Notes under the pieces: model-generated | What the model saw: only the letters and a program-made list of their open reading frames with translations | Databases searched by the model: none | What the model was told of the DNA's origin: nothing | In this document: positions 1 through 38,390 of the stretch, in pieces | Layout of the letters: each line of letters begins with the position of its first letter | Position numbering within the stretch: position 1 is the first letter of the stretch | Origin: a virus | IMG/VR virus record: IMGVR_UViG_3300045988_008627 | Length of the DNA stretch: 38,390 bases | Strand: one strand, 5' to 3' | Program-made: the position numbers and the translations under genes

Positions 1-163
1 CGATTTCCTTTTCTGTCATGGCGTGCCCTCCATTGCCTTCCCCCACGCGGCCAGTTGGGCGCGGATGGCTGCGCAGAGCCCGCACGATTTCCTTTTCTGT
101 CATGGCGTGCCCTCCATTGCCTTCCCCCACGCGGCCAGTTGGGCGCGGATGGCTGCGCAGAGC
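1..163. repeat. Perfect tandem duplication with an 84-bp period (1-79 = 85-163); it continues across the window ends (38308-38314 = 78-84)
   Basis: Direct reading: nt 1-79 are identical to 85-163. The unit contains the stop codon of the DUF3102 gene and the ATG of the DUF551 gene (ATGA overlap). 84 nt is 28 codons, so the duplication is in frame. Confidence 0.9.
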
Positions 164-1137
164 TTTCCGACCTTGTCCTCGTCCTCGATGCGGCTGACAG
201 CCTGCGTCAGTTGGTTGAATGCCGCCTGCCACTGGCTGAAATGCAGCTGCGCGGCCGTCACGTCCTTGTCGGACATGGCAAGCTTTCTGCGCAGATCCTC
301 GACCTCTCTGCTCAGGCGCTCCTTTTCCGCGTCCGAAGAGGCGGTTTCCGCCATTGCCTTTGCCGCTGCCAGCTGCTGCTTCAGTCCCTCCGCCACCTTG
401 CGGACGCGCTCGATCTCCTGCTCGGTCTTTGTGGTCTGCTTCCGCCATTCGTCGGTTTTCTTGCGCAGCTCCGTTTCCGCCTGCGCCCGGACCTTGGCCT
501 CTGCGTCCCGGATCGCCTGCTCGTCGCGCTGGACAGCGACCTCAACGGGCCGGTTCTTGAGCGCCTCAAGCTCGTCCGCCATGCGGCAGGCCTCGTCCTT
601 CGCGGCGTTCAGCTCATCCTCCATGCCGCGCAGCTTCTCATAGGCCGCCTCGGCCTCTTTTTTCGCGTTCTCGGCGCGGAGGGAATCGCTGTTTGCCTGC
701 CGCAGGGCGCTTTCGCGCTCCTGCCGGGCGGCGTCCCGCTCCTTGATCGCTTTTTCCAGTTCCCGGGCGGAAAGATTCTCCGCATCGACTGCTTCGGCAA
801 ATTCCTCGCGCTCGTCTTCCGGCACGGCCAGAAGCCGCAAAGTATTGGAAATACTCAAATTTTGCAACGTTGACGAATTTGGTTCAGCTCCAAAAATGCC
901 GATCTGGGCCGCGCCGTACTCCTCGAAAATGCGCATCAGGCGCGATGCCTTGGTCTGTGAGAACTCCGTGTTTTTCTTGATCCAGTCTGCCCATCCTCCG
1001 TGCGGCACCATTTCCTTTGCCGCCGCCAGTCTCCGTCCGATCTCTATGGCGTAATACACCGTCATAGCCTTCGCCTGCCGGGTCAGCTCCCGAATTTCTC
1101 CTCCGAGCCGCTCCGGCGTTACTGTCAAATTGCTCAT
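100..1137 (-). CDS. DUF3102-family protein with a long C-terminal coiled-coil region
   Basis: ORF 100..1470 trimmed to ATG 1137 (GGAGG 7 nt upstream; ATGA overlap with the upstream stop). N-terminus MSNLTVTPERLGGEIRELTRQAKAMTVYYAIEIGRRLAAAKEMVPHGGWADWIKKNTEFSQ fits the DUF3102 pattern. The rest is E/A/K/R-rich and helical. Confidence 0.75.
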   Translation of the reverse strand: MSNLTVTPERLGGEIRELTRQAKAMTVYYAIEIGRRLAAAKEMVPHGGWADWIKKNTEFSQTKASRLMRIFEEYGAAQIGIFGAEPNSSTLQNLSISNTLRLLAVPEDEREEFAEAVDAENLSARELEKAIKERDAARQERESALRQANSDSLRAENAKKEAEAAYEKLRGMEDELNAAKDEACRMADELEALKNRPVEVAVQRDEQAIRDAEAKVRAQAETELRKKTDEWRKQTTKTEQEIERVRKVAEGLKQQLAAAKAMAETASSDAEKERLSREVEDLRRKLAMSDKDVTAAQLHFSQWQAAFNQLTQAVSRIEDEDKVGKLCAAIRAQLAAWGKAMEGTP

Positions 1138-2837
1138 GCTACTGCCTCCGTTTTCTGTTTCTTTCCGGCGATCTTCATCCGCCGGATGTGTTCGAGCCAT
1201 CTTTCTACAAATTTCTGCACTTCCTTTGTCGGCGCACAGTTCCGCAGACCGTGATTCTGAAGCTCTTTCACTGTTTTCAGTTCCACCTGCAGCGTGTACC
1301 ACGGCTTGTCCGGCGCGTCCGCGCGGCGGATGAAGAAAATGCAGCTTTCTCCGCGCGCCACGGTCGCGCCGTAGGTTCCGACGCAGTGGTGAAGGGCACT
1401 GCCCTCGTCGGCCAGCTCTTCCTCTGTGCGGACAGGCCGGATGCAGATCCCAGCGTCCTCCCAGGCCCACGCCTCCAGAGGCGCGACGACCTTCTCAAAT
1501 GCCGGGCGGCGCTTTTCGATCTTGGCCTGCTTCCTGCGCTTTTCTTCCTCATTCCGCGCGATCCGCTCCGCCTCCACGAGCCGGTCGTGCTCGCGCTTGA
1601 GGCTTTTCGGGAGCTGGACGTGCTCATCCCGCAGGTCAAGCCCGGCGCGGCGGGCCATACTCCAGTAGTCTAGCAGCGTTGTGATGTCGGACTTTTGCCG
1701 TTCCAGATACCGCAGGCAGCGCATGACGGTCAGCCGGCCGCGCCAGAGCTGCATGCTTTTTCCGCCCACGGCGTCCGGCAGCAGTGCCTTTTCGCTGCAC
1801 AGCTTGTTCAGCTCGTAGATCTGCAGTTTTTTCAGCAGGTTCCAGTCCTCCGGCAGCTTTACCGGCTCAAACGCCCGCACCATCTTGTATTTCGCAAGAT
1901 CGTCCTGCGTCCATTTCTCCCGGACGCAGAACGCAAATTCCTGCTTGTCGAGGCCCAGCATCCGGGCCGGGCGCTTCTGTTTCCAGTCGATCCATTCCAG
2001 TTTCGCGCTGTGCCCGCCGCAGTAGTCCCAGCTCTTCGTATCCCGCGTGATCGCCTTTGCGACCATGCCCCCGCAGCCCTGCACGATCAGATTCTCGATG
2101 TTCCGGTGCTTCTGCCAGAGGCGCAGATACGCGACGGGCCGCGCCTCGTCCCCGGCCGCTTTCAGGTACTGCGGCAGAGCGGCGTTCTCAATGGTCGTGC
2201 CGGAGAGATCTTCCGGCTTGCGGAACCAGTTTTCATCCAGCGTCTTGCCCCATCTATCGTCGCAGCGCTTCACCTGCCGCCAGCGGTCAAAATAACGGAT
2301 CGTGTTCATGAATTTCTGATTGCCTGTCAGCCGGACGGCCTTTTTCTGCTCAAATACATACGCCTCATACGGCCACATCCGGTATTCCTTCTTCGCGTCC
2401 TTGCCAATGTTCCGCTCTGCGCGCCAGCCCAGCAGGACGAATTTCTCTCCCAGCTGCCACGGTTCGCAGAAATAGACGTTGTCGTCGATCCCGGCCCTCG
2501 ACAGCTGCCCGATGTGCTTTGCCCGAAGCTCCGCGCCGCACTGCGGACAGCGGAATTTGTCTTCCGGGCCGATCTGCATGATGCCTTCCACGAAGCCGAA
2601 CGGCGCCCAGCCTTTGCCGCAGTCTGCGCCTTTGACTTTTTCTGCGATCCAGCTGTCGCCGCAGGCCGTGCAGGTCACGGAGACTGCGTTTTCGCGCATG
2701 CCGGTAAGCGGATCGCGGTAATATGTATCCCGGTAGATCGCGTATTCGGACTTGAATTTCGTCCGGATGCACCAGTCCAGCGCACCCTCGGACGGCTGCC
2801 TCGGCAGCCGCTCCTCATAATCGATCTGTTCGCTCAT
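1134..2837 (-). CDS. PcfJ-like domain protein (567 aa) with N-terminal zinc-ribbon motifs
   Basis: ORF 1134..2990 trimmed to ATG 2837 (ATGA overlap with the upstream stop). C-terminus EGSALHHCVGTYGATVARGESCIFFIRRADAPDKPWYTLQVELKTVKELQNHGLRNCAPTKEVQKFVERW matches the PcfJ-like signature as I recall it. N-terminal part has CTACG...CPQCG cysteine pairs. Confidence 0.7.
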   Translation of the reverse strand: MSEQIDYEERLPRQPSEGALDWCIRTKFKSEYAIYRDTYYRDPLTGMRENAVSVTCTACGDSWIAEKVKGADCGKGWAPFGFVEGIMQIGPEDKFRCPQCGAELRAKHIGQLSRAGIDDNVYFCEPWQLGEKFVLLGWRAERNIGKDAKKEYRMWPYEAYVFEQKKAVRLTGNQKFMNTIRYFDRWRQVKRCDDRWGKTLDENWFRKPEDLSGTTIENAALPQYLKAAGDEARPVAYLRLWQKHRNIENLIVQGCGGMVAKAITRDTKSWDYCGGHSAKLEWIDWKQKRPARMLGLDKQEFAFCVREKWTQDDLAKYKMVRAFEPVKLPEDWNLLKKLQIYELNKLCSEKALLPDAVGGKSMQLWRGRLTVMRCLRYLERQKSDITTLLDYWSMARRAGLDLRDEHVQLPKSLKREHDRLVEAERIARNEEEKRRKQAKIEKRRPAFEKVVAPLEAWAWEDAGICIRPVRTEEELADEGSALHHCVGTYGATVARGESCIFFIRRADAPDKPWYTLQVELKTVKELQNHGLRNCAPTKEVQKFVERWLEHIRRMKIAGKKQKTEAVA

Positions 2838-3187
2838 CCGAAGAAATCCTCCAGATTCACGATGTTTCCGGCCGGTGCAGGAGGTGCGGCGGGCTCCGGC
2901 TTCGGCGCGGCCGTCTGCTCCGGCAGACCGAAGTATTTGCGGATGATCTTCTCGGCCTCCTGGCCGGTGCAGCAGCTGCCGTTTTTGCACGCGAACGCCC
3001 GGATATTGGCCTCGCAGGCCTTGAGGCTCATGCCGCCGTGCTTCAGATCGTCCAGCACCAGCTTTGCCGCCGCCTCATCCGGCGCGATCATCTCCAACAA
3101 CTGCTCGCCGCACATCCACACCGGGCCGCGCGGCCCCTGTTGCTTGCGGATGATCTCCGTTACCTCTTGCAAATATGGATTTTTCAT
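2834..3187 (-). CDS. PcfK-like small protein; possible AcrIIA9-family anti-CRISPR homologue
   Basis: 117 aa, ATG 3187 with AAGGAGAG upstream. It lies directly upstream of and overlaps the PcfJ-like gene, the same pairing as pcfK-pcfJ. Motifs NPYLQEV near the N-terminus and TGQEAEKIIRKYFGL near the C-terminus resemble PcfK/AcrIIA9-family sequences from memory. Confidence 0.5.
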   Translation of the reverse strand: MKNPYLQEVTEIIRKQQGPRGPVWMCGEQLLEMIAPDEAAAKLVLDDLKHGGMSLKACEANIRAFACKNGSCCTGQEAEKIIRKYFGLPEQTAAPKPEPAAPPAPAGNIVNLEDFFG

Positions 3188-3237
3188 GGTATACTCTCCT
3201 TGTACTTAACTTGTTACGGGGAAGTTTAGGCTTCTCT

Positions 3238-3276
3238 GCCCTCGTCCGGCTGGAACCGGTCGAGGGCATTTTTTAT
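3238..3276 (+). terminator. Intrinsic-terminator-like hairpin oriented for the plus (antisense) strand
   Basis: GCCCTCGTCCGG (3238-3249) pairs with CCGGTCGAGGGC (3256-3267) with one mismatch and a 6-nt loop, followed by ATTTTTTAT on the plus strand only. Confidence 0.5.
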
Positions 3277-3530
3277 CCGAACATCCTGTCCGGCTGATAG
3301 CCGAGCTTGGCTACACTTGCCGTCTGGTGGTATTCCGGCCGCTTGAAGCTGTATCCCCAGCGCTTGGCCGCCCAGAAAAGGGCCGCCGTTTCATCCGCCG
3401 CGTGTACCGTCAGCTGGCGCCCTGCGTAATCCACCACGAAATAGTGCTTGCCGGAATATCCCGGCTGCTCGACGATGTCCGCGCGCTTCGCGGGCCGCTC
3501 ACCCGGATAGCTGATACTATTTTGCTGCAT
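3273..3530 (-). CDS. Hypothetical early protein (85 aa)
   Basis: ORF with ATG at 3530, same strand as its neighbours and overlapping the upstream gene. No family recognised. Confidence 0.6.
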   Translation of the reverse strand: MQQNSISYPGERPAKRADIVEQPGYSGKHYFVVDYAGRQLTVHAADETAALFWAAKRWGYSFKRPEYHQTASVAKLGYQPDRMFG

Positions 3531-3765
3531 AGGTCTTGCCCCTCCTGTCTTTGTTTGCCGCCCGCTCGATCTGCCGGATGGCGGCTATGTCCGGCTCCAG
3601 GCTGAGCTTGGCCCGGTGGTTGATGTCGTAGATGTGGTTCCGGATGCTCTCATAGAGCGTCCAGCTGCAGCAGCGTGCGCTGCATCCCGGTTCCCGGCCG
3701 GGGCAGTCCTTCCCGCACGGCGACGGGATCTGCCGCAGGCGCGGCGCGTAGATCTGCGCCGTCAT
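3517..3765 (-). CDS. Hypothetical Cys-rich early protein (82 aa)
   Basis: ATGA overlap with the upstream stop at 3762-3765. Contains CGKDCPGREPGCSARCC, a possible metal-binding motif. Confidence 0.6.
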   Translation of the reverse strand: MTAQIYAPRLRQIPSPCGKDCPGREPGCSARCCSWTLYESIRNHIYDINHRAKLSLEPDIAAIRQIERAANKDRRGKTYAAK

Positions 3766-3980
3766 AGCGCTTCATCCTGCACGCACAGGAGCCAGTACGC
3801 CAGCTTTTGCAGCCGCGTCTCCTGTTTGAGCAGTTCGTCGGTTGTCTCATGATCGACGCGCGGCATTTCGCACAGGAGCGCCCGATCATTCTTGAGATCG
3901 TCCGCGTAGGCGTTCACCGCCTCGATCACGTCCGCCAGCTGGTCAGGGCGGAAGTCGATCGTGATCTTTTGCTCCGTCAC
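3762..3980 (-). CDS. Hypothetical early protein (72 aa), GTG start
   Basis: GTG 3980 overlaps the upstream TGA (GTGA). The coherent part of ORF 3762..4103 begins VTEQKITIDFRPDQLADVIEAV. Confidence 0.5.
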   Translation of the reverse strand: MTEQKITIDFRPDQLADVIEAVNAYADDLKNDRALLCEMPRVDHETTDELLKQETRLQKLAYWLLCVQDEAL

Positions 3981-4225
3981 AGCCAGATCCCCGTCAAAAA
4001 CGTCGTCAGCGACACGCCGCCGAGGACGGCGGCGATCTCCGCCGCGTGGGCGCACCCCGCAATGATGCACAGCGCGAACGCCACGCCCGACAGCCAGCAG
4101 CACCCAAGCCGCGCCAGCCGCCGCATGGCCTTGCGCGTCTGGTATGCCTCCCGGAGCCGCGCCTGCCGCTCCTCGGTCGATTCCTCCGGCTCATACCCGA
4201 GCCGCTCTGCAAGATTCGTTCTCAT
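3977..4225 (-). CDS. Small membrane protein (82 aa, about 2 TM segments)
   Basis: ATG 4225 in ATGA overlap with the upstream stop. C-terminal half LGCCWLSGVAFALCIIAGCAHAAEIAAVLGGVSLTTFLTGIWL is hydrophobic. Confidence 0.6.
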   Translation of the reverse strand: MRTNLAERLGYEPEESTEERQARLREAYQTRKAMRRLARLGCCWLSGVAFALCIIAGCAHAAEIAAVLGGVSLTTFLTGIWL

Positions 4226-4467
4226 TCTGCGTCCTCCTTCGTATCCGGCATCCGTTCTGCCGATTTCACCAGCGCCAGAAGTCGCTTGTATTTCTTCACC
4301 TTTTCCCGGTCGCACTTTGCGAGGTGCGCAGCCCGTTCGGTCATTTCCTCGTTCTCAAATTTGGCTGCGGCGAGCGCTTCGGCCTCATTGTGGGTCGCGA
4401 TCACAAGCAGCTCCAGCGTGTGCTTCAGCTCAAACCAATCGTCTCCGCTGAGAATCAGTTTCCGCAT
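4222..4467 (-). CDS. Small early protein, paralogue 3 of a tandem triplet (81 aa)
   Basis: ATG 4467 preceded by AAGGAGGATAAGCGGA. It shares the W-x-x-L-K motif (DWFELKH vs QWVNLKF) and the C-terminal ALVKSAE..P(D/E)TKED with the gene upstream. Confidence 0.65.
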   Translation of the reverse strand: MRKLILSGDDWFELKHTLELLVIATHNEAEALAAAKFENEEMTERAAHLAKCDREKVKKYKRLLALVKSAERMPDTKEDAE

Positions 4468-4714
4468 TCCGCTTATCCTCCTTTGTCTCCGGCACAAATT
4501 CCGCCGATTTTACCAGCGCCTCCATGCGTTCACACATTTCGGCCTCTTTTCTGTAGCTTTCCGCGAGATATACAGCAGGCGGCCTTCTTTCTCCGGTTGC
4601 CGTTGCAGCGCGTCTTTCATGCTCGGTCGCCGCAAGGTTGGCTCTGATCGACGCCATTTCCACCACAAATTTCAAGTTGACCCATTGCTCAGCTGTAAGC
4701 ATCAGCTTAACCAC
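4430..4714 (-). CDS. Small early protein, paralogue 2 (94 aa), GTG start
   Basis: GTG 4714 preceded by the same AAGGAGGATAAGCGGA cassette as paralogue 3. C-terminus is EALVKSAEFVPETKEDKR. Confidence 0.6.
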   Translation of the reverse strand: MVKLMLTAEQWVNLKFVVEMASIRANLAATEHERRAATATGERRPPAVYLAESYRKEAEMCERMEALVKSAEFVPETKEDKRNAETDSQRRRLV

Positions 4715-4928
4715 TCCGCTTATCCTCCTTCGCTTCCTGCATCCGCCTGACGAGCCGCGCCAGACGGGCGTTTTGTGTAATGAGCTTCTGCGCGTCCATG
4801 TCCATCCCCTTGCGCTTCAGCCCGCCGATGATCTGCGCCGCCTGGCACTCGCAGACCAGCACCGCCTCGATCAGATCATGCAGCTCCTGCGCATCCAGCG
4901 TCAGGGTGTATGTACGGGCATTTGCCAT
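4707..4928 (-). CDS. Small early protein, paralogue 1 (73 aa)
   Basis: ATG 4928 with GAAGGAGG upstream. The C-terminus LARLVRRMQEAKEDKRSG resembles the ends of the two downstream genes. Confidence 0.6.
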   Translation of the reverse strand: MANARTYTLTLDAQELHDLIEAVLVCECQAAQIIGGLKRKGMDMDAQKLITQNARLARLVRRMQEAKEDKRSG

Positions 4929-4930
4929 GG

Positions 4931-5164
4931 TTAATAGCCTCCTTCGTGTTCCAGCAGCCAGTTTTTCAGCTGCACCTGCGCAACCGCGAAGCACAGCTCC
5001 GCGTCGCAGTCCTGGACGTTGACAAGTTCTTCGTCGTCCCCGTCGTAGGCGGTTCCCCTCCGCCACACCCGGACACCCCAGTCCGTCACCTTGCTATAGG
5101 TGATCTCAAGGTGCATTGGGTATGTCCGCACCTTCTCGGCAAAAAACTTGAGGAAATCATCCAT
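4931..5164 (-). CDS. Hypothetical early protein (77 aa)
   Basis: ORF 4931..5224 trimmed to ATG 5164 (MDDFLKFFAEKVRTYPMHLEITY), which overlaps the upstream gene end by 8 nt. Confidence 0.55.
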   Translation of the reverse strand: MDDFLKFFAEKVRTYPMHLEITYSKVTDWGVRVWRRGTAYDGDDEELVNVQDCDAELCFAVAQVQLKNWLLEHEGGY

Positions 5165-5333
5165 TCTTCTTCGTCTCCTCCTGTTCCTGTTCCCGGCGGT
5201 ATCGTTCCGCCGCCCAGCGGGCAAAGGCGTCGATCACGGGTTCGCCGTTTTCTTCGCCGGGATGCTTAAATTCAAAAGTTTCGCCGGGGAGAAATCTCCC
5301 GTCCGGCCCCCGTTTCCCAAAAACGGCGATCAT
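5157..5333 (-). CDS. Hypothetical early protein (58 aa)
   Basis: ORF 5157..5390 trimmed to ATG 5333 (MIAVFGKRGPDGRFLPGETFEF), just downstream of the previous stop. Confidence 0.5.
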   Translation of the reverse strand: MIAVFGKRGPDGRFLPGETFEFKHPGEENGEPVIDAFARWAAERYRREQEQEETKKNG

Positions 5334-5337
5334 GGTC

Positions 5338-5484
5338 TCACGCCTCCTTCCGCTCCTCCTGCTTGCCTTCCTTCGCCAGCGCCATGCCATAGGCGATATC
5401 GCTCAGGCGCTGCATCTGCGCGGGCGTCAGCTTTTCGGTACTCTTGTTCAGGCTCTCGATGGCCTGCTTTTCCTTCTCGGACAT
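5338..5484 (-). CDS. First early gene (48 aa), not HTH-like
   Basis: ATG 5484 with GAGGTGAG upstream. It is the first ORF downstream of the minus-strand early promoter. Sequence: MSEKEKQAIESLNKSTEKLTPAQMQRLSDIAYGMALAKEGKQEERKEA. Confidence 0.55.
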   Translation of the reverse strand: MSEKEKQAIESLNKSTEKLTPAQMQRLSDIAYGMALAKEGKQEERKEA

Positions 5485-5537
5485 TTGTCTCACCTCACAT
5501 TTTTGTAAGTGTGTTATCAATTTCTTAAGCTGCTTAC

Positions 5538-5566
5538 ATCATACACTAAGCTAATTAACTTGTCAA
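5538..5566 (-). promoter_or_regulatory. Early (lytic) promoter
   Basis: On the minus strand: TTGACA (5566-5561), a 17-nt spacer, then TATGAT (5543-5538). It points into the early operon. Confidence 0.7.
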
Positions 5567-5597
5567 GCCCTATTTTTTAATTAACTTAATATTTTTC

Positions 5598-5626
5598 TTG
5601 ACTTTTGGTTGTCTGTGTGTTAAGCT
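5598..5626 (+). promoter_or_regulatory. Repressor (maintenance) promoter, extended -10 type
   Basis: TTGACT (5598-5603), a 17-nt spacer ending in TGT, then TAAGCT (5621-5626). It lies upstream of the AAAGGAGGG site and ATG 5649. Confidence 0.55.
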
Positions 5627-5648
5627 GGTTACATAAAGGAGGGATTCA

Positions 5649-6023
5649 ATGCAAACTTTTCAGGATCGGCTTCGCTCCCTGATTGATACGCTCGGCATTA
5701 CAAAAACAAAATTTGCCGAAGATCTGCACGTTTCGTCCGCATTTGTTTCCATGCTCTGTTCTGGCAAGTCTCAGCCAAGCGACCGCACGATAGCGGATAT
5801 TTGCCGGAAATATAATGTGAGCGAGACGTGGCTCCGCACCGGCGAGGGCGAAATGCGGCAGAAGCTGACACGGAATCAGGAGATTGCGGAGTTTATGGGC
5901 GTCGTGATGCACGATCCCGACGACGCGCCGCGCAAGCGGTTCGTATCGATCATCAGCAAACTCAGCGCCGACGAGTGGCGGCTGCTGGCTGAGATCGCAA
6001 AAAAAATGGCCGAGGACGAATAA
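5649..6023 (+). CDS. XRE-family HTH repressor (CI-like, 124 aa), no peptidase domain
   Basis: LRSLIDTLGITKTKFAEDLHVSSAFVSMLCSGKSQPSDRTIADICRKYNVSETWLRTGEGEM is a typical phage-repressor HTH. The gene is divergent from the early operon. The C-terminal 55 aa are too short for an S24 autocleavage domain. Confidence 0.8.
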   Translation: MQTFQDRLRSLIDTLGITKTKFAEDLHVSSAFVSMLCSGKSQPSDRTIADICRKYNVSETWLRTGEGEMRQKLTRNQEIAEFMGVVMHDPDDAPRKRFVSIISKLSADEWRLLAEIAKKMAEDE

Positions 6024-6044
6024 CCGTCCCCGGCCTATTTTTTA
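6008..6044. terminator. Bidirectional intrinsic terminator
   Basis: GGCCGAGGACG (6008-6018) pairs with CGTCCCCGGCC (6025-6035) at 10 of 11 positions. It is followed by TATTTTTTA on the plus strand and preceded by A8 (T8 on the minus strand). Confidence 0.7.
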
Positions 6045-6053
6045 TTCCCGCGC

Positions 6054-6176
6054 CTATGTGATCAGCGTCCGCATAAAGCGCCAGATCAGATCCAGATCCG
6101 CATCTGTGGCCAGCCGCAGCAGGCGTTTGATCTCTTTCAGCAGCAAATTCCGTTCCATTTCCATAAGTGCCTCCAT
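6054..6176 (-). CDS. Micro-ORF (40 aa from ATG 6176; 36 aa from ATG 6164, which has GGAGG 5 nt upstream)
   Basis: My own translation of the minus strand: MEALMEMERNLLLKEIKRLLRLATDADLDLIWRFMRTLIT, stop TAG at 6054-6056. It is below the ORF-track size cut-off. It sits between a LexA-box promoter and the bidirectional terminator. Confidence 0.45.
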   Translation of the reverse strand: MEALMEMERNLLLKEIKRLLRLATDADLDLIWRFMRTLIT

Positions 6177-6279
6177 TCTTCCACAAAAATCTCTTCTATT
6201 TTTTGTTTACTATTGCCGTTGAGGTTTTCTTCCATTTGATTTACAATTTAGATAAGATGTTCCTTTTCATCGCACGATT

Positions 6280-6308
6280 ATCATAGAACATCTGTTCTAA
6301 AATTACAA
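6280..6308 (-). promoter_or_regulatory. Sigma-A-type promoter whose spacer contains the LexA box
   Basis: On the minus strand: TTGTAA (6308-6303), the 17-nt spacer TTTTAGAACAGATGTTC, then TATGAT (6285-6280). Confidence 0.55.
6285..6298. promoter_or_regulatory. Candidate LexA (Cheo/SOS) box
   Basis: AGAACATCTGTTCT has the GAAC-N4-GTTC core of the Gram-positive LexA/DinR consensus CGAACnnnnGTTCG. Confidence 0.6.
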
Positions 6309-6354
6309 TTATGAGATTTTACAAAACTATCTTATAATAATTGGAGGTTTTGCC

Positions 6355-6876
6355 ATGAGGCAAGCATGGCGCAGGATATTGCTTGTGCTGGTCTGCTGCG
6401 TACTGGCTGTTGCCGGATGGATTGGGCTTTTGAATCTTGCGGAGGTTATTTCCGCCGCCCGCTCCTACAGGGCTTCGCCCGCGGAGCTTCGCGCGGCTGC
6501 GGATGCTGCTGTGCTTCCTGCCGCAGACCCGGCGTTTTCCGGCAGCGGGGAATACACAGACGTGGAGCAGGCCGAAGCGCAGGCGGAGTATTATGCCAGC
6601 ATCGGCGGCGACCCGCTTGATGTAGAGCCGCTGGAACCGATCATCGGTAAATTTGTATCCTATATCCCCGGCACGCTGCCCGCCGAGGCTCCGCAGATCT
6701 CCGCCTCGACGAGTGAAAACGTGCAGACATTTATCGTAAATACATCCAGCGGCGTTTTTCATCTGGCCAGCTGCTACCACATCCGCCAGATGGACTATGC
6801 AAACCGCAGCAGCTACACCGGCACCCGCGCCGAGGCTGCGGCTCTGTATACGCCGTGTAAGGATTGCAATCCATAG
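6355..6876 (+). CDS. Membrane-anchored protein with a C-terminal H/C-x-C zinc-motif domain (Ada-type metal-binding-like)
   Basis: GGAGG lies upstream of ATG 6355. N-terminal anchor is ILLVLVCCVLAVAGWIGLL. The C-terminus FHLASCYHIRQMDYANRSSYTGTRAEAAALYTPCKDCNP fits the recurrent H-x3-C...PC-x2-C-x-P motif. Confidence 0.65.
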   Translation: MRQAWRRILLVLVCCVLAVAGWIGLLNLAEVISAARSYRASPAELRAAADAAVLPAADPAFSGSGEYTDVEQAEAQAEYYASIGGDPLDVEPLEPIIGKFVSYIPGTLPAEAPQISASTSENVQTFIVNTSSGVFHLASCYHIRQMDYANRSSYTGTRAEAAALYTPCKDCNP

Positions 6877-6884
6877 GAGGGTTT

Positions 6885-7376
6885 ATGTACTGTAACAAAT
6901 GCGGCAAAGAGATCGACGACGAGGCTTTGATCTGCCCGCACTGCGGCTGCGGCACCGTGAATTATATCCGCGATCAGGCAAAGGCGGAGGCCCGCGTGCA
7001 GGTGCAGGCCGCACCGGCGCGGAAAAAGCGCTCGACTGCTCTGCTGCTTTGCATTTTTCTTGGCGGCCTTGGGGCGCACCGGTTTTATGTCGGCAAGATC
7101 TGGACGGGGCTTCTTTGGCTCTTTACGCTCGGCTTTTGGGGCATTGGCACGCTGGTTGATTTTTGCCGAATCTATGATAACAAATTTCCAGATGATGCAG
7201 GCCGCCCGCTCTATGACGAGTATACGGATGGTTTAACGCCCGAGGAATACGAGGAGGCCGTCGCCGGGCCGCGCAAGGTGCGAAAGATCGTGATCGTTGT
7301 TGCGCTTGCGCTGTGTGCCGGCTGCTTCTTGATCCTGCGCGTCATTCCGGGCCTGATGTACGCACTCGGCTTTTGA
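6885..7376 (+). CDS. Zinc-ribbon plus TM2-domain membrane protein
   Basis: AGGAGGG lies 3 nt upstream of ATG 6885. MYCNKCGKEIDDEALICPHCG is a zinc ribbon. LLLCIFLGGLGAHRFYVGKIWTGLLWLFTLGFWGIGTLVDF is the TM2-domain signature. There is an extra C-terminal TM segment. Confidence 0.8.
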   Translation: MYCNKCGKEIDDEALICPHCGCGTVNYIRDQAKAEARVQVQAAPARKKRSTALLLCIFLGGLGAHRFYVGKIWTGLLWLFTLGFWGIGTLVDFCRIYDNKFPDDAGRPLYDEYTDGLTPEEYEEAVAGPRKVRKIVIVVALALCAGCFLILRVIPGLMYALGF

Positions 7377-7381
7377 GATTC

Positions 7382-7419
7382 GCCCGCGCCGCTGGCCGAA
7401 CAACGGCGCGGGCTTTTTT
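7382..7419 (+). terminator. Intrinsic terminator
   Basis: GCCCGCGCCG (7382-7391) pairs perfectly with CGGCGCGGGC (7404-7413), followed by TTTTTT. Confidence 0.8.
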
Positions 7420-7543
7420 GCTTGCGCAGGCGACCGGGAGCCGTCTGTAACTATAGGATAGCCTGCCCATGGTAGACTTGTAAAGATATGACAGCTGCTT
7501 TTTGCAGTCAGACGTCTTGCTTTTTTAGGGGGAATGACATGTT

Positions 7544-7954
7544 TTGAAGGAAAAATTATCTGATTTGTGCCGTGAGCAGAAGCAGACGATCACTCCGCAC
7601 AAAACAAATCAGGATGTAGCCGAAAATACCGACCTTTCCGTCGGCACCGTATCCCAGTTCTTTCGCGGCGACATCAAAAATCCGTCTGTTTACACGGTCG
7701 GCCCGATCTGCCGGGAGATGGGCGTTTCTATGGATGAGTATTTCGGCATCCCGCATGACGAGCCTGCCGAGCCTTCCGATTCTGAAAAACTCCTCGCCGA
7801 GACTGCGGCGCTTCGTGCGCAGCTTGCCCAGCAGCAGAAGTCCCTGCGCATGCACCGGCTTGTGACGCTCATCCTCTTGGGTATTCTTTTGCTGTGTGCC
7901 CTTGCGCTTGTGGCCGACGTGCTCATCCCATCGATCGGCTGGATCCGCACATGA
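7544..7954 (+). CDS. XRE-type HTH protein with a coiled segment and C-terminal transmembrane anchor
   Basis: TTG start at 7544 with AGGGGGAA 9 nt upstream. The HTH is TNQDVAENTDLSVGTVSQFFRGDIKNPSVYTVGPICREMGVSMDEYFGI. The C-terminal TM segment is LVTLILLGILLLCALALVADVLI. Its stop overlaps the integrase ATG. Confidence 0.7.
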   Translation: MKEKLSDLCREQKQTITPHKTNQDVAENTDLSVGTVSQFFRGDIKNPSVYTVGPICREMGVSMDEYFGIPHDEPAEPSDSEKLLAETAALRAQLAQQQKSLRMHRLVTLILLGILLLCALALVADVLIPSIGWIRT

Positions 7955-9579
7955 AAATTACCGCCCCGGCCCGATCAGCCAGAGCGGTATCTTTGGAGGC
8001 TTTTGTGGATAATTTGAATCTTGCCAACGTCGTGATCTACGCCCGGTATTCTTCCGCCGGGCAAAATGACCAATCCATAGACGGCCAGCTTGCCAAATGC
8101 CGCGAATACGCGCAGCAGCGCGGATACCGCGTTGTCGGCGAATACTGCGACCGGGCGCTGTCCGGGCGATACGCCGAGACGCGGCCGGAGTTCCAGCGCA
8201 TGATTTCGGACAGCGCGAAGCACGCTTTTGATTTTGTGCTCGTGTGGAAGCTCGACCGCTTTTCCCGCGACCGGTATGACAGCGCGATCTACAAAAAGAA
8301 ACTGCGCGCGAACGGCGTGCGCGTCTTGTCCGTCACTGAGGGCGTCGGCGACAGCAGCGAGAGCGTGCTGCTTGAGGCGATCCTGGAGGCCATGGCAGAG
8401 GAATATTCCCGCCAGCTTGCCCAGAATGTCCGTCGCGGGATGCGCCAGAACGCCGAGAAGGGCCTGAGCCTCGGCGGCCTTGCCCCGCTCGGCTACCGCG
8501 TCGTGAATAAGCAGTACGAGATCAACGAGGACGAAGCCCGCATCGTCCGCTTTATCCATGAGCAGTATGCCGACGGCGCAGGGCAAAAGCAGATCGTGGC
8601 CGACTGCGCACGGCTGGGCTACCGTAATCAGCGCGGGAACCCGCTCACATTAGCCTCGGTAAAGCGTATCCTTGCAAACGAGCGGTATGCCGGCAGGTAC
8701 GACTACCTCGGCGAGATCGTGATCGAGGACGCATTCCCGGCCATCGTCTCAAAGGATCTGAAAAAGCGCGTGCGCGACCGGCTCAAGGCGAATGCCAGGG
8801 CTCCCGGCCATGCAAAGGCGAAAGTTGAATATCTGCTGCATGGAAAGCTGTTCTGCGGCGAGTGCGGCGCGCCGATGATAGGGGAGTGCGGGCGCGGCAG
8901 GCACGGAGCGACGTATTACTATTACACCTGCGCGGCGCGGAAGAAGCAGCACACCTGCAAAAAGCGCAATGAGCGCAAGGACGAACTCGAAGCCTGTATC
9001 GTGGATTATATCGGCTCGTGCGTCCTGACGGACAGCTGGATCGACGGCGCAGCCGAGCGTGTTGTGGCGGAATATCAAAAAAGCTACGACGCTTCCGGCA
9101 TTAAACCGCTCGAAAAGCAGATCCGCGACGCCGACAAGGAGATCGATCAGCTTGTCGATGCGCTGATCTCCGCAACGGCGGAAGCTGCCCGCCGCAGGAT
9201 CAACGAGCGCATTGAAACTGCCGAGGCCCGAAAGCAGGCGCTGGAGGCCGATCTTGCATCCCTCCGCATCGCCAGCCGTGTCCAGATCAAAAAAGAGGAC
9301 ATCGTCGTATGGCTCAACCAGTTCCGCACTGGCGACCGATCCGATCTGGAATACCGCAAAAAGGTTATAGATTTATTTGTAAATTCGATTTATTTGTATG
9401 ATGATACATTTAAGTTGTTTTTAAATGTCACCGATTCCACGCAAATCACCTACTCTGATTCCCTCGCCCTCGCGCCTCCCTCCGTTTCGGATTTCGGCGC
9501 GTCCGGTGTACCAGATATGCACTTATCCGAACACATCATATTTGTAAATGGTGTTATTGGGATGATCGTGCAGAGATGA
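7951..9579 (+). CDS. int: Large serine recombinase (phage integrase)
   Basis: VVIYARYSSAGQNDQSIDGQ is the resolvase catalytic motif. It is followed by a recombinase domain, the zinc ribbon CGECGAPMIGECGRGRHGATYYYYTC and a coiled coil. ATG 7951 is in ATGA overlap with the upstream gene. An alternative start is GTG 8005, with GGAGG 5 nt upstream. Confidence 0.9.
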   Translation: MKITAPARSARAVSLEAFVDNLNLANVVIYARYSSAGQNDQSIDGQLAKCREYAQQRGYRVVGEYCDRALSGRYAETRPEFQRMISDSAKHAFDFVLVWKLDRFSRDRYDSAIYKKKLRANGVRVLSVTEGVGDSSESVLLEAILEAMAEEYSRQLAQNVRRGMRQNAEKGLSLGGLAPLGYRVVNKQYEINEDEARIVRFIHEQYADGAGQKQIVADCARLGYRNQRGNPLTLASVKRILANERYAGRYDYLGEIVIEDAFPAIVSKDLKKRVRDRLKANARAPGHAKAKVEYLLHGKLFCGECGAPMIGECGRGRHGATYYYYTCAARKKQHTCKKRNERKDELEACIVDYIGSCVLTDSWIDGAAERVVAEYQKSYDASGIKPLEKQIRDADKEIDQLVDALISATAEAARRRINERIETAEARKQALEADLASLRIASRVQIKKEDIVVWLNQFRTGDRSDLEYRKKVIDLFVNSIYLYDDTFKLFLNVTDSTQITYSDSLALAPPSVSDFGASGVPDMHLSEHIIFVNGVIGMIVQR

Positions 9580-9580
9580 A

Positions 9581-9616
9581 AATACCCTCTCCGGATTGGA
9601 GAGGGTATTTTTTTAT
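9581..9616. terminator. Bidirectional intrinsic terminator between convergent genes
   Basis: AATACCCTCTCC (9581-9592) pairs with GGAGAGGGTATT (9598-9609), followed by T7 on the plus strand and an A-rich tract upstream. Confidence 0.8.
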
Positions 9617-10080
9617 TTTGCGATATGCTCATAATACTCCATCAGCTTTCGCTCCGGGCCGGGGCCGTCCTTGTCGAGCAAAAACGCCTTTGCCAGGGCG
9701 GCGTAGAATTCCGGGCGGTTGAGACCGAATTCTACGGCTACTTGGTAGTAATCCGAGTACATCATGTTCATGGTTACGCCCCACGCCCAGTGTGGGACCA
9801 CAGGTGCCTGAATGCCCATGCTCTCGGCAACGGCCGTTGTCTGTTCCATCGTCCAGTGCGGGCCCGTCGAGCCGTCGGCATTCTGCATGTGCTCGGCCCA
9901 CTGTATCGCCGTTTCTCGATCAAATGTGGCCGTCTCCGGCTCGTCGTGGTGCCCGTGCAGCTTTTCCAGCCTTCTGATCGTCTTCGCGTACAGGCCGACC
10001 TCCTCCGCGCTGCCCAGCGTCACAGGTTTCTCCATGGCCTCGTGCAGCTTGTGATAAAGCTTCTCCATATACTCTTTCAT
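9613..10080 (-). CDS. Uncharacterised conserved protein (GPHW...NMMYSDYY motif family)
   Basis: ORF 9613..10086. ATG 10080 has AGGAGG 7 nt upstream, and GTG 10086 is an alternative start. The sequence ...QWAEHMQNADGSTGPHWTMEQT...MNMMYSDYYQVAVEFG...LAKAFLLDKDG resembles a recurrent Clostridia family of unknown function (from memory). Confidence 0.6.
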   Translation of the reverse strand: MKEYMEKLYHKLHEAMEKPVTLGSAEEVGLYAKTIRRLEKLHGHHDEPETATFDRETAIQWAEHMQNADGSTGPHWTMEQTTAVAESMGIQAPVVPHWAWGVTMNMMYSDYYQVAVEFGLNRPEFYAALAKAFLLDKDGPGPERKLMEYYEHIAK

Positions 10081-10082
10081 GC

Positions 10083-10424
10083 TCACACCTCCTGAATATA
10101 TTTGTAAAGCTTGTCTACGTCTGTCACGTCAAACCGCATATCTTTGTCCTTGATTGAAAACAGCTTAATCTTTTTCCCGTCGATCTCATCCCGAGCGTAT
10201 TTGTATAAACGATCGATGTCGACGTTTCCCTCCTCGTCAAGCGCCCCAGTCAGCTGCACAAAGAAATTGTCTTTCATTGCAAGCAGCCGCTCTTTCCCGC
10301 CGTCCTTTGCCATCCGCATAAGTATAGCCGCAGCCACGCCAATACCTTCCGGTAGCCGTGGAATCAGTTCGCTATTCGCGAATCGCTCTAAGCCATTTAA
10401 TGCCTGATCTATCGTCACTGTCAT
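10083..10424 (-). CDS. Hypothetical protein (113 aa)
   Basis: ATG 10424 with AAAGGAGG upstream, coupled to the downstream gene. No family recognised. Confidence 0.6.
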   Translation of the reverse strand: MTVTIDQALNGLERFANSELIPRLPEGIGVAAAILMRMAKDGGKERLLAMKDNFFVQLTGALDEEGNVDIDRLYKYARDEIDGKKIKLFSIKDKDMRFDVTDVDKLYKYIQEV

Positions 10425-10474
10425 TATAGATGTCCTCCTTTAAGGATGGGGGCGGCTATTGCCGCCCCTTGCGT

Positions 10475-11059
10475 TTAGCCGTTGCAGCACCCGCACTTCG
10501 GGATCGGGTTGTAGAGCGACTGCGCCGTCGTTGCGGTTCCGGTCGTGACGTCGGCGACCTGCTTGGGGTAAAAGGTCGCGTTGACATACGTCACGATGGA
10601 ATTGTCACCGCAGCAGCGCCGCTCGGCCTCCATCTTCACGGCGTCCAGCGCCTCCTTGCGGACGCAGTCCACATCCTGCTTGACGAGCGTAAAGCTGTCC
10701 TCGGTGCGCTGGTTGTGGACGGCCTGCTTGCACAGTGCCTCACGGACGTCCTTGAGCTGCCCGTCGATATAACCGTACATCTCCACCATTTTCTGGTCGT
10801 TGTACGTGTTGGCCTTGAGCAGCGCAATCTCGCTGTCTTTCGCGGACAGCTTCTGCTCCCGGTCGAGATCGTAGCGCGTGACCGGCATGTTTTCGCTGCA
10901 CGCTGCGCCCGCTACCATTGCAGCCGCAGCCGGGTTTGCTCCCCAGCCGCCAAAGCCGCCGCCCAGCAGATTGCCCAGCAGGCCGAGTCCGACACCTGCC
11001 GTGCCGATGATGCCAGTGGTCAGGGCCGCATTGGCCTTGCCATTGCTTGCGTATTCCAT
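10475..11059 (-). CDS. Gly-rich hydrophobic N-terminus, coiled coil and Cys-rich C-terminus protein (194 aa)
   Basis: ORF 10475..11305 trimmed to ATG 11059 (GGAGG upstream). Features are the hydrophobic GIIGTAGVGLGLLGNLLGGGFGGWG, then CSENMPVTRYDLDREQKLSAKDSEIALLKANTYNDQK, and a C-terminal CGCCNG. It resembles an uncharacterised Firmicute-prophage family (from memory). Confidence 0.6.
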   Translation of the reverse strand: MEYASNGKANAALTTGIIGTAGVGLGLLGNLLGGGFGGWGANPAAAAMVAGAACSENMPVTRYDLDREQKLSAKDSEIALLKANTYNDQKMVEMYGYIDGQLKDVREALCKQAVHNQRTEDSFTLVKQDVDCVRKEALDAVKMEAERRCCGDNSIVTYVNATFYPKQVADVTTGTATTAQSLYNPIPKCGCCNG

Positions 11060-11218
11060 AAAAAAATACCTCCGGTAAAAATAAGTAAGCTGGCCAGCTC
11101 CTATCCTCAGTCTACCGCTTCCCCGATTCTCGAGGGGGACATCTGCGGGACACTTCCGGGGCGTTTGTGTACCATTTGCGTGGCTTTTTGTTTTTTTATA
11201 AAATATTTTGAAAACCCC

Positions 11219-11247
11219 TTGACATATACGGTAATACAGTATATAAT
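11219..11247 (+). promoter_or_regulatory. Perfect consensus sigma-A promoter
   Basis: TTGACA (11219-11224), exactly 17 nt of spacer, then TATAAT (11242-11247). It is followed by a CA/A-rich leader and a GGAGG site. Confidence 0.8.
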
Positions 11248-11303
11248 GTAACCATAGACACAAAGCAAAACAAACACGACAAAAAAATTGGAGGATGGCA
11301 GAC

Positions 11304-11681
11304 ATGTTTAATATCGTTTCCGCGTGGGGAACGCAGACAAATCCCCACTATAACCCTGACACTGCAAATAATGGCGGAGGTTACTGGCAGTTTTCCGGCG
11401 GTATCGTTGTCGACCTTAACGGCCAGCTTGTCACCGTCGAGGTCGACGACACGTCCTGCGGCGATTTTGGCAGCCGCGTGTATTTTTCCGTGACCGCTGA
11501 CGGCTTCTGCTGGCAATTTTCCGACGGCACAATGGACGATGCGTCCGTTGACACCTCGGAGGATGTCTTGGGCGTTCTGAGGTCCATCTCCGGCGTTCTG
11601 GGCGTGGACGCCGAAGCACTGATTTCTGCCGCGTTGAATGCGACGAACATCTGCGCGTGGGAGGTATGCTATGCCGACTGA
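11304..11681 (+). CDS. Acidic hypothetical protein with a duplicated WQFS(G/D)G motif
   Basis: ORF 11295..11681. ATG 11304 lies 9 nt after GGAGG, whereas ATG 11295 abuts the SD. The motifs GYWQFSGG and GFCWQFSDG recur, and the protein is D/E-rich. No family recognised. Confidence 0.6.
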   Translation: MFNIVSAWGTQTNPHYNPDTANNGGGYWQFSGGIVVDLNGQLVTVEVDDTSCGDFGSRVYFSVTADGFCWQFSDGTMDDASVDTSEDVLGVLRSISGVLGVDAEALISAALNATNICAWEVCYAD

Positions 11682-11883
11682 CACCCAGCGCCGCGCTCGC
11701 AACAAGTGGGATGCAGAAAACATGTCCGTGATCCCATGCAAGCTAAAACGGGAGATCGCGGAAACCTTTAAGGCTACGGCGAAAGCCAATGGCACTACCC
11801 CGAATGAACTGATTCGCAAATGGATCGATGCGTATATGCGGCAAAACATGCCAGCAGAGCAACCTTCGACTGAAAAAATATGA
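11671..11883 (+). CDS. Ribbon-helix-helix (Arc/CopG-like) small DNA-binding protein
   Basis: ATG 11671 with GGGAGG 6 nt upstream, overlapping the upstream gene by 11 nt. RRARNKWDAENMSVIPCKLKREIAETFKATAKANGTTPNELIRKWIDAYM fits the beta-strand, helix, helix RHH pattern. Confidence 0.6.
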   Translation: MPTDTQRRARNKWDAENMSVIPCKLKREIAETFKATAKANGTTPNELIRKWIDAYMRQNMPAEQPSTEKI

Positions 11884-11891
11884 TTTGAATG

Positions 11892-11936
11892 TAAAAAAGC
11901 CCGCCCGGAGCGTAATGCTCAGGGCGGGCTGCTTTG
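11892..11936. terminator. Bidirectional intrinsic terminator (stronger for the minus strand)
   Basis: AGCCCGCCC (11898-11906) pairs with GGGCGGGCT (11922-11930). A6 upstream gives a T6 tract on the minus strand. The downstream tract on the plus strand is GCTTTGTG. Confidence 0.75.
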
Positions 11937-12161
11937 TGCCAGACGGCGGGCGGTGTTGTAGATGTGCGGCAGGCGGCGGGAGATGGTTTTGCGGTCGATG
12001 CCGATTTCACCGGCCGCGTCCAGCTGCGGGAGCCTGCGCACGATATAAAGTCTCACGATCTGCTGATCGATCACGTCCAAAAGTCCCTCGTCAGTGACGC
12101 GCTCCCAGTCGCTGCGCGTGAGGTGTTCCAGCTCCTTCGGCAGAGCCAGCCGCGCAGTTAT
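11919..12161 (-). CDS. Orphan HTH ORF (80 codons open) with no canonical start codon at its 5' end
   Basis: My own translation: ITARLALPKELEHLTRSDWERVTDEGLLDVIDQQIVRLYIVRRLPQLDAAGEIGIDRKTISRRLPHIYNTARRLAQSSPP. GGGAG (12175-12171) lies 9 nt before ATA 12161. The first ATG/GTG/TTG is TTG at codon 28. The HTH looks like sigma-70 region 4. Confidence 0.4.
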   Translation of the reverse strand: MTARLALPKELEHLTRSDWERVTDEGLLDVIDQQIVRLYIVRRLPQLDAAGEIGIDRKTISRRLPHIYNTARRLAQSSPP

Positions 12162-12198
12162 TTGCTGTCACTCCCTTCGGCCCGCCGCCGGGCAGGGC

Positions 12199-12897
12199 TT
12201 ACTTCATGGCCGCAGCCAGCTTTTTCAGGAGGTCGTCGCCGTATTTGTAATCGGCAAGATACTTGATCGTGCTGTCTGCCAGCCCGGCTTTCGCCTTGAT
12301 GGTCTCCTTGGCCGCCTCGACGGCCTTGTCGACGGTTTCCGTGTCGTAGTCGACCCACGGGAGCTTGCCGTGCTTCTTCCATCTGCGGGCGTTGTACCCG
12401 CTCTTGGAGCCGATGTTCAGGACGGCGGTGATCTGTGCGCCGTTCTTCCAGGCAGGCGTGCACTCGACCGCGAGGCCGTCGCCGATGTACATGCCCCAGT
12501 GCCCGGGCAGCCACAGGCCTTCGCCCGGGACGAGCTTGTCCCAGCCGGTCGCAGACACGTCCTTGCACTTGGCGATCATGCCGTCGGCGGAGACATCCGG
12601 GACAGCGTTACCGGCGTAGCGCGCGCCGCCGTGGTAGGCGTTCTTGTCGCCCTTCCAGCCCCAGAGAATGCCCTTCGTGAGGTTCACGCAGTCAAAGGCG
12701 AAATAGCCCTTGCCGATCAGCGCACGGAGGTTTGCCTGCTTCGCCGCGCCGTACCAGTCCGGGTACTGGTTCGCCTTTTCCGTGATAATGCCGTTCGTGA
12801 CGGGAGAGCCGAAGCAGCCCCACATGTAAACGGTCCTGTAATTCTTCGCGGCGTCAATATGCCGCCTGACGAGCTCGGAGGCTTTCATAACGCTCAT
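12199..12897 (-). CDS. Endolysin, probable Cys-His peptidase type (NlpC/P60- or CHAP-like)
   Basis: ATGA-coupled to the holin gene. FAFDCVNLTKGILWG is a candidate catalytic Cys, and LWLPGHWGMYIGDGLAVE a candidate catalytic His. The position is typical for an endolysin. Confidence 0.65.
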   Translation of the reverse strand: MSVMKASELVRRHIDAAKNYRTVYMWGCFGSPVTNGIITEKANQYPDWYGAAKQANLRALIGKGYFAFDCVNLTKGILWGWKGDKNAYHGGARYAGNAVPDVSADGMIAKCKDVSATGWDKLVPGEGLWLPGHWGMYIGDGLAVECTPAWKNGAQITAVLNIGSKSGYNARRWKKHGKLPWVDYDTETVDKAVEAAKETIKAKAGLADSTIKYLADYKYGDDLLKKLAAAMK

Positions 12898-13202
12898 GCC
12901 CGCTCACTCCCGTACAACTCGTGGTGCAGCTGCAGCACGGCGGCCTCGATCAGCTTGTCGACGGTCTCAACGTCAAATTTAATACCTTTCTCGGCGAGGA
13001 AGTTCACAACATACGCCTTTTTCGCCGCACCGTCCGTCGCGGTGTACAGCTGCTCCGCCGCCTTTACGCCGATCTCAACGTAAGTGCGGAGCGTTTGCAG
13101 CTTGTCCGCGTCGATCTTTGTTTTGAGCCACGGGATCAAAAATGCCGAGACGAGCGCGCTGATGAGCGCGATCACTGCCGAGATGATTTGCGTGTAGTCC
13201 AT
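12894..13202 (-). CDS. Holin, LL-H family-like
   Basis: The N-terminal TM segment IISAVIALISALVSAFLIPWL is followed by VEIGVKAAEQLYTATDGAAKKAYVVNFLAEKGIKFDVETVDKLIEAAV, which matches the LL-H holin pattern. The gene is directly upstream of the endolysin. Confidence 0.7.
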   Translation of the reverse strand: MDYTQIISAVIALISALVSAFLIPWLKTKIDADKLQTLRTYVEIGVKAAEQLYTATDGAAKKAYVVNFLAEKGIKFDVETVDKLIEAAVLQLHHELYGSERA

Positions 13203-13220
13203 AAGTAATTACTCCTTTCG

Positions 13221-13484
13221 CTATTCGACTGTTTCATTTTTCTTCGCAAAAACCCGCTTGAAGGCAAGCAGGCCAAGCTCTGTGATGGTTGCCCAACCTG
13301 TAAATCCGAGCACGTCGGACAGGTCTACCGACGCGCCGAGCTCCGGGCTGCGGATGACTGCAATTAGGACGGCGACGGTTTTCAGAGCGCAGGCCCAGAC
13401 AATTACCGTCGTGATGAGCTGGAGCAGATATACAACAATGGTTCGCGCCATTTCGCCCTTGCTCCACTTGCCTTTTACCCGCAT
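13221..13484 (-). CDS. Small membrane protein (2-3 TM segments), holin or antiholin candidate
   Basis: 87 aa with hydrophobic segments IVVYLLQLITTVIVWACAL, TVAVLIAVI and VLGFTGWATITELGLLAF, located in the lysis cassette. Confidence 0.55.
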   Translation of the reverse strand: MRVKGKWSKGEMARTIVVYLLQLITTVIVWACALKTVAVLIAVIRSPELGASVDLSDVLGFTGWATITELGLLAFKRVFAKKNETVE

Positions 13485-13498
13485 ATCTGCCTCCCAAT

Positions 13499-13843
13499 TT
13501 ATTGCGCACTGCTATGTCCGCATTGCGCCTCCAGCTGGTGCAGGAACTTTTTCACATCGCCGTTCCCGCCCATTTTTTTATACTTCTCTCCGGCGATCAG
13601 ACGTTCTGCCATTGGCATTTCCTCTGACATGATGGTCAGACGGAGAATTGCGAGATACTGCTCGTTCTGATGCGTCTGCATCTTGTCGAGCTTCTTGTCG
13701 ATCTCGCCTAGGTGTTCCTCCTGCGTTGAGGCCTTGCCGTGCTTTTTCTGTATCGCGCCGACGACGGCGTTGACAACCGCCGTCAGCGCGGACGAGCCGA
13801 ACACGGCGCAGACGAGCGTAACGATGATGGTCTTGGTGTCCAT
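13499..13843 (-). CDS. N-terminally membrane-anchored protein (114 aa)
   Basis: The TM segment IIVTLVCAVFGSSALTAVVNAVVGAI is followed by a helical soluble part. The gene lies between the fibre genes and the lysis cassette. Confidence 0.55.
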   Translation of the reverse strand: MDTKTIIVTLVCAVFGSSALTAVVNAVVGAIQKKHGKASTQEEHLGEIDKKLDKMQTHQNEQYLAILRLTIMSEEMPMAERLIAGEKYKKMGGNGDVKKFLHQLEAQCGHSSAQ

Positions 13844-13867
13844 GGTGTTCTCCCTTCTTCTCGTAAA

Positions 13868-14266
13868 TTACGCCTGTTCCTGCCAACCAGCCGGATATTC
13901 CGCTGGTGAAAATACATTCCCGTCAATCAAGCTGATGTAATGCTTGCCTTCAAACGTCACCTTGTCACCCTTATTGTAGGCATCATGCGCACCCGTAGGT
14001 TGCACAAATTCCGGCCATTCCTCTAGTGAAACGATCACAAACAGTGCCGGTGTAATATCCGGTGTCCAGTCTGCCTGTGAGGTATGCGCCTGCACCACGC
14101 GATATAATACGCCATTGTATTGCAGCCGATCATCGACCGCGTAAGAATGGCCTGTCACCCACTGTGGGAATAACTCTACTGCTTGCAGTGCATCCTCATC
14201 GGGTAAGCTAATAGACGCTTTTTCAATATAGGGTCTCAATGCTCTGGCTCTTTCTGTGTAACTCAT
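13868..14266 (-). CDS. Protein with two CBM5/12-like carbohydrate-binding repeats
   Basis: YAVDDRLQYNGVLYRVVQAHTSQADWTPD and YNKGDKVTFEGKHYISLIDGNVFSPAEYPAGWQE resemble the chitin-binding-type Y-x-G-D-x-V-x-Y-x-G-x-x-Y...W motif. ATG 14266 has GGGGAGA upstream, and TTG 14269 is an alternative start. Confidence 0.55.
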   Translation of the reverse strand: MSYTERARALRPYIEKASISLPDEDALQAVELFPQWVTGHSYAVDDRLQYNGVLYRVVQAHTSQADWTPDITPALFVIVSLEEWPEFVQPTGAHDAYNKGDKVTFEGKHYISLIDGNVFSPAEYPAGWQEQA

Positions 14267-14577
14267 CAATCTGTCTCCCCAAGTAAAATTTTCGCCGCTG
14301 TTTCTGCATCTGTGAGTGGCAGTGCCGCGCCCATTTCCTCATAGCTGCCTTCTGGCTCAGTACCTTTCAGCGTATGGTCTGTGAGATGAAACACCATGTC
14401 AGAAAGCACCTGATGTTCAGTTCCTTCTTCATCCGTAATAGTCACAGCCATCTTCGCGCAAAATCCTTCTGCCTGATCTTCCTTGCACGGGACATAACAA
14501 CCGTTGCCGTGCAGTCGGATGGGCACAATACTGTCCGCATACCCGGCAAACGCGCCGTCCTGTTTTACTGCATACAT
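14266..14577 (-). CDS. Hypothetical tail-region protein (103 aa)
   Basis: ORF 14266..14676 trimmed to ATG 14577 (MYAVKQDGAFAGYADSIVPIRL), which overlaps the upstream gene end. Confidence 0.5.
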   Translation of the reverse strand: MYAVKQDGAFAGYADSIVPIRLHGNGCYVPCKEDQAEGFCAKMAVTITDEEGTEHQVLSDMVFHLTDHTLKGTEPEGSYEEMGAALPLTDAETAAKILLGETD

Positions 14578-14936
14578 GGTATCCCTCCAAATTTCTCTTG
14601 ATAAATTTTCTCTAATCGCTCTGTGCTTGCGGTACGCAGCCGGTTTTTCCAGTACCCGTTTTCCTGCCCCGGCCATTTGTCATCCGTAAAGTCTTCACCG
14701 CAGCCGTGCTTTTCGTACCATCGATAGAGAAGTTCAAGCATTTCTTGCCGCTCTTCTCCTTCCTGCGTGTTCGGCCTGAAATGCTCCCATCCGTTTTCAG
14801 ACGTTGTGGCGCATATCCGCCTGCCGTCCGCTGCAAACAGGAACCCTTCGATCTCCGATACCACAGTTCCGTACCGGAGATTAAATTCTCCATCTATTCC
14901 TGCTCCGCGGAAACGCTTATACACGATATACTCCAT
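14565..14936 (-). CDS. Hypothetical tail-region protein (123 aa)
   Basis: ORF 14565..15071 trimmed to ATG 14936 (GAGGGA 7 nt upstream), just after the upstream stop at 14948. Confidence 0.5.
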   Translation of the reverse strand: MEYIVYKRFRGAGIDGEFNLRYGTVVSEIEGFLFAADGRRICATTSENGWEHFRPNTQEGEERQEMLELLYRWYEKHGCGEDFTDDKWPGQENGYWKNRLRTASTERLEKIYQEKFGGIPCMQ

Positions 14937-14947
14937 GCGCTTTTCCC

Positions 14948-16090
14948 TCATACGCAAAAGCCGGGTGGGAAGCCGAAGGAAGCGCGCGCGGTGTGGTCTT
15001 CGACTGTCCCGTTGGTGTTCACATTCTCGAAACCGTCGGAGCTGCTCGCAAGCGGAGAACGGAGCCACCAACGAGCGGCGGCACTCGTTCCGTTGTGCTT
15101 GTACTTTACCTTGCTGTTTCCAGCGGAATAATAGGCGTACTGCGCTTGCTTACTCGCCTCGTTCGAGTTTGCTCTCGAAATGCTCCCGAAAACCTCAAAC
15201 TCCGAGAGGAGGAAAAAGTAATCCTTTGTCGCCGTGACCGCACTCGCGGATGTGCTATTATTTCCCGTATTGTCCGTGTACTTGGTAACGGACTTTAGGA
15301 CTGCACGGAGCGCCGCCGGAATGACTGCGATAATCGTTCCGGAATAGCTCGAGAGGCTTGTCCCGCAAATATTTGTACGCATTTGCGAGCTCGCCCATCC
15401 GCCGGAGTTCGTTGCACTACTGTTCATAGAGAAATAGCCGGTTGTCGAAACGGGCGAGGTATAGTAACTATCGCAGAAACACACGTCCGTACCGCCGGAG
15501 AGCGCGGTCTTTGCAAGTTGGAAATGGATACGGTTTTCCCCTTCTAGGCTCGCGTTATGGTTAAATCCAATAATGAACGCATATGTTGTGTAATTAGATA
15601 GTGTAAGATGTCCAACCGTGCCGTTTAGCGTTACAGCCTTTCGGTCACCGACGCTCCAATAGTTCGCGCCCTGTCCCGCGTCGGATATATCTTTTATTGT
15701 TTCCCAAGTATTTTTATTCAGTGTCGGATATACAAAATTAAGCGACACCGCGTAACTGTCCGTGATAGTTACGGCTTTTGTGTCGGACGTTTTCCCGTCC
15801 AGTGTCGCAGATACGCTCCATGTTCCGGCTTCCGGAACGATAAGCGTGCAAACGCCGGTGCTGTCAGATGTTCCTCTGATCGTTTTTGAGCCGTTCGTCG
15901 CCGTGACCGTCGCACCGGCAGATACTGTTACGATCAGCCGCAGAGCGATTCCGGTCTGAATCGTACCGATTACTGCGGCAAGCCCTTCGATGGTCTGTGC
16001 CGCAGGGGCTGTGCCGCCTTTGGCCTCCACTGCGTCATACGCCGCGCCGACTGCCGTGATAATGCGGTCGATCTCGGTCTGTACGCTCAT
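14948..16090 (-). CDS. Receptor-binding or tail-fibre protein with a C-terminal WWLRSP lectin-like domain
   Basis: The N-terminus MSVQTEIDRI is shared with the neighbouring fibre gene. The C-terminus DYFFLLSEFEVFG...AARWWLRSPLASSSDGFENVNTNGTVEDHTARASFGFPPGFCV matches the recurrent xWWLRSP...G(V/F)xP(A/G)F domain of phage RBPs. Confidence 0.65.
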   Translation of the reverse strand: MSVQTEIDRIITAVGAAYDAVEAKGGTAPAAQTIEGLAAVIGTIQTGIALRLIVTVSAGATVTATNGSKTIRGTSDSTGVCTLIVPEAGTWSVSATLDGKTSDTKAVTITDSYAVSLNFVYPTLNKNTWETIKDISDAGQGANYWSVGDRKAVTLNGTVGHLTLSNYTTYAFIIGFNHNASLEGENRIHFQLAKTALSGGTDVCFCDSYYTSPVSTTGYFSMNSSATNSGGWASSQMRTNICGTSLSSYSGTIIAVIPAALRAVLKSVTKYTDNTGNNSTSASAVTATKDYFFLLSEFEVFGSISRANSNEASKQAQYAYYSAGNSKVKYKHNGTSAAARWWLRSPLASSSDGFENVNTNGTVEDHTARASFGFPPGFCV

Positions 16091-16103
16091 GTCTGTTCCT
16101 CCT

Positions 16104-16985
16104 TTAGATCGCGGCGAGGGCGTTTTCGATGTCGTCCGTCAGGCTGACTGTGCCGCCGGAGGTATAGCCTGCGGGGATGTCTACGCTGGTCTGCGTGAGG
16201 CCGTCGATGGTCTTTGCAATCGCGCCGTTGTTTGCCATCGTGCCCTCGACTTTGCTGCCGTCTGCCAGCACGATAAACTTGCCGTCCAGCACGTCGGCGG
16301 CTCCGGCAGTCACGCCGGAAACGTCCTTGTATTTGTCCGGAATCGCGCCGACCTTGACCTTGCCGAGGACTTTGCCCTTTGTGGGCGTAATGTCCTGCGC
16401 GGCCTCGGCAGGCGTGGCGGACTTGGTTTCCAGCACGACGGATACCTTGCCCGCGCCGGAGTGCTTGCCCGCCGGGACGGTGTATTCCTGATTGCCGGCC
16501 GTCGCGTCCAGGACCTTTTCGACCGCGCCGTTGTCCGGCATGGTGCCAGCCTGCGTTACGCCGTCTGCATCGATAAAGACTTTATTCGCCAGCACGTCAG
16601 CGGGCGCGGCGGTCGTGGCGGAGACGTCCTGATAGTTTTCCGGGATCGCGCCGACGGTCACACCGGACAGGCCGTAATAGCCCTGATCGGGCGTGACGGC
16701 CTGCTGCTCCTTCGTCGGCGTTACCGACTTGGCTTGCAGCTGGTAGTTGCCGCCGCCTCCGACGCCCTTGACCGTTCCTGTGCCGTCGTGGTAGCCCTTC
16801 GGGACGGTATAGCTCTCGCCCTCCTTGACCTGCGCGTCGACCGCGCCGTTATTCTTGATGGCGGCGGCCTTGTCGGCCAGCGTGCCGAGCTTGTCCGTGC
16901 TCGCGGCGAGGCCGAGGCCGACGAGCCATGTGCGCAGCTTGTTCCGCGCGGTCTGCAATCTTGTAATTTCAGTCTGTGTGCTCAT
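16104..16985 (-). CDS. Tail-fibre protein with three internal repeats of about 90 aa
   Basis: The N-terminus is MSTQTEITRL. The repeated blocks contain NNGA(V/I)...Y(T)VP.G(Y/K)H.G.G.V...TPTK...VGAIP(E/D)(N/K)Y(Q/K)DVS...ADVL...GTM(P/A)(D/N)NGA. Confidence 0.65.
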   Translation of the reverse strand: MSTQTEITRLQTARNKLRTWLVGLGLAASTDKLGTLADKAAAIKNNGAVDAQVKEGESYTVPKGYHDGTGTVKGVGGGGNYQLQAKSVTPTKEQQAVTPDQGYYGLSGVTVGAIPENYQDVSATTAAPADVLANKVFIDADGVTQAGTMPDNGAVEKVLDATAGNQEYTVPAGKHSGAGKVSVVLETKSATPAEAAQDITPTKGKVLGKVKVGAIPDKYKDVSGVTAGAADVLDGKFIVLADGSKVEGTMANNGAIAKTIDGLTQTSVDIPAGYTSGGTVSLTDDIENALAAI

Positions 16986-16997
16986 AAAATCCTCTCC

Positions 16998-17636
16998 TTA
17001 AATCGTCGCGAGCAGCGCGTTGATGTTGCCGACCTCCGCAAACACAGCGGCGGACGTTACGGGCTTGGTGTTGTCCTTCTCCACGATCTCCGCCGTATCG
17101 ACGGAGAGCGTATTCGTTTCCGCGTCCAGCTTGAGGCCGGAGCCGATCTGATAGCCTCCGCCGCCTCCGCCGCCGGACTGCCGGGCTTCGTTGATGGCGG
17201 CGACGAGGTTGTCCTTGTTGTAGGTCTTGAGATCGTCCAGGTCGCCGATCTGCTCCTGCAGCTGCGCCCAGACGGGGAGCGTGGGATCCGCCGAAGGATC
17301 GCCGGACGGCTCCACCGCAGACTGCACCTTGCCGAGCGATACCCAGACGGTCGGCAGCACGACGCCGGAGGCGTTCGTGCCGTACACGCCGACGCGGGCA
17401 TAGCGCCCCGCCACGGCGAGAATCTCTGGCGGAACGGCCACGGTATCGCCATCCCATTTCGCCGGGAGTACGTCGATGGTGGCCCTGCCGTTTGTAAAGA
17501 CGGCGGTCTTCGTCAGCCCGTCCCAGTCGGATGAAAACGCGAATTCGACGCTGACGGCCTTCGCCATGCCCGCCGTCAGAAGCTCCGGCGGCGAGCACAG
17601 ATGTGCGCAGGCTTTGGTGATGTGGATCTGGATCAT
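16998..17636 (-). CDS. Tail fibre or baseplate-associated protein with a poly-Gly hinge
   Basis: 212 aa. PTLPVWAQLQEQIGDLDDLKTYNKDNLVAAINEA is followed by a G7 tract. The position is in the fibre cluster. Confidence 0.55.
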   Translation of the reverse strand: MIQIHITKACAHLCSPPELLTAGMAKAVSVEFAFSSDWDGLTKTAVFTNGRATIDVLPAKWDGDTVAVPPEILAVAGRYARVGVYGTNASGVVLPTVWVSLGKVQSAVEPSGDPSADPTLPVWAQLQEQIGDLDDLKTYNKDNLVAAINEARQSGGGGGGGYQIGSGLKLDAETNTLSVDTAEIVEKDNTKPVTSAAVFAEVGNINALLATI

Positions 17637-17656
17637 GCGTTATCAGCTCCTTCTTT

Positions 17657-17683
17657 GCCGCCCGAAAGGGCGGCTTTTTCTTT
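17657..17683 (+). terminator. GNRA-loop hairpin with a T tract on the plus (antisense) strand only
   Basis: GCCGCCC GAAA GGGCGGC (17657-17674) is followed by TTTTTCTTT. On the coding (minus) strand there is no U tract after it. Confidence 0.45.
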
Positions 17684-17694
17684 CCTATTGTGGT

Positions 17695-18189
17695 CTATCC
17701 GATCACGGTTCCGTTGACCAGCAGTTTTCCGCTGCTATTGCACGCCAGCGTCGCGTATGTGTTTGCGTTGTTCACCACATACACTTTTCCGAAGCACCCG
17801 CCGTCAAACCAGTTGTTTGCCGCGCCGATGTATTCATCTCCATGTATGCCGACGAAAAACCTGCTTCCGCTCATTTTTACGCCATATCCGTTTTTTATGA
17901 TTCTGTCTTGATATCCGCTGGTTCCGCCGCCTCCGCCGCTTCCTGGCGGACCTACGACGTACTCGACGACGTAGCTGCCGGAGATCCGCGTGACCTTGAC
18001 GCGGTCGCCCGCGGCGAAGGTGGCCGACGTGTTGCACTTGTAATGCTTCGTCGTGGCTTCGGTCTGCCCCTCCAAAATGAGGGACAGGCCGTCTTCGTAG
18101 ACCGCGCCGACGGTCGCAAGAAAGGCTTCCGGCAGGTTTTCGTCCGGGATCTCGATATTCGTCACAAACAGGCTGTTGATGCCCTCCAT
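17695..18189 (-). CDS. Hypothetical baseplate or tail-tip protein (164 aa)
   Basis: Its start overlaps the upstream stop (TAATG). It has a Gly hinge, PPGSGGGGGTSG. Assigned by position only. Confidence 0.5.
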   Translation of the reverse strand: MEGINSLFVTNIEIPDENLPEAFLATVGAVYEDGLSLILEGQTEATTKHYKCNTSATFAAGDRVKVTRISGSYVVEYVVGPPGSGGGGGTSGYQDRIIKNGYGVKMSGSRFFVGIHGDEYIGAANNWFDGGCFGKVYVVNNANTYATLACNSSGKLLVNGTVIG

Positions 18190-19235
18190 TATGCGATCAC
18201 CGTCCTTTTTGCAGAGTGTGTCATGAGGCTTCCGGCCTGCATCGTGACCGACCAGCCGGTTTCAAGGTAAATGCCGCCGATCTCGTCGTGCGTCAGGGCC
18301 AGGATATCTCCGACGCCGTGCCCCGGCTCATTGAGCGTGTAAAATGTAATGGCGCGCGTAGCAAGCAGCGACTCGTTGCGGCGCTTGTCGGCATAGGCCT
18401 GCAATTCGTCCTGCGAGGCGATATTGTCTACCCGCTCGACGGAGGTTATGCGCATGCCGCGCTTGAATGTGGATTTCTTGGAGGCCGGATTGTCGTTGAC
18501 GGCCGTCGCCACCATGGCCGCGTCCATGTCCGGGTTGTTGCAGGTCACGATGAAGACGTTCGGCGCGTCAAAAATGTCCGTTTCGTCTGACCAGTCCGGC
18601 CCAGGATGTTTCTCCGGGAGAAACAGGTCTGTCACGCCGTATCGCCAGTCGATGATTGCTGCGGACGGCTCCTGATACGGTTCGAGCCTGCACACGCCGT
18701 CGGCGTCAAACCAGAGGCTTTCGTAATTGATCTCGGACAGCAGCGCGTTCACGATCGTCAGATAGCTCGTTCCAATCGGCCAGTCTTCGCGGTCTGTCGC
18801 CAGCACAGCGGCGTTCGGCGTTGCGATCACGAGCGAGATGCCGCAGTCTGTCAGCAGCTTGCGGATCTCAGTGATGTACGACGAGCCAGCGGCAAGATGC
18901 AGGATCGTCTCGGTTTTTTGCGTATACACGCGCCAGCAGCGGTCGTAGGCTTCGATCTCTACGCGCGTGCTGCCCGCGCTTCCTTTTTGGCTGACGGTCG
19001 CAGCCTGATAGATGCCGAGAGAGTGCTCCGTCCCGTTTACGATGATCCATGGCCGCAGCTCGTCCGATTCCCACGCCGCTACGGCATTGGGAAGAAAGCT
19101 GCCCTTGAGCGTGCCGTGGATGTTCGCGGCGCGGTCACTCATGATCTGCGGTGGGCTGCCTGTGTCCCATTGCAGCTGCGTGATGGGCGCGCCGTTCCGG
19201 AGCACGTCGATGCGGAAGCGGACGTCACGGGTCAA
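18189..19235 (-). CDS. Tail tip/hub protein (Tal-like, short form)
   Basis: 348 aa with a TTG start at 19235 (GGAAGGAGG 9 nt upstream). Synteny follows the standard siphovirus order TMP-Dit-Tal. Confidence 0.55.
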   Translation of the reverse strand: MTRDVRFRIDVLRNGAPITQLQWDTGSPPQIMSDRAANIHGTLKGSFLPNAVAAWESDELRPWIIVNGTEHSLGIYQAATVSQKGSAGSTRVEIEAYDRCWRVYTQKTETILHLAAGSSYITEIRKLLTDCGISLVIATPNAAVLATDREDWPIGTSYLTIVNALLSEINYESLWFDADGVCRLEPYQEPSAAIIDWRYGVTDLFLPEKHPGPDWSDETDIFDAPNVFIVTCNNPDMDAAMVATAVNDNPASKKSTFKRGMRITSVERVDNIASQDELQAYADKRRNESLLATRAITFYTLNEPGHGVGDILALTHDEIGGIYLETGWSVTMQAGSLMTHSAKRTVIA

Positions 19236-21300
19236 GGGTGATCGCCTCCTTCCGGTTCGTGTGCGAGATGGTGAAGGAATAGTGGCGCATGAACTCGTCG
19301 CAGTTGCTCTCGAGCGACGGGAGCGAGCCGATGGCCATGTTGCCGTAGCGGTCCTTGAGGCAGACGAGGCGGCCTACAAGGGCCTCAAGCGCAAGGGCGG
19401 CGGCCCGCTGCGCGTGCGGCCAGGCGCAGGCGACGGATAGGGCGCGGTCGCGCTGCTCGCTGCGCTCCTCGACTGGGTAGGCAAGGCCCGCCAGATGGAC
19501 GGTCGAGACGCCGGCCGAGAAACTGGTGCGGTTGGTGCGCAGCTGCGTTTCGGACAGGCGCATCTCGAGCCAGACGCCGGTCTCGAGGTCGCAGACCATG
19601 TTGGTCTCGGGCAGCACTTCGACAGTGTCGGAATTGGACACGCCGTAGTTATCGCTTTCGTCGTAGCAGCCGCGGACGCGGTAGGTGACGGAGCCGATGC
19701 TGGTGTGGTCGACGTACTGCTTTTGGACGGTGCGGCCAATGGCGACGCCGTCCCGCTCGATCAGATAAAAATCATAGCTGCCTGCGGTCTGCCATGTGAG
19801 CGCGGCCTCGTGGGCCGCGTCGACCGACAGTGTGATCGCCTCGCCCTCGGTGTGCGAAACGGGGAGCGCGGCTGCGCTCCACTCGGACCACATGCCGTAC
19901 TTGTTCTGCACGCGCACGCGAATGGTGTATCTGCCGTCGGCGAGGTAGACCGGCGAGCGCCATGCCTTCTCCGTGCCGTAGACCGTGCCGGAGGCGTAGC
20001 CGCTCGAGAGCGTCAGCTGATAGGCCTCCTGCTCAGAGGTCTGCCAGGTGATGCGCGGGCGCGGGCCGGTGGACTGAATGACGATGGACGGGGCGGACGG
20101 GGCGTTGATGGCGATAAACTCGGCCTTGTCGCTCCATTTTGACGGCGTGCCGTCTGTGTTGTAGGTGCGGACGCGCCAGTATTTTGTTCCGCTTGTGAAT
20201 TTGTTCGCCGGAACGTCGTAATACTGGTTTTCTCCCGTGACGGTCACAAGGGGGTTCCACGTCGTACCGTCGGCGGACCACTGCAGATCCGCTTTACTCT
20301 GCGGCGTGCCGGTGGAAATGATGTGCTTCCACGAAAAGCGGTTGACGATTGTCGCGTCGATGACGATGCCGGAAGGGGAGACGGGCTTGGCCGTCGGGGT
20401 AACGTCTGTTGTCGTGATCTCCTGCCATGCGGACGTCGTTGTCGTTCCGCTGTTTGCCGTCACCTTTACGCGCCATTCGAGCGTCCCGGACGGGAATGTG
20501 TTTGCCGGGACCGTGCAAGCGGTCGTCGCGCCAGACACGCTTATCGTTTTTGATGTGCTTGCGTTTTTTACGCGCCACTCAAAAATAGCGGAGGTTTGTT
20601 TCACCTCTGCGAAGCAAACCTGCGTGAGATCTGTGTCATCCTCGGCGTCCCATGTAAATGTGTTTTTTTGAAACCTGTTTACGAACGCTCCTGACGATGG
20701 GGAAAAATTGTCTGCTTTTATTCCGACATTGTCGTTTGAGTACTCGCATGTCAGGAACGGCTTTCGCGTTGATTTTTCCCCATAAAAAATTGCTTCGCTT
20801 GTTCCAGACGGCGCTCCTCTGAACGCAAAAACAAATCCATTCTTTATGCCGCTTTTTAATTCTGTTTTGCGTTCTTCACTGTATGGCGTATAATCTGCAC
20901 TTAGCTGTATAATCTCGTTCAGCATAGACCAATATCCATCGGCGTGCTGCAAAATGCTCTGTCTGTAAACGCTCGGCCTAGTCACATATGTTACTGTGCT
21001 CACATCGAGTGGGCTTGCCAGCCCGTCCACATATGCCCAAATTTGTTTATACCCAGTCTCGCTTTCTTTTGTCGGCTGTGCGTATATTGTAAGCGTCACC
21101 TTTGTTACGCGTTTAAATTTATACGCATCTCCCGGCACAGGGAATTTGATATATATGTTATCCCCTTGCTTGACGTTTCCTGCTTCCCCCGTAAACGGGT
21201 CCACAAACAACTTGTACTGTGCAAGATTTGAGTAGTTTGTATTCGGGTGGTTCTTTGCAACTGCTGTCGACCCACTCGCCTGCACTGTAAAGATCGGCAT
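19225..21300 (-). CDS. Distal tail protein (Dit-like C-terminus) expanded with about four FN3-like repeats and a distinct N-terminal domain
   Basis: 691 aa, immediately after the TMP gene. The repeats carry (F/I/L)(T/S)W...W(R)V patterns, for example FTWDAED..EWRVKV, FSWKHI..YWRVRT, ITWQTSE..IRVRVQ and LTWQTAG..YRVRGC. The N-terminal third (about 20640-21300) is visibly more AT-rich. Confidence 0.6.
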   Translation of the reverse strand: MPIFTVQASGSTAVAKNHPNTNYSNLAQYKLFVDPFTGEAGNVKQGDNIYIKFPVPGDAYKFKRVTKVTLTIYAQPTKESETGYKQIWAYVDGLASPLDVSTVTYVTRPSVYRQSILQHADGYWSMLNEIIQLSADYTPYSEERKTELKSGIKNGFVFAFRGAPSGTSEAIFYGEKSTRKPFLTCEYSNDNVGIKADNFSPSSGAFVNRFQKNTFTWDAEDDTDLTQVCFAEVKQTSAIFEWRVKNASTSKTISVSGATTACTVPANTFPSGTLEWRVKVTANSGTTTTSAWQEITTTDVTPTAKPVSPSGIVIDATIVNRFSWKHIISTGTPQSKADLQWSADGTTWNPLVTVTGENQYYDVPANKFTSGTKYWRVRTYNTDGTPSKWSDKAEFIAINAPSAPSIVIQSTGPRPRITWQTSEQEAYQLTLSSGYASGTVYGTEKAWRSPVYLADGRYTIRVRVQNKYGMWSEWSAAALPVSHTEGEAITLSVDAAHEAALTWQTAGSYDFYLIERDGVAIGRTVQKQYVDHTSIGSVTYRVRGCYDESDNYGVSNSDTVEVLPETNMVCDLETGVWLEMRLSETQLRTNRTSFSAGVSTVHLAGLAYPVEERSEQRDRALSVACAWPHAQRAAALALEALVGRLVCLKDRYGNMAIGSLPSLESNCDEFMRHYSFTISHTNRKEAITLDP

Positions 21301-23100
21301 TTACTTCGCCCCCATTCTGGCTGTGATGCGTGCGTTTTTGGCGATGCGGAGGATGGTGTCGAGGTCGTCCACATGATCAACGTAGACGGTGGTGTTGTAT
21401 GTATCGCCGGAGGTGTAGCGCGTTTCGCTGGCTGTCTGGATGCGCGATCCGGACGGCAGATAGATGCGCTCCGGGCCGTTTTCGTTGACCCGCGTCCATC
21501 CGCCTCGCCAGTTGTCCGTTCCGGCGGCGTTGCCGCCCAGATAGCGGCGAACCCATTCGTCCTCTGTGATGCCGATGGTGGACGGGTCGCCGCGGGCAAC
21601 TGCATCCTCGTAGGCTTTGGCGAGATCTGCCGCGCTCTGCCCCCACTGCTGCGCTGTGTAGCTGTCGAGCAGATTTTGATAATTGTTTCCGTTTCCGCTG
21701 GAGTAGCCGAAACCAAGCGCGTGCGTCATCTGTCCCCAGCCCTCGCTGATGTGGCCGGTGCTGAAGTTGATGACGCCTTTTAAAAGCTCCGCCGCGTCGG
21801 CCATGAGCGCCATTACCTTTGCGAGTGGCTGCAATGCCTTGGTCAGCGCCGGGACGCGGTTGTTTGAAAGATCGGACATAGGGTTCAGAATATCTCCGAC
21901 GGTATCCAGCAGCATGCCGAACGAGTCGACAATGCCGGAGTCCTTGAGCGCCTTGCCGCCGTCCTTTACCATTGTGGTCACGTCGCCGTAGAATTCTTCG
22001 AGGTATGGGGCGAATTCGGCTGACAGCTGGTTTTTCACGCCCTCCTGCGTGTTCTGCAGGCGCTGGTATGCGTCGTCTACCGCGCCGAGGGCAGAAAGCG
22101 CCTCGTCGTCGAGCACATACCCGACGTTGTGCGCCTCGTCTGCGTAGGCCTTGAGGGTCTGCGAGCCCTGAATGATCAGCGGATTTAAATCCTGTGCCGA
22201 GCGGCCAAAAATGTCCATGGACATTGCGTCCCGCTCGGTTTCGTTTTTTACCTGCCCGAGCGCGTCAATCGTCTCATAAAAAACGTCGTTCGCGCTGCGC
22301 ATGCTTCCGTCAACGGCATTGGTTACGGAAACGCCCAACTTATCAAAGGATGCCTTCGCGTTGCCCGTGCCGTTCATCGTGTCCTGCATGTTGTTGGTCA
22401 GCTTTGTCAGGCTTCCCTGCAGGGTGTCTACGGATACGTCGATCAGCTCGGACGCATAGGCAAACTCCTGCAGCTGCTGTGTCGATTGCCCCGTCTGCAT
22501 GGAAAGCGTGATGATGTTGTCGGCAAAGGCGGCGGACTCCTTCGTCATGGAGATCATGGCTTTTTCTACCTTGACGATCGCCGCCGCGACGGCAGCGAAG
22601 CCGCCCGCCAGCGCCAGTGACTGCGCGTCGAGGCTCCCCATGGCGTTCATGGAGGACTTCATGCCGTCCGGCAGCTGAATGCCGAGCTTGGACGTCAGGC
22701 CGTTCACCACGTCGCCGAGGTTGCCCATCTCCTTGCCGGAGTCCGCGATCTTCTGCTTGTTCTCGTCAAACTGGTTGTTGAGATTGTTCAGCTCAGCCTC
22801 GGCGTTGTTGAGGCTGGTCTGCCACTGCATGGTGCGCTTGTCTGCCTCGCCGTATTTTTCGGCGGACTGCTGGAGCGCAGCCTTGAGATACTCGATCTTC
22901 TCCACCTGCGTGGAAATCTTGCGCTCTAAGACGTCATTCTTGGCGTTTAGGGCCTCTACGCTGTCCGCGTTCTGCGCGTAGGCAGAGGATACCTTGCGCA
23001 TTTCCGAGTCCAGCACCTTCATGCCGCTGCCGATCTCGGAAATGGCCTGCTTGTATTCTTTTTCGCCCGAAAGCGTAAATTTTGTATTGATGTTCGGCAT
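21301..23100 (-). CDS. Tape measure protein (599 aa)
   Basis: Helical N-terminus, hydrophobic segment LALAGGFAAVAAAIV and the TMP-typical ...LQEFAYASELIDVSVDTLQGSLTKLTNNM. It follows the chaperone pair. Confidence 0.85.
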   Translation of the reverse strand: MPNINTKFTLSGEKEYKQAISEIGSGMKVLDSEMRKVSSAYAQNADSVEALNAKNDVLERKISTQVEKIEYLKAALQQSAEKYGEADKRTMQWQTSLNNAEAELNNLNNQFDENKQKIADSGKEMGNLGDVVNGLTSKLGIQLPDGMKSSMNAMGSLDAQSLALAGGFAAVAAAIVKVEKAMISMTKESAAFADNIITLSMQTGQSTQQLQEFAYASELIDVSVDTLQGSLTKLTNNMQDTMNGTGNAKASFDKLGVSVTNAVDGSMRSANDVFYETIDALGQVKNETERDAMSMDIFGRSAQDLNPLIIQGSQTLKAYADEAHNVGYVLDDEALSALGAVDDAYQRLQNTQEGVKNQLSAEFAPYLEEFYGDVTTMVKDGGKALKDSGIVDSFGMLLDTVGDILNPMSDLSNNRVPALTKALQPLAKVMALMADAAELLKGVINFSTGHISEGWGQMTHALGFGYSSGNGNNYQNLLDSYTAQQWGQSAADLAKAYEDAVARGDPSTIGITEDEWVRRYLGGNAAGTDNWRGGWTRVNENGPERIYLPSGSRIQTASETRYTSGDTYNTTVYVDHVDDLDTILRIAKNARITARMGAK

Positions 23101-23101
23101 G

Positions 23102-23685
23102 TTAGGTGCCTCCGTTCAGATAGGCCGACAGGCTCTGCGGCTGTTCCTGCTGCTCCGGCTGCTTTTGCGGCGCAAGCGCGTCAAGCAGAAGCGTTATGCG
23201 GCGCGGGGACATGGTTTTCCAGAAATCCCGCTCCGGCAGATGCAGCCGGAAGAGCCAGATTGCGAGGAAGCCGGGGAAATCAAAGCCCAGCTGCTTCGGT
23301 TTCCCCGGCGGTGTCAGTTTTTTTCGTCTTCCTTCTGCTCTTTTCCGGCCTGATTTTTCTCGACTACCTCCGCCCAGACCAGCGGATAGATCAGTTTTCC
23401 GGCTTCGATCGTCTGCGAAAGCGTGAGCTTCCGGCCCAGCTGCTTCCTGGTAAATACCAGCGGCAGCCCGTTTTCGTCCTTGATCCCCTGCGTGTCGGCG
23501 GCGTCGGTCAGCATGCCGGCCAGAAAGGCCAGCGTGCTTTTGATTCCATGGATCCGGTCAAGCGCCTGCAGAAGATTGCCGTCGTATTCATCCTGCACAT
23601 ACGCTGCGACATTCATGTTGCAGACGAGCCGGTAGGTCCTGCCCTCGAATTCGTAGTCTACAAAGTCAAACTTGGTCGTTTCCAT
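23102..23685 (-). CDS. Tail assembly chaperone, -1 frameshift fusion product (G-T type)
   Basis: Slipping at A_AAA_AAC opens a 71-codon extension: LTPPGKPKQLGFDFPGFLAIWLFRLHLPERDFWKTMSPRRITLLLDALAPQKQPEQQEQPQSLSAYLNGGT. It ends at TAA 23102-23104, one nt before the TMP ATG. Confidence 0.7.
23314..23685 (-). CDS. Tail assembly chaperone (G-like, zero-frame product)
   Basis: 123 aa between the major tail and tape measure genes. The acidic C-terminus ends in the slippery site. Confidence 0.75.
   Translation of the reverse strand: METTKFDFVDYEFEGRTYRLVCNMNVAAYVQDEYDGNLLQALDRIHGIKSTLAFLAGMLTDAADTQGIKDENGLPLVFTRKQLGRKLTLSQTIEAGKLIYPLVWAEVVEKNQAGKEQKEDEKN
23317..23323 (-). other. Programmed -1 ribosomal frameshift slippery heptamer A_AAA_AAC
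   Basis: The minus strand reads GAC GAA AAA AAC TGA. The heptamer lies immediately before the zero-frame stop. Confidence 0.7.
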
Positions 23686-24245
23686 TAAGTTTCACCCAGC
23701 TTTCCCTTGATCCAGGCAACGGCCTCCGCCGCGGTGTCGACGGTCTCGCTTTCGAGCAACAGCTCGTCGGCCGAATCGTCTGCGAGGAATTCGCCGGTCG
23801 TCGTCGGCGTGTTGAACTGGATGTTCTCGCCCTTGGTCTGGTAGGACAGCGAGGGCGGGCCGAACAGCGCTTTCGGCACCCAGACGCAGGTGTATTTGGT
23901 CACGCCGTCGATCTTGTCCGGCGCGTAAAAGCCGACGCCGACATAGTTTGCGATGTCCTTGGCCGAGAATTTCAGATTTTCCTTGCTCGTATCGGATGTG
24001 CAGCCGTAGAGCATGGCCTGTGCGGCCCTTTTGATGTACTTGACAGCCAGCGAGATCGTGCCGCCGGTGGCAAGCTTGATATATTCGGCAAGCTTGGATT
24101 CTGCGTACAGGCGGCCCTCGGCGAACTTGAGTTCCAGCTGCGCGCTCATGGCGTCGCCGACGTCGGTCGGCTCTGTGTAGGTCACGGTGCCGGACGTGTT
24201 TTTATACTTTCCCGCCCGGATGCCGCGTAAGTCAAAACTAGGCAT
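23685..24245 (-). CDS. Major tail protein (phi13-family-like)
   Basis: 186 aa, positioned between the neck genes and the chaperone. Its size and sequence fit siphovirus tail tube proteins. Confidence 0.75.
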   Translation of the reverse strand: MPSFDLRGIRAGKYKNTSGTVTYTEPTDVGDAMSAQLELKFAEGRLYAESKLAEYIKLATGGTISLAVKYIKRAAQAMLYGCTSDTSKENLKFSAKDIANYVGVGFYAPDKIDGVTKYTCVWVPKALFGPPSLSYQTKGENIQFNTPTTTGEFLADDSADELLLESETVDTAAEAVAWIKGKLGET

Positions 24246-24676
24246 TACAGTAAGCCCCTTTCTTTCAGCTTTTGTGTGAGGATTTTTTCGAGTTCCGCGT
24301 TCACGCGCTTCTGCGCGCTGCGGACACCCTTTGTCCAGAAATAAGTCCCGTCAATTTTCCCGCATTCCGCACTGCGGCCGTAATTCAAAACAAAAAGCAC
24401 GGTCGCTCTGCGCGTTCCGTGCTCGTTTTTGCCGACTGCCGTGATGGTGATATACGGATCTCCGTTTTTGTCCTGCTTGATGGTTTTGCGGTATTTTACG
24501 CTGGAGGCGTAGGCTTCCGTGCGGAACCCGCTCGCCCGGACGGCATTTTGCAGCTCCTCGACGATGATATCCCCGGCGGCGTACAGGAGTTCCTTCTGCA
24601 TGTCCTCATCAAAGACATTCGCTTTTTGGAGCGTGGCCATGAGCTCGTCGACACCGGTGATAGAGATGTTAGCCAT
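24245..24676 (-). CDS. HK97 gp10-family neck/tail-terminator-region protein
   Basis: MANISITGVDELMATLQKA...ELQNAVRASGFRTEAY fits the gp10-family N-terminal pattern, and the synteny agrees. Confidence 0.7.
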   Translation of the reverse strand: MANISITGVDELMATLQKANVFDEDMQKELLYAAGDIIVEELQNAVRASGFRTEAYASSVKYRKTIKQDKNGDPYITITAVGKNEHGTRRATVLFVLNYGRSAECGKIDGTYFWTKGVRSAQKRVNAELEKILTQKLKERGLL

Positions 24677-24992
24677 ACTCCGCGCCCTCCGTTTCGGCTA
24701 TGAGCGCGATCTGCGTGCGTCCTGTTTCCTTATCGTAGGTTTCCATGTCTACGGTGACGATGTAGCCAGCGGCCTCCAGCGCGGCTTTTACGCGCTTTAA
24801 AAGCCCGGCGGCAAAGCCCTCTGCGAAGATGGAAACGGCGTACTGCACGCCGGTCTCGGCCTCTCCGCCCTCGGCGTAGATCTGGCCGGACTGGCCGAGC
24901 AGCTGATAGGTGACGTAGGTTTCTTCCCCGCCCTTGTATGGCGGATGGCAGACCGGAACGCCCAGGCTTGATAGCGCCTCATAGATCATCAT
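24669..24992 (-). CDS. Neck/tail-completion protein (107 aa)
   Basis: ATGA-coupled, located between the head-closure and gp10-like genes. Assigned by position. Confidence 0.5.
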   Translation of the reverse strand: MMIYEALSSLGVPVCHPPYKGGEETYVTYQLLGQSGQIYAEGGEAETGVQYAVSIFAEGFAAGLLKRVKAALEAAGYIVTVDMETYDKETGRTQIALIAETEGAEYG

Positions 24993-25279
24993 GCGCCGTC
25001 CCTCCGTTTGCAGGTCAGCTCGATTTCCTCTGTTTCCTGCCCGTAGCTGCGGACGACGTCAAAGACGTCGGAGCCGCAGACGAGCTGCTGCTCGCCGCCG
25101 TATTCCGCGCTGTGCATGCGGAAAATTGCGTCCGTGCGCTTGCCGGCTTGCGCGGCCTGATAATACTCGGCGCGGTTTACGGACTTGCGGGCAGCCCAGA
25201 CGGTGGTTTCTCGCTCGAGCTTTTCCGTCGTCTGGCCGTTTACGATGGGGTAGGAGAACAGGCGCAGCGTGATTTGCAT
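24989..25279 (-). CDS. Head-tail adaptor/head-closure protein
   Basis: ORF 24989..25411 trimmed to ATG 25279, just after the upstream stop. MQITLRLFSYPIVNGQTTEKLERETTVWAARKSVNRAEYYQAAQAG fits the head-closure family pattern. Confidence 0.65.
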   Translation of the reverse strand: MQITLRLFSYPIVNGQTTEKLERETTVWAARKSVNRAEYYQAAQAGKRTDAIFRMHSAEYGGEQQLVCGSDVFDVVRSYGQETEEIELTCKRRDGA

Positions 25280-25280
25280 A

Positions 25281-25586
25281 TCAAAGATCACAGCACGCGC
25301 CTCCTGTTCCGCCGCTGGCCGGGACTGCCCGGTAATCGTCCGAGAGTCCCATGGCGTCGCGGATATCTGCGAAGCAGGTCTTCCATTCCTCGCCCCGGCC
25401 GCAGAAATCATGCTGCCAGCGGACGTAGGCGCGGACGGCGTCCTTTACCAGCGGATCTTCGTCCGCTCCCTCTGCGCCCGCAAGGTGCAGGCGCATGAGG
25501 CAGGCGTCAATCTCGTCTTTTAGCTCATCGTCAAGGGCGTTTGTGGTCAGCCGCAGGGCGGTTTTTGCAACGTTGATCAAAGCCAA
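25281..25586 (-). CDS. gp6-like head-tail connector protein
   Basis: TTG start at 25586 (GGGAGGA 7 nt upstream). LRLTTNALDDELKDEIDACLMRLHLAG is typical of this family. It lies directly after the capsid gene. Confidence 0.65.
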   Translation of the reverse strand: MALINVAKTALRLTTNALDDELKDEIDACLMRLHLAGAEGADEDPLVKDAVRAYVRWQHDFCGRGEEWKTCFADIRDAMGLSDDYRAVPASGGTGGACCDL

Positions 25587-25616
25587 TGGTCATTCCTCCC
25601 TGTTGGCCGCGCGCCG

Positions 25617-26828
25617 TCATGCTTTCTTCTTGGTCAGCGTGACGAGGCTGTTCGTGTCTACACACTTTCCGTCGACAAGTGCCAGCGCGACGGTCACCTC
25701 GTCATCGGTCGCGTTGTCGGTGTACTTGCGGAAGGTCATGCCCAGATTTTCGTTCCAGAGGTAGTCCTTGAAGTTGAAAATGAACGCAAAGATCGTGTCC
25801 GCAGTCACGCTCGCCGTGAAGGACGGCAGATAGTCGCCGACGAGGACGACTTCGCGGCCAAGGAGCGAGTAGACCGGCTTTCCGCTGAGTCCATAGTTGA
25901 CGCGGGCGACGGGCTGCTTCTTGTCGTCCACCATGCCGACGATCTGCTCAAAGAACGTCTTCTTCGTCATGCACCAGACGGCGTCTGCGTCATAGGCCTG
26001 CGGCAGGAGTGCTTCTGCCTTGACCAGATCGGTGTACGCCAGCGCGGTCGTTGCGGCAGCGATGTCGATGTTCTGGCCGGTCACGACGGTCTCCTTGGTG
26101 ATGCCCTTCGGCTGGCCGGAGCCGGAGCCGCTGATGATGGCCTGTTCTTCAGCCTTGACCATGGCCTCGGCGACGTTGGCGACAAACTGCGACTCAAACA
26201 TCGGATAGGTCACGATGGAGACCTCAAGCGACATGGAGATCGCGCAACGCAGCTTGTGGTAGGCGAACGTGATGGCGCCGAGCGCCTTCTTCTGCTTGTC
26301 GGAGCCTGCGCCCTCGGCAACCCAGGAGGCCGTCGGCTTGGCCGAGCTGGTCGGGACGGTCACGCCGCCCTTGTAGGAGGTGTGCGTCACGCGCGGCAGG
26401 ATCATGCCAGTCGCTTCGATCTTCTCGTAGATCTTCTGCAGCGTCGTGGTCGGGATGGCCGCGCCGACGTCGGAGGTCTTGGTGTTGGCGTCCACGTTGG
26501 TCAGCTCTGCCGGGATCTTCTTGCCGGTCAGGACGTAGTTCATGAAGGCCCGCTTGTACTCGTCGGTGTCGTACCGGTCGAGCACGTCCGGAGTCTTCGC
26601 CGTGCCGGACAGGTCGATGGACTGTGCCGCCGCAGCCGGTGCCGCGACCTTCTGGCCCGCAAGCGCGTTGAGGTTCGCCTGGATTTTGGCTTCCTCCTCA
26701 AACTTGGCGTCGAGGGCCTCGACTTCCTTCATCTTGGCCTGCGCCTCTGCGGTCTTGCCTTCGTCCAGCAGCTTCTGGGCGTCGTCCATGAGCTTCTGGC
26801 GCTGGATGTTGTAAATTTCCTTCGTCAT
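25617..26828 (-). CDS. Major capsid protein, HK97 family
   Basis: 403 aa with an N-terminal coiled delta-domain-like region (KLMDDAQKLLDEGKTAEAQAKMKEVEALDAKFEEEAKIQ). It follows the protease gene with an ATGA overlap. Confidence 0.9.
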   Translation of the reverse strand: MTKEIYNIQRQKLMDDAQKLLDEGKTAEAQAKMKEVEALDAKFEEEAKIQANLNALAGQKVAAPAAAAQSIDLSGTAKTPDVLDRYDTDEYKRAFMNYVLTGKKIPAELTNVDANTKTSDVGAAIPTTTLQKIYEKIEATGMILPRVTHTSYKGGVTVPTSSAKPTASWVAEGAGSDKQKKALGAITFAYHKLRCAISMSLEVSIVTYPMFESQFVANVAEAMVKAEEQAIISGSGSGQPKGITKETVVTGQNIDIAAATTALAYTDLVKAEALLPQAYDADAVWCMTKKTFFEQIVGMVDDKKQPVARVNYGLSGKPVYSLLGREVVLVGDYLPSFTASVTADTIFAFIFNFKDYLWNENLGMTFRKYTDNATDDEVTVALALVDGKCVDTNSLVTLTKKKA

Positions 26829-27520
26829 TTCAATTCTCCTTTGAGTTTTAAAAATTTCAGTTTTGCTTCTGCCTGCGCCCGTTCGGGCATAAAAAAATCA
26901 GGCTCTGCGGCCTGACCTTTTAAAAAGTTTTCCGCGCGCCGGAGCGCGTCTTCGCTGAGCATGCCGGAATAAAAATCCGCCGCCAGCGGCTTCTGGCCGG
27001 TGTCCGGCTGCATCACGCGGTCAACGAGGCCGAGTTCTACGGCCCGCTCCGCTGTGATCCATGTTTCGGCGTCCATCATGGCGGCGATCTCCGCCTCCGG
27101 CCTGCCGGTCTTTGCGACGTAGGCCGAGATGATGGCGTGGTTGGCGTCGCGCAGCGTCCCTGCGGTGTGCTCCATCTGGCGGTAGTCGCCGTCGGCGCTG
27201 GTCTGGACGTTGTGGATCATCATCATGCCGGTAGGCGTCATTTCTGATTCTCCCGCCATGGCGATGATGGACGCGGCCGAAGCTGCGAGTCCGACGATTC
27301 GGACGATCACGCCGCCTGCGTAGTTGCGCAGGGCGGTATAGATCTCGCTCGCGGCGAAGATCTCGCCGCCGCCGGAATTGATCTCGACTTCGGCCCGCTC
27401 GCCGTTTCCCTTGGCAAGTGCGTCGGCTACGGATCTCGGGCTCGTCGCCTCCATTCCGTAAAACTGATAGAAGCGGTGCAGGTTGCTGGATACGATGGGC
27501 CCTCGAATGCTGATCTTCAT
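26825..27520 (-). CDS. ClpP-like (S14) head maturation protease
   Basis: EVEINSGGGEIFAASEIYTALRNYAGGVIVRIVGLAASAASIIAMAG...MMMIHN is the ClpP-type serine protease core. Confidence 0.9.
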   Translation of the reverse strand: MKISIRGPIVSSNLHRFYQFYGMEATSPRSVADALAKGNGERAEVEINSGGGEIFAASEIYTALRNYAGGVIVRIVGLAASAASIIAMAGESEMTPTGMMMIHNVQTSADGDYRQMEHTAGTLRDANHAIISAYVAKTGRPEAEIAAMMDAETWITAERAVELGLVDRVMQPDTGQKPLAADFYSGMLSEDALRRAENFLKGQAAEPDFFMPERAQAEAKLKFLKLKGELK

Positions 27521-28710
27521 GTGGTTTCATCTCCTTTCTGCGTAGTGTTCCGGTCTACCGGCTGCGTGTCCAGCCTGCGGATTGGCTTGTCTCCGCCGTC
27601 TACTGGCGCAAGATTGAACGCACGCCGCCATTCGTTCGGCGTCAGCGCGCCGCGGTCGACCAGCTGCAAGAGATTCAGCTTTGTCGAGGTCGACGCGAAA
27701 TCCCACGCGGACGCCTCAAATACGATGCGATTCCCGCAGCCGCGCTCGCGCCGGGAGAATAGCTTGCGGGTGTACTCGCCGCTGAGCTGCTTCAGCACCG
27801 GCTCGATCTCGGCGTCAAAATACGCGCTCTGTTCGTCCTCCGTCGCAATGGACGTGACGATATGCGGGTTGGTGTTAAACAGGGCATAAATGCGCTGCGT
27901 GGTTTTGTCCATCTGGGCGGCGTTCGGGACGTAATCCTTCGGGTCAATCTGCTTCGCCTCTGCCTTTGCGTCTACGGCCGCGACGCCCGTGCCGTTGGAA
28001 ACATTGAGGAAGCTGTCGGCAAAGTCCTGCGCGCGCTTCTTGACATCCTCCGCGCGCATGGAGGCTGCGAACATCAAAAGCCAGCGGATGACGGCGCTAT
28101 TCCGGATGGCCTTGACGATGCCCTGATCCGTCGTGGTGACGATCTCCATCAGCGGCACAATGGCCGGAGCAATGGGGTCGCCGAAGATATCATTCTCGTA
28201 AAAGTCCCCGCGCAGGTGGATGATATCGTCATAGGCAAACGTCAGGACGCTGCCGTTCTGCATGTAAAATTTCAGATACAAATTTCCGCCCGCGTCATAG
28301 ACAGCGTCTGCCTGCATGGCCGCGACTGGAAAAATGGCGTTTGGCAGGCCGTTTTCATCCCGCAGGATCACGGCAAACGCGTTGTTGTTGAGGACCAGCT
28401 GCGCGGCCAGCTTCTCCTGCAGCAGCTGGCCTGTCATGTACTGATTCGGTTCCTCGAGCAGGAACCGGATATACGGCTCCGGATTTACGGCGATCTTCCG
28501 CGCCGAGGCCGTGACTGTTTCCCGGATATGCTTGGCCGTCAGCTTGCCGATGGCCTTGATCTTCGGGCGGATACAGGCGCGGACGATGTCGGACTGGTAC
28601 ATCTTGCCGTTATAGCTATAAAAGCCGTTTCCGCGCTCCTGCACCATCTGCACGGTTGAAACGCGCTTGGTCGTCGTGATATTCGTCAGGAGGTTTTTAA
28701 AAAATCCCAT
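27517..28710 (-). CDS. Portal protein, HK97 family
   Basis: ORF 27517..28887 trimmed to ATG 28710 (AGGAG upstream; downstream of the TerL stop at 28721). It starts MGFFKNLLTN... and lies between TerL and the protease. Confidence 0.85.
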   Translation of the reverse strand: MGFFKNLLTNITTTKRVSTVQMVQERGNGFYSYNGKMYQSDIVRACIRPKIKAIGKLTAKHIRETVTASARKIAVNPEPYIRFLLEEPNQYMTGQLLQEKLAAQLVLNNNAFAVILRDENGLPNAIFPVAAMQADAVYDAGGNLYLKFYMQNGSVLTFAYDDIIHLRGDFYENDIFGDPIAPAIVPLMEIVTTTDQGIVKAIRNSAVIRWLLMFAASMRAEDVKKRAQDFADSFLNVSNGTGVAAVDAKAEAKQIDPKDYVPNAAQMDKTTQRIYALFNTNPHIVTSIATEDEQSAYFDAEIEPVLKQLSGEYTRKLFSRRERGCGNRIVFEASAWDFASTSTKLNLLQLVDRGALTPNEWRRAFNLAPVDGGDKPIRRLDTQPVDRNTTQKGDETT

Positions 28711-28720
28711 TGTCTCACTC

Positions 28721-30478
28721 CTAGAGCATACTGGTGTATTCTGCCTGCTTCTGATCGTAGATCGTGTAGGCATCGAGCAGGGCCGCCGTTCCGTCAATGC
28801 GGCGCGTGGACTTGCTCGTTTTGTGCGGCTGGATGTTGCCGTTTTTGTCCTCGTCGTAGGCGGTGTTTGCCATGCACCACTTGTCAATCGGGTTGTTGTT
28901 GTAGACGATCCGCTTGGACTTCAGATCATTCCCGCATCGTTTCATCGGCTCGGACAATGTTTTCACGCCCTGATGCACGGGGATCATGGCCTCTGCTCCA
29001 AAGTAGTCCGCCATGCTGTCCGTCCAGTAAGACGCCGACCACGCATCATAGCCGATAAAGGGTATAAAAATATCGAGGTCTTCCTGCACCTCGACAAACC
29101 ATGCTTTGACGTCCTCATAGCGGATCTTGTTTCCCTCTGACAATCTGAGCAGCCCGCGCTCGTGCCACTTGTCGTATGGGATCTTATCTTCCTTGACGCG
29201 CTTTTTCAAAAGATCCTGCGGCAGCCAGTACATCTGCAGCACAAACAGGATCTCCGGCAGCTCCGGCACCTGAAACAGCACCTTTGCCGCCGTCAGGTCG
29301 GTGGTCTTGGACAGATCCGCGCCGCCGATGCCGTATCGCGGGTAGGAAAGCACGCGCTCCTGCGTCTTGCCGTCCGCCATGTGGTGCTGCCAGATCAGGC
29401 GGCGGTTTTCCTTGTCGAGCTGGAAGGTGTCACGATTGTCCAGCTGCTCAAAATTGAGCCAGGCTTCGGAGGACGTTTCGCGGATGTTGAAATCCTTGCA
29501 GACGAGGTTTCGGACGAGGGCCGGGTTTTTCTCCGCCCGCTCTACCCGCTCTTTGAGGGCCGTGTAGGACTTGATCGTCCCGAGCCCCGGATTTGCCTTT
29601 TTCCAGCAGTCCGGGTCTGTCCACTCGCTGCGCTTATCGAGCTCATAAATAAACGCGATCCGGCGCGGGTCGTGGTACCCGTCCGGATCTTCGTAGCCGT
29701 TTATGATGCGCTCGGCTTCTTCGTATTTTTCATCGTAGATGTCTTCTCGAATGGTGCCGGCGGTGGAGGTGATGAATCGCAGCGGCTGCGCGCGGGCCTG
29801 ATCGCCGTCGGCAATGATGTCGTACAGCGGTCTGCCATTTTTCCACTGATGGATCTCGTCCATCATGGCCCCGTGGATATTTAGGCCGTCGAGCGTGTCG
29901 CTGTCTGAGGACAGCGGCTTGAATACGCCGTCGTTATAATCGCTGTCCACCTCGCCGACCAGACAGCGCGTCCGTTTGCGCAGCGCCGGTGATTTCTGCA
30001 CCATGCGCTTTGCTTCCTGCCAGATGATCTTCGCCTGGTCGCGTTTGGTGGCCACGGCGTAAACCTCTGGGCCAGCCTCGCCATCCGCAAGCTGGAGATA
30101 CAGGCCGACGCCGGAGGCCAGCAGCGATTTGCCGTTTTTCTTGCCGACGATGAGGATGGCCTCGCGGTACTGCCGGTTTCCCTCGATGTCGATAAAGCCA
30201 AAGATTGTCGCCAGCAGCGCCTTTTCCCACAATTCCAGCTTGACGAGCTGGCCGCCCGCCTTGCCCTTGGAGTGGTGGCAGTAGTTTTCAAAAAATTCGA
30301 GGACGTGGTTGGCGCGGCGCGGCGAGTAGTAAAACTCGGAATCTGTGTTTTCCAGCTGCTCTACAACGTGCCGGTAGGTCTTCTGGACTTTCAGGCTGAC
30401 GACCTCGCGGCCGTCCTGGATAGCCTGCCAGTATTCGAGGATGGGGTTGTAGGTCGCCTGGTAGCGCGTGAGTTTCAT
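28721..30478 (-). CDS. terL: Terminase large subunit
   Basis: 585 aa. Walker A-like ILIVGKKNGKS, then ...VYAVATKRDQAKIIWQEAKRMV... and a C-terminal nuclease region. ATGA-coupled to TerS. Confidence 0.9.
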   Translation of the reverse strand: MKLTRYQATYNPILEYWQAIQDGREVVSLKVQKTYRHVVEQLENTDSEFYYSPRRANHVLEFFENYCHHSKGKAGGQLVKLELWEKALLATIFGFIDIEGNRQYREAILIVGKKNGKSLLASGVGLYLQLADGEAGPEVYAVATKRDQAKIIWQEAKRMVQKSPALRKRTRCLVGEVDSDYNDGVFKPLSSDSDTLDGLNIHGAMMDEIHQWKNGRPLYDIIADGDQARAQPLRFITSTAGTIREDIYDEKYEEAERIINGYEDPDGYHDPRRIAFIYELDKRSEWTDPDCWKKANPGLGTIKSYTALKERVERAEKNPALVRNLVCKDFNIRETSSEAWLNFEQLDNRDTFQLDKENRRLIWQHHMADGKTQERVLSYPRYGIGGADLSKTTDLTAAKVLFQVPELPEILFVLQMYWLPQDLLKKRVKEDKIPYDKWHERGLLRLSEGNKIRYEDVKAWFVEVQEDLDIFIPFIGYDAWSASYWTDSMADYFGAEAMIPVHQGVKTLSEPMKRCGNDLKSKRIVYNNNPIDKWCMANTAYDEDKNGNIQPHKTSKSTRRIDGTAALLDAYTIYDQKQAEYTSML

Positions 30479-30855
30479 TCCTCGTCACGCTCCCGGACAA
30501 AGCTTGCAAAGCCGTCGTCCTCCTGCTTCTGCGCGGTGTCCGGCTTCGGCAGGAGCGCCGTGAGCTGCTTGATGATCTTCTGGTAGTTCGCGTTTGTCGA
30601 GTTGTATGCCTGCCCGATGGGCCGGGCGCGGTCATATGGCTCCAGTCGCTCCGACTGCTGGAATTTCTCCGTCCAGCCGTTTTCCCGCAGGTCGTCCGCC
30701 ATATCCTCGCACTCGATGCGCATAAAGGCTGCCTGATCGATGAGTCCCGCGACAGTCCCGGCCGCTTCCTTCGGCAGAAGCTTGTAGATCCTCCGGAGTC
30801 TGGTCTTCTCGGCGCGGATACGCTGTTCCTTTGTCTTTTCCTGCCTGTTCGCCAC
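30475..30855 (-). CDS. terS: Terminase small subunit (P27-family-like)
   Basis: 126 aa with a GTG start at 30855 (GGAGG 9 nt upstream). Its position between the HNH and TerL genes and its helical basic N-terminus support the call. Confidence 0.7.
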   Translation of the reverse strand: MANRQEKTKEQRIRAEKTRLRRIYKLLPKEAAGTVAGLIDQAAFMRIECEDMADDLRENGWTEKFQQSERLEPYDRARPIGQAYNSTNANYQKIIKQLTALLPKPDTAQKQEDDGFASFVRERDEE

Positions 30856-30910
30856 AAAAACCGCCTCCTTTTCGCGTGATTTTTGCCGTCTGTCCGCGCG
30901 TGCGCGTAGA

Positions 30911-31318
30911 TTACTTATCGCCGCGCTTTTGTAGGGGGGCCTCGTGAACGGGCTGCGTATTCTTCCGAGGTAGGGCGTGCGGTGATTCAGCCGGCGCCCC
31001 GGCCTCGCGCGACGGGGGGATCGGGTCGCCGGCGGCGTCGAAGAAAATTTTTTGCGTCAGAGATTTTGCGACGCCGTGCCCGTCAAACTGATCGTGGCAG
31101 TCCTTGCAGACGAACTCGAGGTTGGAGTAGGACAGGCTGATGTCCGGGTCGGTGATGTTGTCCGGCGTGAGCGCCCGCTTGTGGTGGACGATATAGCCCG
31201 GCTTGTCCCGGCACTCTTCGCAGAGCCCGCCGTCAATGGTCCGGCGGAACTTGATATACCCTGCGCGGCATTTCTTCCAGCGCGCGGATGCGTAAAAGCG
31301 CGCGGCCCATGGCTGCAT
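30911..31318 (-). CDS. HNH endonuclease (terminase-associated)
   Basis: CEECRDKPGYIVHHKRALTPDNITDPDISLSYSNLEFVCKDCHD is the HNH motif. The position is typical of cos-type HK97-like phages. Confidence 0.85.
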   Translation of the reverse strand: MQPWAARFYASARWKKCRAGYIKFRRTIDGGLCEECRDKPGYIVHHKRALTPDNITDPDISLSYSNLEFVCKDCHDQFDGHGVAKSLTQKIFFDAAGDPIPPSREAGAPAESPHALPRKNTQPVHEAPLQKRGDK

Positions 31319-31376
31319 CCTGTTCCCTCCAATTCTTCACGCTATCACTGTAGCACAGATTTTAGGCTCTGTTAGC

Positions 31377-31787
31377 TCAACTTTTGCGGTAGCCAAGCTC
31401 CCGCGCCGCTTCGTATACGAAACGGCTGTACATGCGCTTGGCTGTCGACTGGCTGACATGCACCCGGCGCGCGGCGGATTCCAGGCTTTCCCTCGGCCAG
31501 ATCCATGCGTGCAGGCGCACGATCTCCAGCACATCGGCTCCGTCCCGCCATGTCTGTGCGGTATTGATCGCGGCTTGCACGGCAGCATAGTCCTCGTACT
31601 CCCGCGAAGATAAAACGCGCACAGCGATATCCTCGACGGCGCGCCCGGAGGAATGTCCGCCCGGCTGTGCAGAATATCCCGGCGTGATCTTCTGGCGGCT
31701 CATGTCCCGAACCTGTCTGTCCAGTTTCGGGAATTCGCCGATGGTGCGGCAGACGTTCCAGTACCACCAGTATCTCGGCTTTGACAC
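31377..31787 (-). CDS. Putative late-gene transcriptional regulator (sigma-70 region-4-like HTH)
   Basis: GTG start at 31787. The C-terminal HTH is LESAARRVHVSQSTAKRMYSRFVYEAARELG. It lies immediately upstream of the packaging module. Confidence 0.5.
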   Translation of the reverse strand: MSKPRYWWYWNVCRTIGEFPKLDRQVRDMSRQKITPGYSAQPGGHSSGRAVEDIAVRVLSSREYEDYAAVQAAINTAQTWRDGADVLEIVRLHAWIWPRESLESAARRVHVSQSTAKRMYSRFVYEAARELGYRKS

Positions 31788-31837
31788 TTTCCCACTTCCT
31801 TCCTGCTTCGTGCTAAAACCTTACGCATATACAAGGC

Positions 31838-32608
31838 TTAATTTAAGCGGCTCCCGTTCCGCTTGTGCTCTGATCTTGGATCGACTACATACTTATAATA
31901 TTGATACCCGTACTTTGTCGTCCGAGCCTCGACGAGGATATAGCCGCGCGGGGCGACGGGCGGATGCTTTGGGCTGTACTCGCGCACGGCCTCGGTCGCA
32001 GGTTCCGGCTCGGGGCGGATACAATTTCGCGTCGCCTTGTACCGGTGGCCGCCGAATTCTTTTCTCCAGTGCGCATGCAGGTAACTGGCAAGTGCTGTGT
32101 AGTCCTGGCCGTGGTCGACCTTATTTCCCTGCTCATCTATATAATAGTTGTGCTTTCGCAGGTGCCGAACCTCGATCACGCTGCCGAGCCCCCAAAGCCC
32201 GCCGATAGCTTCTTCCGGGATTCCCTCTGTTACCAGGTGCAAATGGAAGCGATTGGTTGTTTTTCCTCTTCCGTAGAAAGCAACGATTTTGGCCTCCGGA
32301 TAGTGATACTGCATGCGGCGCACAAGGTTGTCGCGCACTCTGCGCATTTCCTCTGCGGTATGTACCTCGTTTTCTGTATCCAATGTCAGGGTGGAATACA
32401 GGCTTGTGGGCGAGAAATTGGCGTTCATCAGCGCAACGAGCCGATCCAGCGATTGCTTACTGTTGAATTCCTCGCGTTCTTCCTGCGACTGGAACCGCGG
32501 CTTCTTTGGCCGGCTGGTCTTCGGATCCGCGCCATCGGACACGGTATAAACGATCTGCGTACATACCGCCCCTGTAAACAGGCGGCGCTTGTGTCTCTTT
32601 GCCATCAT
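31838..32608 (-). CDS. HUH-superfamily Rep-like protein (putative rolling-circle initiator, Rep_1-like motifs)
   Basis: LYSTLTLD (motif I-like), NRFHLHLVTEG (the HUH motif) and TALASYLHAHWRK (a candidate Tyr motif). ATG 32608 has AAGAGG 5 nt upstream; GTG 32614 and ATG 32605 are alternatives. Confidence 0.5.
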   Translation of the reverse strand: MMAKRHKRRLFTGAVCTQIVYTVSDGADPKTSRPKKPRFQSQEEREEFNSKQSLDRLVALMNANFSPTSLYSTLTLDTENEVHTAEEMRRVRDNLVRRMQYHYPEAKIVAFYGRGKTTNRFHLHLVTEGIPEEAIGGLWGLGSVIEVRHLRKHNYYIDEQGNKVDHGQDYTALASYLHAHWRKEFGGHRYKATRNCIRPEPEPATEAVREYSPKHPPVAPRGYILVEARTTKYGYQYYKYVVDPRSEHKRNGSRLN

Positions 32609-32699
32609 CCACACCTCTTTCTCCCGGGCGGACAGAGCCGTCCGCCCCTACAGGTCCATCTGCCCGCTCAAAGCGTGGCCGGAGATTCCGGCCACAATT

Positions 32700-32963
32700 T
32701 CAACGATCAGTTTTCTCGCACATTTCCTTTTCTGCGTTCTCTGTTGGCGTTATCGGTGGAAAGCCGAATGCCGCCCTGATTTCGTTCGGGGTGTTCTTGC
32801 GGAATACATCTTCTTCCTGCATGATGGCTTTCCAAGCAGCTGCGTCCAGCGCCTCAAGCGTTACTTCCGCTTGACGCTTCAGGCTGCGCAGCTTGAAAAA
32901 TACCAGCACGCCCAGCGCGATCCACTCCAGCGCAGCAGCAAGCTCCAAAATCTCAATGATCAT
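32700..32963 (-). CDS. Small membrane protein (87 aa)
   Basis: N-terminal TM segment LELAAALEWIALGVLVFF. Its start overlaps the upstream gene end. Confidence 0.55.
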   Translation of the reverse strand: MIIEILELAAALEWIALGVLVFFKLRSLKRQAEVTLEALDAAAWKAIMQEEDVFRKNTPNEIRAAFGFPPITPTENAEKEMCEKTDR

Positions 32964-33153
32964 TTTCTTCTCCTTCCACTCCTTCCAATTCTCCTTTGCA
33001 GTATGTGCAGCGGCTCGGCAGGCTCTTTTTCAAACCGCCTTTTTTCCAGAGTTCGAAGCACGGTTTCTCCGGTCTGCCGCAGTATGGGCATCGGTAGACA
33101 CGGAAGATATCATCCCAGCGCCAGCCCATGCGGACTTCGTTTTTCTCCTTCAA
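32953..33153 (-). CDS. Small zinc-ribbon protein (66 aa)
   Basis: The cysteine pairs are CPYCG...CTYCKG. An alternative start is ATG 33129. Confidence 0.5.
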   Translation of the reverse strand: MKEKNEVRMGWRWDDIFRVYRCPYCGRPEKPCFELWKKGGLKKSLPSRCTYCKGELEGVEGEENDH

Positions 33154-33505
33154 GCCCCGTCGCCTCCCTCATTGCTTCAACCAGCCTCTTTTCAAGTTTG
33201 TCCTGGTCGATCTTCCTTTCTATCGTTACGCCCTCCTGCTCTACCCACACGCCGTCCGTGCGCTTCGTAAATCCTGCTGGTGCAAAATTTCTGGCGTGTT
33301 CCAGCTCCGGCGTATGCCTGCACGTTGGATAGCTGCATTTCTCACAAGCCTTTCTGTCGCAGAGGAACAGGATATTCCGCTCTTTCGCCCGCGATACGCC
33401 GTTCGGCAGAAGAACGACTGGCTGCCCGATCTCCGCCGCAATCTGCGCCTGAAGCTTTTTCCGATCGCCGTCACGCAGTGTGACTGTGCATTCCAGCAAA
33501 ATCAT
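33110..33505 (-). CDS. Hypothetical Cys-rich phage protein (131 aa)
   Basis: The motif FLCDRKACEKCSYPTCRHT recurs in Firmicute phage hypothetical proteins (from memory). Confidence 0.55.
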   Translation of the reverse strand: MILLECTVTLRDGDRKKLQAQIAAEIGQPVVLLPNGVSRAKERNILFLCDRKACEKCSYPTCRHTPELEHARNFAPAGFTKRTDGVWVEQEGVTIERKIDQDKLEKRLVEAMREATGLEGEKRSPHGLALG

Positions 33506-33508
33506 TTT

Positions 33509-34075
33509 CTATTTTTCCTCCACGTCTTCCGGCGGACGGCTGAACGAGAATTCCTTGCGGTTCCCAACAAACTTGGGCTCCGTCCACCTAATCCCAGCGA
33601 TTTTCATGCCGCATTGCGGGCATTTTTGTGGGCTGATGATTGGTTCTTCGAGTCTAAAGTCAATGGTGTCTTCTGCGCCAAGTGGAAAGATGTACCATCT
33701 TTCATCGTTGCTCACGCTGAATTCGTCGAAGACATAGTTGCATACCGGGCAAACGGGGCACAAGTCCAAGAACCCCTCGCTCTTGCTTCCTCGTTTTTTG
33801 ATATTTTCTTCTGTTTTTCTCTGATTTTCTTCCGCCGCATCGTTTTCCCGGATCTTTTGGTAGTATTCCAGCAGCTTCTCCCCGGCATTTTTGAGCAGCA
33901 CGGTATAGCAGTCCGGCACATCCTCCTGGAACCATCCTGCGATGGGGCCGCCGTTCAGCAGGCACTTGTCGCAGTCGTCCACCCTGCACGCCTCTATCGC
34001 CTGCATGATCTCCGTAAAACTCATATTTTTTTTGCCGAGCAGCAGCGCTTCCCGGCGTTTTTCTTTTCTGCTCAT
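33509..34075 (-). CDS. Hypothetical protein with zinc-ribbon motifs (188 aa)
   Basis: Cysteine motifs CPVCPVC...CPQCG. ATGA-coupled to the upstream gene. Confidence 0.55.
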   Translation of the reverse strand: MSRKEKRREALLLGKKNMSFTEIMQAIEACRVDDCDKCLLNGGPIAGWFQEDVPDCYTVLLKNAGEKLLEYYQKIRENDAAEENQRKTEENIKKRGSKSEGFLDLCPVCPVCNYVFDEFSVSNDERWYIFPLGAEDTIDFRLEEPIISPQKCPQCGMKIAGIRWTEPKFVGNRKEFSFSRPPEDVEEK

Positions 34076-34419
34076 CCCTGCGCCGCCTCCATTTCCTTGC
34101 GCTCTTGCATAAAGCCGTGCAGGAACAGCTCCAGCAGAGCGGCGGCGCGGTTGGTCAGATTTGTGAAATCCTTTTTGCTGATCTGCAGTTTGCCGGTCGT
34201 AACAACCTCAGTCTCCGGTCTGCCAATAATCTGAATCGTCGGATTTGGCACCAGTTTCTTTTGGCCGTCCTCCACTATGAAAAGCGGCGGCGTGGACTGC
34301 TCCATGACGATGCGCGGTGGGTATGCCTCGCCCCGGAAGCTGGTATCCCAATTCAGCTTTTCGTAGTACGCGACAAAATTGTCGAGGTCGTGCGCAAAAG
34401 TTCCCATGATTTCTGCCAT
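34072..34419 (-). CDS. Hypothetical protein (115 aa)
   Basis: ORF 34072..34452 trimmed to ATG 34419 (AAGGAG upstream). Confidence 0.55.
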   Translation of the reverse strand: MAEIMGTFAHDLDNFVAYYEKLNWDTSFRGEAYPPRIVMEQSTPPLFIVEDGQKKLVPNPTIQIIGRPETEVVTTGKLQISKKDFTNLTNRAAALLELFLHGFMQERKEMEAAQG

Positions 34420-34432
34420 TTTAATACTCCTT

Positions 34433-34822
34433 TCACACTTCCACGCACTCATCGGCGCGGATATTGATGCGTTTGCCGCCGGACTGGATCACATAGCCGT
34501 ACCGCTTCGTGCTTGTCGGCGGGCGGTATTTTTCTGCCGGGTAGATCTGCCCGACGGCCGGGCTCAGCTCCGGATAAACCTCGATCGGCCTTGTAATACG
34601 GATGTTTACCCGGCTGTGCGGCAGGCGGAGCTCGCCGTTTTCGGCGCGCATGCGCTCTCCGCATTGTATGTGTCCTTCGGCCCGCACTGCTTTGATGTTT
34701 GCGTTCCTGCATTTCGGTGAGCAGCACGGCTTGTATGTTCTGTACTGCCGCAGATAGCTCGGCGTCCGGTAAAATTCCTTCCCGCACTGCGGGCAGATCA
34801 GCTTGACTAATTCCTGTTTCAT
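34433..34822 (-). CDS. Zinc-ribbon protein (129 aa)
   Basis: Cysteine motifs CPQCG...CCSPKC. AAGGGA lies upstream of ATG 34822. Confidence 0.55.
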   Translation of the reverse strand: MKQELVKLICPQCGKEFYRTPSYLRQYRTYKPCCSPKCRNANIKAVRAEGHIQCGERMRAENGELRLPHSRVNIRITRPIEVYPELSPAVGQIYPAEKYRPPTSTKRYGYVIQSGGKRINIRADECVEV

Positions 34823-35201
34823 GCGTTCACATCCCTTTCGTCTGGGGGCCGGTATTCCGGCCCCCGTAGGCAGGACGGGCTTTCACCGTCTGCGCACCGG
34901 CGCGCCGCGCTCGCTTGTCAAACGCTGCGCATTTCCGGGCGAGCCGCCCTTGACTGCCATCAGGCGGCTTATAAAAAGGAGGCAAGCGATGCCGTCAGGC
35001 GATGCCGACCCGACGGTGGGGTAACGTTGACTGGTTCCGTTCGCGCGCACGTCCCACACGCGCTTTTTTTATCCCCGGCGCACGGGCTTGAGGGTTTTAC
35101 CGTGCGCCGGGTGCAAAGCCGAGGAAAGTTCCCCCCGCAGCCGTCTCAAGGCAAAGCGGCTGCGGCATATGTCCAAAAAATAAGGTTCCCCGGCTGATTG
35201 C
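34823..35201. other. 379-bp non-coding, hairpin-rich island (candidate ori, sRNA or regulatory region)
   Basis: No credible ORF. Perfect stems at 34844-34865 (9 bp), 35074-35111 (12 bp) and 35135-35165 (9 bp). Direct repeats TGCC(A/G)TCAGGCG at 34955 and 34990, and GCGATGCCG at 34986 and 34999. A plus-strand hairpin with T7 lies at 35043-35070. Confidence 0.6.
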
Positions 35202-35405
35202 CTATTCCTTGGTGCTGATATCCTTGTGCAGCAGGCCGTCCTCGCTCTTTTTGAACGGCAGCGCCTTGCGCCGCGCCTGCTCCTCCGGATTCCAGCCGCA
35301 CCGTTCGCAGAAATCCGGTGCGAGTTTTGCGTACTGGCAGGCGTTTCCGCCTTTCGGCAGGCCGCACCCAGCGTGCGGGCTGCTCTCGTTTTTTTCTTCC
35401 GGCAT
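35202..35405 (-). CDS. Small Cys-rich protein (67 aa)
   Basis: Contains CGLPKGGNACQYAKLAPDFCERCGW. ATG 35405 lies just after the upstream stop. Confidence 0.55.
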   Translation of the reverse strand: MPEEKNESSPHAGCGLPKGGNACQYAKLAPDFCERCGWNPEEQARRKALPFKKSEDGLLHKDISTKE

Positions 35406-35407
35406 GT

Positions 35408-35839
35408 TTAAATCTCCTGTATGTCGATTCCAAATTTTGATCGCATGAATTTCCGGTTGCGCAGATACTCCTTTGTCCGCGTCGGCGTGGACTTCACATC
35501 CTCGACGACGAGCTTGCCGCCGAATTTGTACGAGAAGTCCGCCGTGTACCGCACCGCGCGAATGCGCTCGCCAGTCTCGGTGATGTAGCTCTCCTGCAAG
35601 GTGAACTGCGGTTGCAGGCGCAGATCGGAGATAATGCCAGCCCGGAGCATCACCATCAGCTCGTCATACCGCTGCGCCTCCTTCTGGCTGTCGAACCGGA
35701 TCCCGGCCCGCTCGGCAGGCGCGTTGTGGTACTTGGCCGCGCTCTGCTGCGCCCGCGCCTCCGGGAGCACCTGCCGCGCGTAAGCCTCCCGCATCCTCGG
35801 CGGCATGTCCGCCATGCTTTCAAACCGCAGTCCGCTCAT
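35408..35839 (-). CDS. DUF1064-family protein (putative Holliday-junction-resolvase-like nuclease)
   Basis: KYHNAPAERAGIRFDSQKEAQRYDELMVMLRAGIISDLRLQPQFTL matches the DUF1064 signature KYxNxK...FDSxxEaxRYxeL...LxxQpxF. Confidence 0.75.
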   Translation of the reverse strand: MSGLRFESMADMPPRMREAYARQVLPEARAQQSAAKYHNAPAERAGIRFDSQKEAQRYDELMVMLRAGIISDLRLQPQFTLQESYITETGERIRAVRYTADFSYKFGGKLVVEDVKSTPTRTKEYLRNRKFMRSKFGIDIQEI

Positions 35840-36150
35840 TCGGCAGCTCCATCCATCTTCGCCCCGCAGTTGGGGCAGTATTTGTAATTCAGCAAGCTCA
35901 CGTCATCGTCCGTCTCAAAGCACCACTCTTCGCTGCAAAGGGAGCACTGAATTGTTGTGAGGCTATTCCAGTCATCATCTGCTCGCAGCCACTGTCCATG
36001 CACCACCTCCGCAACGTCGGCGGCGGGCTGACGCAGCAGGAGCGTTTTTACCCGCTGCGGTGTCCAGTTCGGATTTTCCGCGTTGCAGGATTCAAAGTCT
36101 TTCAGTGCCTCGGTTCTGCTGATAAATTCTTCAGTCGCAACGTTTTCCAT
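35836..36150 (-). CDS. Hypothetical protein with a C-terminal zinc ribbon (104 aa)
   Basis: ORF trimmed to ATG 36150 (GGAGGGAG 7 nt upstream). Contains VVHGQW...CSLC...CPNCGAKMD. Confidence 0.55.
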   Translation of the reverse strand: MENVATEEFISRTEALKDFESCNAENPNWTPQRVKTLLLRQPAADVAEVVHGQWLRADDDWNSLTTIQCSLCSEEWCFETDDDVSLLNYKYCPNCGAKMDGAAE

Positions 36151-36397
36151 CGTCAAACTCCCTCCAAGTGTGATACAGTGCCCATGCCAGCGGGTCACGG
36201 ACGAACGGCATCTTTTTTGCTTCCGCGTATTTCTTATCAAGGATGCTCATGGCCTTCTTCCACGCGCGATCTCCAACGTGCAGTTCGGCGGGGAAGTATA
36301 TCCTTTCCAGTCTGTCGATGTCCCCGACGTGCAAGCGAGCAGTCCCGCGCTCGTCAAAGAGCGCGTAGACGTCCTTGTCTTTGATGTAACCAATCAT
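36131..36397 (-). CDS. Hypothetical protein (88 aa)
   Basis: ORF 36131..36430 trimmed to ATG 36397 (AGAGGGGGAA 7 nt upstream). Confidence 0.5.
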   Translation of the reverse strand: MIGYIKDKDVYALFDERGTARLHVGDIDRLERIYFPAELHVGDRAWKKAMSILDKKYAEAKKMPFVRDPLAWALYHTWREFDDGKRCD

Positions 36398-36442
36398 TTC
36401 AAAGTTCCCCCTCTGGCACGCCGAACGCATTTACGATCTTTT

Positions 36443-36892
36443 TCATGACCTTCCATCCATTTCCTGCAAAGCCAGCTCGACCTCCCCAATGTCAAACAGT
36501 CCGACCTTTATTCCACTCGGCGTATTCTGGCCATGTGCGAACGCCGTCAGATGGATATTCCAGTGATCCGGTTTGTACGAAATCCCGTTTCTAACGATCT
36601 CAATGTCCGAATATCCTTTGCACGGCAGAATCAGGACGCGCCCGTCCTTGTCGGCCTCGGCAAGCTTGCGGATGTGCTTGAGCAATGTAAGCTGCTCAGT
36701 CAGCGTTTTTGATTCTTTCAGCGCGTAATCGAACAGCTCTCCTAGCGCAGTTACCTCTTTTGGCGTCAGCCCCGTATCCTCGTAGGCCGCGAGTCGATCT
36801 GCCATCTGAACGACTTCGGTCATCGTTAAGTGGTACAGACCGTGCCCATTTACCAGAACACAATCTTCATTCCGGCTTGTCAGTCGCTCCAT
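36443..36892 (-). CDS. Hypothetical protein, paralogue B of a tandem pair
   Basis: MERLTS..., DRLAAYEDTGLTPKEV and LAEADKDGRVLILPCK are shared with the upstream gene. ATG 36892 lies 6 nt after GGAAGGAGG. Confidence 0.6.
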   Translation of the reverse strand: MERLTSRNEDCVLVNGHGLYHLTMTEVVQMADRLAAYEDTGLTPKEVTALGELFDYALKESKTLTEQLTLLKHIRKLAEADKDGRVLILPCKGYSDIEIVRNGISYKPDHWNIHLTAFAHGQNTPSGIKVGLFDIGEVELALQEMDGRS

Positions 36893-37313
36893 CGGCATCC
36901 TCCTTCCCTTGTGTTTCCCGCGAAGCCCTCTCGGCTTCTTCGCGGGTTAAAAATATGCTCTTCCCGATTGCATTTTTATCGAAAGCCGGGCCGCCTGCCG
37001 TCTCGTAGATGACCTCGCGCACCGTGTGCTCATACACCCTCACCCCGTCAGTCTCGTACACCTTGCACGGCAATATAATGACGCGCCCGTCCTTGTCGGC
37101 CTCGGCAAGCTCGCGGAGGCGGCTAGGCTCCACTCCCAGCGCCTGCGCTGCCAGATTTATCATCGTGTCCTCCGTAAATGGAGCCTTGATTTCCTCCGGC
37201 GTCAGGCCCGTGTCCTCGTAGGCCGCGAGGCGATCAACAAAATCCGCCTGGTACTGCACTCCGCTGAAATTTACCCGCCAGTATCCGTCTTTGAAATAAG
37301 TCAGTCGTTCCAT
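36867..37313 (-). CDS. Hypothetical protein, paralogue A of a tandem pair
   Basis: Contains MERLTY..., DRLAAYEDTGLTPEEI and LAEADKDGRVIILPCK. Confidence 0.6.
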   Translation of the reverse strand: MERLTYFKDGYWRVNFSGVQYQADFVDRLAAYEDTGLTPEEIKAPFTEDTMINLAAQALGVEPSRLRELAEADKDGRVIILPCKVYETDGVRVYEHTVREVIYETAGGPAFDKNAIGKSIFLTREEAERASRETQGKEDADGATDKPE

Positions 37314-37738
37314 AGTTCTTCCTCCACATACCGCCAGCTCTGCGGCGGGCGGGTGACCGGCTTGGGTTTTGCCTTGAGCGCTACCTCTACCTCATTTGGC
37401 ACAGCGTAAAATTCCCGCAGTTCGCGCGGGGTGTCGTAAATCTTGAGATTGGAGATGTGCCAGCCGAAGCCTGTGGCAGCTCCGAGATACTGGTGCAGCT
37501 CCGCAGGCTCTAGGCAGGTTGGCCGCGCAGCATCCGACGGGATCCTTCCCGCGCCGTTAATGTTGATGATCTCATCGCACAGAAATTCCCCGATGACTTT
37601 GCCGTTTCCGCATTCGTAGATGTAGCACTTAAACGGTGTGTTCATCTTCGGGCGCGTCTTGCGCACCTCGATGGTCTTCCGCCCGTTGATGATCTTCTCG
37701 CACCACTCCGGGCGAATGCTGATTAAAACAGCTATCAT
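37301..37738 (-). CDS. ASCH-domain protein
   Basis: ORF trimmed to ATG 37738 (ATGA overlap). MIAVLISIRPEWCEKIINGRKTIEVRKTRPK is the typical ASCH N-terminus. Confidence 0.7.
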   Translation of the reverse strand: MIAVLISIRPEWCEKIINGRKTIEVRKTRPKMNTPFKCYIYECGNGKVIGEFLCDEIININGAGRIPSDAARPTCLEPAELHQYLGAATGFGWHISNLKIYDTPRELREFYAVPNEVEVALKAKPKPVTRPPQSWRYVEEELWND

Positions 37739-37953
37739 GCTTGTCTCCTTCCTCCGGCGCGTCCGGTAGTTTGTGTTATGTCCAGTTTCTGAAATAGACG
37801 CACCCGGTAACAGAGTTTTCCACACCGTTCACAGATTGCGTAATTTGTGTGATACTTCCCACCGTGCCGGTTGCTTCTGCGGCGTGTTACCTGCACATAC
37901 GTATACTTGTCCAGCTTGTGCAGACCCATGCGGCAAAGAAGGGGGCTTTTCAT
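37735..37953 (-). CDS. Small hypothetical protein (72 aa)
   Basis: ATGA-coupled at both ends. Contains GLHKLDKYTYVQ...CERCGKL. Confidence 0.5.
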   Translation of the reverse strand: MKSPLLCRMGLHKLDKYTYVQVTRRRSNRHGGKYHTNYAICERCGKLCYRVRLFQKLDITQTTGRAGGRRQA

Positions 37954-38333
37954 AAATCCACCTCCGGTGCTTCCGGCGGCGGCATCCAGTGAGTAATCAA
38001 GTTCTGCGGTACCTCCCAGTTATCGCACGTCCATCCGTCGCTCGGAAAGTATCTTGCCATATCTACAATCGAGCCGCCCGCGTCCCGAAAAGCAACGAGA
38101 TATTTGCTGAGACGGTCTATTGGCAGTCTGTCCTCCACGCTGATCCACTGCGGCACCTTCTCCCGCAGCGCCGCGTTCTCGGCGGTCAGGCGCTCGATTG
38201 CGTTAGCTGCCGCAAACTCGATGTATTCCCGCCGATCTTGGATTTCTCCGACCTTGCAGTTTTCGCACGCGTCGTCGTGTCCAAGCCCCTTCGCGCAGCA
38301 CCGCAGCGCCCGCACGATTTCCTTTTCTGTCAT
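37950..38333 (-). CDS. DUF551-domain protein; may carry a 28-aa N-terminal extension through the duplicated junction
   Basis: WISVEDRLPIDRLSKYLVAF...ITHWMPPPEAP is the DUF551 signature. ATG 38333 is the copy of the ATG that overlaps the DUF3102 stop. The frame stays open upstream to the window end and, after circular closure, to ATG 103. Confidence 0.7.
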   Translation of the reverse strand: MTEKEIVRALRCCAKGLGHDDACENCKVGEIQDRREYIEFAAANAIERLTAENAALREKVPQWISVEDRLPIDRLSKYLVAFRDAGGSIVDMARYFPSDGWTCDNWEVPQNLITHWMPPPEAPEVDL

Positions 38334-38390
38334 GGCGTGCCCTCCATTGCCTTCCCCCACGCGGCCAGTTGGGCGCGGATGGCTGCGCAG
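38308..38390. repeat. Terminal direct repeat with the window start (38315-38390 = 1-76 = 85-160; 38308-38314 = 78-84)
   Basis: Direct comparison of the two ends. The DUF551 gene start at the right end is the continuation of the DUF3102 stop at the left end. Confidence 0.9.

Follow-up and report, generated by a model that had tools for sequence, protein, structure and literature searches.

A co-inherited PcfK-like, PcfJ and DUF3102 gene trio in a swappable early-operon slot of a temperate gut phage: a candidate counter-defence cassette

In gut metagenomes, few "anti-CRISPR" annotations are as widespread as those of PcfK/AcrIIA9-family genes, and to our knowledge the native role of this family and of its near-universal partner PcfJ is uncharacterised; a literature search yielded no functional study of PcfK or PcfJ. 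A phage that encodes a PcfK-like protein together with PcfJ-like and DUF3102 proteins therefore raises the question of what such a trio does for its carrier. Its function would tell whether the annotation "AcrIIA9 family" stands for Cas9 inhibition or for a wider role in DNA protection or establishment, which would then be common to phages and conjugative plasmids.

The window, i.e. the whole stretch of DNA analysed (38,390 nucleotides, IMG/VR record IMGVR_UViG_3300045988_008627), belongs to a temperate phage of gut Oscillospiraceae and encodes TerL, a portal protein, an HK97-type capsid protein, a large serine recombinase and a CI-like repressor. Positions 1-76 recur as 38315-38390 (terminal overlap), which marks the contig as circular or permuted. 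The trio comprises three minus-strand ORFs encoding proteins of 117, 567 and 345 aa, whose coordinates in the preliminary description proved exact, as did their tight coupling: neighbouring genes overlap by 4 nt (ATGA) at both junctions, and a separate GGAGG-type ribosome-binding site precedes each start codon. The following features were distinguished:

2834..3187, minus strand: 117-aa PcfK-like protein, divergent subfamily (ORF and ribosome-binding site)
1134..2837, minus strand: 567-aa PcfJ-like protein (PF14284, E 3.3e-37; phrog_8470, E 8.5e-79)
100..1137, minus strand: 345-aa DUF3102 protein (PF11300, E 8.1e-43; phrog_15609)
37950..38333, minus strand: DUF551 gene (ORF; PF04448, E 8e-9; flank conservation)
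3273..3530, minus strand: 85-aa early gene, conserved left flank of the slot (no PHROG match)
3188..3287, minus strand: left edge of the cassette, with intergenic leader, GC-rich hairpin and the ribosome-binding site of the PcfK-like gene (blastn breakpoints; RNA fold)
1..163, no strand assigned: right edge of the cassette and contig junction (repeat search; sequence)
5538..5566, minus strand: sigma-70-like early promoter candidate (consensus scan, TTGACA-17-TATGAT, 11/12)

The trio had been placed at the end of the early operon, a position that has to be abandoned: the contig is circularly permuted, and the DUF3102 stop codon overlaps the ATG of the DUF551 gene, a fourth translationally coupled gene that carries the operon across the contig junction. 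Beyond DUF551, the operon extends to about 31 kb. The sigma-70-like sequence faces the divergent CI-like repressor gene (5649-6023, plus strand; Pfam HTH_3 and Phage_CI_repr) and, judged from its consensus match, may function as an early promoter; the trio is probably expressed early.

The trio is inherited as a unit. All three genes are present in each of the 43 IMG/VR loci that have both flanks, in 7/7 untruncated GTDB loci and in loci L004-L008, with PcfJ identities going down to 30%; in one related locus the gene order is altered with the linkage retained. The proposal that the three genes act together is thus borne out by their coupling, by their co-occurrence in every related locus having both flanks and by their joint gain and loss. 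All carriers found of the full trio (43 viral contigs, 7 genome loci and 3 further prophage lineages) are phages or prophages, and terminase, integrase and repressor genes accompany it in the related loci. The form of the trio whose PcfJ bears an N-terminal zinc ribbon was observed solely in phages or prophages from Oscillospiraceae or other Clostridia. The trio's description as a conjugative-element module, typical of conjugative elements, was consequently rejected; the window is that of a phage and not of an element with conjugation genes (relaxase, coupling protein, T4SS), and the plasmid loci examined contain the PcfK-PcfJ pair only. PcfJ relatives are present in 291 phage records, and the pair occurs also in virulent phages of Herelleviridae size.

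Pairs selected for comparison were those of S. pyogenes 315.3, Clostridium phage phiCs5676-1, C. estertheticum plasmid pCF004-C and pCF10-type Enterococcus plasmids. They share with the window the gene order, the tight or overlapping junctions and the C-terminal PcfJ domain, but lack DUF3102, and their PcfJ proteins have only the C-terminal half in common with that of the window or are about 23% identical to it over the full length. Conversely, streptococcal phages encode stand-alone DUF3102 proteins (Abc2 orf24 and Javan623_0012), which resemble that of the window in having an N-terminal domain followed by a helical tail and in being encoded early, just after a Cro-like regulator; they differ in having no PcfK or PcfJ alongside and in their overall identity to the window protein (about 20%).

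Two of the three family assignments were confirmed by Pfam. The PcfJ-like protein matches PF14284 with 128 bits (cut-off 25; aa 388-544, profile positions 2-147 of 147), and among the matches listed 120 of its homologues carry precomputed PF14284. At its N terminus it has a beta-rich domain that includes a Cys4 zinc ribbon, followed by a helical middle part and the C-terminal PcfJ alpha/beta domain, and it is basic (pI 9.1, net charge +19). The zinc ribbon noticed earlier was confirmed, since C56, C59, C97 and C100 are invariant in 59 homologues, together with D390, H417, H484, C485, Y489 and R504. The AF2 model is confident (pLDDT 91.4) and has no fold or sequence match in the PDB. The DUF3102 protein, which is acidic (pI 5.4), matches PF11300 with 146 bits (cut-off 24.4; aa 7-134, profile positions 2-129 of 129), and its domain is followed by a coiled coil of ~200 aa, as previously suggested. 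Searches with this protein in PDB, NCBIfam and PADLOC gave coiled-coil matches only. In the Pfam, PHROG and NCBIfam searches, extended to PDB for PcfJ, none of the trio proteins showed similarity to primase, helicase, loader, recombinase or nuclease families.

The 117-aa protein is a more difficult case. It is predicted to form a five-helix bundle (AF2 model, pLDDT 76), followed by a Pro/Ala-rich disordered linker and the C-terminal motif NLEDFFG, and the pattern [IV][IV][DN]L.DF[LF] is kept in 118 relatives. It had been called PcfK-like, and the Pfam PcfK model failed to support this: the protein has no Pfam match even at E<=1 and no NCBIfam match, its only assignment being phrog_36399, a PHROG of unknown function, and PF14058 was not detected at E<=0.01 in any of the 118 sampled relatives (27-45% identity). 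Positive controls were recognised (phage 315.3 SpyM3_1131, E 1.6e-13; phiCs5676-1 gp54, E 4.9e-6). As the protein and all sampled relatives fail PF14058, they were placed in a separate subfamily, which has about 350 representatives. Comparison of this subfamily with PF14058 members by hhalign gave 96.4% probability (E 1.3e-9, 108 columns) and, in a second alignment, 95% (E 3.7e-8), against 0.5% for the DUF3102 negative control; with the independent E. faecalis PcfK domain the probability was only 52% (E 1.4e-4, 47 columns). A Foldseek search of BFVD with the model placed two entries named "PcfK-like protein" at ranks 1-2 (probability 0.99/0.77), with weak E-values (0.096/0.45) and a TM of about 0.5, and neither a PDB match to the model nor a solved PcfK or AcrIIA9 structure was found. 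The gene lies directly upstream of, and coupled to, PcfJ in the window and in all related loci of the subfamily, and the same arrangement is found for canonical PcfK in loci L001, L002, L003 and L009. On the strength of the profile-profile comparison, this synteny and, weakly, the fold, the 117-aa protein appears to be a remote relative of the PcfK/AcrIIA9 family. It shares with PF14058 members its small size and helical make-up, the place of its gene just before PcfJ, usually with overlapping start and stop codons, and a layout in which a core domain is followed by a variable linker and a short hydrophobic-acidic peptide at the C terminus; it differs in scoring below the PF14058 threshold.

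The family link is of interest since AcrIIA9, as the earlier description stated, carries the Pfam PcfK domain (PMC6739104). AcrIIA9 is a 141-aa protein from a human gut metagenome, which reportedly keeps Cas9 from binding and cleaving target DNA. Its homologues are mostly from Bacteroidetes, are seldom accompanied by Aca genes or by self-targeting spacers, and are also found where the host lacks a type II-A system; their published neighbours include ArdA and SSB. By this analogy, and as a specific form of the anti-CRISPR role suggested earlier, the 117-aa protein alone could be a type II-A anti-CRISPR, with PcfJ and DUF3102 as functionally separate neighbours. This version is very unlikely in our view: besides the remote, sub-threshold homology and the overwhelmingly Bacteroidetes origin of AcrIIA9 homologues, no HTH (Aca-like) gene adjoins the trio (none was detected in DUF551 with Pfam or in the 85-aa gene with PHROG), and the strict co-inheritance and joint loss of the three genes argue against their functional independence. 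Known Acrs are usually small stand-alone genes. A small PcfK partner that is almost always tied in an operon to a large, conserved PcfJ, in phages and plasmids alike, is unlike a typical stand-alone Acr.

Insight into the role of the trio came from sibling phages, defined as 44 viral contigs whose Rep is 80-100% identical and which have at least 9 kb of upstream sequence. The trio is whole in 10/44, partial in 0/44 and absent from 34/44, and is therefore an accessory, all-or-none cassette that is not essential for replication, contrary to one possibility considered in the preliminary description. It occupies a hypervariable slot within the early operon, with the homologue of the 3273-3530 gene, found directly upstream in trio-positive and trio-negative relatives, and DUF551/ASCH as conserved flanks. 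By blastn breakpoint mapping, homology to trio-less siblings ends at 3287, near a hairpin at about 3230-3263 (dG -32.3 kcal/mol, z -3.7), and starts again at about 19-40, within an 84-bp tandem duplication (1-79 = 85-163) whose unit is single-copy in a relative (L067). Such sharp, reproducible breakpoints at gene boundaries, the all-or-none presence and, in PcfJ, the zinc ribbon and the invariant residues (His, Cys, Asp) could suggest a selfish mobile cassette, which PcfJ, as a site-specific nuclease or recombinase, would spread between related phages. We regard this as extremely unlikely, because PcfJ matches no such enzyme family, no flanking repeats were detected besides the contig-end duplication, and many unrelated cargoes are exchanged at the same slot, which makes the variability a property of the slot and not of the trio.

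The alternative cargo of the slot region is informative. Trio-less siblings carry C-5 (E 1.5e-36), N6_N4 (E 1.3e-26) and Dam (E 6.3e-36) methylases and a PAPS reductase domain (E 3.7e-19), as well as radical SAM and Mom-like matches below the cut-off. At least one DNA-modification-type gene lies within 10 kb upstream of Rep in 22/34 trio-less loci, and 12/34 have none that is recognisable; among trio-positive loci only 1-2/10 have such a gene, and the window has none. The trio thus sits in a variable slot with conserved flanks, in a region where close relatives carry anti-restriction-type genes. Like the orphan DNA methyltransferases and other modification cargo, it is accessory and lies between the same flanks and Rep, the two being largely mutually exclusive, but it is similar neither to methylases nor to PAPS reductases, radical SAM enzymes or Mom.

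We tentatively favour, with nearly even confidence, the reading that the trio is one cassette whose role is most likely counter-defence, guarding phage DNA from host nucleases. Its co-inheritance, the swappable slot, the DNA-modification cargo of siblings and the remote AcrIIA9-family link count for it, as do the Tad2-like and AcrIC5-like genes located 1-4 kb downstream of the trio in relatives and the lack of a match to known defence systems. The neighbours of PcfK-PcfJ on an E. faecalis plasmid (SSB, thermonuclease and PcfM) and those published for AcrIIA9 homologues (ArdA and SSB) count for it too, as this context seems typical of plasmid regions expressed on entry. Incoming or replicating DNA would be protected from restriction enzymes and/or CRISPR effectors, and the trio would do the job that orphan methylases or other DNA-modification enzymes do in many sibling phages. 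The basic zinc-ribbon PcfJ would be the nucleic-acid-binding or catalytic core, the PcfK-like protein its obligate partner or adaptor, docking via the conserved C-terminal acidic-hydrophobic peptide, and DUF3102 a second, probably DNA-associated, coiled-coil scaffold. The anti-defence role considered plausible at the outset gains support from the position of the trio, although position shows only that the slot holds accessory cargo. Against counter-defence stand the 12/34 trio-less siblings with no recognisable DNA-modification gene, the contrast with stand-alone Acrs, the remote PcfK homology, below the Pfam threshold and with weak Foldseek E-values, the location of the streptococcal and clostridial phage PcfK-PcfJ pair inside a replication/recombination module, and the fact that no fold or sequence match backs a mechanism.

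Variable prophage slots often hold defence genes, and the trio could instead be a prophage-borne defence, superinfection-exclusion or toxin-antitoxin-like system benefiting the lysogen. A marginal PADLOC match of DUF3102 to the candidate family PDC-S02 (E 1e-3) points in this direction; the remaining matches are weak coiled-coil noise (JetC and LmuB), PADLOC reported nothing for the PcfK-like protein or PcfJ, and no trio protein has a significant match to known defence systems. Moreover, the genes share one direction, are translationally coupled and belong to the early lytic operon behind the promoter candidate, not beside the repressor or integrase, the other cargo at or near the slot consists of DNA methylases and not of nucleases or abortive-infection genes, and the occurrence of the pair in virulent phages also speaks against a benefit for lysogens. 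We consider this explanation quite unlikely.

A role in DNA establishment or replication is a possibility of more weight, although still rather unlikely. According to this explanation, an accessory module would recruit host replisome or repair factors, prime, or protect single-stranded or nicked intermediates, and Cas9 inhibition by family members, where it occurs, would be incidental. The PcfK-PcfJ pair of phages 315.3 and phiCs5676-1 is surrounded by RecT, replication-initiator and RNase H genes, and that of an E. faecalis plasmid adjoins SSB and thermonuclease. The basic, zinc-ribbon PcfJ, the position of DUF3102 just upstream of replication modules in streptococcal phages and the presence of an own DnaN clamp near the trio in a relative prophage (L062) fit the same explanation. 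PcfK proteins also end in a linker and an acidic-hydrophobic peptide (QLDLF in phage 315.3, EIDLF on the E. faecalis plasmid), which we take to resemble clamp-binding or SSB-tail docking motifs; however, the tail L-x-D-F-F/L of the 117-aa subfamily misfits the canonical QL[SD]LF spacing. The lack of similarity to any primase, helicase, loader or recombinase weighs against a replication role too, as does the dispensability of the trio in 34/44 same-Rep phages, most of which have DNA-modification, not replication, genes in the region.

Counter-defence and the plasmid data might be joined in a more specific model, which we consider unlikely as a whole: PcfJ would be the catalytic core of a new DNA-modifying or -shielding system, with the PcfK-like protein as adaptor, acting via its conserved C-terminal peptide, and DUF3102 as DNA-bound coiled-coil scaffold. 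Such a system would be a protein-based functional equivalent of the siblings' methylases, common to phage early regions and to plasmid regions carrying PcfK-PcfJ, and Cas9 inhibition by AcrIIA9 would be one read-out of broader nuclease evasion and not the work of a dedicated Cas9 binder. Judged from its genes and their context, the trio can reasonably be considered a candidate means of escaping host defences in a new way. The window offers a three-gene unit with sharp boundaries and a confident PcfJ model without a solved counterpart, and the siblings provide a natural experiment, in which the sole difference between near-isogenic phages is what fills one slot, either the trio or other cargo, the latter often a DNA-modification gene.

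The window is a phage, encoding TerL, a portal protein, an HK97-type capsid protein, a large serine recombinase and a CI-like repressor. Three minus-strand ORFs were found at the coordinates assigned to them in the preliminary description:

2834-3187, minus strand, PcfK-like gene (117-aa ORF)
1134-2837, minus strand, PcfJ gene (567-aa ORF; PF14284)
100-1137, minus strand, DUF3102 gene (345-aa ORF; PF11300)

Both junctions (PcfK-like/PcfJ and PcfJ/DUF3102) are ATGA overlaps of 4 nt, as described, and a GGAGG-type Shine-Dalgarno sequence precedes each of the three starts. PHROGs assigns them to phrog_36399, phrog_8470 and phrog_15609, respectively, phage families without a known function. The trio had been placed at the end of the early operon, which proved incorrect: positions 1-76 of the window recur at 38315-38390, which marks the contig as circular or permuted, and the DUF3102 stop codon shares bases with the ATG of a DUF551 gene extending on at 37950-38333. 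Beyond it lie an ASCH gene, a DUF1064 gene and the replication initiator (Rep; phrog_3584, 31838-32614), followed by a late transcriptional activator immediately ahead of the terminase. This operon layout, together with a strong sigma-70-like site (5566-5538) facing the divergent repressor gene, makes early expression of the trio plausible. Rep (258 aa, minus strand; counterparts in relatives match PF23343, REP_ORF2-G2P) is the sole recognisable replication gene in the window; the early genes scanned in the window and its relatives yielded no helicase, primase, SSB or recombinase.

The contig junction, with its 76-nt terminal overlap, also carries an 84-bp tandem duplication (1-79 = 85-163; window 1-163 and 38302-38390); its join is a 9-nt microhomology shared by the DUF3102 gene (3' end) and the DUF551 gene (5' end). 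The unit is present in single copy in L067, a relative. The duplication is either real, and in frame, or an artefact introduced at the contig ends by assembly; if real, the DUF551 protein is longer by 28 aa or a second ATG is used.

The 117-aa protein had been called PcfK-like and linked with AcrIIA9. It had no Pfam match even at E ≤ 1, nor do precomputed annotations assign a Pfam domain to any of its 161 close homologues. When 1.84 billion representatives were searched with a profile, 348 relatives emerged; of the 118 sampled (27-45% identity), not one matched PF14058 or any NCBIfam model; NCBIfam contains no AcrIIA9 or PcfK model, and a protein named "AcrIIA9 family" by NCBI was also unmatched there, so this latter comparison is no test. 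The gene directly 5' of PcfJ encodes a PF14058 protein in S. pyogenes phage 315.3 (E 1.6e-13) and in Clostridium phage phiCs5676-1 (E 4.9e-6), and on one plasmid each of C. estertheticum and E. faecalis it bears the annotation "Cas9 inhibitor AcrIIA9 family protein". Using hhalign, the window family was aligned with a PcfK alignment of those proteins at 96.4% probability (E 1.3e-9, 108 columns), the reference comprising only 8 sequences, since the C. estertheticum AcrIIA9-family query yielded only 6 proteins. The negative control (window family vs a DUF3102 alignment) gave 0.5%, and an independent E. faecalis PcfK domain gave 52% (E 1.4e-4, core only). AF2 modelled the protein as a bundle of five helices plus a disordered linker (pLDDT 76); the top two BFVD matches of the model are both "PcfK-like protein", with weak E-values; a Foldseek search of the PDB found nothing. 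The PcfK-like call stands as one of remote homology (hhalign, position upstream of PcfJ and, weakly, BFVD ranks) and fails as a match to the PF14058 model; these comparisons support well the assignment of the protein to a divergent subfamily of the PcfK family. The link drawn between AcrIIA9 and PcfK-like proteins is borne out, as AcrIIA9 carries a PcfK domain (PMC6739104).

After a variable low-complexity linker, proteins of the window subfamily end in a conserved peptide, [IV][IV][DN]L.DF[LF] (NLEDFFG in the window), and similar ends occur in canonical PcfK proteins, among them those of phage 315.3 (QLDLFGALV) and E. faecalis (EIDLFEGEDF). The peptide looks like a putative partner-docking short linear motif. 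The canonical beta-clamp motif is QL[SD]LF; phage 315.3 PcfK has exactly QLDLF, and the window protein was rejected as a carrier of this motif because of its different spacing. A DNA-mimic reading was also rejected (pI 5.4, net charge merely -2.4).

For the other two proteins the family calls were confirmed, with matches well over the curated thresholds: PcfJ to PF14284 (E 3.3e-37, aa 388-544) and the DUF3102 protein to PF11300 (E 8.1e-43, aa 7-134), the remainder of the latter being a coiled coil, as proposed. The N-terminal zinc ribbon proposed for PcfJ is a Cys4 set (C56, C59, C97, C100) invariant in 59 full-length homologues, to 30% identity, as are D390, H417, H484, C485, Y489 and R504. 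PcfJ is strongly basic (pI 9.1, net charge +19), and its confident AF2 model (pLDDT 91.4, pTM 0.75) is divided into a beta-rich domain at the N terminus, a helical domain in the middle and the alpha/beta PcfJ domain at the C terminus. Foldseek comparison of the whole PcfJ model with the PDB returned noise only (best E 0.06, TM ≤ 0.1), PDB sequence and profile searches with the trio proteins gave nothing beyond zinc-ribbon or coiled-coil noise, and a literature search found no study on the function of PcfJ or DUF3102, or on the three-gene unit.

The trio had been regarded as a conjugative-element module, which its distribution contradicts. PcfJ-domain genes occur in 578 plasmid records (529 from Enterococcus) and also in 291 phage records, large virulent phages among them, so the family is not confined to conjugative elements. 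The plasmids examined, like streptococcal and clostridial phages, carry only the PcfK-PcfJ pair, without DUF3102, and DUF3102 alone occurs in early regions of streptococcal phages. The full trio, in the same order, was found in (i) all 43 IMG/VR loci with both flanks, (ii) all 7 untruncated GTDB loci, hosted by uncultured Oscillospiraceae, Dysosmobacter, Oscillibacter ruminantium and one Clostridia MAG, and (iii) three more prophage lineages (L004-L008). These loci, which reach down to 30% PcfJ identity, encode an integrase or serine recombinase, CI/Cro-like genes, a REP_ORF2-G2P-type initiator and a terminase, and are thus prophages; in one of them DUF3102 is relocated upstream with linkage retained. 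Across 30 loci, PcfJ is accompanied by the PcfK-like gene in 30 and by DUF3102 in 29, the other early genes nearby being mosaic (each in 2-23 of 30).

With Rep instead of PcfJ as the anchor, 248 IMG/VR relatives came up; 80 were retrieved, and the 44 with at least 9 kb of upstream sequence were compared. The trio is whole in 10, partial in none and missing in 34. These 34 loci keep both flanks (a homologue of the 85-aa gene 3273-3530, and opposite it DUF551/ASCH), with approximately 0.9-2.6 kb of different DNA in place of the trio; nucleotide homology to the window stops at 3287 and restarts at about 19-40, i.e., at gene boundaries. The trio is a single co-inherited, dispensable cassette in a hypervariable slot. 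Essentiality for replication, named in the preliminary description as telling against counter-defence, was not found: since 34 of 44 same-Rep phages lack the trio, it is not an essential replication module in this lineage. A GC-rich hairpin without a U-tract (3230-3263, minus strand) lies inside the swapped cassette, between the stop of 3273-3530 and the PcfK-like RBS (3185-3290 fold: dG -32 kcal/mol, z -3.7), and could serve in RNA processing, RNA stability or attenuation.

Cargo of the slot region in siblings (phages with near-identical Rep) includes C-5 cytosine methylase, N6_N4 methylase, Dam and PAPS-reductase-domain proteins, as well as radical-SAM and Mom-like proteins (weak matches). 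Of the 34 trio-less loci, 22 have at least one DNA-modification-type gene within 10 kb upstream of Rep, compared with 1-2 of the 10 trio-positive loci; the window has none. DNA-modification enzymes are a classical phage means of evading restriction, and their frequent presence in this region provides independent positional support for counter-defence. The PcfK/AcrIIA9 link fits this reading, as do the genes adjoining the PcfK-PcfJ pair in an E. faecalis plasmid (SSB, thermonuclease and PcfM) and those reported beside AcrIIA9 homologues (ArdA and SSB); PADLOC gave no significant match of the trio to known defence systems. Tentatively, the trio may well function in counter-defence. The main rival, an accessory role in DNA establishment or replisome recruitment, draws on the PcfK-PcfJ pair within replication modules of other phages and on the docking-peptide architecture of PcfK, but is weakened by the slot evidence and appears rather unlikely. 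A much weaker proposal than counter-defence by the trio is that the small PcfK-like protein is a stand-alone Cas9 inhibitor; the remote homology to PcfK, the linkage of the trio genes and the occurrence of AcrIIA9 homologues chiefly in Bacteroidetes, often in the absence of type II-A systems, make it very improbable. The families themselves, and "AcrIIA9 family" as a standard annotation, are already known; new are the PcfK subfamily missed by Pfam, its obligate association with zinc-ribbon PcfJ and DUF3102 in Oscillospiraceae phages, and the all-or-none cargo placement in a region otherwise often holding DNA-modification genes. The trio is less a surprise than a candidate that is clearly delimited and open to testing.

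The slot of most trio-less phages (25 sibling loci, e.g., 5116-5307 of L097) encodes a conserved 63-aa protein (MRFVCDACQD...), alone or beside methylase or PAPS-reductase genes; it is missing from the window and has no Pfam match. In the operon of the trio, a 134-aa protein (35836-36240, minus strand) weakly matches the Lar-like restriction-alleviation family phrog_6422 (E 8e-4) and the PADLOC candidate PDC-M14A (E 5e-4), and may be a second anti-restriction candidate. Overlapping tandem paralogues (36443-36898 and 36867-37313, minus strand; 151 and 148 aa; phrog_38832, function unknown) have in common DNA segments of 91-92% identity (repeats D1 and D10). Divergent prophages contain Pfam matches to Tad2-like (PF11195) and AcrIC5 (PF22147) proteins 1-4 kb downstream of the trio (L005/L006, 9186-10119; L007, 11588-12685), which suggests that this portion of the early region tends to collect anti-defence genes. 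In the O. ruminantium GH1 prophage (L062, 10852-16533), a gene for an 847-aa SNF2-related and N6_N4 DNA-methylase fusion overlaps DUF3102 downstream and is followed by an ASCH gene, a radical-SAM-like gene and a DnaN beta-clamp gene with all three Pfam clamp domains.

Follow-up and report, generated by a model that had tools for sequence, protein, structure and literature searches.

A candidate LexA-controlled micro-antirepressor gene convergent on a non-cleavable repressor in a temperate phage of gut Oscillospiraceae

Introduction

The closest known system to the locus that we describe here is AimX/AimC, which operates in the 'extended arbitrium' Bacillus phages phi106, phiW23, BMBtp14, Wbeta and Waukesha92 (bioRxiv 10.1101/2025.11.23.689978; PDB 9sf2, 9iaq). 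AimC is a short, non-cleavable HTH repressor (80–140 aa) whose C-terminal oligomerisation domain is helical, and AimX is a helical antirepressor of 29–80 aa that blocks AimC oligomerisation; in phi106, a LexA site is found just upstream of aimX, which is convergent with aimC, and AimX proteins are highly divergent, tracking the repressor's C-terminal domain (bioRxiv 10.1101/2025.11.23.689978). Other LexA-controlled antirepressors are Tum of coliphage 186, the Gifsy-type proteins (PMC3121763) and Sar of SPbeta/phi3T, the last a DNA-mimicking, beta-rich dimer whose target is a repressor with an integrase fold (bioRxiv 10.1101/2025.11.27.690993). In Vibrio plasmid-like phages, TF-smORF modules and Qtip provide small proteins (~55–60 aa, no homologues) that put cI out of action non-proteolytically and whose sensory inputs are interchangeable (PMC10432266).

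The window analysed here, a stretch of 38,390 nucleotides, is the whole circular genome (~38.3 kb) of a temperate phage whose host is a gut Oscillospiraceae. On its minus strand is a tiny helical ORF (36–40 codons) which, like aimX, is convergent on the 3' end of a repressor gene. The repressor, too, is a short HTH protein with a predicted helical C-terminal domain and no autocleavage domain; as in phi106, the small ORF has a predicted LexA site just upstream; and the micro-protein is diverse, its subtype tracking the repressor C-terminal domain. For AimX, a block of repressor oligomerisation through the C-terminal domain was demonstrated experimentally; the mechanism proposed there, a heterodimer with this domain that prevents oligomerisation and DNA binding, may by analogy operate here. 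The two systems also differ: there is no aimR/aimP upstream of the micro-ORF and no HTH AimL/Cro-like first early gene; the host belongs to the Clostridia (Oscillospiraceae) rather than Bacillus; a bidirectional terminator separates the two genes, whereas those of AimX/AimC overlap; and a PDB profile search detected no homology of the micro-protein to AimX. Similarity of our repressor to the phi106 repressor–AimX complex (9sf2_A) involves the generic HTH domain alone (residues 7–70, E = 1e-6), and the Foldseek match of the full-length repressor to the same chain is weak (E = 8e-3, rmsd 11 Å).

With Tum, the Gifsy-type proteins and Sar, the locus would share a logic (non-cleavable repressor, LexA-repressed antirepressor gene, release by SOS; here putative), and its predicted LexA operator overlaps the promoter of the candidate antirepressor gene. 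Their proteins, however, are ~100–150 aa long, with no relation in sequence or fold to the 36-aa helical hairpin considered here, and the presumed target differs from that of Sar in being the C-terminal domain of an XRE repressor. The sequence-only reading that drew attention to this locus had regarded its candidate as far smaller than known antirepressors, a view outdated by AimX at 29 aa. As with the interchangeable inputs of the TF-smORF modules, some lineages place the micro-protein under a LexA box and others under different promoters; the smORFs, in contrast, are activated by an adjacent transcription factor independently of SOS, and the cI repressors involved are cleavable. SinI/SinR of Bacillus subtilis (PDB 1b0n) likewise pairs an HTH repressor that has a helical multimerisation domain with a small helical antagonist, and SinR is among the weak Foldseek matches of our repressor; but SinI is homologous to the C-terminal hook of SinR, whereas here hhalign detects no homology between the peptide and the tail of the repressor (probability 1.5%), and SinI/SinR is neither phage-borne nor LexA-controlled.

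Results

A scan of host genomes gave one relevant MAG, HGM13073, an Oscillospiraceae, and a search of GenBank phages returned nothing beyond fecal phage contigs that lack annotation and match in part. The genes lying 5' of the micro-ORF occupy the opposite strand, and their products are a membrane protein of 173 aa, one TM2 protein, one HTH-TM protein and a large serine recombinase (integrase, 7894–9579); Pfam domains in these neighbours are TM2/zinc-ribbon, HTH and serine-recombinase, and otherwise none. Among the ORFs of the lysogeny module and early region that were scanned with Pfam, there was no match to ImmA/M78 peptidase or Ant/Bro domains. An Rfam scan of 5300–7700 gave one spurious, sub-threshold miRNA match and no known RNA family.

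The promoter scan assigns to the minus strand a promoter (score 9/12) with a −35 hexamer TTGTAA (6308–6303), a 17-nt spacer and a −10 hexamer TATGAT (6285–6280). Within the spacer is a putative LexA box of the SOS/Cheo type, GAACATCTGTTC (6286–6297), the core of the 14-mer AGAACATCTGTTCT (6285–6298); it constitutes the 3' 12 nt of the spacer and touches the −10. The sequence-only reading had proposed an SOS box in precisely this setting, and each sequence element that it named is present where it was placed. The clostridial LexA motif is GAACnnnnGTT[CT] (PMC4234289), a consensus to which GAAC-N4-GTTC conforms. The 38.4 kb window contains two copies of GAAC-N4-GTTC against 0.57 expected, and none of the relaxed clostridial form GAAC-N4-GTTT; counts of boxes within one window are weak statistics, and the significance of the box rests on its conservation. 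The second copy, at 24123, is in a late-gene region dense with long ORFs; among the canonical SOS boxes of the genome, that at 6286–6297 alone falls within a recognisable promoter. We found no repressor operator at the micro-ORF promoter.

Comparison with IMG/VR relatives is more telling. The arrangement TTGTAA, 5 nt, box, −10 is present in 65 of 73 loci, the −35 hexamer being invariant in 65/65 related loci with this promoter type. The arms of the box are invariant except for two AAAC variants, both of which fit GAACnnnnGTTT on the opposite strand, while its central N4 occurs in five variants and the 5-nt linker in eight. A more general layout, TTGnnn, 5 nt, GAAC-N4-GTTC, TAnnAT, is common to five diverged lineages; it is found again in L083, L087 and L088, lineages with strongly diverged leaders and repressors. 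At the −35, L083 and L087 carry TTGATT and L088 carries TTGCAC; the −10 of relatives is TATGAT, TAATAT or TATAAT (all TAnnAT), with TGAAAT in L088. Promoter and box are thus functional and under selection, and from their conserved geometry we infer that LexA binds the box. The expectation that box and micro-ORF would co-occur in relatives stands for the 65 of 73 loci and the five diverged lineages, but does not extend to at least five lineages from which the box is absent; the micro-ORF is retained without it in L014/15, L080-82, L084 and L085/86. Conversely, in L068-72 a LexA-box promoter drives another ORF, of 61 aa, a homologue of which is absent from the window.

The micro-ORF itself (6054–6176, minus strand) has 40 codons from ATG 6176, and its translation is MEALMEMERNLLLKEIKRLLRLATDADLDLIWRFMRTLIT. 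The true start is likely to be ATG 6164, which has a Shine–Dalgarno sequence, GGAGG (6170–6174, minus strand), 5 nt upstream, and which would give a 36-aa product, MEMERNLLLKEIKRLLRLATDADLDLIWRFMRTLIT; the Shine–Dalgarno motif GGAAGAATGGRGG is conserved across types. Judged from its pattern of substitution, the micro-ORF is a genuine gene under purifying selection, as the sequence-only reading had supposed, and it founds an unannotated protein family: dN/dS is 0.28–0.88 in frame, and comparisons in shifted frames give ~1 or more almost throughout; there are 79 unnamed database homologues of 34–68 aa; an exhaustive HMMER search gathered 42 clusters, all of stand-alone proteins of 30–74 aa except for one repetitive 700-aa match; and the motif ATxxxLDLVWRF is near-invariant while the DNA background is saturated for synonymous changes. 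Two other minus-strand ORFs were discarded: a 32-aa upstream ORF (6137–6235), the frame of which is not kept among relatives, and a 74-aa ORF with a TTG start (5962–6186), which is frame-shifted relative to the micro-ORF, the shifted frames being without coding constraint.

AlphaFold2 models the micro-protein as a helical hairpin (H2-22 and H25-39, pLDDT 94). It is charged and amphipathic (net charge +1, mean hydropathy near 0), has no transmembrane segment and, not being hydrophobic, was rejected as a TisB/SidA-type membrane toxin or division inhibitor. The family has no match in Pfam or PHROG, nor could sequence homology to AimX, SinI or Tum be detected; homology to Ant/KilAC, Bro-N or Sar was not found in Pfam, PHROG or the PDB (sequence and fold). 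A PDB profile search with the family recovered designed helical bundles and chance matches, with no AimX chain among them, and Foldseek with the model returned no matches. It had also been proposed that the peptide mimics the tail of the repressor. The hhalign alignment does place the motifs in the register of that proposal, but the resemblance is not significant (probability 1.5%, P = 0.03); comparisons among three profiles, one for the micro-protein family, one for the repressor C-terminal domain and one for an early 48-aa protein (see below), give probabilities of 1.5%, 6.6% and 9.4%.

The repressor gene (5649–6023, plus strand) encodes an XRE/CI-type protein of 124 aa, identified by Pfam and PHROG matches. 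Its Pfam matches are limited to HTH_3, HTH_19 and Phage_CI_repr, with no S24 peptidase domain, which bears out the earlier suggestion that it lacks the S24 autocleavage domain. In the AlphaFold2 model (pLDDT 89.6), a five-helix HTH domain (1–65) is followed by a three-helix C-terminal domain (75–123); among relatives, the HTH domain falls into at least five immunity types, and the C-terminal domain is near-invariant. A search with the C-terminal domain alone yielded 5 close matches, useless for a profile. Upstream of the repressor, repeats and the promoter scan define a divergent promoter/operator region (5525–5634), with the repeat TTAAGCTG(C/G)TTACAT at 5525–5539 and 5620–5634 and an early promoter TTGACA-17-TATGAT at 5566–5538 on the minus strand. 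In the 'cro' position, the first early gene (5338–5484, minus strand) encodes a helical, non-HTH protein of 48 aa (MSEKEKQ...LTPAQMQRLSDIAYGMALAKE...) that has no Pfam or PHROG match, in agreement with the observation from sequence that the early operon has no Cro-like HTH protein; this 48-aa protein hardly varies from one HTH immunity type to another.

Micro-ORF and repressor gene are convergent, with 30 nt from the end of the former to the stop codon of the latter, and the predicted association of the micro-ORF with a non-cleavable repressor is upheld by synteny: this repressor family is downstream in all 80 IMG/VR loci found via the micro-ORF, and the micro-ORF converges on a ~120-aa HTH repressor in six of eight distant lineages (L080-82, L083, L084, L085/86, L087 and L088). 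In the others, L077-79/L170 and L089, it is within a co-directional operon and does not converge on an HTH repressor. The subtype of the micro-protein tracks that of the repressor C-terminal domain, not the HTH type: LDLVWRF occurs with SKLSxDEWxLLAEIAKKM, and QLCI(I/V) with ELPPEFWxExEKF. This covariation is confounded by physical linkage, the coding ends being ~30 nt apart.

The conserved leader of the micro-ORF transcript (6177–6272, minus strand) is ~100 nt, with a presumed transcription start near 6273. An inverted repeat just 5' of the ribosome-binding site, ACAAAAA-N11-TTTTTGT (6183–6207), is conserved in sequence according to the alignment and RNAalifold; the structure that RNAalifold derives for the leader is a weak A–U hairpin alone, with no covariation and no compensatory changes. 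At its other end, the transcript shares with that of the repressor a bidirectional intrinsic terminator located by the terminator scan (6008–6035), with T-runs at 6036–6044 on the plus strand and 5999–6007 on the minus strand; its stem is maintained through compensatory changes in L014 and L068.

Discussion

We hypothesize that the SOS response, through a LexA-controlled 36-aa micro-protein, disables the phage repressor; this is the best explanation that we can offer, and we consider it probable, if by no means assured. In the lysogen, host LexA bound to GAACATCTGTTC (6286–6297) would keep the minus-strand promoter off. DNA damage would then bring about RecA-stimulated self-cleavage of LexA, and the promoter would fire, giving a transcript of ~270 nt that should end at the bidirectional terminator (6008–6035) and encode one conserved helical-hairpin protein of 36 aa. 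Most likely, the micro-protein would bind the 124-aa XRE repressor at the latter's conserved three-helix C-terminal domain, thereby blocking the oligomerisation needed to hold the operator, so that the early promoter (5566–5538) would be released. The repressor lacks an autocleavage domain, and the micro-protein would therefore be the link from the SOS response to prophage induction. For binding to the C-terminal domain, we draw upon the analogy with AimX/AimC, synteny and the covariation of subtypes; an antirepressor function for the micro-protein is likewise suggested by analogy.

Might the micro-protein be SOS-induced and yet act on something other than the phage repressor, such as LexA, RecA or cell division? 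Kil and SidA are small cell division inhibitors that are SOS- or prophage-encoded. Moreover, LexA control is well supported by the conserved sequence, the repressor as target being our deduction; in L077/L170 and L089 the genes are in early operons with no adjoining HTH repressor of the same family; and small phage proteins that interact with LexA exist, such as gp7 of GIL01 (PMC4551915), a modulator of LexA. Nevertheless, we judge a target of this kind to be unlikely: it would be difficult to explain tight convergence on one repressor family, across phages with serine and with tyrosine integrases; the product is a charged amphipathic hairpin without a transmembrane segment; and the phage would be left without an SOS route to its non-cleavable repressor.

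We place less weight still on the idea that function resides in the transcript or in transcription itself, with convergent transcription hampering repressor expression and the ORF incidental. The genes are indeed convergent and have a terminator hairpin in common, and aimX transcripts were at first suggested to act as antisense RNA (bioRxiv 10.1101/2025.11.23.689978). Yet purifying selection at the protein level and the near-invariant ATxxxLDLVWRF argue against this being the case, and for AimX itself, stop-codon and recoding mutants show that the protein is active, not the RNA. Antisense action on the repressor, which the sequence-only reading had also raised, is unlikely: owing to the conserved bidirectional terminator, the two transcripts have nothing but the hairpin in common; kept by compensatory changes, the terminator restricts the overlap to ~28 nt.

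The SOS box is 58 nt upstream of ATG 6355, and there are promoter-like plus-strand sites at 6219–6247 and 6311–6338, such that the box could govern the divergent plus-strand genes (membrane genes, moron genes and the integrase, starting at 6355) instead of the micro-ORF. We find this highly improbable: among loci that have the same box and promoter the plus-strand neighbour differs (173-aa protein, TM2 protein, others), and in distant lineages an integrase or an unrelated ORF is found there, ~75–230 nt off, so that across relatives this variable neighbour is ~58–230 nt away; furthermore, the candidate plus-strand −10/−35 elements are not conserved, and the geometry of box to hexamers is constant on the micro-ORF strand alone. 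Finally, small recombination directionality factors of serine integrases exist (SprB, TP901-1 Orf7) and the window encodes a large serine recombinase, but there is scarcely any likelihood that the micro-protein is an SOS-induced excisionase that drives excision, since its family adjoins both serine integrases (window, L080, L087) and tyrosine integrases (L084, L085, L088, L170), its position tracking the repressor and not the integrase.

Returning to the proposed antirepressor, we also entertain a bolder and rather doubtful version, in which the switch would be built on protein–protein contacts around a constant C-terminal domain onto which different HTH domains are swapped. Two near-universal micro-proteins would act there, the SOS-induced 36-aa hairpin and the 48-aa non-HTH first early protein that replaces Cro, and heteroimmune prophages could be derepressed in trans. 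The C-terminal domain and the micro-protein are common to at least five immunity types, and L170, an integrated element of ~11 kb that resembles a phage satellite, carries a homologue of the micro-protein. Were this version true, induction of one prophage could lift repression in heteroimmune relatives resident in the same cell, and satellite-like L170 could induce a helper prophage by means of its homologue, in the manner of P4 epsilon.

Little is known of how DNA damage is sensed by prophages of the dominant Clostridia of the gut, and many of their repressors are without a cleavage domain. Our analysis gives a specific, testable role to an unannotated family of micro-proteins of 33–40 aa (42 clusters) that Pfam and PHROGs miss. 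It provides a signature by which SOS-inducible prophages might be predicted in metagenomes: TTGnnn, 5 nt, GAAC-N4-GTTC, TAnnAT and a micro-ORF convergent with a ~120-aa HTH repressor. It also suggests that an AimX-like logic, namely a micro-antirepressor paired with a non-cleavable XRE repressor, reaches beyond the arbitrium phages of Bacillus; the input here would be LexA alone, with other inputs in some relatives.

A LexA box in the promoter of a micro-gene that converges on the repressor

The sequence-only reading had described an SOS box inside a promoter whose only product, upstream of a bidirectional terminator, would be a micro-ORF converging on a repressor (5649–6023, plus strand), and these elements are in place: the box AGAACATCTGTTCT lies at 6285–6298; the minus-strand promoter, which figures in our promoter-scan list, consists of TTGTAA (6308–6303) and TATGAT (6285–6280) with a 17-nt spacer; the micro-ORF (6054–6176, minus strand) encodes MEALMEMERNLLLKEIKRLLRLATDADLDLIWRFMRTLIT; and the terminator is a hairpin at 6008–6035 with T-runs flanking both sides. 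The 12-nt core of the box, GAACATCTGTTC, occupies the 3′ part of the spacer and abuts the −10 element. As proposed, GGAGG stands 5 nt 5′ of an internal ATG at 6164, so the 36-aa product is the likelier one; this form is also called by gene callers in many metagenomes. The LexA operator is GAACnnnnGTT[C/T] in Clostridium species and GAAC-N4-GTTC in Bacillus subtilis (PMC4234289).

Taken alone, the window provides weak statistics for the box, because GAAC-N4-GTTC occurs twice against 0.57 expected, and the other copy (24123) is in a late-gene region densely packed with long ORFs; GAAC-N4-GTTT has no occurrence in the window. Comparative data are more instructive. A repressor-based IMG/VR search returned 74 loci (57–100% identity), nearly all of which contain both box and micro-ORF, with the box 257–269 nt past the repressor stop. 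The arrangement TTGTAA-5 nt-box-(−10) is found in 65 of the 73 IMG/VR loci that have the micro-ORF. In these the −35 hexamer is invariant, as are the box arms except for two AAAC variants, which still match the clostridial GAACnnnnGTTT on the opposite strand; the −10 is either TATGAT or TAATAT, and variation falls in the central N4 (five variants) and the 5-nt linker (eight). More telling than conservation among close loci, three distant lineages (related loci L083, L087 and L088), reached through micro-protein homologues, repeat this architecture despite strongly diverged leaders and repressors: TTGATT-TTATA-AAACGAATGTTC-TAATAT, TTGATT-GTCCC-GAACAGATGTTC-TATAAT and TTGCAC-ATATC-GAACATACGTTC-TGAAAT, respectively. 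We consider it highly probable that LexA regulates the micro-gene.

A family of stand-alone micro-proteins

The micro-ORF exists as at least five sequence types that share the motif AT-x3-(L/I)(D/E)L(V/I)WRF. A profile search of 5.8 billion proteins recovered 79 unnamed relatives of 34–68 aa without a Pfam domain, and 1.84 billion representatives, scanned exhaustively with HMMER, gave 42 clusters, of 30–74 aa throughout with the single exception of a repetitive 700-aa match. AlphaFold2 predicts a helix-turn-helix hairpin (H2-22 and H25-39; pLDDT 94). We conclude that this is a genuine stand-alone micro-protein family. No homology was detected between it and AimX, SinI, or the entries of Pfam, PHROG and PDB.

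The family keeps company with the repressor. The latter lies downstream in 80 of 80 IMG/VR loci retrieved by the micro-ORF motif, and the micro-ORF converges on a same-family repressor of ~120 aa in L080-82, L083, L084, L085/86, L087 and L088, in lineages with serine-type and in others with tyrosine-type integrases. Furthermore, the micro-protein subtype tracks the subtype of the repressor C-terminal domain, not the HTH type: LDLVWRF micro-proteins pair with ...SKLSxDEWxLLAEIAKKM, and QLCI(I/V) micro-proteins with ...ELPPEFWxExEKFxKK, even though within the QLCI(I/V) group the HTH is of METINQRI type in L088 and of MNERI type in L080. This pairing, seen in sequence and confounded by physical linkage, fits co-evolution of micro-protein and C-terminal domain.

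A mosaic repressor within the lysogeny module

An exact 76-nt overlap between positions 1–76 and 38315–38390 indicates that the window (57.6% GC) is a complete, circularly permuted phage genome of ~38.3 kb; its sole host genome match is an uncultured Oscillospiraceae MAG. The lysogeny module (5649–9579, plus strand) encodes the XRE repressor, a 173-aa membrane protein, a TM2 protein, an HTH-TM protein and a large serine recombinase; outside it, long ORFs are mainly on the minus strand. The 173-aa protein (6355–6876, plus strand) has a membrane helix at its N terminus and is rich in Cys towards its C terminus (motif ...ASCYH...CKDC). It occupies a moron slot that differing genes fill among relatives; the L088 protein in the equivalent position gives a weak Ada_Zn_binding match. 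An XRE-type HTH protein with a C-terminal transmembrane helix (7544–7954, plus strand) is encoded directly 5′ of, and overlapping, the serine integrase; its gene is kept in the same place in L080-82, and its product is a candidate for a second regulator of the module, one anchored in the membrane.

The repressor matches HTH families only, which agrees with the earlier claim that it has no S24 peptidase. Its AlphaFold2 model (pLDDT 89.6) combines a five-helix HTH domain with C-terminal helices at 75–87, 93–103 and 107–123. Among relatives, residues 60–124 are nearly invariant, while the HTH half comes in five or more immunity types: in the window and L001-L074, at least five unrelated N-terminal halves share one near-identical C-terminal half, the junction being a conserved WLRTGEGEM. 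This mosaic pattern implies that intragenic recombination exchanges immunity specificity. Putative operators, TTAAGCTG(C/G)TTACAT, lie at 5525 and 5620 on either side of the divergent promoters; none was found near the micro-ORF promoter. Neither an ImmA/M78 peptidase nor an Ant/Bro-type protein was matched in Pfam among the scanned ORFs of the lysogeny module and early region.

At the ‘cro’ position, the first early gene (5338–5484, minus strand) encodes a 48-aa helical protein, MSEKEKQ...LTPAQMQRLSDIAYGMALAKE..., that has neither an HTH domain nor a Pfam or PHROG match, in keeping with the earlier remark that no Cro-like HTH is visible. It is nearly invariant across the at least five HTH immunity types, which makes an operator-specific Cro improbable. 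The tail of this protein, KLTPAQMQRLSDIAYGM, bears a weak likeness to that of the repressor, KLSADEWRLLAEIAKKM, but short of significance (hhalign P = 0.006).

Other contexts and inputs

Several lineages depart from this arrangement. In L014/15 and L080-82 the region upstream is a different one, whose −10 is good and whose −35 is poor, and it has no LexA box. In L084 (1820–1850), the promoter TTGAAT-17-TATGAT carries the palindrome ATACAAC-N5-GTTGTAT at the spacer position of the LexA box, which suggests a different repressor input. Scans of L085/86 revealed no LexA box and no promoter that could be recognised. The micro-ORF of L068-72 has no recognisable box or sigma-70 promoter; in these loci (L068:4545–4774, minus strand) a LexA-box promoter (TTGAAA-17-TAAAAT, its spacer containing GAACGAACGTTC) drives another ORF, of 61 aa and 1.2 kb away, for which the window contains no homologue. 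L077-79/L170 and L089 have the micro-protein gene inside an operon whose genes all point the same way. The homologue of L170:468–11374 (also L077-L079) is a 35-aa product of the second early-operon gene in an integrated element of ~11 kb, which encodes a tyrosine integrase, an HTH_17 protein, an AAA_25 protein, a large terminase and an RHH-like repressor accompanied by four TATTGCGCAATA palindromes. This element looks like a phage satellite, so its micro-protein could induce a helper prophage in the manner of P4 epsilon. These exceptions make the link between box and ORF lineage-specific and fit an effector with interchangeable inputs, as in smORF and AimX systems.

The ~100-nt leader is conserved, and immediately 5′ of the ribosome-binding site it contains an inverted repeat, ACAAAAA-N11-TTTTTGT (6183–6207), whose sequence is also kept in the box-less L014 and L080 lineages. 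Aligned relatives show no covariation in this repeat, so it may serve to bind a protein or form a weak hairpin that acts on translation.

Proposed mechanism and alternatives

On the reading that the data support best, LexA would sit on the promoter spacer in the lysogen, and SOS would lift this repression, two steps for which sequence and comparison among relatives speak; a transcript of ~270 nt, from ~6273 to the terminator, would then yield the 36-aa hairpin, which would disable the non-cleavable repressor through its conserved C-terminal domain, as synteny and a close experimental precedent suggest. We favour this full sequence of events, with some reserve. The antirepressor interpretation of the sequence-only reading largely holds in outline (a LexA-controlled micro-protein, probably an antirepressor that acts on the repressor C-terminal domain); the accompanying idea that the peptide mimics the repressor tail lacks statistical support, the proposed register being reproduced with an hhalign probability of only 1.5% (P = 0.03).

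The micro-protein might instead act on something else related to SOS, for instance on LexA or RecA, in the manner of GIL01 gp7, or on cell division; such a target is unlikely, and leaves the repressor synteny unexplained. An RNA or transcription-interference mechanism is distinctly improbable: the terminator is conserved, and selection acts at the protein level, with in-frame pairwise dN/dS of 0.28–0.88 (synonymous sites being saturated in distant pairs) against ~1 or more in nearly all comparisons for the two shifted frames. There is still less chance that the box serves the plus-strand gene at 6355, as had been contemplated earlier. The divergent gene varies among loci with the same promoter and box (a 173-aa protein, a TM2 protein, other ORFs), in distant lineages it is a serine integrase or an unrelated ORF ~75–230 nt from the box, hexamer-to-box geometry is constant only on the micro-ORF strand, and candidate plus-strand hexamers show no conservation among relatives; by these alignments the box is the micro-ORF's rather than its neighbour's. 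Least probable of all is a role as RDF, as the family adjoins both integrase types.

The LexA-controlled antirepressor Tum of coliphage 186 is related to our proposed antirepressor module by logic. So are the LexA-controlled antirepressors of Gifsy type (PMC3121763) and Sar (bioRxiv 10.1101/2025.11.27.690993), Vibrio TF-smORF modules (PMC10432266) and SinI/SinR (1b0n). Among known systems, AimX/AimC from ‘extended arbitrium’ phages of Bacillus comes closest: AimX (29–80 aa) is mostly helical, and in phi106 its gene follows directly on a LexA site and converges on aimC; AimC, an HTH repressor of 80–140 aa, has a helical C-terminal domain but none for autocleavage; AimX blocks the oligomerisation of this repressor; and stop-codon and recoding mutants show the active AimX product to be protein, not antisense RNA (bioRxiv 10.1101/2025.11.23.689978). 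Matches to the window repressor include the phi106 repressor–AimX complex (9sf2) and an AimC structure (9iaq), although these are weak and mainly HTH-driven. Unlike that system, the window has no aimR/aimP upstream, and its first early gene product is not an HTH protein. For Bacillus phages, experiments published since late 2025 describe the design that we propose here; the present family is one that no database annotates, found in phages of gut Clostridia, with LexA as its sole visible input.
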